Source: Ministeria vibrans ATCC 50519
Lineage: Eukaryota; Protista; Filasterea
Assembly (NCBI GenBank): GCA_943704425.1
Contig: CALSCP010000216.1
Coordinates: 69,033-133,032 of the forward strand
Direction of reading: 5' to 3'
DNA: 64,000 bases
Shown: positions 1-64,000 of the stretch, one piece after another
Layout: each line of letters opens with the position of its first letter
Position numbering within the stretch: position 1 is the stretch's first letter
Program-made: the position numbers and the translations under genes
The notes under the pieces: model-generated
Told to the model about the DNA's origin: nothing
The model's input: the letters and a program-made list of their open reading frames with translations, nothing else
Databases searched by the model: none

Positions 1-2496
1 CGCTTGATCGAACGTGCCACGGTGCTCATGGCCTTAAGGGAGATATTCTCGCGCAGCAGACGATCGCGAATGTGAGCGCCGCAGTAGCGTACGTAGCAGC
101 GAATCATCATGATGGCGCGGCGCGCTGGCAAGCCACTGCCGCCCGTCTCCTGGCGCAGCAACCAGAAGAGCTCGTGTCCCACGCTGATTGAGAGACACGC
201 GCGCTCCAGCAGCATGCGCGCTAATGCACAGTCCATGTGTGCCTCGTTGCGCAACGCCTGTACCAGCTGAGGCAGACAACCCAGCAGTGCGTCGTCGCTC
301 AGACGACAAAGGCGCATGACGGCGTAAGCACGGACGGTCGTGTCGGCGTGTGCACGGTCCAGCAGTGACGCAGCCATCACGGGCGCACCAGGCGCCCATT
401 CGTCCAAAAGTCGCCGTGCCTCGCGTGCCTTGCGACGGTCACCCCACGGCACGGAGAGTAAGAAGCGCGCGAGCGCCTTGGGATCGCGCGAGCAGAGCTG
501 GCGGTAGCGCCACAGCAGAACCGCATCTTGTTCGGTGACAGGCGCGAGCGCGTCGCCCTGGCGTGCTGTCTCAATGCTTTTCTGCAGCGCTGGTGGCAAC
601 GAGTGCAGATTGAGCCCGTCCGACGCGTTGCCACCACCAGCACCTGTCTGCTGTGAGAGTGTGCTCAAGGAGGAAATCGGACGCGAGCCAGGCAGTTGCT
701 GCGGCGGCATGGACTCCATCGACTCAACACGCTCTGCCTTGGGCGCAATATAGCTTGCGCGCGCGCGTGAAACACTCACGGCGCCGTCGACCATGTCAGC
801 GTCAACAGGATGCACAACAGGCAGGTGGTGTGTCGCCAGGAAGACGGTGAGTGTACCCGTGGGACGGTTCTCAGCGTCGTTGCGCTCGAAATCGCGACAA
901 GTGTACAAGTCGAGAACCTTGACGCCCTCTTGAAGATGGTCGCGAAAGTCCAGCACTGGCAGAGACGTAATGAGTCCGTCGCCCTCCTGGCGCTTGCGGC
1001 TCGACTGTCGCCGCGCCCGCACCGTAAACACAAACTCAGCGGCGGGCGGGAGGTCACGTACGTTCATGTCGACAAACGAGCACCACTCGTTCCAGCGTGT
1101 GCCGCCCACATTGATCACGGTCGAGGCAGGCACCTCGCGAGTACGCACCGAATTGCACAGTCGTCGGTCGCCATGTACAAGCTCAACCTCAATTGACGCG
1201 AGTGTCTTGTCGTCCGTAAAAAGTGCCATCGACGGACACGCCTCGGCCGCGACAATCTTGACGCGCACCGATGTGTCCATGTCCCAGAGCGACAGGGTGC
1301 GATGAAGCGGAAACAGAGCGCGCCCGCGCGATGTCAGTGTCGCGTGGGTGCGCGTTGAGCCAATGGATGAATCGGCAATGCCGGCAAAGTGGGCATCGAG
1401 CGGACCCGAGTCGTGCAGACCGAGATCTGCAATGCGACGGGCAAACAGGTGCACGGGCGGTTCGCGTCGCATGCACACGTAGGCGCGCAGCGGCAACTTG
1501 TCGCCATGAACAAAATCCTCGGCGCCACACGCACGCAGCATGAATTGATGAGCGCCATGCGCGCCGTTGGGAAGGACACGCGCGAGCACCTGGGCGGCCG
1601 TCTCGTCCGGCTCGGCTAGAACAGGCTCGGTGGCGCCCGTTGGCAGAGTTATTCTCATGCTAATCTTGCCGTCCACAGCGTATAGCAGCGGTGTGTTGCT
1701 GCACGCAACCAGTCGAGGTGATGTCATGTACGCCAGATAATCGCGCTGTTCAACACTCTCGCGGCACACACGTGCAAACTGGCGTCCAGCAACACGCGCT
1801 TCTTCGCGTGCCAAAACCGACGCGTCGCGCAGACCAGTTTCCTCGCCCACCAAATCGTTTAGTGCCTGCTCACTGCCACTGTCAGGCTTGCCACGCAGCG
1901 CCAAACGCAACTCAATAGGCTCGTCGCTGGCGGCGAGGTCGACAGCACGCGTGATATTAGCAAGCACCTGACTCTCGTCGGTGAGTTCATGCGTAATCAT
2001 GACGCCAGTGCGCACATCGGGCGCACGATACGTAAAGGTGTAGTGATTTGATCGCTCCAATGGCGGCCAGCTTGCCAGCACGTGCGCTCCCGGCTCCCCG
2101 TCGAGATGACCATTGTCGTCCAAGGCAAGCGACAGAGCGCGGTCACGAGTCAAGCGTTCGTGATCTTCACCAAGAGTATCGCCTGCAAACCACATGAGCG
2201 TATCGCGACGCGACGACATGTTGCTGCTAGTACGACGACTCGAAGCAGACGACACGATCGTCGTCGAAGACTCACTTTGCGGCTGAAACGAGACTCGTGC
2301 CGACGACGACGACGGCGATGACTTGCCTCCCGTGGCACTGAATCGCGCCGAAGAGGATGAGGACGAGGTGCGCATGGAGGAGCGCACTGGCAACTGAGGT
2401 GCTGCCGAGCCATCGACGGGGGTGCTCGAACTCAGCGGTGCTACGGCGGTGGAGTCCTCCTCCTCGTCGTCGTCGTCATCGTCTTCATCATCATCG

Positions 2497-2529
<33 letters not shown>

Positions 2530-3758
2530 TCCTTGTGGTCATTGGCAACCTCGTCAAGACGACTCAGCTCGGACGGAGAAATGTGATCGCTCGTCGCCGT
2601 GCCCTCGACAAAAACACCACCGCCTGCTGACTCTGGTCTATCCTGAGCGTCGACGGTGTCGTTGGAGGAGTAAGTGTCGAGAATGTCGAGGACACTGGCC
2701 GAACCAAAGCTGACACGATCAGCACTGGGCGTGCGAGATGAAGGAATGCTGCTGCTTGGAGTTCGCGACGAAGAGGTGGAGCGACGGGGCGGCACTTTGG
2801 GAGGCATCGACATGTCTGCGATCGAGTGCGACGTAGACTTGACCATGACCGACTGAGCGCGATCGAAACCACCGGCGCCTGCGCCCATGACTGACGATGA
2901 ATTAGAAGGGGATGACTGTGCGGTGCTGGTGGGGGACGAGGAGGAGGCGGTGGTGGCGGAGGAGGGTGTGGCGCCAACGGGAGCGACATCCTTCATGGTG
3001 CTCTCCGATGAGAATACTGTGTGGCTGCGCCGGAGACTGGCTGCGCCAATGGCGGCGGCAGCGCGACCGTGAGGCACGGAGGTCTGTTTGGTGAGGACGG
3101 GCACGACACGGTGTTGAGGTGCCGAGGACGGTGCTTGACCACCCGGCAATGGTAAATTGGAATAGACAGCGTCCGAGACGGAGGCATCCCAAGCAGACTG
3201 GGTAACGGGAGCGCGAGCGGCTGCGGCGGCCGCTGCTCGTTTGCGAGGAGGCGCAGCGGGCTCGCCCACCTTACGTCGTGTCGCCTCGTTGTTGGCGGCT
3301 GCTTCGACCCACAGGCGCTGTTTGAGTTCGGCTAAAGATGTATGATCCCCGACATCGACAAGTGTGTAGGGCAGAGGCGCCGACGGCGGAACGTCCGGCG
3401 ATTCGGAGCTGTTGTCCTTGTTGCGTGTCGACTTGGCCAGCAGACGATTGACGGTGGAGGCACTGTGCGAGGCAGGGGGGAGGATTTTGACGGTGACTTT
3501 GGCACAGACAGGAGGGCGCTTGACGAAAGGACGGGAGACGCGGCCGGGAACGCAGGCAATGCGGCTGCCTGAGCCAGGCAACGCCGTGAGCTTCAGACGC
3601 ACCGAGACGGGCGTGAACGACCGCACACTCTGCTCAATACGGCTGTCGGCCTCGTAGAACGCCGCACGCTTGTTCAGACGAATGCCTCGGTACAGAAGCG
3701 TGCTCCTGCACCAAAGAGAGGGAGCGAGAAGCCGCAGAGAGTGAGTGACGGGTGAGCG

Positions 3759-3795
<37 letters not shown>

Positions 3796-4043
3796 TCGTC
3801 GATAATATTATCAACAAAATATTATAATCATAAGAATAAGAATTGATACATGAACCCCTGTTTGATGCCGGCAATGTCGACAATGCTGTTGCAGACGGAC
3901 GCAACGCGCTCCCGCGCGCCCACGTCGACGACAACGGTGTGGACCAGGTCACTTCCGGGCACAGTCGCTTCGACAAAGCACAGCGCGGCATTCCCTGGCG
4001 GACTGCTCGGCCCGCTGTGCGCATTGGAGCGTGCCAGGGCCAT
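1..4043 (-). CDS. Phosphatidylinositol 3-kinase catalytic subunit (class I/II-like; RBD-like, C2 and helical PIK domains; kinase domain lies beyond the window start), partial
   Basis: Manual translation. Exon 1 is 4043-3850, the GT-AG intron is 3849-3706, then one open frame runs from 3705 off the window edge (so it is absent from the ORF track). It contains the C2-like WNEWCSFVDMNVRDLPPAA and the helical-domain motifs LLWRYR, VRAYAVMRL, LPQLVQALRNE and VGHELFWLLR. Confidence 0.9.
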
Positions 4044-4359
4044 CGAGCAACAGGGCGCGCTGCAGTCAAAAGCGGGCCGGAGGTTGTGCGAGATTTAATT
4101 AAAAGAAATGATTGTACGATTGTTCTCTCTGTATTTACAATAATAATTAATAATTATTGTACTTTTGACTGTGATTGTGACTGTCGAGGTGTGATTGCGC
4201 CTGATCTGGCTCTGCATGCCCTTGTATCTCTTCAAGTCTCAAGAGATTTTTGACGTTTGAGTTCCAGTTTTACATACTGAGTGAGTAGTGTAACGTCTGA
4301 GACTCTGAGTGTCTATTCAGGATTAAATTTTCTTCTTCTTCAATCTTTTTTCCAACAGC

Positions 4360-5938
4360 ATGAGCGTAAGTCTTTTGATGGTTGCTCGTAGTTGCACATA
4401 GTGCAGCAGAGAACTCTTTCCGTCTCTCTATCACTTTTTTTTCCTCTCTCTCTCACTTGGTCTTTATTTCCTCTCACTTGGTCTTTATTTCGTCTCTCTC
4501 TCACTTGGTCCTTTCTCTCTCTCTCTCTCTCTTCACCTACCAGTTCAATCCAGTGGACCATGGCTTGGCTGCGGATTTCCGCCTGACGGCTTTCACCAAG
4601 CTGAAAGGATGAGGGTGTAAGGTCCCTCAAGAGGAGCTGCTACAACTCTTGGAGGGACTTGGGGCGACACCGTCGTCGCCCATTGAAGGTGTTGGCATTG
4701 GTGCTGGCCTCGACAGTTGTGTGATTCCACTGCGCCACAATATGTCGCTGGTGCAAACCACTGACTTCTTCTTCCCGCTCGTCGACGACCCCTACGTCAT
4801 GGGCAAGATCGCCTGCGCCAACGTGCTGTCCGACCTGTACGCGATGGGCGTGGCCGACTGCGACAATGTGCTCATGCTCCTGGGCGTGCCGACCGGCATG
4901 ACGTCGCATGAGCGCACCACCGTCACCCCCATGGTCATGAAAGGGTTCAACGACCTCTGCCACGAGGCTGGCACCGTTGTACGCGGTGGTCAGACCACTT
5001 TGAATCCATGGTAAGGATGTGACTATGGCAAATTCGCAATCGTCCATTCTGAAATTGTGCCTCATTTCAGGTTTTTGATTGGTGGAGTTGCAAGTGCCGT
5101 GTGTGCGCCAGACGAGTGGATCATTCCCAATGGTGCTGTGGAGGGTGATGTGTTGGTGTTGACGAAACCGTTGGGAACACAACCTGCAGTGAATGCGCAT
5201 GAGTGGCTCGCAATGGAGAGCAAAGCAGAGCGCACCGCGCAATTGGCGAGTGCAGGTGTGACGCCCGAGGATATTGAGAGTGCCTATGCTTTGGCAGAGC
5301 AGTCCATGTCGAGCCTGAACCGCACGGCGGCGCGCCTGATGCACACTCACGGCGCGCACGGTGCAACCGACGTGACAGGGTTTGGTCTGCTGGGCCATGC
5401 CCGCAATCTTGCCCTCTGCCAGAAGGAAGCAGTCTCCTTTCGTATCCACACCTTCCCCGTCATTCACCACATGTGTCTCGTAGACAAGGCACGCAAAATA
5501 GATAGAGAGAGAGAGGAAAAAAAAAAGCAAAAAAAAACAAACAAACAAACAAACAAAAAGAGACAGAGTGTGTAACTGTTGTATGTATGTAGACTGTGTC
5601 GTTTTCGTTGCGAGAAGGATTCAGCGCGGAGACGAGTGGAGGACTTTTGGTGCTTTTGCCGTCGCGCAGTGCGGCCGATGCCTTCATTGGTGACCTCAAG
5701 ACCCTCCATGATCGCACGGCCTGGATTGTTGGTGATGTCATTGCAGGTGTGCATTTGTGTGTGTGTGTGTGTGTGCATGTGTGTGTGTTCGTTCTTATTT
5801 CTCATATCGACACTAGCGTTTTGTTTTGTTTTGTTTTGTTTTTACTCTGTATATTATACTCACTGTATCTATTGATTAGGCGATCGCTCTGCTGCGTTGG
5901 CTGACGACCTTAAGTTCATTGAGGTCACTTCTTTGTAA
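4360..5938 (+). CDS. SEPHS2: Selenophosphate synthetase 2 (SPS2/SelD family), selenoprotein with in-frame UGA at 4610-4612
   Basis: Exons approx. 4360-4365, 4544-5011, 5071-5488, 5593-5746 and 5880-5938. Reads [20 protein letters not shown] (the SPS2 UGCK site), [40 protein letters not shown] and ETSGGLL. Confidence 0.95.
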
Positions 5939-6146
5939 CTTTATCTTTGTTCTTTATCTATGTTTGTTCGTGTTTGTGCACCGACTCTGGAACGATGGGA
6001 ATAGTAAGAACTGCGAGTTTTTTTTTTTTTTAAAAAAAACACGACTCATGTGTTTGCTGGTGTATTGTTGTAGGGCGAAAAGAGTCGCAGCAATTTTCAA
6101 TGTCTCTCCTATCACTTTCAGCTTTTGGCGTTTTTTTTTCTGCTTG

Positions 6147-6220
6147 ACATTCGTTTTGTGACGACCTAACGGGCAAATCGTAATATTAGTTTATTGCAAT
6201 CCGTTTGGTTTGATGAGTGT
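6147..6220 (+). promoter_or_regulatory. Eukaryotic SECIS element (type II, GUGA core) in the SPS2 3' UTR
   Basis: Helix I is ACATTCG (6147-6153) with TGAGTGT (6214-6220). The core is GTGAC (6158-6162) with TGAT (6211-6214). Helix II is GACCTAACGGG with TCCGTTTGGTT. Unpaired AAA at 6175-6177 and an apical mini-stem GTAAT/ATTGC. It lies about 210 nt after the stop of a UGA-containing SPS2. Confidence 0.85.
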
Positions 6221-6866
6221 ATCTAATACACTGAGTGTTTCAAGGTGAAAATATTTGTCAGTACAGGGGAGAGTGAGAGGGTGTGACAGACAAATTTCAT
6301 CAGTCACGCACGATTCTTATTTTAATTATAATTATAATTAAGTATTATCAAAGGCTTTGGTCTCTGAAACAATGCACGAATGTGGTGAGCAATTCACCCG
6401 TTTTACATAGGCACACACGAAACACGTAAAAAACAAAAAATGACTGCTCTTTTGTATGGCTAATACCTGCGAGATCAATTTAATGAAGGTTCCCACCAGC
6501 CAGACATGTACACAATTGTGTGAATTGATTCGAGAGTCAGACAGACAGACGGATGGCGCTGTTGTATGGTCATGAATGTCCACTGGATCTATGGGCTTCT
6601 TTTGGGACATTCTCGTATTAAAGTCTACGGCGGAAGTACGGAGTATTGTGCTGCCCTTTGTTTTGTATAATTATAGTTTTGTTTTGACATTGAGTACAGC
6701 TCTCGATTCTTTAAGTTCTAACTTCTAAATTAATTATTGGTATTTTTATTTTTGAGTCTCTCAGTCTCGACGCGCACTCCCGAGTTCTCGCCCTCACAGA
6801 CCATAGCGGGGCGTGTTTCAAACGATCTCTGCGTGTGTGTGTGTGTGTCCTGCGGTTGTTCACAGC

Positions 6867-9800
6867 ATGACAGACATGACAGATGTTGACGCAGCCACGC
6901 AAGCCGAACGGCTCACGGCACTGCTCTCCCTCACGCCCGATGACGAGCACCTTGGAGAACCTATTCCACTCAGCGATGTCCCTCTCGCCTTTGCTGTGAG
7001 TTTGCAAATGATGAGAAAAGAAGAGAACAAAAAAAAAAAGAACCGACCGTCGACTTTTGTTTCGTCTTCAGCGCACAGTCAAAAGCCGAGAAGCACCCGC
7101 CGCAGCGGCTCGACAGGGCATTGTTGGGCAGGAGAACCAAGATGTGGTCCTTCAGCGCCCTTTCGTCGGCTCTGCGTCGCTCAGGTATTGCTGTGTGGGT
7201 GTGCGTCAGTGTGCTTCACGAATGATCTCACTCTTTTATCTTCTTCTCTCCGCTTCAGTCCATCGGCGCTTCGCGTTGAGTCGCAGTCAAGCTTTTGCTC
7301 GGTTCGTGCCAACGCAGTTGTGTTTGGCTCACGGTGGCAATACGAAGTGACCCTTGAATCTTGTGTGAGTGTGTGTGTCTGAGTGAGTGAGTGAGTGTGT
7401 GTGTGTGTCTGTCTGAGTGAGTGAGTGAGTGAGTCTTTTTGTCTGAGTGTACTGTGTGAGTGTTTGTGTGTGAGTGTTTTTGTCTGTGTGTGTATCTGAG
7501 TGAATGAGTGTTTGTATCTGTGCCTCTCTGAGTGAGTGAGTGGGTGTTTGTGACTGAGTGTCGTGTGGTGTATATATAATTAACTATTATAAATGTGTGC
7601 ACAATGAATTTGTCTTTATTTTTAATTATTATTTTCATCTAGGGCGTATTACAAGTCGGCTGGGCCACACGCGAGTACTGGTATCAGTGCTCGTCGGAGA
7701 ACGGCGTTGGTGATGTGCCCTTCTCGTATGCATACGATGGCAAGCGCCGAAAGAAATGGAACGGTGGCTCGGCGTCGTACGGAGAACAGTGGGCGACCGG
7801 AGACGTCATTGGTGTGTGCATTGATCTCACGGTGGGCACCATCTCGTACTATCGCAATGGTCGCTCGCTTGGCGTTGCCTTTGAGAATCTGCCACGCGAG
7901 CGTGTCGGACTCGCCTACTTCCCGGCCATGTCCATATCGCAGCACGAAAGTTGCCAAGTCAACTTTGGCGGGGCACCCTTCATCTATCCAGTCGAAGATT
8001 ACGCTCCCCTCCAACCCCGTCCGTCCGGTCGCTGTGTTGTCGCCTCCTATCTCCTTGACTCGTTTTTCACCCTCGCACGCGAACCCCCGTCGCCTGTCGT
8101 CATCATGTGCCAGTGGGCGGCCCTCGAGCGCGTTGCTGCACTCCTCTCCTCTGGCTATGTCTGTGACGCCGAACTCTTGCCACGCCTCCTCTTTACTGCA
8201 CGCCACAGCGGCATCGAGGCGCTCTCCCAATTATTCTCCGACCTCGTCGAACGTCTCGAGGTAGAGAGAAACAAAAACGACGCGCGCGCACTCGTGCAAG
8301 TCTAATCATCAACATTTATTTGTCATTTTAGCCTCACGAGTCGATTAAAATGATGGAGAACGTACTGGAGAGCATTGGACGACGTGCACGATCCCTGTGT
8401 GTTCTTCCAGGTGTCGATGCACCCGTGAGTGGCTCGGCGTCTGTGGCCGAGTACCTCGAAGTTGCACAAGCACTGTTTAACAGTGAAAAGGCCCTTGCTG
8501 TGTGGTGTACTACTGATGTACAGACGCGCGCCAATGTGTCGCGCTTGTCAATTAACGTCCCACCGGTCCCTTCCGTCGCCGCACGCGTTCTCGAACATCT
8601 GTTTAGCACGCCCGAGTACTCTGATGTTGATCTAGAGCGTCTACTTCCCGTGCCCTGGGCACCCGATCTCGAGGACACCGAAAACCCTCTCTCTTCCGTC
8701 GAAAACTTTGCAGCATTTGGTGCTGTCACTTCTCGCATCCAACAAGTGAGCGTGCCTATTAATATTACTATTAATAATAATGCTTTTTATATCTTTATTA
8801 TTATTATTTTTTTCTATTATATTTTTGTTTGTATTTTTGTTAAATCTTTTTTTTTCGTTTGTAGGAATCAAGTCGACAGGACGCAGCGCTCCGTACGATT
8901 GTCACAACGTTTATGCGTTCACCAACAGCGAGTAGCTGGTTTATGGAGTGGCTGACGTCGCTGCTTAAGATCAACGAGGGCATCGCGCGCGAAATACAGC
9001 CATCCGGCCTGTCGAATCCCACCACGCTTTCGCGCATTCTCCTTACGTTGCTGCGGTACGTTCGTAGCGATATCATCCCACACGGATTTCCCAAATACGA
9101 CGTGGCCGACGTGCTTCCACGCGACGACAAAGTCACAATCGAAGCTGCCGATACAGATGTGTTTGAGTCGGTGTCCCTCTTTGGCGGTGCACTCACTGTG
9201 CCCAAGTGGCTCTTTGTAAGTCATGTTGCGTCGTCAAGTGCGCGACTTGGTGGCGTTTTTTCGCACTTGGAAGGCAATCTGAGGACACATTTGAATTTGC
9301 CGCGTCCCGCTGCGAGCTCTCGCCTCCGCGGTTCACAACATCAACGCGAAGCGGCCGAGCTGATGCGCCTGGCTGTGCAGTGTGCCTCACGATTGCGTCC
9401 CGATCTCGTCGTGGCAAAGGCTCCAAATGCGTCGTCGCCGTCGTCGCCGTCGTCGTCGCTGTTGTTGGGCGGCGGGAGACTAATGGACGCTGTGCGTCCC
9501 TTTGGTGATCATGTAAACGCTACCGAGAGACACGATCAGTCATTACGCTCCATTGTGCAACAGCTAGGTGCCCATGCCATGGAAGGTGTGGTGCAGTCTT
9601 CTCATGACGACAACAATGGTGACGATGACGACGATGACGACGACGAGGCTTGGGACGAGGTAGACGCAGCCGAAATGTACGGCGAAGACTGCGCCGAGTT
9701 CAACGTCGAGAGGAATGCCGATACCATCAGCGACACCAACGCCAACGTGTCCACCTTTACGAGTGACGTCGATGCTGCTGTCGATGACTCAGAGGCACGA

Positions 9801-11882
9801 CTGCGCGAGGCACTACCGACACTGCCGCGGTCTTTTGAAGTGATTGAAATGTGTGTGACGCTTGGCTCGATTGTTGGAGTGCGCGTCGCGTCCACTGGCA
9901 TGACACGACTGCGTCGTATGCGCCAGTTGCAGTGGCATCGCATGGAGACTCTACGTGTTCTTGCGGCGCTTCCCACCAAAACAACAACGGAAACAGACGC
10001 AGTGGACGTCGACGATGAGACGAAGGCCAAGGAAACGCTTGAAGCCGAAGTACAACGACGCCATCTACAAGTGCGTGTCGAGTCGTTTGACAAGGAAATT
10101 GCGACTCTTGCTCGTCTCGTGGGCATGCGCGCGAGTACCACGCTGGACGATGAGAATGAGCGACTTTGGACCTTTCTTAGCGTCCTTTCTACTGACATTT
10201 TGCGTCAGTTCTCTTCGACCCCCTACTTTGAGTTTGTTCCCGAGCACTACATGGAGGTATTATAATTATATTATTATAATATTATTATAATATTATTATG
10301 ACTATTATATTATTATGATTATTATTATTATTATAATTATTCGTTTGTGATTGATAATAAATTGGAAATGTCTCTCAACTAATTTGTTGTTCTTCTTCTA
10401 ATTATGATTATTATTTTGATTGTAGGTTGCTGTCGATTTGATGTCATCGCTGTGTCTGTGGAATCGAGACAAGTTTGCTGGCGACGAGTGTGAGGAGCGC
10501 GCGAGTGCGTTTCAGCGTGTTTTGAGTGAGACGTTGGTACACCTGAGTGATCGACGTATTGTAAGTCCTGGCATGACGGAACTACTTTCACGTTTTGTGT
10601 CGGTGTTTGGCTCGGACACGCGCGTGATGGCTGCAGTGGAGCGCAATGCGACGGTGCGTTGCTATCTGCTCCCGTCGCTGCTGGCGCTCTTTGACGACGA
10701 GCGCATGTGGGTGTACGTCTTGGCCTTTGTGCTGGAACTCAATCCAGAGACGGCGTACGCGGTGCCTTCGTCCATGCTTGGACTCAGTCATGTGACTCCG
10801 TCGACTGCACTTGCACGCACCATGGCTGACGCCATTGCGGCAGAACCAGTCGTAGCGCGTGCCTGTCTCAACAATGTGCTCAACTACCTGAATCGAGTGC
10901 TCACCGAGTTTACGGGTGCGGTCCAGGATTTGCTTGACACCCTCAATGTGACCGTGTGGCATCGCGACGATGCGAACCAGGCGCGCATTGAACATCGCAT
11001 CCGTCTCACCTTTTGCCTGGTGACGGCTCTCTCGGCGTTTCTTGAGCAACTTGCTTTGCACGGTGCTCGCGAGCTTTTCCTGGACGGCACGGAGGGTCGT
11101 GTAAATCGCAAGCGTGTTTCACAGCTGGTTTTTGCCATTGTGGGGCGACTGGTGAACATCACGCCGGCGGGCAAGTCCCTGGAAGGTGTGCTCGCTTTGA
11201 AGCTTCAGGGCTGGGAAGATTTTGATCGTGCTCGTGCCTTGGTGCCATTGCTGGGTTGTCTTGAAGGGATCCAGGCTGCGGCCGATCGTTGCGGCGACGA
11301 GATGACGTGCGAGCGAGTGATGGAGACGCTGGTGTCGCTTGAGTCGTTTGACTTTGACTTGCTGCGTGCGCTCCTGGCCGACCGCTCTCTGCAGGTGGCC
11401 GAGCGTCCTTGGGCGCGTGGCCGCATGACTGCATTTGCTCAATTTCTGCGTCGCGTGTCTCACGCAAGTGACGCTCAAAAGGTGTCTTTTTCAAATGACC
11501 GTTTTTATAGCAGGACAACGTTTCACAGGTTTTTTTTTCTTTTTTTTCTGCGTTTTAGAAGGCCGACAAAGAGACTGTACTGAGGTCAACCGCAACAACG
11601 GGTGTCGCTTTGAATGGCCCAGGAACCGCAGCGGCACAAGAGCAGGGAGGATCCGACAGGAACAACAGCAGTGTTGTTACTGGTGGTGGTGGTGATGATG
11701 ATGGAGTCGACGAAGACGACGGGCTCTGCACCATTTGCTATGCGTCCGTCGCCAACGTTTCCTTTGAGCCGTGTGCCCATCGTTCGTGCGAGGAGTGTAT
11801 CACGCGCCACCTGATGAACTCAAAAGCGTGCTTCTTCTGCAAGGAGACTGTCCAGAAAGTCATTGAAGATTCCATTGTATAA
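6867..11882 (+). CDS. RNF123: E3 ubiquitin ligase RNF123/KPC1 (N-terminal SPRY, C-terminal RING), multi-exon
   Basis: SPRY motifs SFCSVRANAVV..GRWQYEVTL, QVGWAT, GVGDVPFSYAYDG.R.KKWN, GDVIGVCIDL and NFGGAPFIYPVEDY. Mid-region RLGGVFSHL and FVPEHYME. C-terminal RING CTICYA..PCAHRSCEECITRHLMNSKACFFCK. Confidence 0.92.
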
Positions 11883-11992
11883 CAATAAAAATAATTATGA
11901 TAAAAATATAATAATAAAAATTAATATAGAACGACACCCTTCGTCTTTCTTTCTGATAACAATAATGAATATACAATCATGTTTGCTTCAGT

Positions 11993-13512
11993 TTATGAAA
12001 AATCCATTTGCACCACGCGTGAGATTTGCTCAAGGATCGGCCCTACTTCTGGATGCGACAGAAACTGTCCAATAGCAGTGGGTTGTTGCAGCAGCTGCTC
12101 AAGGGCTGGAAGTAAACAATAATAAAATAATTATAAAAAAAAATTCCTAACAAAAACAAGAAAAAAATTGCTGCAAACCTTGAATGGCACGTTTGCTGGT
12201 AATGCACATTTGAACACGGGCGTCGGCAAGTACCGCACGAACACGAGGATCCTCGATGAGACGTGCGAGATCCTTTGGAAAGGGTGCGTCGAGCTGCTCT
12301 TCATCGGCGTCGCCGTCGTCGCCGTCGTCAGCGTCGTCCCCCTCGTCGTCAGCGTCCATTTGCATCTGCGGAATCGCTCGGCCCTCAAGCAACCATAGAG
12401 CAGCCTGCTGAGTGTCGTTGCGACAGGCCCTGAGCACGCGACGGGCGTCTTCCGCATCAAAGCCCATGTCAACCAGAGAACGCACGCCAACCTCCAACGG
12501 ACTCTCCTCCTCTCCGCCCTCCTCCGCCTGTGCACCGCCAGACGCGGCGCCGCCCGACACGGCTCTGTGTCTCCGGCGTGCTCGTTGAGCATGACGTTCT
12601 CTCTGTGCCTGCACTCGTTCTTCGTGTTGCCCCATGGCAAATGCAAGACGTTCGCTGTCGGCAATCACAGCGGCACTCTCGTCACTCGTATCTTCCACTT
12701 CTAGAAGCCACATCATGGCAGCCGACGTGTCCCTACAAACAAGGCATCCCAAGAATAAATAGGTGATGAATATCTTGTGAATGAGTACGCATTGAGAATG
12801 AGTGCTTTGACGCAGAGCGCACGAGGAAAGCCTGCACTACAGAGCACTTCAATGGCACCGGCGTCAATCATGGCTTCTAAATCTTCGTCGCTTGGCAATA
12901 TTTCGCTGTTGAACTCGCCAATGTCTTCCTCCTCCTCCTCCTCCTCCTCTTCTTCTACTTCTTCGGCTTCATGTTGCTCGGTCGCCTCTGCTGAAATGGT
13001 GGTGGGGCCTTCCGCCACCGGTTCTGCTGACGTTGATGCATGCGAACGATCGCCAATAAGTTGCACATCGTCGTCCACCTCGTCTTCAAGAAAGCTGTAT
13101 TCTTCGTCGAGTCCTTCTAGAGCTTCGTCAATCATTTCGTCCGTGTCCCCTCTATGTTCGTTCTGATCGCGAAATTCGAGTTGTGTCATCATCTTTCCAA
13201 TGACAACGAGAGCCTGCACAAGTCCTTGGAGCAGCAAGGGAAACTATAAATGCATGGAGGGTGAGTCGAGGAAGACGAGGCGAGACACGTCGTCGAGGGC
13301 GTACGTTCTTGCGAGCACCCGACTCTTGCATGAGCCCATCCGCCTCGTCGTCGCCCGTGAGTCGTCTGTGGAAGTGTGCAGTCGCCTGTTGAATGGCAGT
13401 TCCGCTTGGTATGGACGTGCACGGGGAGGGGTTCGTTCGTTGCGGTCGACGAGGCACAACGAGAAGTTTCGCTACACAATATTACATTACATTGATTGTG
13501 TTGAGTCGACGC

Positions 13513-13551
<39 letters not shown>

Positions 13552-13764
13552 TGAGACACGAAACTGCGTACCACCGTCGACAAGGCCCGCGGAAGCAAGC
13601 GACGCGTCTCTGTCTTGCGTTTCAAGGGATTTCCCCGTGGACAGGTCGACGAGACGAGGCGCGCCTTCGATGTGGAGTGTGTCGAAAAGTTCGTGAAAGT
13701 GTAAGTCGGGAGAACCCTCGAAAACAAGCTCAACGCCCGTCGTCGACGACACGACGAGGTGCAT
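11993..13764 (-). CDS. UBAC1: UBAC1/KPC2 (UBL-UBA-UBA-STI1), multi-exon
   Basis: N-terminal UBL-like segment (SLASAGLVDG), UBA1 (LCSAGFPRALCVKALILN..AAMMWLLE), UBA2 (LVDMGFDAEDARRVLRACRNDTQQAALWLLEG) and an STI1-like tail (VLADARVQMCITSKRAIQALEQLLQQP..HPEVGPILEQISRV). This matches the UBAC1 domain order and C-terminus. Confidence 0.82.
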
Positions 13765-13919
13765 TGCGGAACACTGGATCGGGGAGTGAGGAGGACGCTG
13801 CAGGAGGTGGTAAAAATGAGTTATGACTTATGAGTTTAATCAAATCAATTGAGTTTGAGTTCATTCTCCCTTGAGTGTTTTCTCTCATTGTAGTTTCAGT
13901 TGTTTGCTTTGAACTGTCC

Positions 13920-14801
13920 ATGTCAACACTGGCACAGATCCACAAAAAGTCTGAGGATGTCGTGCGTAGCATAAAGGAGACGGTACGGGGCGTTGGGAGG
14001 GGCAGACGAGCAGGTTTCAGCAACGCAGTGTAGATTGTCGATGCGCTGTCGGTGACGCAAGGGGTCGCTGTGGATCTGCTTGCAGACGAAGAGGAGGGTG
14101 CCGTGGAGAGGATGAAGGAGTTGCAGGCGGTCAGCGAGCTGTACATCAAGGGAATTGTCGAGTAGGGTTCAATAGTTGTTTTGGCGCGCTCTCAACTTGT
14201 CGTTTTGTGTTCCACTCAGACTGGAAGACTCACTGGGAGTCCTGAGTGACATGGTGGCGGAGAAGCCCGAGACAAACGACTGGGTGGCGCACTACGACGA
14301 GAAGCGTGCGGCGTTGAAGGAGACGCTGGCACTGCGGTGTGAGGAGAATGCGCAGATGCGACTGCTGCGCAAGAAGCTGGACAGCAACGACACAATGATC
14401 GCCGCAATCATCGACGACGACAACGAGATTGTCTTTGATACGCAGATGCCCATTCAAGATGTGTGTCCCATCACCAAGGTACAGCACCACAGGAGAACGG
14501 ACGCGGACAAACTCTATGGCGTTTTTGTGTTTTGGCTTAGGTGGACTTTGTTGAGCCAGTGCGCAACACAGCATGCGGTCATTGTTACTCTCGTGCGGCA
14601 ATCGAGTCGCTCTTCCAACAACAGACACACTTGCATTTGCCGGCACGCGTGGCATGTCCCGTCACCGGCTGTTCCAAGCGCCTCGACCCAAGCACACTCG
14701 TGCCTGCGCCGACACTGCTGAGCGACATCAAACGCAGACGTCGCGAGGAAGCCGCCGCCCGCAAGCAAACGGGCACCATGCACGACACCACTCAACTGTA
14801 G
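13920..14801 (+). CDS. NSMCE2: E3 SUMO ligase NSE2/MMS21 (SP-RING), SMC5/6 complex
   Basis: Short helical protein ending in an SP-RING, CPITK|VDFVEPVRNTACGHCYSRAAI..CPVTGC. Three GT-AG introns. Confidence 0.85.
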
Positions 14802-14876
14802 TACATACGTACAATAATATACATATATAATTATATTTTTTTTTTTACGAATCATGATCGCTGGGTGTGTACTTTT

Positions 14877-16724
<1,848 letters not shown>

Positions 16725-16926
16725 CGGCAACGGTCGATATAACAAAAAAGAACTATTCGCTAAAAATAATTGGTGAGTACGAGTCGAGAATAATGAATAT
16801 TGATTAAACATTGCGTTCATTTTCGTTCATCTCAAATTAAAATTGGTGAATAATAAGTTCTGGCAAGCTTTTCTTTTCTTTCTTTTTTTTGAGGAGGGAG
16901 TTTTGTATTGACGATAATTTGCTTCA

Positions 16927-18639
16927 TTATTCGGGTTTGAAAAACAGGAGCTTGCGGGCGGAGGAAGCGGCAATGAAGTGGGCAGAGGGGCCAAAACGAA
17001 GGGCACCCACTGGGGTTTTGAGGGTCGCCAGACGGTCCCACGACTTGCTCATATACACACTGGAGGAAAGGAAGGAAATACAAAAGAGTGTGAGCAGACA
17101 GCGACGCAAATGTTTATCTGTGCGTGTTGTACCTGAGGTCTTCGCCGCCCACCGCCAGATACTGTCCGCTGTGATCAAATGCGACGCTGTGCACAGCCGA
17201 GGGTGCCGTGATCGTGTGAATGTTCTTGAGCTTACGCAAGTCCCAAATCTTCACTGTGGCATCCTTCGCGCCTGTTGCCAAATAGAACCTATGTGTGATA
17301 AATGGATTGAGAATTCATCCAAAACAAAGAGATGAATGATTACCCATTCTCCGAGAAGCACAGACTGCTAATCTGATCCTTGTGGCCCTCAAAGTTGGCG
17401 ACATTCTGCTGGGACTTGACGTCCCAGATGCGCACGACGCCATCGACAAGGCCCGTGCCGAGAATGAGGCCATCGGGATGGAACTGAGCGCACGAGAAGG
17501 GCGCTGGGCCCGCCACGGAGAGCACCACCTTGCCTTGGTCAATGTCGCTAAAGGCCCAGGTGGAGTCAGCGCTCACGCTGACCAAATGAGTGCCGGGTGC
17601 GGACAGAGTTACGCCTGTCACGGCGTCCGTGTGGCCCTTGATCACGGCCGACGCCTTGTTGGTCTCTAGCGACCACACGCGCACCGTCTTGTCGGCACTT
17701 CCGCTCACAGCAACCGACTCGCGCTGCGCATGGAACGCAACGGTGGTCACCTTCTTCGTGTGGCCCGACAGCGTGTGCGCCACTTTGCCCCCCGAAAAGA
17801 CCACCACCTTCTTGTCGTTGCCACCGGTGAGAACGAGGTCGCCACGCACGTCGATCGACGTAATCTCCGACGAGCCGTGCAGACCCGACTGCGACAAAGA
17901 CTCCTGTAACGTGCCCATGGCCTCGGCCGTGGTCAAATCGGCCGGCTTGCTGCGCTTCTTTCGCTGTTTCGTCAGCTCAGCACCCTTCTCTTCCATGGCA
18001 GCAATCACGGCGGCCGGGATGCCACTGCTGGCCGCACCGGCACTCTCTTGCACGTCCTCCATGGGCGCAGCGGTAGTGGTGGTGTCTGTCTTTGTTGTGG
18101 TTGAGGTTGAGGATGAGGTGGCGGCGGAGGCTGCTGTTGCGGTGGAGGGCTGAATAGAAGCAAGGGCGTCGCGTGCAGCGTCGCGCTCTTGCTTGAGACG
18201 CGCAATAACGCGACACGACGCGTCGTGTTGGTACAGAGTGTTGGCAAGCTCCTGTCTAATGACGCCGTAGTGCTGCTTCAGCGTGTACGTCTCCAGCATG
18301 AGCGCATCCCACTCGTCCTGCAGCGTCTTGAGCATCGCAGGGATGCTGGTGGCTGCGGGCGGCCGCGGGCGCACCACCGTCGGGTGTGGCTTGATGTCGA
18401 CAATGTCCTCCTCCAGGTTGAGCACACGGCCCGTCTCGATGGGGTCGGTGCCGTTCTCGTTGACATACTTGGCCAACAGTCGCTTCTCAAACACCCGTCC
18501 CGAAATGCGCGACACCACCGGCTCCTCAGGCACGTTGCCGGAAACTACAAAGCGCACACAGACATGAGCAACTGGCTGCTGCACCCTCCGATCACGCGTC
18601 CCAACACACACACGACTTACTTGCACAGACAAACGCCAT
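16927..18639 (-). CDS. PRPF19: Pre-mRNA-processing factor 19 (U-box, coiled coil, WD40)
   Basis: U-box SGNVPEEPVVSRISGRVFEKRLL, the Prp19 motif PRPPAATSIPAMLKTLQDEWDALMLE..RQELANTLYQHDASCRVIARL, and WD40 repeats (FHPDGLILGTG, FSENG). Confidence 0.96.
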
Positions 18640-18709
18640 AGTCAAAACGCTTTCGCTTTGAATAAAAAAAAATCGTTAGAGAAAAAAAAAGGAAAAAAAA
18701 AAAACAGGA

Positions 18710-19322
18710 NNNNNNNNNNNNNNNNNNNNNNNNNNNNNNNNNNNNNNNNNNNNNNNNNNNNNNNNNNNNNNNNNNNNNNNNNNNNNNNNNNNNNNNNNNN
18801 NNNNNNNNNNNNNNNNNNNNNNNNNNNNNNNNNNNNNNNNNNNNNNNNNNNNNNNNNNNNNNNNNNNNNNNNNNNNNNNNNNNNNNNNNNNNNNNNNNNN
18901 NNNNNNNNNNNNNNNNNNNNNNNNNNNNNNNNNNNNNNNNNNNNNNNNNNNNNNNNNNNNNNNNNNNNNNNNNNNNNNNNNNNNNNNNNNNNNNNNNNNN
19001 NNNNNNNNNNNNNNNNNNNNNNNNNNNNNNNNNNNNNNNNNNNNNNNNNNNNNNNNNNNNNNNNNNNNNNNNNNNNNNNNNNNNNNNNNNNNNNNNNNNN
19101 NNNNNNNNNNNNNNNNNNNNNNNNNNNNNNNNNNNNNNNNNNNNNNNNNNNNNNNNNNNNNNNNNNNNNNNNNNNNNNNNNNNNNNNNNNNNNNNNNNNN
19201 NNNNNNNNNNNNNNNNNNNNNNNNNNNNNNNNNNNNNNNNNNNNNNNNNNNNNNNNNNNNNNNNNNNNNNNNNNNNNNNNNNNNNNNNNNNNNNNNNNNN
19301 NNNNNNNNNNNNNNNNNNNNNN
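18710..19322. other. Assembly gap (N run)
   Basis: Run of n characters. Confidence 1.
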
Positions 19323-19359
19323 GGGGGGGGGGACTGAGGAGAAGGGACTCAGGAGGGAG

Positions 19360-20429
19360 TCAGGCTTGGTTGAATCGAGCGAGGCGCTTGCGGCGCATCT
19401 CGTCCACATCGTCGACGACACGCCCCCCCTTCCGCTGCTCCTTTTCGGCACGTCGCTTTGCAGCCGCCTCCGCATCCGCCAGCAGAGCCACCGTCCGGTC
19501 GTGCGCCATTGAAGCTGGAAGCTTACCCTCGATGAGAAAAATAGAGTAGTGCTCCAGCTGGAGCTGTTGGAGGAGGAGGCTGAGACCAAGAGTAAGGTCA
19601 GAAGACAGACATCCGCTGTTTGAATGCGCGTCTCTTACCCCAGTAACGTGTCTGAAACGGGCTCGGGGCGTTCAAGAGTGCTGTTTAAGTTGTACCATTG
19701 TGTACCGAAGCGCCGCAAGCAAGTCCAGTGTGACTGGTAATTGGCAATGAAGGCATTCTCTCGCTCAGGGTGATCGCGTGCTCCACTGTCTACTTCTTGT
19801 GCCGACAGAGGCACCATCTTGAGTGAGTACGTCTCCAGAGCTCGTTGAAGCACCTGGAAAGAAAGCGGGGGGTTACGAGACACACAAATACGAGATACAT
19901 GAAAACCGCAAAGGCACGCACGCGGAGACACACAATTACACATGCACATATGTACCACAAACACACACACTATATATATATATATATATATATAATACCA
20001 CAAACACACATGCATACACACACACACTAAATATATTATACCACAGACACACACACACACTGAAAGTGACCTGAATTGAAAAATATCCACTGTCGTCCAT
20101 ATTAGATGACTGCGAGGCACCCGGTCGGTGTTGTAGAAGAGACGAACCCGTCTCCTGCCCGCCCTGTGTCCATATGGCTAGACGTGGTAGAACTTCAGTT
20201 TGAAGTTCACGAACATACAATCAAACCTCTCTCCTCCCGATCAAGCGCCGCTGCAACGTCCGCCAGCATTACAGCCGAGAAAACCTTGTCTTGACACAGG
20301 TTGTTGAGGCAGTGCTGTGCGCAGAGTGCGCCTTCTTGCTGTGAATCAAACAGCGCAAGTGCAGTCAGAAATCGCCCTCTCCTCTTGCAAACGTACTCTC
20401 TCATGGTAGATCGCATCTACTGGATTCAT
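19360..20429 (-). CDS. ATXN3: Ataxin-3-like Josephin deubiquitinase
   Basis: IYHER|QQEGALCAQHCLNNL (catalytic Cys), NMDDSGYFSIQV, and FIANYQSHWTCLRRFGTQWYNLNS (catalytic His and Asn). The last exon ends DEMRRKRLARFNQA*. Confidence 0.9.
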
Positions 20430-20750
20430 AGTACGACTCAAGTCGATACAAGAAATATAATGCTAAGTTATGAGTAAGTCTTCAGTAATGAATAATTGAA
20501 AAAAATAATAATAGTTTGTCCTGAGTTAAATATTCCAAGTCAATCATTTAATATTATTAATCTGAATATTATTGTATTTGTGGGTCTATGGGTGCTTCAT
20601 CGTCTTGGGACTCCGGGCTTGCCTATGGCGAAAGGATCGTATCTCTCTGTGATTACTCTTCGTGCATTCCAATTTCATACTATTTACTTTCAAACGTATT
20701 AATTCACATTTCACAATTTTTTGAATGTTCTTCTACATTAACAAAATGTT

Positions 20751-23700
20751 TCAGTGCCCATACTTGGACCGGCGACTCTCAAACTGTTCGTTGCCCTCCT
20801 GCACTACAATTGCCGGGTCGCGCTGCCTCCAATAGTCCCGTTCCGCCGCCTCCTCCCGATCAAGCTTGGCCTTCTCGCGTGTCAGAAGCGACATGAGCTT
20901 GCGCCACTCCATCTCGGCGGCCTGCAGGCGCTCACGCGCCGCATGCACATGCGGCAGCTCCATGTATTCCTTGTGCCGTCGCACCCACTTGGTATTGAAT
21001 GCGTCCTGAATTGCTTCAATATGCACTCCAATCTGATGCGTGTACGAGCGCGAGCTGGTCAGCTCAGAGCGACGTTGAGCACACGCATGGTCCACCGCAA
21101 TCTCATCCCACATGAGGTCCGTTGCCTCAGCGTCCACCTCGCTCGCCTCCACGTCAGCCACTTCGGACGAATGAAAACCTGGCAACAACGACCGTCGCTG
21201 TGCCACAATCGCCGTGTAGTAGGCAAGCCACAGCTGCTTCTCCGCGTTGATAGCCAACGAGCGGAGCACCTTAAGCTCTTTGAAGACGGAAAAGGCCAGC
21301 GAACTGTGTACCTCAACAAACTGCAGTGCTAGGTTGCGATGGAGCTCCTGTGGCATCTGCTCCAGCGCATCGGCATGACTCACAAGCAGCGATGCAGACA
21401 GCGCGCCGCATCGACCCGCCACCGAAAAGGCAACCTGCACACAATGAAAAATCCCTTCGTCCTGCACCCGGCGAATCGGCATGCACGACATGAGCGCCGG
21501 CTCGCGCGCATCCGCAACGTGCTCGCGCGGACGCCACGCAAACGTGTACACCTTGTCGGGCGCTCGATTAATCATGCGCGCCAAAATCTTCTCAGGCAAC
21601 TCTTCCTCACCATCGCCCACGCGCTTAGGAATGCCCATCAGCTGCAGTCGCAGTCGCGATGGCACCGTAGTGCTCACTATCGTCCCATCGTCGCCAGTAC
21701 GCTCGCTCGCCACTGTCGTCACCTTCTCTCCTTCTCCTCCTGACCCCGTTGCCTTCTCCGCGACAATCATAAAGCGACAGCCGTGCCACTCAAACACCTG
21801 TGCATTCCGTTCAGCCTCCGCCATTTTCTGCTCCATTTCCCAGCGCGTCGAAAAAACAAGGACGTGCTCTCCACGCGAGAGCATCCCGTCCAGCTCCATC
21901 GACAGTGCCCCAGTCTCTTCGTCCTCATACACCGCATACACCAGACGCGCAATCTTCTTCACGTACACCTGAACACCTTCCGCGCGCACATCACTCGCCG
22001 CGGATCGGTCCGGCTCATAGTGCAACGTGTAACCGTCGGAGAACACTTCGTGCGACGTAACCAGCGCCTGTCCCGGCAGCCCCCCCTCCGCCGTCACCAC
22101 CTTCAGTGTGTCGTCGCTCTTGGATGCACCGCCAAACGCGTGTGAGGCTACCTCCGAGCGAATCGGATGGCTCAGCTCGTCATCAAGACACGCATCGCCG
22201 CCCACATACAACGTCTGAATGCGCACCAACCAGCGCTTGCCGCGGCCCAGCATCAGTCCGCCCGGTAGCTCCATCACAATACTGTCACGGTTGCGCTCCA
22301 GCGCCGCCGCTCCATCGCGATCCACCGTCCGCCGCTGTTCGGTGCACGCCCACTCGCCCACCGCCTTCTGATACGCCGCCGGCACGGGTACATGCGCGTG
22401 TACCACCTTCCAGTGAACCGTCCGACTGCTCCCGTGCTCCGCCTCGTTGTAGTCCGACAACAGCTCCACCTGGCGTTCCGCCGCACTCAGTCGTCGCACC
22501 GCCTCCGTCTCCTCAGTGTACTCAATGCGATAACCCAGCACACGCACATTCTGCCCAGAGACAACACGAGGGCGCCAGCTGACAGAAAATCCCTCCAGTG
22601 CCCCATACACAAAGTGACTTTCGTTCCGCGACACCAAAAATTGTTGTACAGGTCCCGGAGGCGACAGTGGAAAGCGCGTGCTCAGCGTCGATACATTTGA
22701 TCGCTGCGGCGCCAGTCGACGCACCGCCTTAAACACCACCTCAACCCACACGTCGTAGCGCTTACACGGTTTCAGATCGCCAAAAGCCGCTCGATACTCG
22801 CGCGAGCCTTCCTCCACAGGCAAGCCTTTGGACTTGAGAGGCGCATTCGCGTCGTCTTCGTACGCCTCCAGTGCCGCCTCGTCCTCCTCGTCCTCCTCGT
22901 CCTCCTCGTCGTCGTCGTCATCGTCCGCAATGCCATCGCTGTTGGCACGTCCGCGTGTTGTCAGCATCGGATGTGTTGCCCATTCATCGTCGTCGCCGTC
23001 CTCCTCATCGTCGGCAGCCTCCAGTCGAAATAACACCGTCGTCTTGGTCGTGTCAAAGCCCTCAGGGGCAACCCAGCGCAAGGCCAACGAACGCTCGCGT
23101 CGCATAGTGGCACTCGGCATTTGCGGGCGGAACTTTCCAATGACATACAAAAAGTGTCGCTTCGGCGGCTCCGACGGATCTTCGGGCGTCACCGTGATGG
23201 CAAGACTCAAGAACATACCAGGATGGACACGCAGCGGCATCGTGACCTCTTCACCATCCACGTCGGCAGACGCACCCGCCTTACGCGCATCTGCTTGCAA
23301 CTTGCGTCGCCCAAACGTACCACCCCGACGCATGGTCTTCATCGCCGCCTGCTTAGCACTACGCTCAATGTCCAGCGCAACGTGCCACGCGGAGCATTTG
23401 GCGCGAGGATGCGTCTGTGGACGCAAGTCCACCATGGTCCACTTGCGCGTTTGCACACGAATCACACCGTCCATCGACTTGACTGTCGTCGATGCTTCGA
23501 GTCCTCGTGTTCGTGTGCAGTGCCCAACCACGCACGCGACATCGGCGTCGTCACTCAATGCGTACAGGTGAATAAAGTGATTCTTGGGCGGTCCCTTCTG
23601 CGCCTTCACCTGTACCTGCACCACCGTCTCATAGCCGGGCAGCACATCAACCTCCTCCTTGCCACGCACCTCTCGTCGCGACACACCACTGTCCTCCTCC

Positions 23701-26700
23701 GCCATGCGCACTGCACTCGCCTTGCCCTCCTCCTGTCCGTCCGGAAGATCTCGTGGTTCAAAGGCATACAGGGTTGTGCTCGTCGTGGAAGCCTCAGGCT
23801 TCACATGTATCACTACCTTGCCGGGCACATCCGCACGGTGGTGAATGCCGTCCGGGTCGCTCCGCAAGTGAATACCACCTGAGTTCTTGCCCTTGAGCGT
23901 GCTCACTTGAATAACATTGAGGGTCGTGTTGCATTCGTTTGATGCACACGTTGTCACCGACACCGGCGCCGACCATGGCCCCGCAAGAACCACCTGTTGG
24001 TCAGTCTCAACGACGAGCCGTGCAAACAATCGATGTTCCGTGTTCGCCTGCAAACCCTCAATCACAAGCTCGCGTAGACGCGCCACGTCTCGTTCCTTCA
24101 CGCGCGCCACAACCGTCTTTGAGTCGTCTGCATTACCCGCTTTGCCCGTCGTCGCCACCATCTGATAGTACCGCTGTGAGACACCCGCACGCTCAGCCAT
24201 CAGCAAAGGCTCGAGTCGTGCCTCATGACACGACACCGATGCACTCGAGTCGAGCACATTGGCGATGTCCAGCAAATGAGGCGCATCGCCACCGCCGACA
24301 ATTACTTGACGCGCCTCGTCGCCCAACGATCGAGTAAGCAAGGTGCGCCACAGCTCACGATGATACTGCGGCTCCTTCGTCGTCATGGTGAAGCGAGGAT
24401 CGCTCCAGGGTCCCGCCATCGTCATCTCAGTGCCCGTCGGATTGCCGTGTGTGTCCCGGAAGCGCATGCTGAGGACGGCACGAACGCGCAACGTGTACTT
24501 GGTGTTCTCAGGCACGTTAGCCAGGCACACAATGGTATCGTCGCGTACGGGTCGCTCGTCAGGTAGTCCACTTTCGTCGCGATTGTGCGCCACCGGCTCG
24601 ATCCACTCGTCCATACCTCGGTTAATGCCAATGTTCACTTGACGACGCACAATGCACATTTGCGGCATCACACTGCCCGCTCGCTGGCCCGTCTCGTCGG
24701 CCCAACTCAGCGAGCGCTCAGTCACACGTACCACCATGGAGCGGTCAAGCGGTGTGATCTCCACGGGAGGGTCCACGTGCAACACATCCGTCTCGACAAG
24801 CGCCTCGACCGTCTCATGGGAGGTCTCCACACCACGAGGAGGTGTGGTGAACCAGTCAATAATGGTATACGAGCCGGCAGCCTTCACCGACTCAGCCCCG
24901 CCGCTCTCATCGCGTGTTACCAACCGCCGTGCCACCACAGTGTAAGCGGTGCCTGGCTGGACGGGCACCCAGGTACCCTGCGAGTCGGCAATGATGGCAC
25001 ACGAGGATGGATCGGGACGCCACTTTACCATGTCTTTCTTCACCATGTTACCGGGAACCACGCGGAATTCGTAGCGTATCACGTCACTCTCGGGCATCGC
25101 CAACTGCACATGTGCTGCATTGGTTAACACGATCGGTGAACGCGCACACCGCACGGGAGGAAGTGCCTCATGCCGATCAAACTCCGCCTGTAGTCGAAAG
25201 TTGCGCTCGTCGCTCTCAAGTCGCGACAAGATCTCGTGATCGTGGTCGACGGTATTCGCGTTGCGCGCCGAACCAAACACTTCAAGAGCCCGAGGCACCA
25301 CTGGTACCGGTGGAATGGGCACTTCTTCCGGGACCTTTGCTAGCGGTGGCTGTGCCTCTGGCGCCGCTTTCGGGTTGCTCGGGCCTGGCGGCTCAGGTTT
25401 TGCTGCCTTTGGTTCAGCAACAAACACACTGACCGTACCTTCGTCCAGATAGGAAGGATTCAGTATCAATGGGGCCGGATCTTCTCCGTTGAAGGAGTCG
25501 GACGAATCGGAAAAGACTGACATTTGCAAAGAGTTCAACCGTTCGTGACCCTGCTTATGGCGGTGGCGACGACGACTACGACGGCGCGCGCAGAGCACAC
25601 AACAACAGCCAAGAAGGAGAACCAAAAGCAACCCAGCAAGACCAGCCGCAAGGTAAATCCAGGGAAACGAAGCGGCGGGATCAGAAACGGTCGAAACAAT
25701 TGTCTGACACGCGAACAAAGACGGATCGCCCACTGCACTTCGAATGTGCTGGCACTTGGTACCGGTGGGACACGCCACGCAACAACCGTCTTGCTCCGAC
25801 GTGGGCGCCTGAATCGACCCAGTCGTCGTGTACGACGAGTTGGTTGGCACACAGCCTTCGTTGTTGCAAAGTGCCGCGCAGGGTTCGCACGTATAATTGA
25901 CCAAGTTGGGTCGCGTGTCGACTGGACACGCAAGAAGACAAAGCGTGTTCGCCTCGGGGGTACATTTGGACACCTCAAAGCGAAGCGAATCTTGACAGTT
26001 GGTGCACCGTGTGCATTGACGATCAGCCAGGGTTGTACAGGGTTGTGACTGGTAGTGTCCGTGGGGACAGCCGACGGAACACGGGACGCACGTGGCTGTT
26101 GCATTGAGGGTGAGGCCGGTACATGGCGCATCGAGAAAGGTTGCGCCAATCGTACACTGTGCAGCTGTCATGCAATCGTTGCAAATTGTGTTGTGCGTCG
26201 AGTTGCACCCCCGTTCAATATACTCGTGCACTTCACACTCGTGGCATACGGTGCAGTTGAGACCGTCGCCCCACTGGCCAGGCGGACAAGGTGCACAGTC
26301 AAAGCCTAAATCAGGCGCGGCCCGATCCGTGCAGTTGGTGAAACAGGGCGACGTGCGACACGCATCAATGTCACGACAGGTGCGATCGTGCGTTGCGTTG
26401 CATGCAAGATGGTCCTCAAAGCCAGCGGGGCAGCTGTGAAGCGGTGTGCAGGCAGCGCACAGTGTACGAGCGTCGCCAAAATATCCACTGTGGCATTCAC
26501 ATGTGTAGGCGCCTACCAAATTGGTGCAGTTGGCATTGGAAACACACACACTCGGTGTTTCAACACACTCGTTGATGTCCATGTCGCACACAGAGCCAGT
26601 CCAGCCAGCGGCACACGCACATGTAAAGCCGTTGAACAGATCGCTGCATGTGCCGTCGTTGGCACACGGGTTGGACGCACACTCTTGCAGCTCACATTCG

Positions 26701-29700
26701 CACGAGGGTCCGGTGAGTCCAGCAGGACAGTCACACACAAATCGCGCGATTGCATCAATGCAAATGCCGCCCTTGAGACACGCGCCATCAATGGGTAGAC
26801 TGGAATTAAACGTGGTGGGTCGCATCCAGGGCAGCGGGCACATCAAATCGCTCTCGGTGTCATTCAGTGCGCCGCCGAAAAGCAGTAGAGCAGCCAGTGG
26901 ATTCACCCCGTAGCTCACAGCCTGCGCAATCGTCGCGGGTGCGCACTCGTCAATGTTAATTTCGCAACAGGGCCCGGTGAAACCCGCGGCGCACGCACAC
27001 GAGCCGTTGAAGGCTACACAGTGGGCCGAAGCAGCAATGCCGCCCGATGGAGCAATATCAAGACACGTGCCATTATTAAGGCATGGCGATAGTGGCTCTT
27101 GATTGGCAAAACTCGTTTTGATGTAGTTGTAGCAAGAGGAATTGCGCACGAGAAGTGTTTCACAGAAAGTGCCGGTGTACTCGGGCGGACACGAGCAAAA
27201 GTCACAGGAGGTGTCGTTGAGCAAGCCCCCGTTGAAGCAAGGGTCGCCAATCTCACAGAGATCGCCGTGAAAGCCTCCAACGCACTCACAGCGATAGCGC
27301 GGATCCGTCGGCGACTCAATAGGAATGTCCAGACACGACCCGCAATTTTGGCATGGATTGATGGCGCACGCAGTGGTATTCACCTCACAAAGTGCACCGT
27401 ACACGCCAAGGGGACAGTCGCAGCGCCACGGATTGCCAAACCGTGACAAATCGCTCCCAGCCATGTCGGTGCAGGAGCCTTGCACACAGGTGATGTTGTG
27501 CGCGTCGCAGCCGTCGATGTCCTCGTCGCAACGCACACCTCGATACCCCTCGCGACACGTGCACGCAAAAGCGAGCGCGACACCATCGGTACAATTGATC
27601 GCGCCCGTGATACTACACGGGACAGTACGGCACACGTCAACGTCGTCTTGGCACGTGGGTCCTTCAAAACCCTCAGGACAGGCACAGACAAATGAGGCAA
27701 GTGCAGGACGCAGAATGCAGGTGGCGCCCACGCCGCAGGGCGACGACCCACAGAAATCCACCTCGGTCTCACAACGGGAGCCCGTGTAGCCCGCTGTACA
27801 CGTACACTTAGGCACAAGACCCAAGTCGACACAGCTGCCGCGATGCTGACATGGGTTCGGATCACAATGGTCAATCTCGACGGAGCAGAGCGTGCCGGTG
27901 TAACCTTGTGGGCACAGGCAGACAAACGAAGCGCCAATAAGAGCACAGGTGCTGCCCGATGCACATGGTGCACCTGCACACGGATCGGGCACGGTGCCAA
28001 TAGGTGTGCACGACAGTGGGTTCGTGAGCAGCCCTTGAGAGTTACAAGTGCGCACAAAGAAGTTGGTGCCATTGAGAAAGCCGTTGGTCGTGAATCCTCC
28101 ATCGCACACGTACACGGCCGTATCGCCAAACACAAGCTCGGTGCCAGCCGGTGTCACTGTGGCATTGGCAATGTTTGGCGCAACGCCACAGCGAATGCGC
28201 TCGAGACAGAGGGTGTTGACAAAACCTTGCGCACACACACACTCAAACGAGGAGAGTCCATCGAGACAGGTGCCACCATGAGCACACGGGTTCGAGAGAC
28301 ACTCGTCAAAATCCACATCGCAGAGGGTACCAGTCCAGCCAGCGGCACAAGTGCACGCAAAGGTACATGCGTCTACAGTGTTGGCGGTGCACACGCCGCC
28401 ATTGGCACATGGATTTGACGAGCACACGTCAACTGACGCGTCACAAGTGGCACCAGTGAATCCACAAGAACACGCGCACGAGTACCCTCCCAAGTGGTCT
28501 GTGCAGTTACCGCCGTTGGCACAGGGTAGAAGCAGTTGGCTCTGCAGTGGAATTACTCCGTGTTGGTCCCAGTAGTCTAGCGTCGCTTGGAGTGTGAGGG
28601 GCCTGCAGAAGGTTTGGACAATGTCACAGTGAGTACCAATGAACCCTGTTGGACAGGTGCACGTTTGACCGGCGGCAACGAGAAGGGTACAATTGGCACA
28701 CTGCGTGTCAAAGAGAGCATTGCACTCGCTCACAAGTGACTCCCCCTGCCCACACGTGCTGCACGGCTCACACGTGCCTGTCTGCGCATTCGCATAGAAC
28801 CCAGCATGACAAAAGCGCACGCAGCGATCTTCAAACAACGTCAAGTTTTGGCTGGCGTTGCACTCGACACAAACACGTGCGCTCGTACACGTGACACAAC
28901 CAGGTTCGCATGCAGTGCACGTGCGATCTTCCGTCGCAGTGCACGCCTGACTCTCAAATGTACCGGAGGGACATCCGAGCTGACAGGGTGTGCACAATGC
29001 ATCGCTGTTGGGTAGCGGTGCAAACGAGCCGGAGGGACACGCGGCACAGACACGATCGGTGCTCGAGAGGCACGGGGCGCTTTGATGGAAGCCAGCCGAG
29101 CAGAGGGTGCAGATTTGACAGATAGTATCAAAAGAGCCGTGACAACCGGCAAGTGCAAAAGTGCTGGGGGAGCAGATGGAGCACGGATCGCACGAGGTGC
29201 TCTGAATGCCGTCGGCACATGTGCCATTAAGAAACTCGCCCAAAGCACAAGACGTCTCACACGGCTCGCATGCCTCACCACCGTTGACGGCCTTGAACGA
29301 TCCTTGGGGACAAGCAACACACTGGTCGTCGGTCGACGCTCCACATATGCCGAGGAGCTCTTGGCCCGGTGGACACGCCGACGTGCAGTTGGCACAGTTG
29401 CGATCGGCAAAGCCCGAACTCAGACAGCCACCCGAGGCAAATTGGTTGGCGCCGCAGAGAGTGCAGGGCCGACATTCGCGCGTCGGCGACACAACCTTGT
29501 AGTAATCAGATGGGCATGTGCTCACGCACGTCTGCGAGGCGGACAAAAGAAAGGTGGGGTCAACGCACGCAACGCAGTTGTTGCTGTCTGGACCAAAGCA
29601 GGCAGCGCACGCAGGGTTGCAGGGAAGACAAGCACTGCCGCTGGCATCTTGGTAGTTTCCGGTAGTACACGCACTCACACAAGAAGATCCCTCGAGGAGA

Positions 29701-32700
29701 AAAGAGCCCACGCAAGTGAGACACGTCGAGGGGGAGTTGCGCGCGCAAGTAGCGCACGTGGAGTCACACGGCGTGCAGACGGGTGTCGACGTGGCCGTAC
29801 AGTCGCCTACAAGGGTTTCGGCAACCGAAGGGCACGACGCGGTACATGGCGAGCAGGGGAGGGCGGAGCGTGTGAGTGAGTAATGCTGTGGAGGACACAC
29901 TGGGCACGACGGCGATGTGATCGACGTGCAACTGCCAGTCAGCTCGGTGCCCGCATCGCACGCCTGAGTGCACGCCGCGCAAGCAACATTGCCCACCAAA
30001 GGCTTGAATGTGCCCGTAGTACACGGCAAGCAAATCTGGTTTTGAGTCGCGCTGCATGCGGCACTGAGGGTAAACCCCGCCCCACACATTGTCGAAGTAC
30101 ACGGCGTGCATAAAGTCGCAGCTGAAGCGATCCCTTTGAAGGTATTTGGCGGACAAGGTGAACACTGCAGCGTGAGTAGGCCGTTGCCGCACAGACCTGA
30201 CTGAAACAAGCCGGCGGGGCAATCTGCGGAGGGACATGCAGCGCAGACACGGTCGTTCGTTGGTGTGGGTGAGACCATCTCGAATTCGGTTGCATTGCAG
30301 ACGCGCAGTGGTGTGCAGCCCGTGTCGTAAAAGAGGGTGCACGCTCGCGATACAAAGCTTGTGCTGGGACAGGTCGAGCAAGATTGACATACAGTGTCGA
30401 CGCTGAGAGAACAGTTTTGCGTGGCAAAGGAGACGCCCGAGATGCATGTGGTGCACGCCTGGCACTGGCGTTGAGCAGTGGCGGTGCAAGGTGACACCTC
30501 AAAGGTGATGCCAAAGGAGCAGGAAATACAGGCAGGACAAGTGCCCGTCGTGGCATCAAGATAAAACCCCGGTACGATGGCGCTGAGTCCCTGAGTGCCA
30601 CAACAAGTGGCGCAACCCGAGGGACACGCAGTGAAAATGGGCAATGGAGAAAATTCGCCCGACATGACGGGAGCATAGCTACCGGGGACATTGTCGTTGA
30701 GTTGGAGCACGTAGTTGTTAGGTCCATCCCAATCTGTGTTGAGATAGGTGACAGTAGTTGCAGCAGAGGTCAGTCCACCCGCGTCATAACGCACTACGAC
30801 CACTGCCACCTGGATGGTGGTCGCCTCCGAGACGACTAGCGACGCACGAGCAGAAAAGGTGGCGCCACTCTGAGTGGCAAGAACAACTTCATTGCTCGAG
30901 ACCATGGTGCCTTGGCAGGCAGTCGCAGTCAGTGTGCCAGTCACAGGTTTCAAGTGAAAGTACACATCGGCGGTGACTGACGACGCTGGGGTCGGCGTAT
31001 CGGCAAGAGAGGCACTCAGTTGAAAGGAGGGTCCAACCTGAATGGGAGCTTCAAACTCCGCAATGTATGTGGCGGCCGAAATAGCACGGTTGAGGCGAGA
31101 CACGTCATTAATTTGAAGCAATTGGTTGTGATCAACGTCGAGCACGTCAAGATCCAGTACAACTCCCGGCGCAGCGACGCAGGGCGAGGTGAGAGAATTT
31201 TGACACTGATGTACGAGGAACAATTGGAGCAGCTGGGCGTCGGTGCCTGTCACTTGTGCGTCGCAGTTAACATCACCACGAACAGGTGTGACCATGCAGG
31301 CAGTGGCACGAGTAACACGCGAGACTTCGTGGTTGGCAGTTAATGCGCTGTCGAGGTCAGCGCTTCCAGGAGGGAGTTGGATGCTGGAAAAAATTCGCGC
31401 GAGATCCTCCTCGACATCTTCTTCTTCGATCCCATCGTCGCGTCGACGCCGACGCCCGAGCGAGGCCGAGACAACCATGGCGCCTGTGCCCGCCTGAAAG
31501 GTACGAGGGTATGACACCGACGCGATAAGCGTGTTGCCAGCGCGGTTGTTCAGTTCGACAAGGCTGCCACTGAAACTGGCCGTCCCCGACGTCCCAGCGC
31601 GTGCACGGAACGTGAGGGTGACCACGGAGACAACGTTGGTCAGGAGACCCGTCGACTTAACGAGACCCAACACACGAACACAGCCGACACAGACGGCATC
31701 GGGTGTGACAAGAATTTCGCTCCAGTCACTACGCGAGTCACGTTGGGAGCCAAGCAATTCGAGACGCGTCTTGTCGTAGTACACATCAGCAAGAAAGAAG
31801 CCCAGGGGTATGGAGCCCACATTGACACGCACCTCGATGTCAAATTGAACGCCTGGTGCCATTTGAGCGAATGGAAAGGACACGAGAGGGCCCAGATCAA
31901 CGTCGCCCATGACGGGAGCAAGATTACAGCTTACCGCGGCGGTATCGCTTGTTGAAGAGCTGCACGACAGCTTCGCCATAATCTCTACCGGTGACGAGCC
32001 GACGCTGTTCAAACGAAGTGTTACCAAACCTGTGGCAGAATCGACGCTGGCAATCGAGCTGTTACTCGACGAGTATGCAAGAGGGATGTCGGAGCGTGCG
32101 CTCGCAGCGGTCACACGTGTGCCATCGGCGAGAACCAAATCAACGTAGGTCTGCGCGGTAGCAACTCCCGACTGTCCCACAAGGGTGAAGCCCATCTCGG
32201 TCGGCGATTGAAAGTAGGTGACCATCAACGTGACGGAAACAGGCGAGTTGAGGGCACCAAAGGACTCGGTGGCGTCCACGCCGTTCCCGTTCAGTCCAAA
32301 ATTGGCACTGACCGTGACAGTCCCAGGCGATTCGGGAGTCACCACCACCACACCGCTGGTGGCGGAGTAATAGCGCGACTCAGGCGCCGAAATAATACCG
32401 TTAGTGGCCGTGAAGATAGTATGTTGTGTGACAGGTTGAGAAGCGCCGTCGCTGGCCACAAGCTTGAGGCTAAGTGACCGTTGTTGAAAGGGAGCAAGGG
32501 CGCAACCGAGACGCCCCACGTCGTCGTCGCCGAGGTCGACCATGTCGCTTGGCCACAGATTGACGGCGCCTGAGTTTACGTCGGGTGGATACTGGTGCAC
32601 ACCGACGGTGAACGAGTCGGTGGCAACGACGCTGATGGTGACCGGGTCAGACGCGACCGCATGTTGACCTGGTAATTTGACAGTGGCCACAAGCGTGAGG

Positions 32701-35700
32701 GTTCCACTCGAGGCACCCGTTGGCGTGGCACTCGGTTGTGCGGTCACAACCAATCGAGAGGGATCGCTCGAGGTAATGGATGTGCTATCGCTCGTAGAAA
32801 ATGTCGCCTGGAGACCCGTCTCGAAGATGACCAAGACAAAAAGCGAGCTGCTGGTAGACAATCCAAGGAGTGCGAGAGGATCGGAGGCACTAATGGCCAG
32901 ACGCGGCTCTGTGACGGAGAGGGTGACAGAGGCAATTTTGGGAAACTTGACGACAACGGTCGCCGAGGTGCGAAGGAGCGTGGCGAGACCGGCTTGAAAC
33001 GCGACTGAATTTTCGGAGCAGGTCGAAAAAATTCCTTCAAGACCTTCGCGACACCAGTCAAACATTGCAAGCGCACGGTATGTTGGCATGCCCGCAAGGT
33101 CGACCGCATCGACCACACGCACGGCACCTTCAGTCAGGTTAGCGTGGACGAGGAGCGAGCCGGGTGTGACACGGGTCACTTCTTGAACGGTACCATCACT
33201 GAGGAGGAGCCACACAATGATTTCGGCCTCGGCACCGGGCACCTCGAGGCTCTGTACGACGCCAGTCACGTTGATGGTTGCGCCCGGCATGCCTGCTGCA
33301 TCGAAAGTCGTAAGAGGTGTGGCGCCCGACGACGACGTGAGTAGTCCCGTGGCGGCAGCGACATGTAGTGACACAATGGTCACTGGTGCACTCGTGGACA
33401 CCGTCAGCAAAGTGCTGGCCAACGGAGTTTGGTCGGACGGACGGAGTGCAGAGATAGGTGTTGTCCCCGTCGTGAGACCCTCAATGATTACAGAAGACGT
33501 GGACGAGCTGGGAATGCTTTCGGTGCGCACGCTTGCAACGGCGTTGTTGTCGGCGGTAAGCGAGACAAGGCCCGTCACGTCGACCGTGCCCGCTTGAACA
33601 GAACCGTCCGCGTTTTGCAGGGTGGCGAGCACATGCGCGCCAGTGGACTGGAAACGATTGGCGTTGCTGGCGGTACTCTGACAGTCAGCGGGATAGTGTT
33701 GAATGGACTGCAACGTGGAGCGGTCAAGAACAACGCGCAACGAAGCAAAGGACCACGGTGAGAATACCATGGACGTTTGTTTCGAGTCGAGCGTCGCCAC
33801 GACTTCCGTGGCGGCGACTGGAGAAGGCACTACCTCGCCACCAGTAAGCTGCACTTGACAGCCACCGGTGCGAGATGTGACCGAAAACATGTTGTTATGA
33901 AGCGCAGAGCAGGCAGTGGGTGTGACGAGCGTGACGGGTGTGGAAGCGGACGAGTAGACGGCGTAGGTGTGAAGATCGCGAGTCAGAGATTCCCCCGTCA
34001 ACATGGCCGTGTTGACAAGGTTGTTTGAGGGTGTCTCGGAGGTGGAGGTGGGGGCGCGCATCAGAAGAATACCGCGCAAATCGTTGGTGCGAAACGAGAC
34101 ACTCCCTTGACTGCTTCGTCCCGTCGCATCGTCAAAGGTACAAGGGGTTGAAGCGTCGCCAAACTCGGCGTTTCCATCACTGAGCTGAATACCACCGCAC
34201 CCGAATAGAGCCGTGGAAGCAGTGACGACCGACGACCTGACTGTGAAGCGCACGGTCGCAAGGGGAACAGCAGTGCCTGATGTGGTGACCGTGTCGGTTG
34301 TGAGGCCATTGAGACCAAGGGTGCCCAGCGACGAGACTTTGATTAGGCCACTGAAGCCAATGGCAATCGTGGATCCTTGAGTGTCGTCGTGTGCTGTGAC
34401 CGAGGAGCTGTCGTACGTGAGCGTCACCTGCCAAGCTTTAAGAGTACGCGGAAGCACCGACGCAAAGACGCTGGTGGTGAAGGTGTCGCCGGGTGCGAGA
34501 GGCGCCAGTGGAAGCGACCAGTAGACAGCAATGTCGGCGATGGGAGGCGAGTAGGTGACTGTCGCGTGCAAGCTGGGCATGGCGGTGAGCCCAGTGACGG
34601 CAAGGGGCGCGGCCGCAGACGCGCTGGGTGATGTAAATGCGAGCAGCAAGGGGACTGCTGCGGATGGCGAGAACCAGGCGGTCGGCAGCCCGAGACTGAA
34701 GACGCACGGTGCGACGCCGACATGGCACGTCTCCGAACGAGTGTCGGCGGGCACGGTAGCGCGCGCCACGACCAATGCTAGCGTAGAGCCGCTGATCACA
34801 AGCGAGCTGCCCGTGGCATCGTACGCGGCTGCTACGACTCGTACGTTGGGCGCATCCACAAAAATGGAGTCGGCGAGCGCAATTGCCTCAACCCGAGCAA
34901 TCTGCCGCCGTGGCTTGTCGCTGAATTGCGTCGACGAGAGAGACTGTTGTAGTAGTGGGCGTCTGGCGAGGGAAATAGCCTTTGGAGCGACATCGTCGGA
35001 GCTAGTCGCGATCTGAAAAACAATACGTGAATAAAAATAATGAATTAATGAAGATAGTCACTCAATACTGTGCACTCAGACGTCAGAGAACTGAAGACCG
35101 TAAGGTAAAGAGAGTTCAACAGTGAGCAGAAGAAAGTAGAATGCTGAGATGACTCGGAGAGAAGGAAATGGGGACGATTGTTATTGCGAGCAGGTTTAGT
35201 GTCGAGCGATATCGAAGCGCACGGAACGTGTGCACATTTGAAGGCCGGTGAATGGTTTTAGTGGCATACTTGCAATGTGGCAGTGTAAAATTTGGATTCT
35301 TATCGAGGGGGAGGGGGGGCGCGTCCGACTTTTTGACGGGGTGATTGTTAATCCCAACCCTTTTGACGCTATTTTGCGGTGATTATGCGAATTTTCTATT
35401 TTACCGGGAAAGTCGTTGAGTCGGCGGATTCGACTGCAACAACGCTTGGTACAAGCTGTGGAGTGGCTTGCAAAAAGGATTGTGAGATGAGTTGGGTAGG
35501 GAGAGGGAGGCGAAGGTCGGGAGACAAGCACGGCAGGTCGACAGCTGTTGCGTTTGCGCATGTGCAGTTGTGGCTCGACGTGGCGACGCTTCCTGAGCAG
35601 TCTAGAGTAAGCAGCTGGAAGCACGAACTGTCTGAATCAAGCTGGCAGGTGCGGTAGAGTGCAATCTGTGTTGACGGCAAACCGGTCGACACTGTCCCCG

Positions 35701-35809
35701 CAGTGACATTTGACGAGCAAGGGTTGCACTGGGCAGACTGTACGGTCAGCAGAAGCCAAAGGCCCAAGAGGGGAGCAAAGATACGCAGGAAGGTTGTTAT
35801 CGAGGCCAT
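20751..35809 (-). CDS. Giant type I membrane protein (~4,890 aa): signal peptide, TMEM132-like cohesin/Ig region, second cohesin, dockerin, Cys-rich TNFR/furin-like repeats, EGF repeats, sushi-like module, TM helix, cytoplasmic FN3-like repeats
   Basis: Exon 1 (35809-35405, signal peptide MASITTFLRIFAPLLGLWLLL) splices in phase 0 to a single exon 35012-20751 that contains the 4702-aa ORF. Motifs: LVNTAMLTG and IVWLLLSDG (TMEM132-like), GDVNCDAQVTGTD..DVDHNQLLQIND (dockerin), many CxxNPC..C.C..GxTGxxC EGF repeats, and the TM helix WIYLAAGLAGLLLVLLLGCCCVLCA. Confidence 0.9.
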
Positions 35810-36324
35810 AAAAAAGAAAGCATGAAAATGTCTAAACAATAAACACGAGACGACGTCTGGGTCGAAGTCGAAGTAGATTCAGTCGGTGGCGAAAACTACT
35901 CAAAAAGAGCACCACACGAGCGACTCATGTGGTCGCACTGGTCTGTAACTTGTCAACGTAATCAGGTGAATATGCAGCAATAACAGCATCGAACTATCTC
36001 ACGAATACAGACAGGTTCAGAAAGGATAAGCAAACGTACATCGAAAATAAGCGAGAATTGTTTGATTACCATTGAGATGGAAAGAGAACTACCAGAGACT
36101 TCCCAGAGACACCGGAGGTCGGCCTTAAGCGGTTGGGCTGACAATTTAACACCCACTCAGGCACTCACACCCAGAGTCCCAGACGAGTGACGATATGTAC
36201 AAACCCATGGTCTCTCTTTTTTTTAATAGTCGAACAAATAACAATAATTTACACACCTTTTTCTATTTTTGTTTGTTAGCTTTTCTCTTCTTTATCTCTG
36301 ACTGCACGTCTCTGCCATCAAACC

Positions 36325-38537
36325 ATGGCATGTCCTTACTGCAACTCTGATGTGAGCGGTCTTGTACAGCAAGTCAAGGAACGCGACCGGCGCATTCGGG
36401 TGCTGGAGGCGCAGCTTGCATCGGCCAAAGGAGAGCGAGACGAGAGTCGACGACAATTTAGCGCGCTTCACACGCAGCTTGCTGCGGCCCCGGGCGTCAG
36501 CGAGCTCAATCGAATCAATCAGAGTGTCCGTCATATTGATCTGGAGTCAGTTGCGCGGGAACGTGAGCAGCGGAGGAGCGAATTTGAAACGGCTCGACTG
36601 GCGGCAATTGAGGCGTCGCGCCTCGCGACACTCGCACAGGAGCGACTTCAGCAGCTGTCCACACCGTACGAGAAACACCCGTGTTTAACTAGACACAAGC
36701 TTTGCTTGGTGGCGCGCGCGCGTCATATTGTTTTGGGAGAGAAAGAAAGGATTTCACACTTGCATACTTGTGTTTGTTTGTGTAGTGAACGATCAGTGTT
36801 GGTTGCTCGCGAAATTCACTTTGACCAAACGCGACCGGGTTCCTTTGAAGTACCAACCGACCACTATCGTGACCGTCCAGGCGTCGCGCGCGTTGTGACT
36901 CGCCCCATAAGCGGATCTCGCGTCAGCTCGACAGGCGGCCAGTCTCCCTCGCCACGGCCCAACGTCAACCCTGGCGGAAGCAGCTGTGTCGAGGATATTG
37001 TTGACGACGCCGACAAAGATACTGATCATGAAGAACTTCCTCCTACCATTGCGCCCCGGACGAGCAAGTCTGTATCCGTCTCGCACGAGTCAAACGTCTA
37101 CGTGAGCGCGTCTGATTTAGTCGAGCCCGCTCGCAACCCTTGGCCAGTGCCGACCCCCAGCGCTAGTGCAGTTCCAGCGCCAGCTGTGACGCGTCCAACA
37201 TCAACATCAACGTCAACGTCAACGTCAACGTCATCAACGCCGGCGCCGGGCGGAAAAAGTGAAAGTTCATTTTTTGCACCCTCGTCGTCGGATTATTCGA
37301 GGTCGACGAGTAACATGGTCGAGAACGAGTACTGCGAGATACTTGACGATGACCCGCGAACCGAGTCAAACAATGAGGTGCCCAGCGAAAGGCATTTTTC
37401 ACAGGCCGGCATTTATGGCGATCTTCCACTGTTTTTGGGCGAGGTGGAGGCAAATCAATTGCTTGTTGACGACGCAAACATCGCAACCATTGGTAGCGGC
37501 AGCATGAGCTCGGTCATGCGCGGTCGCTTGCAGTTGCGACGTGACGGACGCACGAGTGTACCGGTGGCGGTAAAACGTTTGCTGCCCGACGCGCGCGGTC
37601 GCTTTCGTGAGGAGCAAAAGTACGCCTTCAAGAAGGAAGTTGAGCACTTGTTGCAGCTGCGGCATCCTCATATTGTACAAATGCTGGCTCATGTGCAGAA
37701 GGGCACTAACCCGGCCGATTGGGCGATTGTTCTCGAACTGGCTGGCTGCTCCTTGGACAAGTTTCTCCGCCAGAACCCTCGATTTCTCGAACCCGATCGT
37801 GTCACTGCCGCACTCCAGATTGTAGATGCCTGTCAATTTCTGTCCAAGCAAAATGTCTTTCATCGAGACGTAAGTACGAAAAATGAGGATAAGAGTCCAC
37901 TCACACAATATAATAATTATTATTAATTATTATTATTATATTTTTGTCAAACTTTTAATGTTTTTCTCATGAATATTGCGTTTCATTTGACAGTTGGCAG
38001 CTCGAAACTGTCTTGTGTTCTTGGACAGAGACACCGACTACTTGGTCATGAAGTTATCGGATTTTGGAATGAGTCGCAAAGCAAACATAGATGCAGGGGA
38101 AGAGGTACAAAAATAGAATAAGATAATAATTAATAATAATATTTTTTCCGCAAAGATGTAAAAAGGATAATAATAATAATAATAATAATAATTATTATTA
38201 ATTGTACTATTTTTAGCCAATATATGAGCAAACCAACTTTACAACCCTTCCGGCGCAAAGTGCTCCTGAGACGTGGAACGACGCGATAACCACAAGCGCA
38301 TCGGACGTGTATCAATTTGGCTACTTACTCTGGGAGATTGTTTCTTCCTCTCCGCTCGGTTGGACGTGCCCATATTTTGAGACGCTTACTCGCGTTGGGT
38401 CGCTTCCGCGTCTACCAGGTGCTCATGCGCAGCTTCTTCTTCTCATGGACAAATGTGTGGATGAAAATCCTGCCAAACGTCCTTCGTTTGCCACGGTCGC
38501 GCAAAGACTCCACAACGTTTCACGTTCATTTCAATAA
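36325..38537 (+). CDS. Cytoplasmic tyrosine kinase(-like) protein with N-terminal coiled coil, no SH2/SH3 or TM recognised
   Basis: Spliced kinase domain (introns 37870-37993 and 38105-38216): IGSGSMSSV, VAVKRL, FKKEV, FHRD|LAARNCLV, KLSDFGMSR, APE, SDVYQFGYLLWEI and RPSF. Confidence 0.88.
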
Positions 38538-38717
38538 TTGATAGAAGAAGATTAGAAGAAGAAGAAGAAGAAGAAGAAGTATACAACTCATTTATAAATA
38601 AAAGAAGAATGAGAATTATTACTCAAGCTTCATTTATTATATTTTTATTAATAATTATTATTATTATCATTTCTACGAATACTGATTATTATTATTAATT
38701 TTTGTTTCGCTCTCTTG

Positions 38718-39950
38718 ATGCCAAGAAAACGAAAGCCGAAACAGTACCTGCCACGACGAGGGCCACCTACTGGCGATGGGTTGTCTGCAGATGCAGTGTC
38801 TCTCACGGCTGGTCCTCTCGGGGATCTTCCGGGATTCTATTTCGATTCGCTTCGTCAAAAGTACTTCAAAGGCACTGCTCCACCAAGCGCATCTCCAACA
38901 TGCTCGACGACACCCCGGCTGCCCTCGTCGCACACCACTCACTGTTCGCTCTACGGTGCGCTCTATGGACGCGAACTGGCGCGTGCGACGCACCAGTCGC
39001 TCCAGCGCGCAACCCTGCGGCGTTCGCTGCACGCCACCGCGCCAGTGCGGCAGCTGGACTCGCTGTCCGTCATTGTCGATGCTGACCGGTCGAGGCACGG
39101 CAACCCCGCCGTGTTTGTCGCCAACCGCTACGGCCAAGTGTTCGAGCTCACCTCCGAGAAGGAGCGTGCGATTGCTTTGCCGCCAACCACGTCCCTTCTG
39201 AAAGCATTGCGTTGCGACGCGAAAGGCCACACCCTCGCCGTCGCATTCTCAGACCATGTCACTGTGACTGACGTGTCCTGCGAGCCTGCCACGTTGCTGT
39301 GTAGAATGACCTTTAGTGTGGGTGAGCTCGATGCGGTGGCTGTGCAGTCAACGCTTGGAATGCCTCGTCACTTCGCCGTCGCCAAGCGTGATCAACTCGT
39401 CCTTTTTGACTATGCCCGCGGCCAAACTTTGAATGTACCCGCCGCCAAGTTGACAACGGCCGTAGAGTTTTTCGGTGACTCCGAAACTGTCGTGTGCGGC
39501 TCGATGCGAGGCAAAGTGGGCATGTTCGATTTGCGCGACGCGGACACCCGCCGTCGTGCGTCTGTGTCGCTAGTCGCTGCTGCTGCCTCTGTCTCTTCCC
39601 TTGTCCCGTTTGATGATACACATCGCCTTGTTGTGTCATCTGTTGACGGGCATGTGACGGTGCGTGACCTGCGCATGCCCGATGCAATCGTGACACACTG
39701 CTTAGGCGCCTCGTGTGGCGGCATGCGTGTTCGTCTGACTGCAAACGAATTGCTACTGACAATCGGTTCGCACCATGGGCGAGTGTACTCGTGGGACATT
39801 TCGCACGCTGGCGAGCGCATCATGCCCTTGCTCGACTGCCATGTAGGCGCCCCAGATGAGCCAGTCATCGCGGCTTGGCCCTCGCTTGAGCCGCGATGCC
39901 TCACTGCCACCGTCACCCAGCGACGCGCTCGCCTCCTTCGACCATTCTAA
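38718..39950 (+). CDS. WD40 protein, DCAF4/WDR21-like (putative CRL4 substrate receptor)
   Basis: N-terminal LPGFYFDSLRQKYFK, typical of the DCAF4 family, plus WDxR-like motifs (MFDLR, VRDLR). Intronless. Confidence 0.7.
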   Translation: MPRKRKPKQYLPRRGPPTGDGLSADAVSLTAGPLGDLPGFYFDSLRQKYFKGTAPPSASPTCSTTPRLPSSHTTHCSLYGALYGRELARATHQSLQRATLRRSLHATAPVRQLDSLSVIVDADRSRHGNPAVFVANRYGQVFELTSEKERAIALPPTTSLLKALRCDAKGHTLAVAFSDHVTVTDVSCEPATLLCRMTFSVGELDAVAVQSTLGMPRHFAVAKRDQLVLFDYARGQTLNVPAAKLTTAVEFFGDSETVVCGSMRGKVGMFDLRDADTRRRASVSLVAAAASVSSLVPFDDTHRLVVSSVDGHVTVRDLRMPDAIVTHCLGASCGGMRVRLTANELLLTIGSHHGRVYSWDISHAGERIMPLLDCHVGAPDEPVIAAWPSLEPRCLTATVTQRRARLLRPF

Positions 39951-40265
39951 CACTTTCTCCCTCCACCAAATGTTTAATAATTTTGTATTACAATAAATTA
40001 TGTGAATTATGTGTAAGATGTAGTAAATATTTTTATTTTTATTAAAATAATAATTATAATTAAATTATCATCATCATAATAATAATTTATTATTATTATT
40101 TTTATATAATAATAATAATTTATTATTATTTTATATAATAATAATAATTATTATTATTATTATTAGTCTTGTTGTAGCATTGAGTACAGCTCTAGATTCT
40201 CTATTAATTTGAAAATTTCATTCAAAAATAATTAATAATAAATATTTATTTTGTTGCATGGCTAC

Positions 40266-43200
40266 TTAGACACTAAAAAGTAGCAACCCCGCCTGCTCTT
40301 GCTCCTTTCGTGCACCATCCAACGTCGCCTGACGCTCGGCTGGAGAGGCAAACTCGCGCGCAACAACACGCGGGAGATGCATGTGAGGGGCGGGAGAGGG
40401 ACGCAGGGCAAGGTACTCGGCACGACTCAGGACGACATGTGACGCCGGCCAGGCATACATCGTGTTGTTCAGCGGCACTGACTGCCCACACAGAGACGAC
40501 ACCGTCGCGTCACTGCTACTAGATGCCGCCGGACTTGACCCCCCGGCCGTCGGGCCAGACGGCAAGCCCACAAGCGCGCGCTGCGTGCGTAACATTTCAA
40601 AGTGCTGCTCGGGCGACACGCCCGCCTTCTTCTTAGCCGCCTTCTCTTCTGACGCCCGCTTTCCCACGCGATCTCTTAAAGCCTTAAAATCTTCCGTGTG
40701 TTTAAACGCTAGCTGGCGCAACAGCACGTCAACCTTGCAAAAAAAAATCAGAAGAAGAAAAAAAATAGAATAAAATGATTCACCTGCTCCAGTGTGACAG
40801 AATTGATAAGAGCGCCGCGTCGCTTGGGCGAGACCATGTCCCAGCCGGAAGAGAGACGCTTGGAGATGCACACTAGCTGCACAGCCATGGCCACGAGCAG
40901 CGATCGCTTGACACACTCGGGTGGCAAGCCCGTCTGCGCGTCCGCGCCGTACCACTGGTTGCAAAACGCCCCCAAACGTACCAACCCTTCTTCCATCAGA
41001 CGACGCTTCGACCACACACCCGTCCACTTGACCTCCGTCAACATTCCACTGGTACTACTGCTGGCACTCGCTGTCAGACTGTCTTCGGTGGGCGCAGGGG
41101 ACGCGGAATTCGTCTCATCGGCGACAGGGGTGGTGGTGCGCGTGACGTTTGTGCTACTGGCTGTCGACTCTACCAAGGGCTCGTCGGCCCTGGACGGGCC
41201 CAAGTCCTTGCCGTCGGCTTCCGCACCAGCACTCGCAGAGGTGCTACCGCCACTGCTACCATCGCCAGCAATACTCGTGCCGGCCACAATGCCCGTGGTG
41301 ACACGATAACTTGACTGTTCGTCGAGCAAGTCGGAGACGATTGCGAGTGCAAGGGCAGATCCGACGCGCTTCTGCTCGGCATCCGTCGGCTGGTTCGGCA
41401 GCACCTTGGCAAAAATATGAAGTTTTTTTGCAAACGACACTGTCTTGAGCAAGTGAAAGAGGTTGGAGAGACCCAGGATGAAGGCGGGCGAGTGCACAAC
41501 GGCCTCTGGTACCTCGTGCACAACCACCGAGGGATGATCGTGGTCGAGAGACCGTCGCACCTCGATAGTGCCCAGGTCCCAGTCGCTGCGCATGATGCCG
41601 CCCACCTTGGACGGGTGGAAGTGGTACACAATGACAACGCGCAGAGCGGGAAAGTGCTGCTCATAATGCTCCGCGATTTGACGCGCATACCGCACGAGAT
41701 CCTCTTCCTTGGGCTTGCCAAAGAACATATAAGCCTCACGCACGCGAATCTCGTCAATCACTTCACCACAGACCGGATCGCTCGTTTGACGATGCGCAGA
41801 AGGAGTCGCGCTGCCGTCGCCCACACTGCGCAACACTTCCACCGAGGGCCGTACGACGACCGACGAAGAGCCCTTTCGAGCAGCCGAGACCGTCTCTGTG
41901 GCGGCGACAGGAGCAGCCTTGAGCCACTGACCAGTGTTGCGAGGCATGTCACCCGAGACAACACCGCCACGCTCGCGAGAAGACGCAACGGGACCCGCTG
42001 CTCCACGCTCAAGCATGGTCGTCGACCCCATACCACGATCGCCGTGAACCGAAAACGACCGGGAGTCATCGCCCACGGCATCGTCAATCATGTCCTCGAT
42101 ACGTTGCGGTGCAGCCGCTCGCTCTCCAATCAGCTGAAGTGTTTCGACCCAAAGGGCGAGCGACGCCGGCGAGAGCGCTTCAAATGTACATAGCATGTCG
42201 GGAGTGCGCACCAGAAACGATAGCGTCTCGGCCTCGGTCGGCGTCGAGCCGGCGGCAGCGGTCACTTCGGAGACACGATCCACGGCAAAATGTGTCAGTG
42301 GAATGATGCGTTTAGCGGTGGCGTCCTCCTTGGCATTTGCAAACACAGTCAGGGAAGTGGGCTTCAGGACACACCATCGCCGTCGACTACGACGCAACAG
42401 AGTGTCGCGCGACACAAGCCACCCGCGCAATTCGTCGCCGACCGCAACGGTCTCGTCGACTGCATCGTGGGCCGACGATGGGCTCTCATGTCCTGCCATA
42501 CCCTCCACTGATGATTCTCCGGGCACCGCAACGTTTCTTTTTCTGTCGTCTTTGCGGTTGCCGTCTTCGTTGTTGTTGTCGTCGTCGTCGTCGTCGTCGT
42601 CGTCGTGCTGCAGCGCGCACAATTCTTGCATCCACTCGTCGGCGCTGTGTGCAATGGTTGCTGTTGAGTCAGCGGACGATTGTGTGCTCAAGTCGGCGTT
42701 GGCCTTGACACAAGCATCGCTCATCCAAAAGGTGTAAGAACGCTCTGCCGAACTAGCTGGTACAAAGTGAAACTTTGCAAGGTCCAAGTCACCAGGCTTC
42801 TCGCCACGCCCCACATGGAATTTCCCACCTGCCAACCAGATCATTCCTTGGGGTGCACTATCCTTGGCCGTCTTGTACCAACAGAGTGTTGCGGTATCGG
42901 GACGCAGCGCCCAAAAGCGCAGACGATACGACGTGTTGAAATGCCCGCGCTTCTCGAGCCAGCCTTTGACCAGGGCCGGTTCGCTCGCAGCCATGGCAAC
43001 GGGCCCTTTGAGGGCGGCAGCCGCCACCTCCGATGCGGTCGACGATGCAGAGCGGTGACGTGAAAAGGACCGATGCCACGTCGTCGGCGACAACAAGCTG
43101 CGAGAAGAGCCAGCGCCCACAGAGGATGATGCTGAGGACGTGCCAGTCTCATGAGGACGATAAAGTGGTTGTGAGTGTTGTTGTGATTGTTGCCCCGTTT

Positions 43201-45865
43201 GTTGTTGTGGTTGATGTTGTTTTTCGGCGGCAAGTGCGGCGACGGCCACGTCTGCCATCGACTTGGCCTGTTCACCCAGCACCGAGGCGGAATGGTCGAT
43301 GTTTTTGAGGAAAGACTTGACAGAGTCGTGAACCAGAGGATCACTAGTGCGAGAATGGGGAATGGCGTCCGCACGCAGACCCTCGTCGGAGCCATCGCCC
43401 GGCAAAATAGCGGAGGTGTCGCCAGGCATGAGTAGACGCGCCATGTCGACACTCTGCAAGGAGCCAAGAATGTAAAAGTGAATGCCAAAGTCACGCACAC
43501 CAGCAAGCATGTCGCCCACGTCCACGTCGTCCATAGCCACCCTGGCCAAGCGCTCATTGTGCAAACGGCGAGTGTTGAGAATGACAATGGTTCGTCCAGC
43601 AAAGTCATCAAGCAGCTGTTCCGCGCGCAACGGTAGTCCACCGTACATGTCCACGTTCCACACGCGCGCCACCGTGCCAAGAAGGGCCGCCAGGTGACGC
43701 CAAGCACGCACCTCGGCGCCACACGTTCGGTTGTTGACGCACAAGAGGAACTCGGCCGTGCCGCCGCGGCGACTGCTGCTGCCTGTGTACGCGTCGGAAA
43801 GGAGAAAATCAAAGGGGCGCTCTTGGATCGTCTTGACAGGAGCTGTGTGTGGCGTGGGCAGAGTCGCGGACCAGGGCGCACCAATGTCGACGGCTAATCT
43901 CAAGTGAGCGCGTGACCAAGGCAATGCCTCAGGGCCAAAAGCGACGGTGGCGCTCACAGCGTGTGAGTCACCTGGTGCGAGCTGAGGAATTTCAAAGCTG
44001 AGACAATGTGAGTGGGCCAAGTTGCCTTTAGCGTCGCGAAACTGTACATCGGCTGTGGTCAACTCGGCTGGACTGACGCGTATCGCGTCGTCGTAGGGAG
44101 TAGTGTCCTTGAGGTCGTCGTCGTCGTCGTCGTCGTCGTCGTTGTCATTGTTGTCATTGTCGTCGTCGTCGTCATCATCGTCGCCAGTCACCGATGTTGT
44201 TTTGCCTACATCCTTATCGGTGAGAGGAATGCTCGCGTCGCTTGTCGGTGATTGAAGGGTAGAGTGAGCATGGACGGGTGAACGACGGAAGCCGTGGAGG
44301 TAGAGGCGCAGAACAAGGCGACGGCGCGACGACGAGTGGACACCCAACGGCTGAGAGCCAATGTTGCGCACGGAAAAGCAAAGGGGCGCTTCCTGTCCGG
44401 CCTCGGATGCACACGATGGGCCCACGACAATGGACGCCTGTACGGGAAATTGCACGATAAAGGGCGTCTGCTGTGCCGCCACACGGTCAAATTGGTGGTT
44501 GACTCGCGCGACAATGGCGCGGTGCTCGAGAACACCCGCCGCCATGAGCGCATTGCCAAAGGTGGGACGCAAAATGTCCTTGACGGTCCACACGAGAGGT
44601 GCAGGAAGCGGGGAGTGCTCGCCAACAGAGAGAAAGCCCGGCAAAAAGACACGATCGGCAACCCAGTCGAAATGGGCCCAACGATTGGAGGCGAGTGCGC
44701 AATAAATAGTGCCCGTGTCGCGACGCACCGGCGTGGGCATAGCACCGGTGTTAACCAGGTCGTACGTGAGCGCCATTTTTGAGCCGGGCTCGATGACACC
44801 AAAGTCAAATTGAGGTGTGAGCACGACCGAGTCTGCGTTGATGGCGAGGTCGTAGCGCTGGGGGTAGTCTTGGATTCCGTCGGCGTGAGCCACGCGTAGA
44901 ATGTAAGCGCCCGGTGGACCAGGTGGACCAAGTACGCCGGCACTGGCACTACGGCCTGGCGGGCCATCGGGGCCGCGCGAGCCACCAGGCTGGAGTGTTT
45001 CGCGGTTGAATCGATTCCCCGACGAGTCCAGAAGACGCTCTGTGAACTGCATGGGTGCACCACCTGCGCCACCAAAACCGCCACGGCCAGGTGTACCAGC
45101 ACCACCAGGACGCCCTCCGGTACCACCGTCGACGTGAGGCTTGGCTGTGGACAGCAGCATGAGCAGGTCCATGTCGGCTTCGTCGACTCGCACCACGACG
45201 GCGCCCCCTCGACCGCCCGCACCTCCATTTCCGCCCGCGCCAGCCGCTCCGCCAGCACCGCCGGGCGTACCGTTGCGCCCGGGCGTTAATTTCGTGGCGT
45301 TTGTTCCAGGGCAGCCATCACTGCCATCGCCGCCTTTTCCGCCATGTCTAGAGGGAAGAAATTAAGAGTGAGAGAGAGAGAGAGAGTGAATAAACGAAAA
45401 ACACATGTTGTTGTTGTAAGGGAATGTACCCGGCATCGCCGCCACGCCCGCCGGCGGACGCTAGGCTGATTGACGCGTAAGGATCGTCGAGTTTGAAGTC
45501 ATGGTGGACGGGGGCGCGCGGACGGCCGCTGTTGCGCGCGGGCTCGAGGACGCCGCCGACGACCACCTTGTCGCCGTCGACAGCCAGCGTCAGCAGGATG
45601 TCGCCGCCGTCAGCACCCCGGGCGCCATCAGTGCCGGCCTCGGCATTGCCGCCGTGGCCGCTCGGGTACGTACCGCGAGCTCCATTGACACCCTGTGTGG
45701 AGAAGGGCCGTGAGTTGCAACGAGCAGCGCAGACGACACGCTCGACCATACCATTCGCCCATTGGCTCCGTTGGCACCAGAGTTCTCCAGATGAAGGGCC
45801 GAGCCCGCAGCAAACACGGTCGCGGCAGTGTTGAGACTGGCGGGTGGCGGTGCTGGAGCTGCCAT
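40266..45865 (-). CDS. Large uncharacterised protein: Gly-rich N-terminus, beta-rich middle region, two PH domains
   Basis: Four exons joined by GT-AG introns, with the 1482-aa ORF as the core. G-x-x-G repeats at the N-terminus. PH1 is KGWLEKRGHFNTSYRLRFWAL..LCWYK..PQGMI..ADEWMQEL. PH2 is RGWL..SRRRWCVLKPTSLTVF..LALWVETL. Confidence 0.8.
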
Positions 45866-46136
45866 TTCAGCCGAGAAAAACCAAAAAAGTGAAAGTAGAG
45901 TAAATAACTTACAAGAAAGGTAATAGTTATTATTATTATTATCAGTATTATTTTATTTATTCTATGAAGTTTGAATCGTTAGAAATTATTTACGAAGAAT
46001 TCAAAGATAATGAAGAAAAAGATCACGAACCTGCGGTTATATAAACTTATATTCAACTACACATATGATATCGTCGAGATGCGTTTATAGAACTTGATCT
46101 CACTCAAGAAGGAAGGAAGGAAAAAATCTCAGGCAG

Positions 46137-48843
46137 TCAGGTGGATTGTTCCTCCTTTGCCTTCAGGCTATGTTCAAACCAGAGGACAGTATTGATCCAG
46201 CTGTCCGCCTCGGCTTTGACGCCGCTTATAGGATGCGCTTCGTCTTTGTACCAGAGCACATGTGTTGGAACTCGAAAGTGCTGAAATGCTCGCTAAGTAG
46301 AGACAGACAAACGCAATGATGATCAGTTGGACATTGAAGAAGGACTGTGCGCAATACGTAAAGTTCAAGCCCCTGAGTCGGAGGCACACGCAAGTCAACG
46401 CCGCCAAGCTTAAACAGCGTGGGTGTGCGTACATGAGGCCCCACATGCGAGACGGGCGACATGCCTATAGAAGCGAGTCAAAAAAAAAAAAAAAAAAACA
46501 TTAATGCTTATACATGGACACGGCTGTGATTACGTACGGAAGAGGCGCGAGTGTTGTTCTTCGGTGAAAAGGCCACGATAAGCACAGGTCGGGTCGATTC
46601 CACTCACAGAGCAAACCCAGTCGCCTAAACAACGAGAAAAGGAAAAAAAAGCAAGACAAATGATAAAAAGAAGCAGTGTGCAGCAACATGGCAGGTACCA
46701 ATGTCGGAGGTAACAAGATCACTAACAAGGTTAGTGACGGGATTGTGGAGAACGGCAGCTGAGAAGCGAGTGGGGTGCTGAACGACCATGTGAGCACACA
46801 CCCAGCCGCCATGACTGCCGCCCCACAGGAAGAGCCGCGCCGGGTCCACCGCCCGCGACTCTTCCATCGCACACACGTGGTCCACGGCCTCCACCATATC
46901 CTCCACCTCCATTGTTCCCACATGTCCCGACAGCGATTCCAAAAACTCCAGACCGCGTCCCGTCGACCCGCGATAGTTGACCTGAGAGGCATCGACACAC
47001 GTCGGGTGGGTCAAGGCAGATTGAGAATCTCTTACAATGTACCTGCAAGGTGGCGTAGCCGAGAGCGTGCAGAAAGTTGAGAGTGGGCGAATAAGTGTTG
47101 ATGTAGGCGCCGTGTGGACCGCCATGGGGGATGACGACAAGGGGAGGCGGATCAGAGTGGGAGACGGTGGGACGAGCAAGGACACAAAAGACATTGGGAA
47201 GAGCAAACGTACACACGTCAATAGTGGGGTCCTCAAGGGGTTGAGATGGGATGGGGAGGGAAAGTGGAGGGGTGGAAGAGGACGATGCTGTGTCAAAGAC
47301 CATTGCATGAGGACGCTGGCTGTGACTGGATTGCAACAGGAGCACCAGAGAACCAAACACATCGAGGACACTTGCGGAGGCATCCGCCTTGTCCGTGCAC
47401 GTGTGAGGCGCAAGAGTGCCTGTCGCCGCATCCACAGCAATGACTCGCTCTAGCGGGCCCCATTGCGTCGTAAGATACACTTGATTCTCACTGGTGAAGC
47501 AACGTTTCGGAAGGCTGTGCAAAAAGAGCCCGGGAAAGTCCTAAGTAAAAATGGGTTAGCGCACACGATGGCTCGAAGCAATATTCTTCTTCTCACGTTG
47601 GGCTGCGCAGGCGCAACGACAGAATCCACAAGAGTAGATAGTGTGCGGGAGGGCCAGTCGAGGCGACGCAGCAGAGAGCAGGTGTTGTGTCGATGAGTCT
47701 CGCGAATCGAGAGAAACACGACAAAGGAGCCATCAGGGGAGACGCGCGGGGATCTACACAAGCAAGCAAGTACACATTCGCATATTATAATATATATAAC
47801 AAATATTTAGACAACATTTAAAATGTTGTGAAAAGGACAACATAAAATATGCCAAGCGAACCTCACTGCAAAATCGTCGTCAGAGGAGGTGATTTGTTCG
47901 AGTTTAGGAGTCTCGCTGGTAGCGCCAGAGGTGTAAAGCGCGGGTGAGGCAAAGAACAGCGAAGAGGCGTGGTTGAGGCAGTAGATGATGCCAAAACGAT
48001 GGGACGGAACACGCCAACCGCAGAGGAGAAGACCGTCGCCAACGAACTGAGGCTGTCCAACGCAAAGGTCGTCGTCAATGCCCGAGACAGGGTAGACTCG
48101 CGGACGGGCGGTTCGCTCGACGACAAACACCCTTGAGCGATCAACACCAAGATACTGCTCTCCCCACGTCTCGAGCAGGTCGGCTTCAGCACCGACGAGC
48201 GACGGCGAATCGGTTTCCTTCTTCTTGTCAGGCTCGGTTGCCTGGTCGCCTGGGCATTTGCGCTCCTTTGAATCACGATGAAAGAAGCTCTTTGCGTCGC
48301 GCTCCAACGGCTGCGCAACATACGCAACGCGTTGTTCGTCCTTTGCGCAATAACAATGACAAGGGATAGGGTTAGGGTTAGAAAATTGTGAAATGTCAAG
48401 GGACGAATCGTCTGCGTTTGTTTTACCTTTGACCAGGCGACTCCCGCAAAGGTGGGGTCGGTTAGAACTGCGCCGTGTATGCCATCGGTAGAGACGCAAC
48501 CGACGAGTCGGGTTGGGGACCAGAACTCCAGGCGAAAGTGGTCCTTCACCTTGACGATGCGAAGGGCATGGGAGGCGGACGGAGACCAGGAGGTGAGGAC
48601 AAGGGACTCCTGGATGGGCACCGACGGCGCGCACTGGCAGAAGGCACGGCCGTCCGGCGCCCGACGATACTCAGCAGCGGACTTGCGCGGAGCACCGGCG
48701 CCGTCCACATCGCGCTGGGAAAGCGTCAGGCTGACCGTGTCGTCGTCGACGAGGCGGCCGCCAGCAATGGCCACACTCTCGAGACACGTCTTCACATACA
48801 CTTCAGTGAGTTCTTTGCGGCGTCCTTCGTCACTTCGGAACAT
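46137..48843 (-). CDS. APEH: Acylamino-acid-releasing enzyme (peptidase S9C)
   Basis: ETWGEQY, IIYCLN, IPHGGPH, VNYRGSTG, nucleophile GGSHGG, DLRVPPTQG (Asp) and EAHPI (His). Multi-exon. Confidence 0.9.
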
Positions 48844-49038
48844 GAGAATAACAGTAAAGAATAAAGAGTACAGACGATTTTGAATAGATGCAGAACAGAA
48901 GTGAAAAGATACAATCATTGACACATCACACAACAGAAATGGAAACGCACATCAAAAGTATCAGAAGGCAGCTTGACACACTGAGAGAGTCTGAGGCTGA
49001 GCGCGAGCTCAATTTGTTTACAGATACAGCCATTTTAG

Positions 49039-49676
49039 CTAAATGTCAATGATCACGTAGACATCGTGAACGTCGTCGGTGTCACGCACTTGCATATTGG
49101 AATAGGTGATCGCCTTCACTTCGGTACCCTGTTCGTGCTTGTCCTTGTCGAAAATTTCGCCATGGCCACGTGAGCGGATGGTAAAGGTGCTACACACACA
49201 CACAGCAGCATTTGAGTTGTGAAGCACAATACAATGGGTATTCGTACGTGCGGTCAAACTCGAGAATTTCCAATTCTCTGACAACAAAATAGTCGATGCA
49301 AAACTTCAACAGCCACTCATCCATGAAGTTGTACAAAAGCGAGTCAAGATCGTGGCCTACACAATGGATTCAGATGAAATAAAAGATCACAAATAGCGGA
49401 GAAGTTTCTTACCTGAGATCTCCACCTCGCAAGTCTGCGACTCGTCAACACTGACACCTTTCAAAGGAGTCATATAATTGAACATGGCAATAACAGCCTG
49501 TACACCCACATACACAAACGAGAGATTCGTCAAGAGCAATATAACAGAATACAATAGTATGATAGTATGACTTGGACTGGACCTCAGCATAAGCTTCTTG
49601 AATATTCGTGCCCCACGCATGGATCCTGTGCACAGTAGGACACGAGACGGTCAGAAAGTAAAGGAGACAAACGAAG

Positions 49677-49775
<99 letters not shown>

Positions 49776-50151
49776 GGAGAAAGAAACAAAGTGATAGAGA
49801 GAGAGAGAAACAAAGTGATAGAGAGAGAGAGAGAGAGGAGGGAGAAAGAAACAAAGTGATAAAGAGAGAGAGAGAGAGAGGGAGAGAGAGAGAGAGAGAG
49901 AGAGAAAGAAAAAGAGAAAAGTCAAAAGACAAAGTTGGGCAATCGTACTGGATATCTGCAGTGTGGTCGTGGTCTGCGCGTGAAGGGAAGAACAATCGGG
50001 TTAGCGAGAAGGGAACCGGTGGCAAACACACCACGTCGTACATCTGAATCCCACAGAGGCGTTACCGCCGCCTTCGTCGTCGGCGTTGTCTGCGCTGCGT
50101 GCCTATGATGAGTGACAAATGCATCAGAGAGCGAGCGCGCGTGTGAGAAAC

Positions 50152-50196
<45 letters not shown>

Positions 50197-50259
50197 GACG
50201 CAGAGTATGTAGATGGGTGGATGTAAACGTACAGTGACGGCGGGAGCAGGGTCGGCCAT
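49039..50259 (-). CDS. ZBTB8OS: Archease (tRNA ligase complex cofactor)
   Basis: DHTADIQ|IHAWG, AMFNYMT, GHDLDSLLYNFMDEWL and GTEVKAITYSNMQV..YVIIDI* spread over many small exons. Confidence 0.92.
49679..49915. repeat. Long (GA)n microsatellite plus three copies of a GAAACAAAGTGATA unit in an archease intron
   Basis: Seen directly in the sequence. Confidence 0.9.
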
Positions 50260-50394
50260 ATCGAGAGAAAGTGAAAAAATTGAGTTTTAAATCTAAATAC
50301 TATTCAAAGACGATTATAATTATTATTGTTATTATTATGAAAGAAAATTAATTGCAACAAGACGTAATAATAATTTTTACTCAACATCAAGCGA

Positions 50395-51985
50395 TTAATC
50401 GATCTTCTTTGTCTTTGATCGACGAGAAGCATTGTTGGCACTGTTAGAGGAGGAAGCGGAGGTGCGGGGTGCGGCAGCGTTGTCCACTGCTGTGGTGAGG
50501 TCGAGGGAGACCATGCTGAGCTTGAGGCAGTCGACCAGCGACGAGGAGCGGTACGGCAGGTTGTACTTGGCCAGAAGCGCCTTGACACGCTGCTGAATGA
50601 GAGGCAAATGCCCACGCGGCAGCATCGGGAAAAGATGGTGTTCAATCTGGAACGAGATATTGCCAGAGAAAAAGTCCAGAAGAGCACCACCGGCAATGTT
50701 GCGCGACGTGCGCGCCGTCTGCTCAAGGAATGACATTTCCTCGGCCGGCTTGGTCCCAAACTCGATCCCAATGCGGTCCTCGGCATAATGTGTGGAAAAG
50801 ACAATCATGGCGGTGCCGGCGCCACGCACGAGCGACGCAACGACGAGAGGCGCCCAACCGGCGTTAAGGACGACGCAAGCGAGCGAAAGGTAGTGCAGCG
50901 TGAGAAGCACAATGCCACGCATAGCGGCCGCAGGACGGCGCGCAATAAACTGAAGGCTCTCGAAGCGCCAGTACAAATCCAGCACACACAGCATGGGCAA
51001 GTAGTAGTACTTTTGCAGACGCTGGATTGGATTGCGCAGGCGACGGGCCAAATCGGGAAACTGCTGCTGGAAGTGGAAGACGGGAGACGTCTTGATGTCC
51101 GGGTCGTTGCCGACCTCGTTGGTAACAACATGATGAGTGTTGTGGCGAGCCTTCCACCAGCCCACCTCGTAGCCCTGCATGCACCCCACAACGGATGCCA
51201 CCCAATCGTTGACAACTGGCGACGCAAATACTGAGTGATGTGAGTAGTCGTGGCCCACCCAGCCGGCCTGGTGTGTGCCCAGCACAAACATCAGACAACC
51301 CAGCCACACGTACGAGGTTGCCGCCATCAGGTATGTTCCAATCAGAATGTTCAAGACGGTGTACAGAAGCTGTTAAAAAAAATACAGAGCAAACAAGACA
51401 AAAGTCATAAACACACATGAAAAACTTTGCGAGGTTGCACACACGACTGACATTCGCAAGAAAGAAGTAAAAAGAACCTCGGAGAGTGGTTGTACCTTGG
51501 GCACTTCGTGGAGTAGTCTGGGACGAAAGAGACCCTCCTTGGTCATGTCCTCCTTGAGCAGACGCAAGTCGCGCTGTTGCTCCGTCTCCACACGACTGAC
51601 TGTCTCGCCCTTCTTGATAAATCCTTGCAACAGCTTCTTGGCAGCCTCGGTGTGCATCGCGTCAAACTGCTCCGTGGCATCACGGTCCTCAAAAATGCGC
51701 AGAACCTAATGAATAAAAATGATTGATTAGCAAACTGAAGAAGAGGAAAAAAAAAAGATATAATAAAAAAGCATGGGTGGAACAGAGTGGAGGTGAAGGG
51801 AAGTCGAACGCAGTTGAATCGGAGCGGGATGCGGGAGCAGTGACGAGAAAGCGAACCTTTGAACCACCCGGATGGGTTTTCATCCAATGTGTCACGTCGA
51901 CTCGCGCGCCGTGCAACAGTACGTAGTGGCGCTTGGAGGGCGCCTCCTTGGGCATTTCAGTGTCGGGGACGGCATTCGGCGCCAT
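50395..51985 (-). CDS. Front-end fatty acid desaturase with cytochrome b5 domain (Delta8/Delta6-type)
   Basis: Cytochrome b5 HPGG motif and His boxes HDYSHH, HNTHH and QIEHH. Three exons. Confidence 0.92.
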
Positions 51986-52283
51986 GATGGGAGTCGGTCT
52001 GTGGCACAATGTGCAAGATGCAAAAATTCACTCAACATCCCAACAAAATAGTCTCTCACTGTGACGAACCACAAAGAAAATGTCGGAGACGAAACAATGG
52101 AAATAGCGGTGCTCTGTTGAGGTGGGCCACTCGTCGACAAAGACAATGGCAGAAAAGAGACGAAAAAAAAGTAATAAATGAACTGAATGATCAATGAGGT
52201 TGTGACTCACTTGTGACTTGTCCACATTTCATTAATCTGTAATCATTTCTTTTTCTGATTACGACCCATCTACTTCACTCAAC

Positions 52284-52645
52284 ATGCTCTCTCGCATTTC
52301 CGCTGTTCGATCGGTCATCCCTCGTAAGGGTTCAATCACTTATATATATATATTTATATACAAAAACGGCCCTTCTCTTTGTCTGCCTCCACCGGCACTC
52401 CAAATGGACACGCTGTACACGTTGAGAGTTGACTAAACGCCGCTGCCGCGCGGCCTGTGCTGTGCGTTGCCTTGCAGATGTGGGCCGCCAGATGAGCAGT
52501 GCTGCTGAAAACCTTGCGTCGACGCGCTCCGCCTTACTAATCAACTCCGAGACCAAGGTCATCTGCCAGGGCTTTACCGGACGCCAGGTATGTCTTGCAA
52601 AATGTCTCACGATGGCGACCAAAAGAGCGAGAGAGAAAGGAGAAG

Positions 52646-52678
<33 letters not shown>

Positions 52679-53832
52679 CATCAGAAAAGCTGACCATCGC
52701 AACCGTCACTCTATAGGGCACGCTTCACAGCAGAGAGGCCATTGCATACGGCACCAAGATGGTTGGAGGGGTTTCGCCCAACAAGGGGGGCCAGGAACAC
52801 CTTGGACTGCCTGTGTTCAACACGGTTGCCGAGGCTAAACAGGCCACACAGTGCGACGCGTCTGTCATCTACGTTCCACCGCCCAGGGCCGCCGACGCAG
52901 TGCTGCAGGCGATCAGCGAAGAGATCCCGCTCGTCGTGTGTATCACGGAAGGAATCCCACAGCTCGACATGGTGCGCGTAAAGCACGCGCTCAGCACCCA
53001 GACCAAAACCCGCCTCATCGGCCCCAACTGTCCCGGTATGCCATGCCGCGCCAACCGTCTCTCTACTTTCTTCTCAAGACTCTTTTACACTTCTCTTTAT
53101 TTCCTTATGTGTCTCATTTTGATTCTTTGTCTCCCTTTTCTCCATCACTCTCCATCGTCTCCATCACCACTATTAATTAATTAATTCTATAACTAATAAT
53201 AATAATACTTATTATTATTATCATTCTTCTTTTGTCCCGCCCGCTTTCTCTGTCGTGCTTAGGAATCATTGCTCCTGAACAGTGCAAGATTGGCATTATG
53301 CCTGGCTTCATCCACAAACGCGGCAACATTGGCATTGTGTCGCGTTCGGGCACACTCACGTACGAGGCTGTTGCGCAGACGACCGCCGCGGGACTGGGTC
53401 AGTCCTTGTGTGTTGGCATTGGCGGAGATCCCTTCAACGGCACCAACTTCATCGACTGCCTTGACATCTTCATTAAGGATCCCGACACGAAAGGTGAGCC
53501 AATCGGACATCACTTCATCCCTTTCGGTGCGTCCCTCATTTCTCCGTTATTGTGTTTCAGGAATCGTCCTCATTGGTGAGATCGGAGGCAGTGCCGAGGA
53601 GGAGGCCGCTGAGTTCCTGATCGCCATGAAGAATACCAAACCGGTGGTGTCTTTCATTGCGGGTGTGACAGCACCCCCCGGTCGCCGCATGGGTCATGCA
53701 GGCGCCATCATTAGCGGCGGCAAGGGAGGCACTGCCGCCAAGATTGCTGCTCTCCAGGCGGCCGGTGTTCACGTGGTTGACTCGCCTGCCGACATGGGCA
53801 AGGCTATGGCGGCGAAAATGGCCGCGCTCTGA
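52284..53832 (+). CDS. SUCLG1: Succinyl-CoA ligase alpha subunit, mitochondrial
   Basis: [60 protein letters not shown] and [10 protein letters not shown] (phospho-His). N-terminal transit-like peptide. Confidence 0.97.
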
Positions 53833-54256
53833 GAAAGTAAAAATGCATCAAATTAATTTTGTTGCTTTCAGTAAAGGGAAGAGACAAGAAGGATGAAACG
53901 GATGTATTTTGGGACAGAAGATGAGCTGGCCAATTAGAATCACTGAACATACACCATTTTATTCCTTTCACGTCGTTTCAGTAGGTTTCTGTGATGCAAG
54001 GTACAAGATGACTGAATGAATAGGAATAAATGAAGTGAAATTTTTTACTCAAGAAGATGAAAATATAAGACCCACGATTAAGAATTTAGTATAAATAGTA
54101 TTAGCATTTACTCACCATTTAGCGATTAGCGAAGAATACACCAATTTACAATGCTTTCACCATACACTCGCCCACCACCAAGAAAAATCAAACAAATGAA
54201 GAAAATTGATTAGATTTCATTTCCAAATTTTCCTAAATAAAACTTTTTTAACTGAA

Positions 54257-56677
54257 ATGTTCGGCGCGATGGCAGGCCCGCGCCGCATTGGGTCTGAGCA
54301 GATCAAATGGGCCAAACATTTGGAGACGCTGATGCGGGCGGGACGCTCCGAGACGGGACTTTCGCGGCACACGGGACGGACACGACTGCTGCTGCGCACG
54401 ACGACGCCCGACATCAGCAGAACCTTCATTGGGCCCGTCACAGCACAGATCGAGCGTCTCACCCACCATGGCTACTCTCCGCCCAACGTCAACGACTCCA
54501 TTGCCTCCTACTGCGACGCCCTCACCGCCTACTATCCAACTGCGAAGTTTTCTCTCCAAGACTTGTCCAACATCTCACCGCTTGTCGCCCGATCCGTCTA
54601 TCAGACGCGCCCCGTCCTCCTCGACCACATTTCAACCACCTTTGTTCGTCTCATGGCGCGAAGAAGCGCCAATTGGGCGGTCCAGGGGTCGCTTCCCAGC
54701 GAGTTTGTCAAGATTGTCACGAGTTTTGGATTGACCAGCCACGCTCACCAAAGTCTTGTCTACGACGCCGCCGCTCGCTACATCATTAGCGTTCAAGACA
54801 CTATTCGGCTTGCGAAGCCCACTCTCAGCCAAAGCGACCGCGACAACACCCACAGTCGCAACAACAACGACAGGGACAGCAGCAACAACAAGCCCGCCAC
54901 CGATCACAATAAGCACAGAAAACACGATGCGCCACGCCAGCGCCAGAACCGCACCGACAAACCCGCCCCCGCGTCCTATCAATCTGCCACAGTCGAGGAT
55001 GTCGTAGCTCTCGTTCATGCGTTCTCCAAGTCGACGGAACACAAGCCCATCGCTGCCATGGAAGTGCTCGCTCAAATCCTGTGCAAGTGCGACTTGACCA
55101 GCCTGAACCCTAAGAACATCCACATGTGCTATGCGGCATTTGCCAACACCTCTCACCTTCCAGCAGACAACAGCACATCGTACTTCCCCAAGATCCGCGC
55201 CCGCTGCATTGAAGCAGGCAAGCGCCTGTCAGGCGAAGCCGGCCTGCGCATGGTTGGCGTGGCAAATTTCCACAACCTCGTCGACGACGTGTCACAGATG
55301 CTTGGCAGCGCCCTTCCTCGCTTCAAACTTACCGAAGGTTTCCTTGTGCGGATTTGGGATTTTGGCTGCTCCAAAGATCTCACCGTCCAGCAGTTGGAGC
55401 TGCTTCGCGTCGAGTTTCGCACGAGACTACAGGCGCGTGACGACGATGCCGCTGCCGCACTGCTCCTCTTTGTCACTCGCAGACAGCGGCATGCCATCGC
55501 CGCAGACATTATCGCCGAGATCCAACGGCGAGGCGATCCCAAGCTCCTGTCAGTCCTCCTACTCTCGTCGGCTGCACACTTGACAGCCAACGCGCCTGCG
55601 GCGAGTAACTCTTCTGTCGACACCACCAGTGTATACGATGCCATTGCGGACCACCCAAAGCTGCGAGCGAACAGGTTGTCTGCAATACCCCTCTACCACG
55701 CTGCCACTGCGTTGGCCCATGTCCATCACCCACAGACTTGCCGCGTTGCCGCCGACACAGTCGCGGCCGCCTTGGCCACAGAGCAGATTTACTACCCTTC
55801 GATGATCACGTCCATGCTGCGCGCCACTCGCTTTTACAGCCCGGAGCTCATCCACAAGCTAGTTCAGCACACGGACGCGGCACCGTTCTTGGTCGAAGCC
55901 CTGTCGAACGTCCTTCACGTTTCCGGTATGTTCAGCATCCCCATTCAGCTGCCGGAACGTGTCTACACGACATTCAGAAGCGAAATTGCGGACAATTCTC
56001 GCGACCCGAATTTCGCGACACACTTTCGGTCCTTCATCAAGACGGCGCACGCCTTTATGAGCCTCAACACGCACGACACGTCCTTGTGGGACAGTGTCGT
56101 GACGTTCTTCGAGCGTGGCATTGAGCACGATAATCGCGAGCGGCGATCCGTTCTTATGACCATCTCGAGCGCCGTCCGCACCTACCTCGAGCAGTCACAC
56201 GTGCCCGAGACCCAGGCGCTTGCGAATCGCATCCGCTATTCTGAGGAGGCGCTCTCGGTCGTTCTCTTGCAAGGCTCGCGTGTTCTTGACCCCCCGTTGG
56301 AGGCGGTCGACCGCGTTGCGCGCGAATTCCTTGCTGCCGAGCACCCCGACTGTTCCCTGGATGATATTGTACACGAGCACTTCTGCCCAGCCTCCGCCAC
56401 CCTCAGCCAAATTGCACTTCCCTCGCGCAAGGTCATTGTCGAAGTGTCGACACCCCAAATGTCCGCTATCAACATGCCCGAACTTGCTCTGTCGCGTGTG
56501 CTTCTCAAGCTGCGGAGATTGCGAGCCGCTGGCTGGACCGTTCATCATCTTCGAGGTGAGGAGGCCGACGGGTCTCTGCGGCTTGCAGGCAAATGGACTG
56601 ACACGCTCACGTCGATCGATCAATGCCTCCTTCAAGTCAGCGTGCAGGAGGCGAAGGCGGGAAACGAGAACAAATGA
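54257..56677 (+). CDS. Helical-repeat protein with C-terminal RAP-like domain (FASTK-like, probably organellar RNA-binding)
   Basis: Intronless ORF with an Arg-rich N-terminus, alpha-helical repeats and a C-terminal IALPSRKVIVEVSTPQ..LKLRRLRAAGWTVHHL matching the RAP consensus. Confidence 0.65.
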   Translation: MFGAMAGPRRIGSEQIKWAKHLETLMRAGRSETGLSRHTGRTRLLLRTTTPDISRTFIGPVTAQIERLTHHGYSPPNVNDSIASYCDALTAYYPTAKFSLQDLSNISPLVARSVYQTRPVLLDHISTTFVRLMARRSANWAVQGSLPSEFVKIVTSFGLTSHAHQSLVYDAAARYIISVQDTIRLAKPTLSQSDRDNTHSRNNNDRDSSNNKPATDHNKHRKHDAPRQRQNRTDKPAPASYQSATVEDVVALVHAFSKSTEHKPIAAMEVLAQILCKCDLTSLNPKNIHMCYAAFANTSHLPADNSTSYFPKIRARCIEAGKRLSGEAGLRMVGVANFHNLVDDVSQMLGSALPRFKLTEGFLVRIWDFGCSKDLTVQQLELLRVEFRTRLQARDDDAAAALLLFVTRRQRHAIAADIIAEIQRRGDPKLLSVLLLSSAAHLTANAPAASNSSVDTTSVYDAIADHPKLRANRLSAIPLYHAATALAHVHHPQTCRVAADTVAAALATEQIYYPSMITSMLRATRFYSPELIHKLVQHTDAAPFLVEALSNVLHVSGMFSIPIQLPERVYTTFRSEIADNSRDPNFATHFRSFIKTAHAFMSLNTHDTSLWDSVVTFFERGIEHDNRERRSVLMTISSAVRTYLEQSHVPETQALANRIRYSEEALSVVLLQGSRVLDPPLEAVDRVAREFLAAEHPDCSLDDIVHEHFCPASATLSQIALPSRKVIVEVSTPQMSAINMPELALSRVLLKLRRLRAAGWTVHHLRGEEADGSLRLAGKWTDTLTSIDQCLLQVSVQEAKAGNENK

Positions 56678-56710
56678 GCGAGAGACAGAAGAGAGGAACG
56701 AGAGAAATGG

Positions 56711-56776
<66 letters not shown>

Positions 56777-57124
56777 GAGACAGTTCAAATTACAACAATA
56801 ATACTTAAAATGGTATTGTCATAAACGTTTCTGTTGCAATTGAAAAAGAATAATAAGAAAAGTAGTGTAAAAAACTCCGAACACACTTTGAATAAATTTG
56901 ATTGTTAACTTACAGAGTTGCAAATGTTGTTCGCTGTGATAACTGATAAGCCAGTCGCTGGCTAACCCAATAGTAATTTGAAAACTAACTTTTCCCCACG
57001 CAGCGCAATTTTGAAAGCCCATCGGGGGGAAAATGGTGCAACTTCGGTGCAACGGGCACTACTTCCGCACTACTCACTCACTCACGGCAACCGTCTCATT
57101 TTTTTTCTTCGTATACACTGTTGA

Positions 57125-58984
57125 ATGAATCTTATTCTTTTGATCATTTCCACAGCCCTGATCTTTGGCATCCCTGGGGTGCTGGGGAATGACAGCGCTC
57201 TGAAATCGTGCGACCTTGTCATTGACGACGACAAGCGCTCCTCCCATTTCCGTTTTCCATCTGCTGTTCATTTGGGTGGGTTTAACATGGAGTTTTCTCT
57301 GTGTGGTCAAACGTCGTGCGGACCGGGTGTATTGGTAAGGGATAATTTTAAATGGAGAGGCGTTTCGTCTTTTCTTCGTCTTATTCTTCACCTCCCTAGC
57401 TGTGCCACAAAGGCACACCGTTGCTGTCCCCAGGTTCCGCCCCACTCTCGTGGAAGCGTTCTCACTATCCTCATGCCGTTGAAACTCACAGGTGCACACA
57501 AAAGTTTCACAAGACAAGAGTTTTAAAAAAACAATTATTTACTTCTTATTTACTCTCCATTCTCGTGTAGCTCCGACGGGGTTCATCTCGAGCTTGTGTG
57601 CGGTCGCCAAACAAACATCACCAAATCAGCTCGCCGCATCCGCATTGTTTTACCGGCTATGTGCTCCGAGCCGACGCTTGGGGAGCCTTGCATCTTCATT
57701 GGACCGACAGGGAATGTTTACGACTTCTCTTCGCTGGAGAATTCCTCTGGCTATTCGGCAAAGGATCCCAGCGGGTACACGTACTACTACAACTTTTGTG
57801 CGGGTGTAGTACAGGGGTCAGGTAGTCTCAGTTGCGGAACGGGCACTGCTGTTTGCCAGGGAGACGAGACTCTAACAAACTATTATAGTTGCGGTACCGT
57901 CAGTTCAGCAATTTACGCTGAGGTCCAGGGGGGTGTTGATGTCATTTACACTGGGGGTCCTGATGCACGGCAATCCAAAGCACATTTGCTGTGCGATAAA
58001 GAGGCTAGTGTACCTGTGATGACAACTCAAGGAGTCACAACTCAACAGAATGTGGACATCACGGTGCGGACACGCTGTGCCTGCCCAAATGGCTGTGGTG
58101 CACCACCACCACCGCCTCCCCCACAACCATCGGACTTCCCTTGCCTCTACACTGGTCCTTCTGGGAGCTTGTACAACCTCACGTCGGTCCAGTCGGCACT
58201 CGGCATCACGACCGTCTCGGCCAATGCGAACTACACATACAACTTCTGTGCGGGAGTCAAGCAGTGCGACAGAGGTCGCGAGTGTGCTCTGTGTCAAGAA
58301 CAGATTCAGAGCCCCGCAGGCGGTGTGTACTCGCTGGGCAGTCTAAATGCCTCATTGGTGACAGAAGAGAACGATGGACTCACTGTGGTGTACTTTGATG
58401 GTGATCAGAACCGTCGCTCGAGTGTGACTCTCTTTTGCGACGCAACAGTCACTGCTCAGCCGACTCTGACCTTCCACGGCGAGCAGTCGCCTATGGTGTA
58501 CTTTTTCAGCGTGCGCACGAAATGCGCGTGTGCCAAGAATGGCTGTGTAACTGCGGGGCCCGTGTGCCATTTTACAGGCCCCTCAGGACACTCCTACAAC
58601 TTCACCGCACTGCTTGATTCAGACACCGCGCTCAGTGTGTGGTCACCACAGGGTAACCTCTTCTCCTATGGCGCGTGCCATGGCGCCGGAGGCTCAGCCA
58701 AGTGTGGTGGTGGGGGAATATCTCGGTGCTCTACTGCCACCACTGCTGTGTGTGTTCAGCATTGGCGCACGTGTCAGTCGGCGGGCGATCTCTCCTCTGT
58801 GGTGTATCAAGAAACTGAGAAGGGTGTTGATGCGACGTATTTCAGCGACACCACTGGTCAAGGCACCCTTGTGCATCTGGTGTGTGGTCCCGACATGCAA
58901 CCCACGTCGCTGGCCTACCTCGGCCAAGTATCGTCGCATTTTACCGAGTTGTCGTTGAACACATCACTTGCATGCAAGACGTAA
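57125..58984 (+). CDS. Secreted protein with tandem mannose-6-phosphate receptor homology (MRH)-like domains
   Basis: Signal peptide MNLILLIISTALIFGIPGVLG. Three clear repeats of C.(F/Y).GP.G..Y(D/N)(F/L)(S/T).L..Y.YNFC..(V/L)CQ..Y..G..L.CD..T.CAC. No TM helix or KDEL at the C-terminus. The 5' exon structure is tentative. Confidence 0.75.
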
Positions 58985-59729
58985 AAATACATACGGCACT
59001 CCTCATTCCGGCGCATCATGACGCACGACGAGGAACTGTCCATCGTTGGCGCACTTCGCTAGAGAATCGGTACCGGTACTATGCAGCAACATCCAGTCCG
59101 CCGTGAAGACAAGGCGGAACGCTACGAGTGCACGATTTAGATACAGACTTCAGAAAGACTTCATACAGACTGTATACTCTCACGCAGTTCCCTGGACAAC
59201 ACGCGCGACCGTCGCCCAGTTCAGCGCGCCGTTGGCAAAAACCGTTGGCTTCGTGCTCCAAAGCACGTGCTCCATTGCCATAGAGAATATCGTTCCGCGC
59301 CACGTGTCCACAGATATAGCCTCTGTGTCGGTCAGTGAAGAACCGATAAACTGATACGAGTCACGGTGGAAGGCATCGCGCCACTTTTCGTCAACACATG
59401 CTGAAGCCAGGTCCACGTGGACTGAGACTTGTGTATGCGTCGATGAATCGGATTCAAGCACTCGGCCGACATCGCACGCATCCTCAATGAGGAGAAGATG
59501 GTGCCAGCGCGACTTGAGTGTCAAATCGTGGGAGAAAGGGGGGGGAGAACTCGCGAGCCCAACTGAGCCTCTTCCGCGAATTCGTCGTCTATGACCGTCG
59601 ACTTGCCTACCTGGAGTTTTGTGGGGACTTCGAGAGAGTGTAATAAAGATACAGAGTTGTGAAGTAGATTAATGTTTATTTTTATTATTATTATTATTAT
59701 TATTATCATTATTAGTTTAATGATTGGCA

Positions 59730-61772
59730 TCACATTGTGTTTGCAAACGGATCGACATTGCGACTGCGGAAGCTCTGATTCAGCGACGCCATCATGTTAA
59801 ACAGATCGGTTTTAGCCCCATCATGCCCACGACAACCGTCGACAATCACTAATTGGTACCAGTTTGAGAATGTGTGTGTGAGAGTCGTGTCTTTCAGCGC
59901 GACGTAGGGAATGGCAGTGTTGGGTTGACTATGGTCTTTCAGCCATGTCTTGGCCTTGCCAATGATCACTTTCATCTCATTGTCGTTGATCTGCAAGGTA
60001 AATTTTGATGCCTTTGATTGCGAATTTTGAGCACTGAAAGCAAAATCTTCCAAATAAGGCTCGTACAGCACTTGAATATCGGTTGCGTATTCAGCGTTGA
60101 ATTCTCGCAGCTTCTGACTGAACTCTTCCACATTGGCCTCGGCCATCTTCAAAAGACGAGCGGGAATATCACCGCGGACTGTGTAGTTGAGCATGCAAAA
60201 CCTTTTGAAAAACGCCCTCAAAGTGGAATCCCAGAAAGGATACTCTAATTGCTCCTCCTGGAAATTGTTCATATAGCAAGCAACAATCTGTTCGGTTTCA
60301 GGAAGGGACTCTCCTTCAAAATCCGCATCTGACTCGTGGTTCTTGTGAGCGAATTTCTTCGGGTCTACCACAAAGTCAGCTGCAGACACCATGCGGGTCA
60401 TATGAACCGCTTTCCCATCATCAGTAGAAAGAGTGTGGGGGGTCCAATCAAACGCGCCTTGATCCGGAACTCCTTTTAAGTGGATATGAAGACAATATTC
60501 TCCGTTTAGGTCTGGCTGTTTCTCGACCCCTTTCACAGAAATTCGCAAGAAGAGTTGAATTGGATGGCCACCACCTTGTTCGTTCAGAGAAGATTTGAAG
60601 TCCTGGATATCGCATTTAGCATCCCACTGTGTCTTCAAAATGCGTGTCAGTTTAGCTTCAACACTCGTATCTGTTTTCCCTCGTGCGCCAATCCAAAGCA
60701 CTGAACCGTCGTCATTTCTCGAGCACGTCTTCAGAGCCGCCAGATACAGAAGAGGGAGGCTTTCGTTGTTAATAAATCGAAAATAATTGGTCTCTGGAGG
60801 CGAACCCAAGAAAACAAAGTCCGGATTCGCAATAATAATATTGGGATCATCACAGTCCACAATTTCGCGCGCAATCCCATTCAAATGGTCGTAAGTCTCA
60901 TCAGAGAGGGAGTTCAAGAATGCCCAGGCAGGAAGAAAAAACCCTCCTACTGCAATTTCATTCGATGCACATGAGGATTGAATTGTGATGGAGGAACTCG
61001 AGCTAGAAAGCTTGTCTTCCAAGTTCAAGTCGGAAGACTTTAATTTGAGTAATTCTTGCACAAGACCACCAGAGAAGCAAGAGTCGGAGATAATAATAAG
61101 GTGCTTATTTTTCATGCCATTTATGCTATCTGCCCAGGAGTCAATGAGTGAGTGTACATCCATTCTCTTAGGGCAGCCATTTGATGAGAGGATGGAATTG
61201 GAACCAGGAAACACCCACGCGCCGGCATTGTAGGCTCCGTGGCCAAAATACGCAACAAACTGAATGTCAAAGTTTGGGTCAGGACCTGCCAATGCGCTTG
61301 ACTGTATAATCTGCAAAATCGATATTTGCCGACCAGGTTCAATGTCATTAATCTTGAAATCCATTTCAACTGATCCAGCCTGGGGTTTGAGGTTGAATCT
61401 CTCCTTCAGCTCTTTAGAATGTTCCACTAATGTCTTGTAAACCTTTTCGAAGTCCCTCATTATATTAGTATTGTCCAACTGGAAAAAATCGTCAGGAATT
61501 CTCCCACCATTCTGTTTAACCGAAGCGCGAAGGGTTTTCAAGGTGGCGCGCACTGGCAGCGCGACTCTGTTGGATCGGCAAATGTTTTTAAAGTCGTTCC
61601 AGTTGTCTTCAGTTACGACTTTGACCATATCAGGAGAACGCCACCCTTCACTGCGATATTTCTCGCCTATCTCCAATTTTAATTGTATGAAGTGTTTCGA
61701 AACAATGCTCTCCATGGTATCCATTAATCCAGGCAAGGCAGCGAACCACAAAGCCACGTTCAATTTTGACAT
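59730..61772 (-). CDS. Protein with a caspase/hemoglobinase-fold (peptidase C14-like) domain; 5' end probably in upstream exon(s)
   Basis: 680-aa ORF with the His-Cys dyad FVAYFGHG (His 61239-61241) and LIIISDSCFSGG (Cys 61077-61079), 54 codons apart. The ORF start is preceded by a pyrimidine tract and CAG (splice acceptor). Confidence 0.7.
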   Translation of the reverse strand: MSKLNVALWFAALPGLMDTMESIVSKHFIQLKLEIGEKYRSEGWRSPDMVKVVTEDNWNDFKNICRSNRVALPVRATLKTLRASVKQNGGRIPDDFFQLDNTNIMRDFEKVYKTLVEHSKELKERFNLKPQAGSVEMDFKINDIEPGRQISILQIIQSSALAGPDPNFDIQFVAYFGHGAYNAGAWVFPGSNSILSSNGCPKRMDVHSLIDSWADSINGMKNKHLIIISDSCFSGGLVQELLKLKSSDLNLEDKLSSSSSSITIQSSCASNEIAVGGFFLPAWAFLNSLSDETYDHLNGIAREIVDCDDPNIIIANPDFVFLGSPPETNYFRFINNESLPLLYLAALKTCSRNDDGSVLWIGARGKTDTSVEAKLTRILKTQWDAKCDIQDFKSSLNEQGGGHPIQLFLRISVKGVEKQPDLNGEYCLHIHLKGVPDQGAFDWTPHTLSTDDGKAVHMTRMVSAADFVVDPKKFAHKNHESDADFEGESLPETEQIVACYMNNFQEEQLEYPFWDSTLRAFFKRFCMLNYTVRGDIPARLLKMAEANVEEFSQKLREFNAEYATDIQVLYEPYLEDFAFSAQNSQSKASKFTLQINDNEMKVIIGKAKTWLKDHSQPNTAIPYVALKDTTLTHTFSNWYQLVIVDGCRGHDGAKTDLFNMMASLNQSFRSRNVDPFANTM

Positions 61773-63085
61773 CTGGAAAAAAAAACATAAGAAAAGAAAT
61801 TGAGAGAAAAATGTTTATTCAAATGTAGAGTACGATAAAGAAAAGCCCGTTTGTTTGTTGCTGATAAGAATGCAAGAGGCCGATCAGAGAAGCACAAAAA
61901 AGAACGCTCTACTCCGTAGCTCTCGCGCAAAATTCCCGGCCTATGCCACCCTGCCATTCATATACCCACATCCCAAACACAATATACGGCCCATTACCCA
62001 TGGGCCATGTATTCACTATTCATGCGATACCTGAATATACGGCGATTATCTGTTTTTCGGAGAGAGAAAAAAAGAAAGAAAAAAGAAAAAAGCGAGGACA
62101 GCCAAACTGCAAAATCCACGGCCTGTGCCACCTTGCCGTCACCACAGCCATCACCCAAACACCGTACACAACCCCTGGGACCATGCGGCACCCGAAAACA
62201 TGGCGAATTCATATTTTTCGTTTTTTGTTTGCAGTCACGAAGCAATAGATCCCGGGTCATGACAGTCATAGCCACCCCCCCCGCAAATAAACACATGTAC
62301 ACCCTGATACCGATGGTGCTTACTTTGAGTGTTGAGAAGCGCAGCTTTTTCCAAGCGACGAGGAAAGGTGATTTTTACAGTTTTCTCTTTCGCAAATGAA
62401 AGAAAAAAACTGAAATTGGGATAACTTCGCGGAGCTCCGTCGACAAAGTTTTGTTAAACACTTCTCTTTTTTCTTTTAAGAGCTGAGAAGTGAGAGGGGC
62501 AGTTAGTCGAGTTAGACGTGGAAAAAAAGCTTAAAGCAAGGAGAGAAGGAAAATAGAAAAGGGGGAGAAAAGATGATAGAAGAAGAATACAACACATATT
62601 AATTTTTTATTCATGGATAAAAAAAACAATAATAATCATGCTTCACATGAATGAAATTCTTTCGATTTTCATACTTGTGATGAATTTTCTTAATTTTTCA
62701 TCACCAAAATGATTCCAAAGTTTATTTCAATGTCGAAGTTGCTTATCCTATTTGCTTTTCCTAGTAAACTAATTTAGTTTAATGAGTTATCTTAATGACT
62801 TATTTCTAAAAACTCATTTATTCCTATAAGTTTACTAAAACTGAGACAACCGGGTATCTCATTTAAAATTAAATTTAGTCATTCTAATGGAATTTAACTC
62901 TAGTTTACTTGGTTTACTTAATATTTTCTTCTTTTTAATTTTTATTTCTTACCCAATAATTAAACTTCTTTTGGTATTGTTCTTTGTTTTGATTTTTTTG
63001 GTAGAGCCAGGCCAGCGTAGCGCGCCCTCCCAGCGCTCGCGGTCGTCTCTCCGCCCCCTCCCCCGATCTATAATGTCAGGACAAC

Positions 63086-64000
63086 ATGTCCGCGCGGCGC
63101 TCCGCCACTGCTCTGCACTCCGCAGTCTCTGTCGCTCCATCGGTTGTCCAGACCACCGGTGGATTGAGGACGGTGACGACGGCTGCGGGCGGAGTGGCGG
63201 AAATGACTGCAACATCAACGACAAACTCAGCCGAATCTGATGTGGCCTCGACTGCGGTCAGTGTTCCTGTAAAACCGCCGGCACTGCAACTGCGCCCTAG
63301 ACGTGCACGGCGGCCTCCGAATCTCTATGCCGACATGGTACCCTCGGTCGACGACGACGAAGTGGAGCTGGTGAAGCAACCTACTAAGTCCTCAGTCCGC
63401 ATCGCAAACATGGCCACAAACAAAGCGATAAAACTGTTTGTCGCGTCTGCGATTGCCCGTGAAGCGGACATGGCAGGGAAGAGGCAGCTGGTTTCATCCG
63501 ACCGAACTCTACGGGGTAACACCACAAGGTTGCTCTGTCGCGCTGCGGAAGGGACAGGCTTCATCGACAATAACCTACCAAACACGACGACCGCAACCAT
63601 TAGTGTCGCGCAAGCCTATCTCACTAACAAGCTCATCAACGACACCCGGATCCCGTCTAACCCAAGACCTACGCCACGACAGCGTGCGGGGTCGGCGGAT
63701 GGGACAGGCATAATCCCAATCAGCAACGAGGTTGTCGACGCGCTCACAAGTCTCTACGGGGTAGCACACCCGGACCTACGAAGGATAATAGACGCGACCG
63801 CAGCGAAACAGCAGCACCATCACTGGCACTACAACTTACACCACAGAGAACTGTGTAAGATCATTCTGAGGAGCAAACGACTGGGTGACGAGCGGGAGTC
63901 GCCAGCGCTGATGGTGCACGCAATCAAGGGAGTGGTCGCTTGGCTCGAGCATCGACACGTACTCGATCGCATCCTGTGTGTGAAGATTGTCAAACAGAAC
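63086..64000 (+). CDS. Unknown protein, partial (open to window end)
   Basis: 305 codons without a stop, from ATG 63086 to the window edge (not in the ORF track). GC-rich relative to the upstream AT-rich spacer. Confidence 0.55.
   Translation, partial: MSARRSATALHSAVSVAPSVVQTTGGLRTVTTAAGGVAEMTATSTTNSAESDVASTAVSVPVKPPALQLRPRRARRPPNLYADMVPSVDDDEVELVKQPTKSSVRIANMATNKAIKLFVASAIAREADMAGKRQLVSSDRTLRGNTTRLLCRAAEGTGFIDNNLPNTTTATISVAQAYLTNKLINDTRIPSNPRPTPRQRAGSADGTGIIPISNEVVDALTSLYGVAHPDLRRIIDATAAKQQHHHWHYNLHHRELCKIILRSKRLGDERESPALMVHAIKGVVAWLEHRHVLDRILCVKIVKQN

What the first reader, a model, noticed from the sequence alone, without database searches (positions are those of the whole stretch)
31077..34540. 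Cohesin - furin site - dockerin 'latch' inside a TMEM132-like eukaryotic receptor
Seen in the sequence: the ectodomain of the giant ORF has a cohesin-like module (~34540-34095), TMEM132-like Ig repeats and a second cohesin-like module (~31865-31470, FDIEVRVNVGSIPLGFFLADVYYDKTRLE..VVTLTFRA). These are followed by a polybasic site LGRRRRRDD (~31455-31435), a second RVTR site, and a complete duplicated dockerin with both Ca-binding loops: GDVNCDAQVTGTDAQLL and DVDHNQLLQINDVSRL. Established: cohesin-dockerin pairs are high-affinity, mechanically strong couplers of bacterial cellulosomes. Animal TMEM132 proteins carry a cohesin but, to my knowledge, no dockerin, and non-cellulosomal cohesin/dockerin modules are reported only sporadically in eukaryotes such as choanoflagellates. 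Inference: convertase cleavage would separate the cohesin head from the membrane-anchored dockerin stalk. The two could re-associate in cis as a Ca-dependent, force-releasable latch (analogous to the Notch heterodimer or adhesion-GPCR GAIN domain), or in trans as a cell-cell adhesion or scaffold system. This is the best candidate for an undescribed system in the window.
Basis: partly seen in the sequence, partly recalled or inferred. Interest (0 to 1): 0.88.

Follow-up and report, generated by a model that had tools for sequence, protein, structure and literature searches.

The report
Cohesin–convertase site–dockerin joint in receptor
A giant surface receptor of a marine protist carries a genuine cohesin and a genuine dockerin separated by a conserved furin-type cutting site, so it is probably cut in two and held together by this bacterial-style "plug and socket"; this would be an undescribed way of building a releasable receptor.

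Summary
The 4,702-codon exon (window 20751-35012, minus strand) encodes cohesin 1, TMEM132-type Ig domains, more Ig-like domains, cohesin 2, an RRRRR site, an acidic spacer ending in RVTR, and a two-loop dockerin.

- **Modules:** The window's own Pfam scores are below threshold. A 35-sequence family profile still hits solved type I dockerins (E 5e-8) and cohesins (E 2e-5). An AlphaFold model (pLDDT 78, pTM 0.73) superposes on solved cohesins (Z 12.7-14.8) and on a solved dockerin (Z 9.3, rmsd 2.0 Å).
- **Basic site:** In 72 homologous eukaryote-type units, 68 have a dibasic site within 14 residues after cohesin 2 (background 3.4%). 37 have RX[KR]R there (background 0.29%), and 42 have a second RX[KR]R further on in the spacer.
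- **Bacterial relatives:** These join cohesin 2 to the dockerin through about 15 residues with no basic site.
- **Genome context:** The genome has two furin/kexin-type convertases and no other cohesin or dockerin gene. RNA-derived contigs show the gene is spliced and transcribed.

Best reading, about 50%: a convertase-processed heterodimer held by a Ca-dependent cohesin 2-dockerin joint.

The parts
35405..35809 (-). Exon 1: start codon at 35809-35807 and a hydrophobic signal peptide, 135 codons, ending in phase 0
   Evidence: RNA-type contigs X3 and X4 join 35405 to 35012. The exon was translated on its own. Pfam finds no family in it.
35013..35404 (-). 392-base spliceosomal intron (GT..AG on the minus strand)
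   Evidence: It is skipped in contigs of runs X3 and X4 and present in DNA runs X1 and X7. Its ends read GTAAAATA and TTTTTCAG.
20751..35012 (-). Exon 2: uninterrupted coding exon of 4,753 codons plus the stop codon (20751-20753). It comprises 51 codons upstream of the listed ORF start plus the 4,702-codon ORF.
   Evidence: The X3 contig of 14,390 bases runs colinear with the genome over the part laid.
34176..34517 (-). Cohesin 1 (ORF 115-228)
   Evidence: Pfam Cohesin E 0.004. iE 1.2e-17 to the cohesin 2 family profile. The A1 profile hits it in the genome search at E 5e-10.
33153..34028 (-). TMEM132-type Ig domains 4th, 5th and 6th (ORF 278-569)
   Evidence: Pfam PF16070, PF23486 and PF23487 match in order, sub-threshold here and over threshold in homologues.
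31908..33152 (-). Further Ig-like (BIG-like) domains linking the TMEM132 core to cohesin 2 (ORF 570-984)
   Evidence: This stretch aligns throughout with homologues in phmmer. The domain type is inferred from composition and from a weak LigB-like match of the profile flank.
31461..31907 (-). Cohesin 2 (ORF 985-1133), nine-stranded beta sandwich; the last strand ends 2 residues before the basic site
   Evidence: AF2 pLDDT above 90. Foldseek E 2.6e-8 to 6kgf_C. VIA Z 12.7-14.8 to 13 solved cohesins. Profile E 1.7e-5 to 4ums_A.
31440..31454 (-). Basic site 1, RRRRR (ORF 1136-1140): predicted proprotein-convertase cleavage site
   Evidence: Sequence read. The position is conserved in 68 of 72 homologous units as [KR]R and in 37 of 72 as RX[KR]R. 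It lies in a segment with pLDDT below 50.
31320..31439 (-). Acidic, variable spacer (ORF 1141-1180), predicted to be excised or left as a tail
   Evidence: Low pLDDT. In homologues the stretch from the end of cohesin 2 to the dockerin, which includes this spacer, is 24-84 residues long and unconserved, with Arg at 16.5% of residues against 4.6% overall.
31308..31319 (-). Basic site 2, RVTR (ORF 1181-1184), a minimal RxxR motif just before the first Cys of the dockerin segment
   Evidence: It aligns with the RX[KR]R found upstream of the dockerin in 42 of 72 units.
31068..31286 (-). Type I dockerin-like module (ORF 1192-1264): two Ca-loop plus helix repeats, with four Cys in and around it
   Evidence: Pfam Dockerin_1 E 0.015. 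Family profile E 5e-8 to 4fl4_A and 1.7e-6 to 2ccl_B. VIA Z 9.3, rmsd 2.0 A, to 2ccl_B.
25590..30626 (-). Remainder of the ectodomain and the membrane anchor: TNFR-type Cys repeats (16 stretches), EGF repeats (10) and the TM helix at ORF 3067-3090
   Evidence: Pfam results. The TM helix was read from the translation.

Best explanation
The gene encodes a type I membrane receptor of about 4,890 residues. Its N-terminal roughly 1,300 residues form a 'long TMEM132-like cassette': cohesin 1, TMEM132-type Ig domains, further Ig-like domains, cohesin 2, and then a dockerin.

Proposed mechanism:
1. In the secretory pathway a furin/kexin-type convertase cuts after RRRRR, immediately behind the last strand of cohesin 2.
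2. It probably also cuts after RVTR, just before the dockerin, which would remove or loosen an acidic spacer.
3. The N-terminal fragment then stays on the membrane-anchored fragment only through a non-covalent, Ca-dependent contact between cohesin 2 and the adjacent dockerin.
4. Any pull between a ligand bound by the head and the cell is therefore carried by that contact. The joint could act as a releasable link, for shedding or signalling above a force threshold or on loss of Ca.

Shown here: the modules are real, the basic sites are conserved in eukaryotic relatives and absent from bacterial relatives, convertases exist in the genome, and the gene is transcribed and has a signal peptide.

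Inferred: cleavage, docking in cis, Ca dependence and release.
For: - Real modules: profile hits to solved dockerins (E 5e-8) and cohesins (E 1.7e-5). Model-to-structure matches of Z 12.7-14.8 for the cohesin and Z 9.3, rmsd 2.0 A, for the dockerin.
- Site conservation: 68 of 72 units have [KR]R within 14 residues after cohesin 2, against 3.4% of background windows. 37 of 72 have RX[KR]R, against 0.29%. 42 of 72 have a second RX[KR]R further on in the spacer. Arg, not Lys, is the enriched residue (alignment). The majority consensus of 25 eukaryote-type proteins itself reads RRR ... RxRR ... C ... GDxNGDC.
- The spacer has low pLDDT, so it is likely exposed.
- Bacterial relatives join the two modules through about 15 residues with no basic residue. 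One of them lies among bacterial genes and in a bacterial MAG. The eukaryotic spacer is therefore an insertion exactly at the cohesin-dockerin junction.
- pTM is 0.73 for 316 residues, of which about 235 are ordered. By inference this needs the dockerin to be placed confidently relative to the cohesin.
- The genome has two S8 plus P-domain convertases.
- No other cohesin or dockerin was found in the genome, so the only cohesin partners are in the same protein.
- The same joint sits upstream of a family-B 7TM domain without a GPS motif in P0115, at the position where adhesion GPCRs have their autoproteolytic GAIN domain.
- The gene is transcribed and spliced, and it has a signal peptide.
Against: - No cleavage or binding data exist.
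- The complex prediction with controls could not be run, and the geometry of the predicted contact could not be inspected.
- The window's own Pfam scores for Cohesin and Dockerin_1 are below the curated cut-offs.
- Site 2 in this protein is only RxxR.
- A few eukaryotic units lack basic sites: 4 of 72, and two units of P0134. Cleavage is therefore not obligatory for the module.
- Each unit has two cohesins for one dockerin, so the partner could be cohesin 1 or a cohesin on another molecule.
- The genome search is six-frame and exon by exon, so divergent partners could have been missed.
Confidence: 0.5

Rival explanations
1. The dockerin binds in trans or at long range. After cleavage, or without it, the dockerin engages cohesin 1 of the same chain or a cohesin of a neighbouring molecule or cell. 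This would give homophilic adhesion or lateral scaffolding rather than a cis joint.
For: There are two cohesins per dockerin in every unit. Up to four units occur in tandem in giant cadherins, which are adhesion molecules. No other cohesin or dockerin gene is in the genome, so self-association is the only cohesin-based option.
Against: In bacterial relatives cohesin 2 and the dockerin are joined by about 15 residues. Nearest language-model clusters are small bacterial proteins annotated with Cohesin and Dockerin_1 (a lead only). Both points suggest that cohesin 2 plus dockerin is one unit. The pTM of 0.73 argues for a defined cis arrangement.
Confidence: 0.2
2. The cleavage is simple maturation or shedding. 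The convertase releases the ~1,300-residue head as a soluble factor. The dockerin is only a Ca-stabilised structural module at the new N-terminus of the stalk and binds no cohesin.
For: The basic sites are conserved and convertases are present. Many non-cellulosomal dockerins have no known partner (general knowledge).
Against: [quoted passage not shown] It also does not explain why the pair is kept together from bacteria to eukaryotes.
Confidence: 0.15
3. There is no cleavage. Cohesin 2 and the dockerin form a rigid two-domain unit as in bacteria, and the Arg-rich loop serves another purpose, for example binding anionic glycans or membranes.
For: Bacterial relatives work without any site. Some eukaryotic units lack it. 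Site 2 in this protein is weak.
Against: The enrichment is for Arg in the RX[KR]R pattern at both ends of a spacer that is otherwise unconserved and of variable length. Lys is not enriched: 2.2% in the spacer against 2.4% overall. This is the signature of convertase sites rather than of a charge patch.
Confidence: 0.15

Closest known systems
Animal TMEM132 proteins and the TMEM132-like region of choanoflagellate/sponge cadherins (hedgling, coherin, lefftyrin), Sanchez-Pulido and Ponting 2018, PMC6030884
   Same: A cohesin followed by three BIG-type Ig domains in the same order, in a type I membrane adhesion-type protein.
   Different: The cassette here continues with more Ig-like domains, a second cohesin, a convertase site and a dockerin. 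The paper describes five conserved extracellular domains in human TMEM132, without a second cohesin or a dockerin, and states that no dockerin homologue is detectable in vertebrates. No TMEM132D_N or TMEM132D_C match was found here. The remainder of the protein is TNFR/EGF repeats and a 1,600-residue tail.
Type I cohesin-dockerin pairs of bacterial cellulosomes (e.g. 1OHZ, 2CCL, 6KGC)
   Same: The same two folds. The dockerin keeps both Ca loops. Profile and structure matches are to exactly these modules.
   Different: Both modules lie on one eukaryotic polypeptide, adjacent, and separated by a cleavable spacer. There are no enzymes or scaffoldins. The dockerin carries extra Cys residues. Binding is untested.
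Bacterial giant surface proteins with the same cassette but directly fused cohesin 2-dockerin (P0003/P0129 class, with Dicty_CTDC repeats)
   Same: Cohesin 1, TMEM132-type Ig, cohesin 2 and dockerin in the same order, at 26-29% identity over about 1,000 residues.
   Different: There is no spacer and no basic site. The junction reads VAGxGxLDPDC..GNANGDCEF. The gene context is bacterial.
Notch S1 heterodimer, adhesion-GPCR GAIN domain, mucin SEA domain
   Same: The resemblance is one of working principle only: a receptor cut during biosynthesis whose halves stay together non-covalently, so that force or loss of the head changes its state. Notch is cut by furin, and its heterodimer is Ca-dependent (established knowledge).
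   Different: The folds are unrelated. Here the joint would be made of two separate, pre-existing binding modules rather than of one split domain. GAIN and SEA domains cut themselves, whereas this would need a convertase.

Membership tests
Cohesin (PF00963) | Score over the curated Pfam threshold | tested here: not met
   For the window sequence, cohesin 1 scores 17.7 bits against 24.1, and cohesin 2 has no hit. Homologues score 25.8-43.5 bits at the cohesin 2 position.
Cohesin (PF00963) | Nine-stranded beta-sandwich fold of solved cohesins | tested here: met
   The AF2 model of ORF 985-1133 has pLDDT above 90. It matches 13 solved cohesins at Z 12.7-14.8, rmsd 2.2-2.8 A. Foldseek gives E 2.6e-8. 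The family profile gives E 1.7e-5 to 4ums_A.
Cohesin (PF00963) | Binds a dockerin | not testable with these tools
Only pTM 0.73 of the single-chain model is available.
Dockerin type I (PF00404) | Score over the curated Pfam threshold | tested here: not met
   The window scores 15.9 bits against 22.9. In detailed scans homologues score 17.5-19.3 bits, and the best E-value among 25 scanned members is 2.4e-5. The family profile against solved dockerins reaches E 5e-8.
Dockerin type I (PF00404) | Duplicated segment, each with a 12-residue Ca loop (D/N at positions 1, 3, 5, 12) followed by a helix | tested here: met
   The loops start at ORF 1196 and ORF 1241-1242, and both keep D/N at 1, 3, 5 and 12. 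Helices follow each loop. The whole module aligns to 2ccl_B over 61 of 62 residues at rmsd 2.0 A, Z 9.3.
Dockerin type I (PF00404) | Ca-dependent folding and cohesin binding | not testable with these tools
   This needs recombinant protein.
TMEM132 family | Cohesin followed by Ig 4th, 5th and 6th in this order | tested here: met
   The order is kept. Scores are 23.0, 18.4 and 13.1 bits, sub-threshold here. PF16070 is found in 19 of 25 homologues, with a best E-value of 1e-22.
TMEM132 family | TMEM132 N-terminal and C-terminal (TM plus cytoplasmic) regions, overall size about 1,000-1,100 residues | tested here: not met
   No PF15705 or PF15706 match was found in the ORF, the exons or the tail. 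The protein has about 4,890 residues with TNFR/EGF arrays. It carries a TMEM132-like cassette and is not an orthologue.
Proprotein-convertase substrates | Exposed RX[KR]R motif in a secretory protein, with a convertase present in the organism | tested here: met
   RRRRR lies in a segment with pLDDT below 50. A signal peptide is present. The genome has two S8 plus P-domain genes. The motif is conserved.
Proprotein-convertase substrates | Actual cleavage | not testable with these tools
   This needs protein chemistry.

The most novel reading that the evidence does not exclude
The cohesin 2 - convertase-excised spacer - dockerin unit is a widespread, so far unrecognised coupling device of eukaryotic surface receptors. 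It would have been inherited from a bacterial fused cohesin-dockerin didomain and made separable by inserting convertase sites at the junction. It would do for giant cadherins, for this TNFR/EGF receptor and for a GPS-less family-B 7TM receptor what the GAIN domain and the Notch heterodimerisation domain do elsewhere: hold a shed-able head on a signalling stalk through a Ca-dependent, force-limited bond. It would also supply the missing dockerin partner for TMEM132-type cohesins.
Probability: 0.4. Interest if true: 0.85.

Novelty: new variant of a known kind. Interest (0 to 1): 0.76.

Why it matters
Cohesin-dockerin pairs are among the strongest known protein-protein bonds, yet they have no established role in eukaryotic cell-surface biology. 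The 2018 description of the TMEM132 cohesin left open what it binds, because no dockerin is detectable in vertebrates.

This locus and its roughly 90 related units show three things:
- The ancestral cassette ends in a second cohesin and a dockerin.
- Eukaryotes placed conserved convertase sites exactly between them.
- The cassette is attached to cadherins, 7TM receptors and TNFR/EGF receptors.

If the two halves stay bound after cleavage, this is a third, independently evolved solution to building a mechanically releasable receptor, alongside Notch and the GAIN/SEA domains. It would be made from modules whose rupture forces can be measured and engineered. It would also give a concrete, testable hypothesis for the origin and function of the TMEM132 family.

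Tried and rejected
- **Single-sequence AF2 of ORF 960-1300.** It gave pLDDT 37 and was useless.
- **Pfam searches of the whole genome.** Dockerin_1 and Cohesin gave no hit at E 0.01 and 0.1. The window's own modules are too divergent for these models, so this alone is weak evidence of absence. The family profile A1 found only this gene.
- **phmmer of the window segment against solved chains.** It gave only non-significant dockerin hits, E 0.8-1.4.
- **The beta-rich domain after the dockerin (ORF 1262-1412).** It has no detectable relative among the 126 homologues, so the conserved unit ends near ORF 1300.
- **GAIN/GPS domain in the 7TM relative P0115.** None was found: no Pfam hit at E 0.1 and no CxC..HL(T/S) motif before TM1.
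- **Papers.** Peer et al. 2009 and Nichols et al. 2012 are not held in the library. I therefore could not check whether they mention dockerins in choanoflagellate cadherins.
- **Naming the source organisms of the homologues.** Cluster look-ups give no names, and proteins over 5,000 residues cannot be traced to contigs.
- **Identity of this genome.** It could not be established. Its DNA is also seen in seawater and algae metagenomes.

Full report
**Gene and transcript**

The finding lies in one very long open frame on the minus strand (window 20751-34859, 4,702 codons). Contigs of two RNA-type public runs (X3, X4) skip window 35013-35404. The skipped stretch is 392 bases with GT..AG ends on the minus strand. 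Two DNA runs (X1, X7) carry the unspliced form. The gene is therefore transcribed and spliced.

Translated exon by exon, exon 1 (35405-35809) begins with an ATG and a hydrophobic signal peptide and ends in phase 0. Exon 2 starts at 35012, 51 codons upstream of the ORF start listed by the tool. The precursor has about 4,890 residues.

Exons were searched separately, and exon 1 and the head of exon 2 match no Pfam family. Pfam on the ORF shows 16 TNFR-type Cys repeats and 10 EGF repeats. A TM helix lies at ORF 3067-3090. The tail has about 1,600 residues with only a weak FN3 signal.

**Check of the observation**

With the window sequence alone, Pfam support is weak but ordered:

| Element | ORF residues | Pfam result |
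|---|---|---|
| Cohesin 1 | 121-217 | E 0.004 |
| Ig_TMEM132_4th | 278-361 | 23.0 bits |
| Ig_TMEM132_5th | 395-489 | 18.4 bits |
| Ig_TMEM132_6th | 528-569 | 13.1 bits |
| Dockerin_1 | about 1196-1260 | E 0.015 |

The second cohesin has no Pfam hit of its own. Taken alone, this would not be convincing.

**Relatives settle the identity of the modules**

A full HMMER scan of 1.84 billion representative proteins with ORF 100-1299 found 126 relatives. The best has only 27% identity, and this genome's own records are apparently left out.

An iterative profile grown from ORF 990-1300 on these proteins shows one recurring unit:
- a cohesin, recovered at the position of cohesin 1 (iE 1e-17 in this protein);
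- about 770 residues of Ig-like domains;
- a second cohesin;
- a dockerin-like segment.

Up to four such units stand in tandem in giant proteins. In homologues the second cohesin passes the Pfam Cohesin threshold (25.8-43.5 bits) and Ig_TMEM132_4th passes its threshold.

A 35-sequence alignment (A1) with the window segment first was used as a profile against all solved chains. It hits type I dockerins over both repeats (4fl4_A E 5e-8, 2ccl_B 1.7e-6, 1ohz_B 1.1e-5) and cohesins (4ums_A 1.7e-5).

AlphaFold2 with this alignment gives mean pLDDT 78 and pTM 0.73:
- The cohesin part (model 1-149) has pLDDT above 90. It superposes on 13 solved cohesins at Z 12.7-14.8 (Foldseek E 2.6e-8).
- The dockerin part (model 208-280, ORF 1192-1264) superposes on the C. 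thermocellum Xyn10B dockerin 2ccl_B at Z 9.3, rmsd 2.0 A, over 61 of 62 residues.

Both Ca loops of the window's dockerin keep D/N at positions 1, 3, 5 and 12 (read). The modules are real.

**The basic site is conserved, and only in eukaryote-type relatives**

In the alignment of units, an Arg cluster follows the last cohesin strand at the same place in nearly all sequences. A second one often precedes a short Cys-containing segment in front of the dockerin.

| Measure (72 homologous units, this protein excluded) | Units | Background |
|---|---|---|
| [KR]R within 14 residues after cohesin 2 | 68 of 72 | 3.4% of 14-residue windows elsewhere in the same proteins |
| RX[KR]R in the same 14 residues | 37 of 72 | 0.29% |
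| A second RX[KR]R further on in the spacer | 42 of 72 | not computed |

Arg makes up 16.5% of the spacer against 4.6% overall, while Lys is not enriched. The spacer is 24-84 residues long and otherwise unconserved. Even the majority consensus of 25 such proteins reads RRR ... RxRR ... C ... GDxNGDC. In the model the spacer has pLDDT below 50.

A second class of about 18 relatives has no spacer. There, cohesin 2 runs into the dockerin through about 15 residues (VAGxGxLDPDC ... GNANGDCEF) with no basic residue. One of these (P0129) lies among NorB, OmpA and M3 peptidase genes on compact contigs and in a bacterial MAG of the GTDB set.

The spacer class is eukaryotic:
- this gene itself;
- P0019, next to and containing cadherin repeats;
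- P0132-P0134, cadherins of 6,100-7,900 residues on megabase scaffolds, P0132 and P0133 with three full units each;
- fusion partners such as ankyrin, SH3, Kunitz, PAN, EGF and a family-B 7TM domain.

**Context in this genome**

Two genes with a subtilase S8 domain followed by a proprotein-convertase P domain are present. The family profile, Pfam Cohesin, Pfam Dockerin_1 and Ig_TMEM132_4th find no other locus than this gene. If the dockerin binds a cohesin at all, that cohesin is therefore one of the two in the same gene product. The caveat is that these are six-frame, exon-by-exon searches.

**Mechanism**

The most economical reading has three parts:
- Bacteria have a fused cohesin-dockerin didomain at the end of this cassette.
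- Eukaryotes inserted a spacer flanked by convertase sites exactly at the junction.
- After processing in the secretory pathway, the head (signal peptide to RRRRR, about 1,300 residues) is held on the stalk only by the cohesin 2-dockerin contact. The stalk comprises the dockerin, TNFR/EGF repeats, the TM helix and the tail.

The pTM of 0.73 for a 316-residue chain with about 235 ordered residues could hardly be reached unless AlphaFold places the dockerin confidently relative to the cohesin. This is my inference.

The topology means that tension would pass from the N-terminus of cohesin 2 to the C-terminus of the dockerin. Cleavage, Ca dependence and release are all inferred.

A relative supports the functional analogy with adhesion GPCRs. 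P0115 carries the same joint (RRRD ... HSRRS ... dockerin), followed by an Ig-like domain, a Ser/Thr-rich stalk and a 7tm_2 domain (68.8 bits). It has no GPS motif and no GAIN hit.

**Rivals**

1. The dockerin binds cohesin 1 or a cohesin on another molecule, giving adhesion or scaffolding. The 2:1 cohesin-to-dockerin ratio and the cadherin context fit this reading.
2. Cleavage only sheds the head, and the dockerin is a structural Ca module.
3. There is no cleavage, and the Arg cluster has another role. Some eukaryotic units lack the site, and site 2 here is only RxxR.

The position-specific, Arg-specific RX[KR]R pattern at both ends of an unconserved spacer argues against rival 3. The conservation of the cohesin-dockerin adjacency from bacteria onward argues against rival 2.

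**Comparison with what is known**

Sanchez-Pulido and Ponting (PMC6030884) made four relevant points:
- They described the cohesin plus three BIG-type Ig architecture of TMEM132.
- They found it in choanoflagellate and sponge cadherins.
- They noted the strength of bacterial cohesin-dockerin bonds.

In the held library this is the only paper that mentions TMEM132 together with dockerin. Only one other paper mentions both dockerin and choanoflagellates, once each, and it is on an unrelated metallopeptidase domain. Two possibly relevant papers, Peer 2009 and Nichols 2012, are not held.

Precomputed Pfam tables already list Dockerin_1 on some of the giant cadherins, so the raw domain hit is in public data. 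I found no description of the conserved order cohesin - convertase site - dockerin, its bacterial spacer-less counterpart, or its possible role.

This protein is not a TMEM132 orthologue, because the N- and C-terminal TMEM132 regions are not detected. It carries a longer cassette. According to the paper's domain map, animal TMEM132 lacks the part of the cassette from the extra Ig domains through the dockerin.

**Verdict**

| Claim | Status or confidence |
|---|---|
| Observation | confirmed |
| Modules are genuine cohesins and a dockerin | about 0.95 |
| Basic site is a conserved convertase site | about 0.7 |
| Cis latch | about 0.5 |

I class it as a new variant of known kinds, namely cohesin-dockerin pairing and convertase-processed heterodimeric receptors. 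Interest is high because it makes a specific open question directly testable.

Noticed in passing
P0115 (1,903 aa), residues 660-1430: A relative joins the TMEM132-like cassette and the cohesin 2 - RRR - spacer - RR - dockerin joint to a family-B (secretin/adhesion type) 7TM domain, which scores 68.8 bits. No GPS motif or GAIN hit lies between them. Only an Ig-like domain and a Ser/Thr-rich stalk are there.
   Followed up: partly
L002:5927-15154 (P0129) and L012/L013: Bacterial proteins of 1,775-6,939 residues carry the whole cassette, with TMEM132-type Ig domains over the Pfam threshold and Dictyostelium-type Cys repeats. Cohesin 2 is fused directly to the dockerin. A 'eukaryotic' TMEM132 cassette in bacteria raises the question of which way it was transferred.
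   Followed up: partly
P0001, P0016, P0043, P0132, P0133: Three to four complete cassettes, each ending in cohesin 2 - basic site - dockerin, stand in tandem inside single giant proteins, several of which carry cadherin repeats. Full processing would cut such a protein into a chain of non-covalently linked pieces.
   Followed up: no
window 36325-37926 (+): The divergent neighbour, about 500 bases from the receptor's start codon, encodes the N-terminal half of a protein tyrosine/Ser-Thr kinase domain (PF07714, 69 bits). This matches an earlier first-reader note about a receptor without a kinase lying next to a kinase without a receptor.
   Followed up: partly
window 35812 and upstream: The X4 transcript contig leaves the genome 3 bases before the ATG and continues with 38 unmatched letters. 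This may be a further 5' UTR exon, a leader or an assembly chimera. There is no AG acceptor at that point.
   Followed up: no
window 30630-31070 (ORF 1262-1412): The beta-rich domain between the dockerin and the first Cys-rich repeat has no detectable relative among the 126 homologues.
   Followed up: partly
window 30960-34859: Near-identical DNA of this stretch is held by seawater and algae metagenome runs from several studies. The organism is therefore probably marine and not rare.
   Followed up: no
ORF 1188, 1199, 1218, 1226 (window about 31180-31300): Four Cys lie in and around the dockerin. In eukaryotic relatives a C..PC..C motif precedes the first Ca loop, and a Cys sits inside the loop (GDC). 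Bacterial relatives have only DPDC and GDC. These are likely disulfides that staple the new N-terminus to the dockerin.
   Followed up: no
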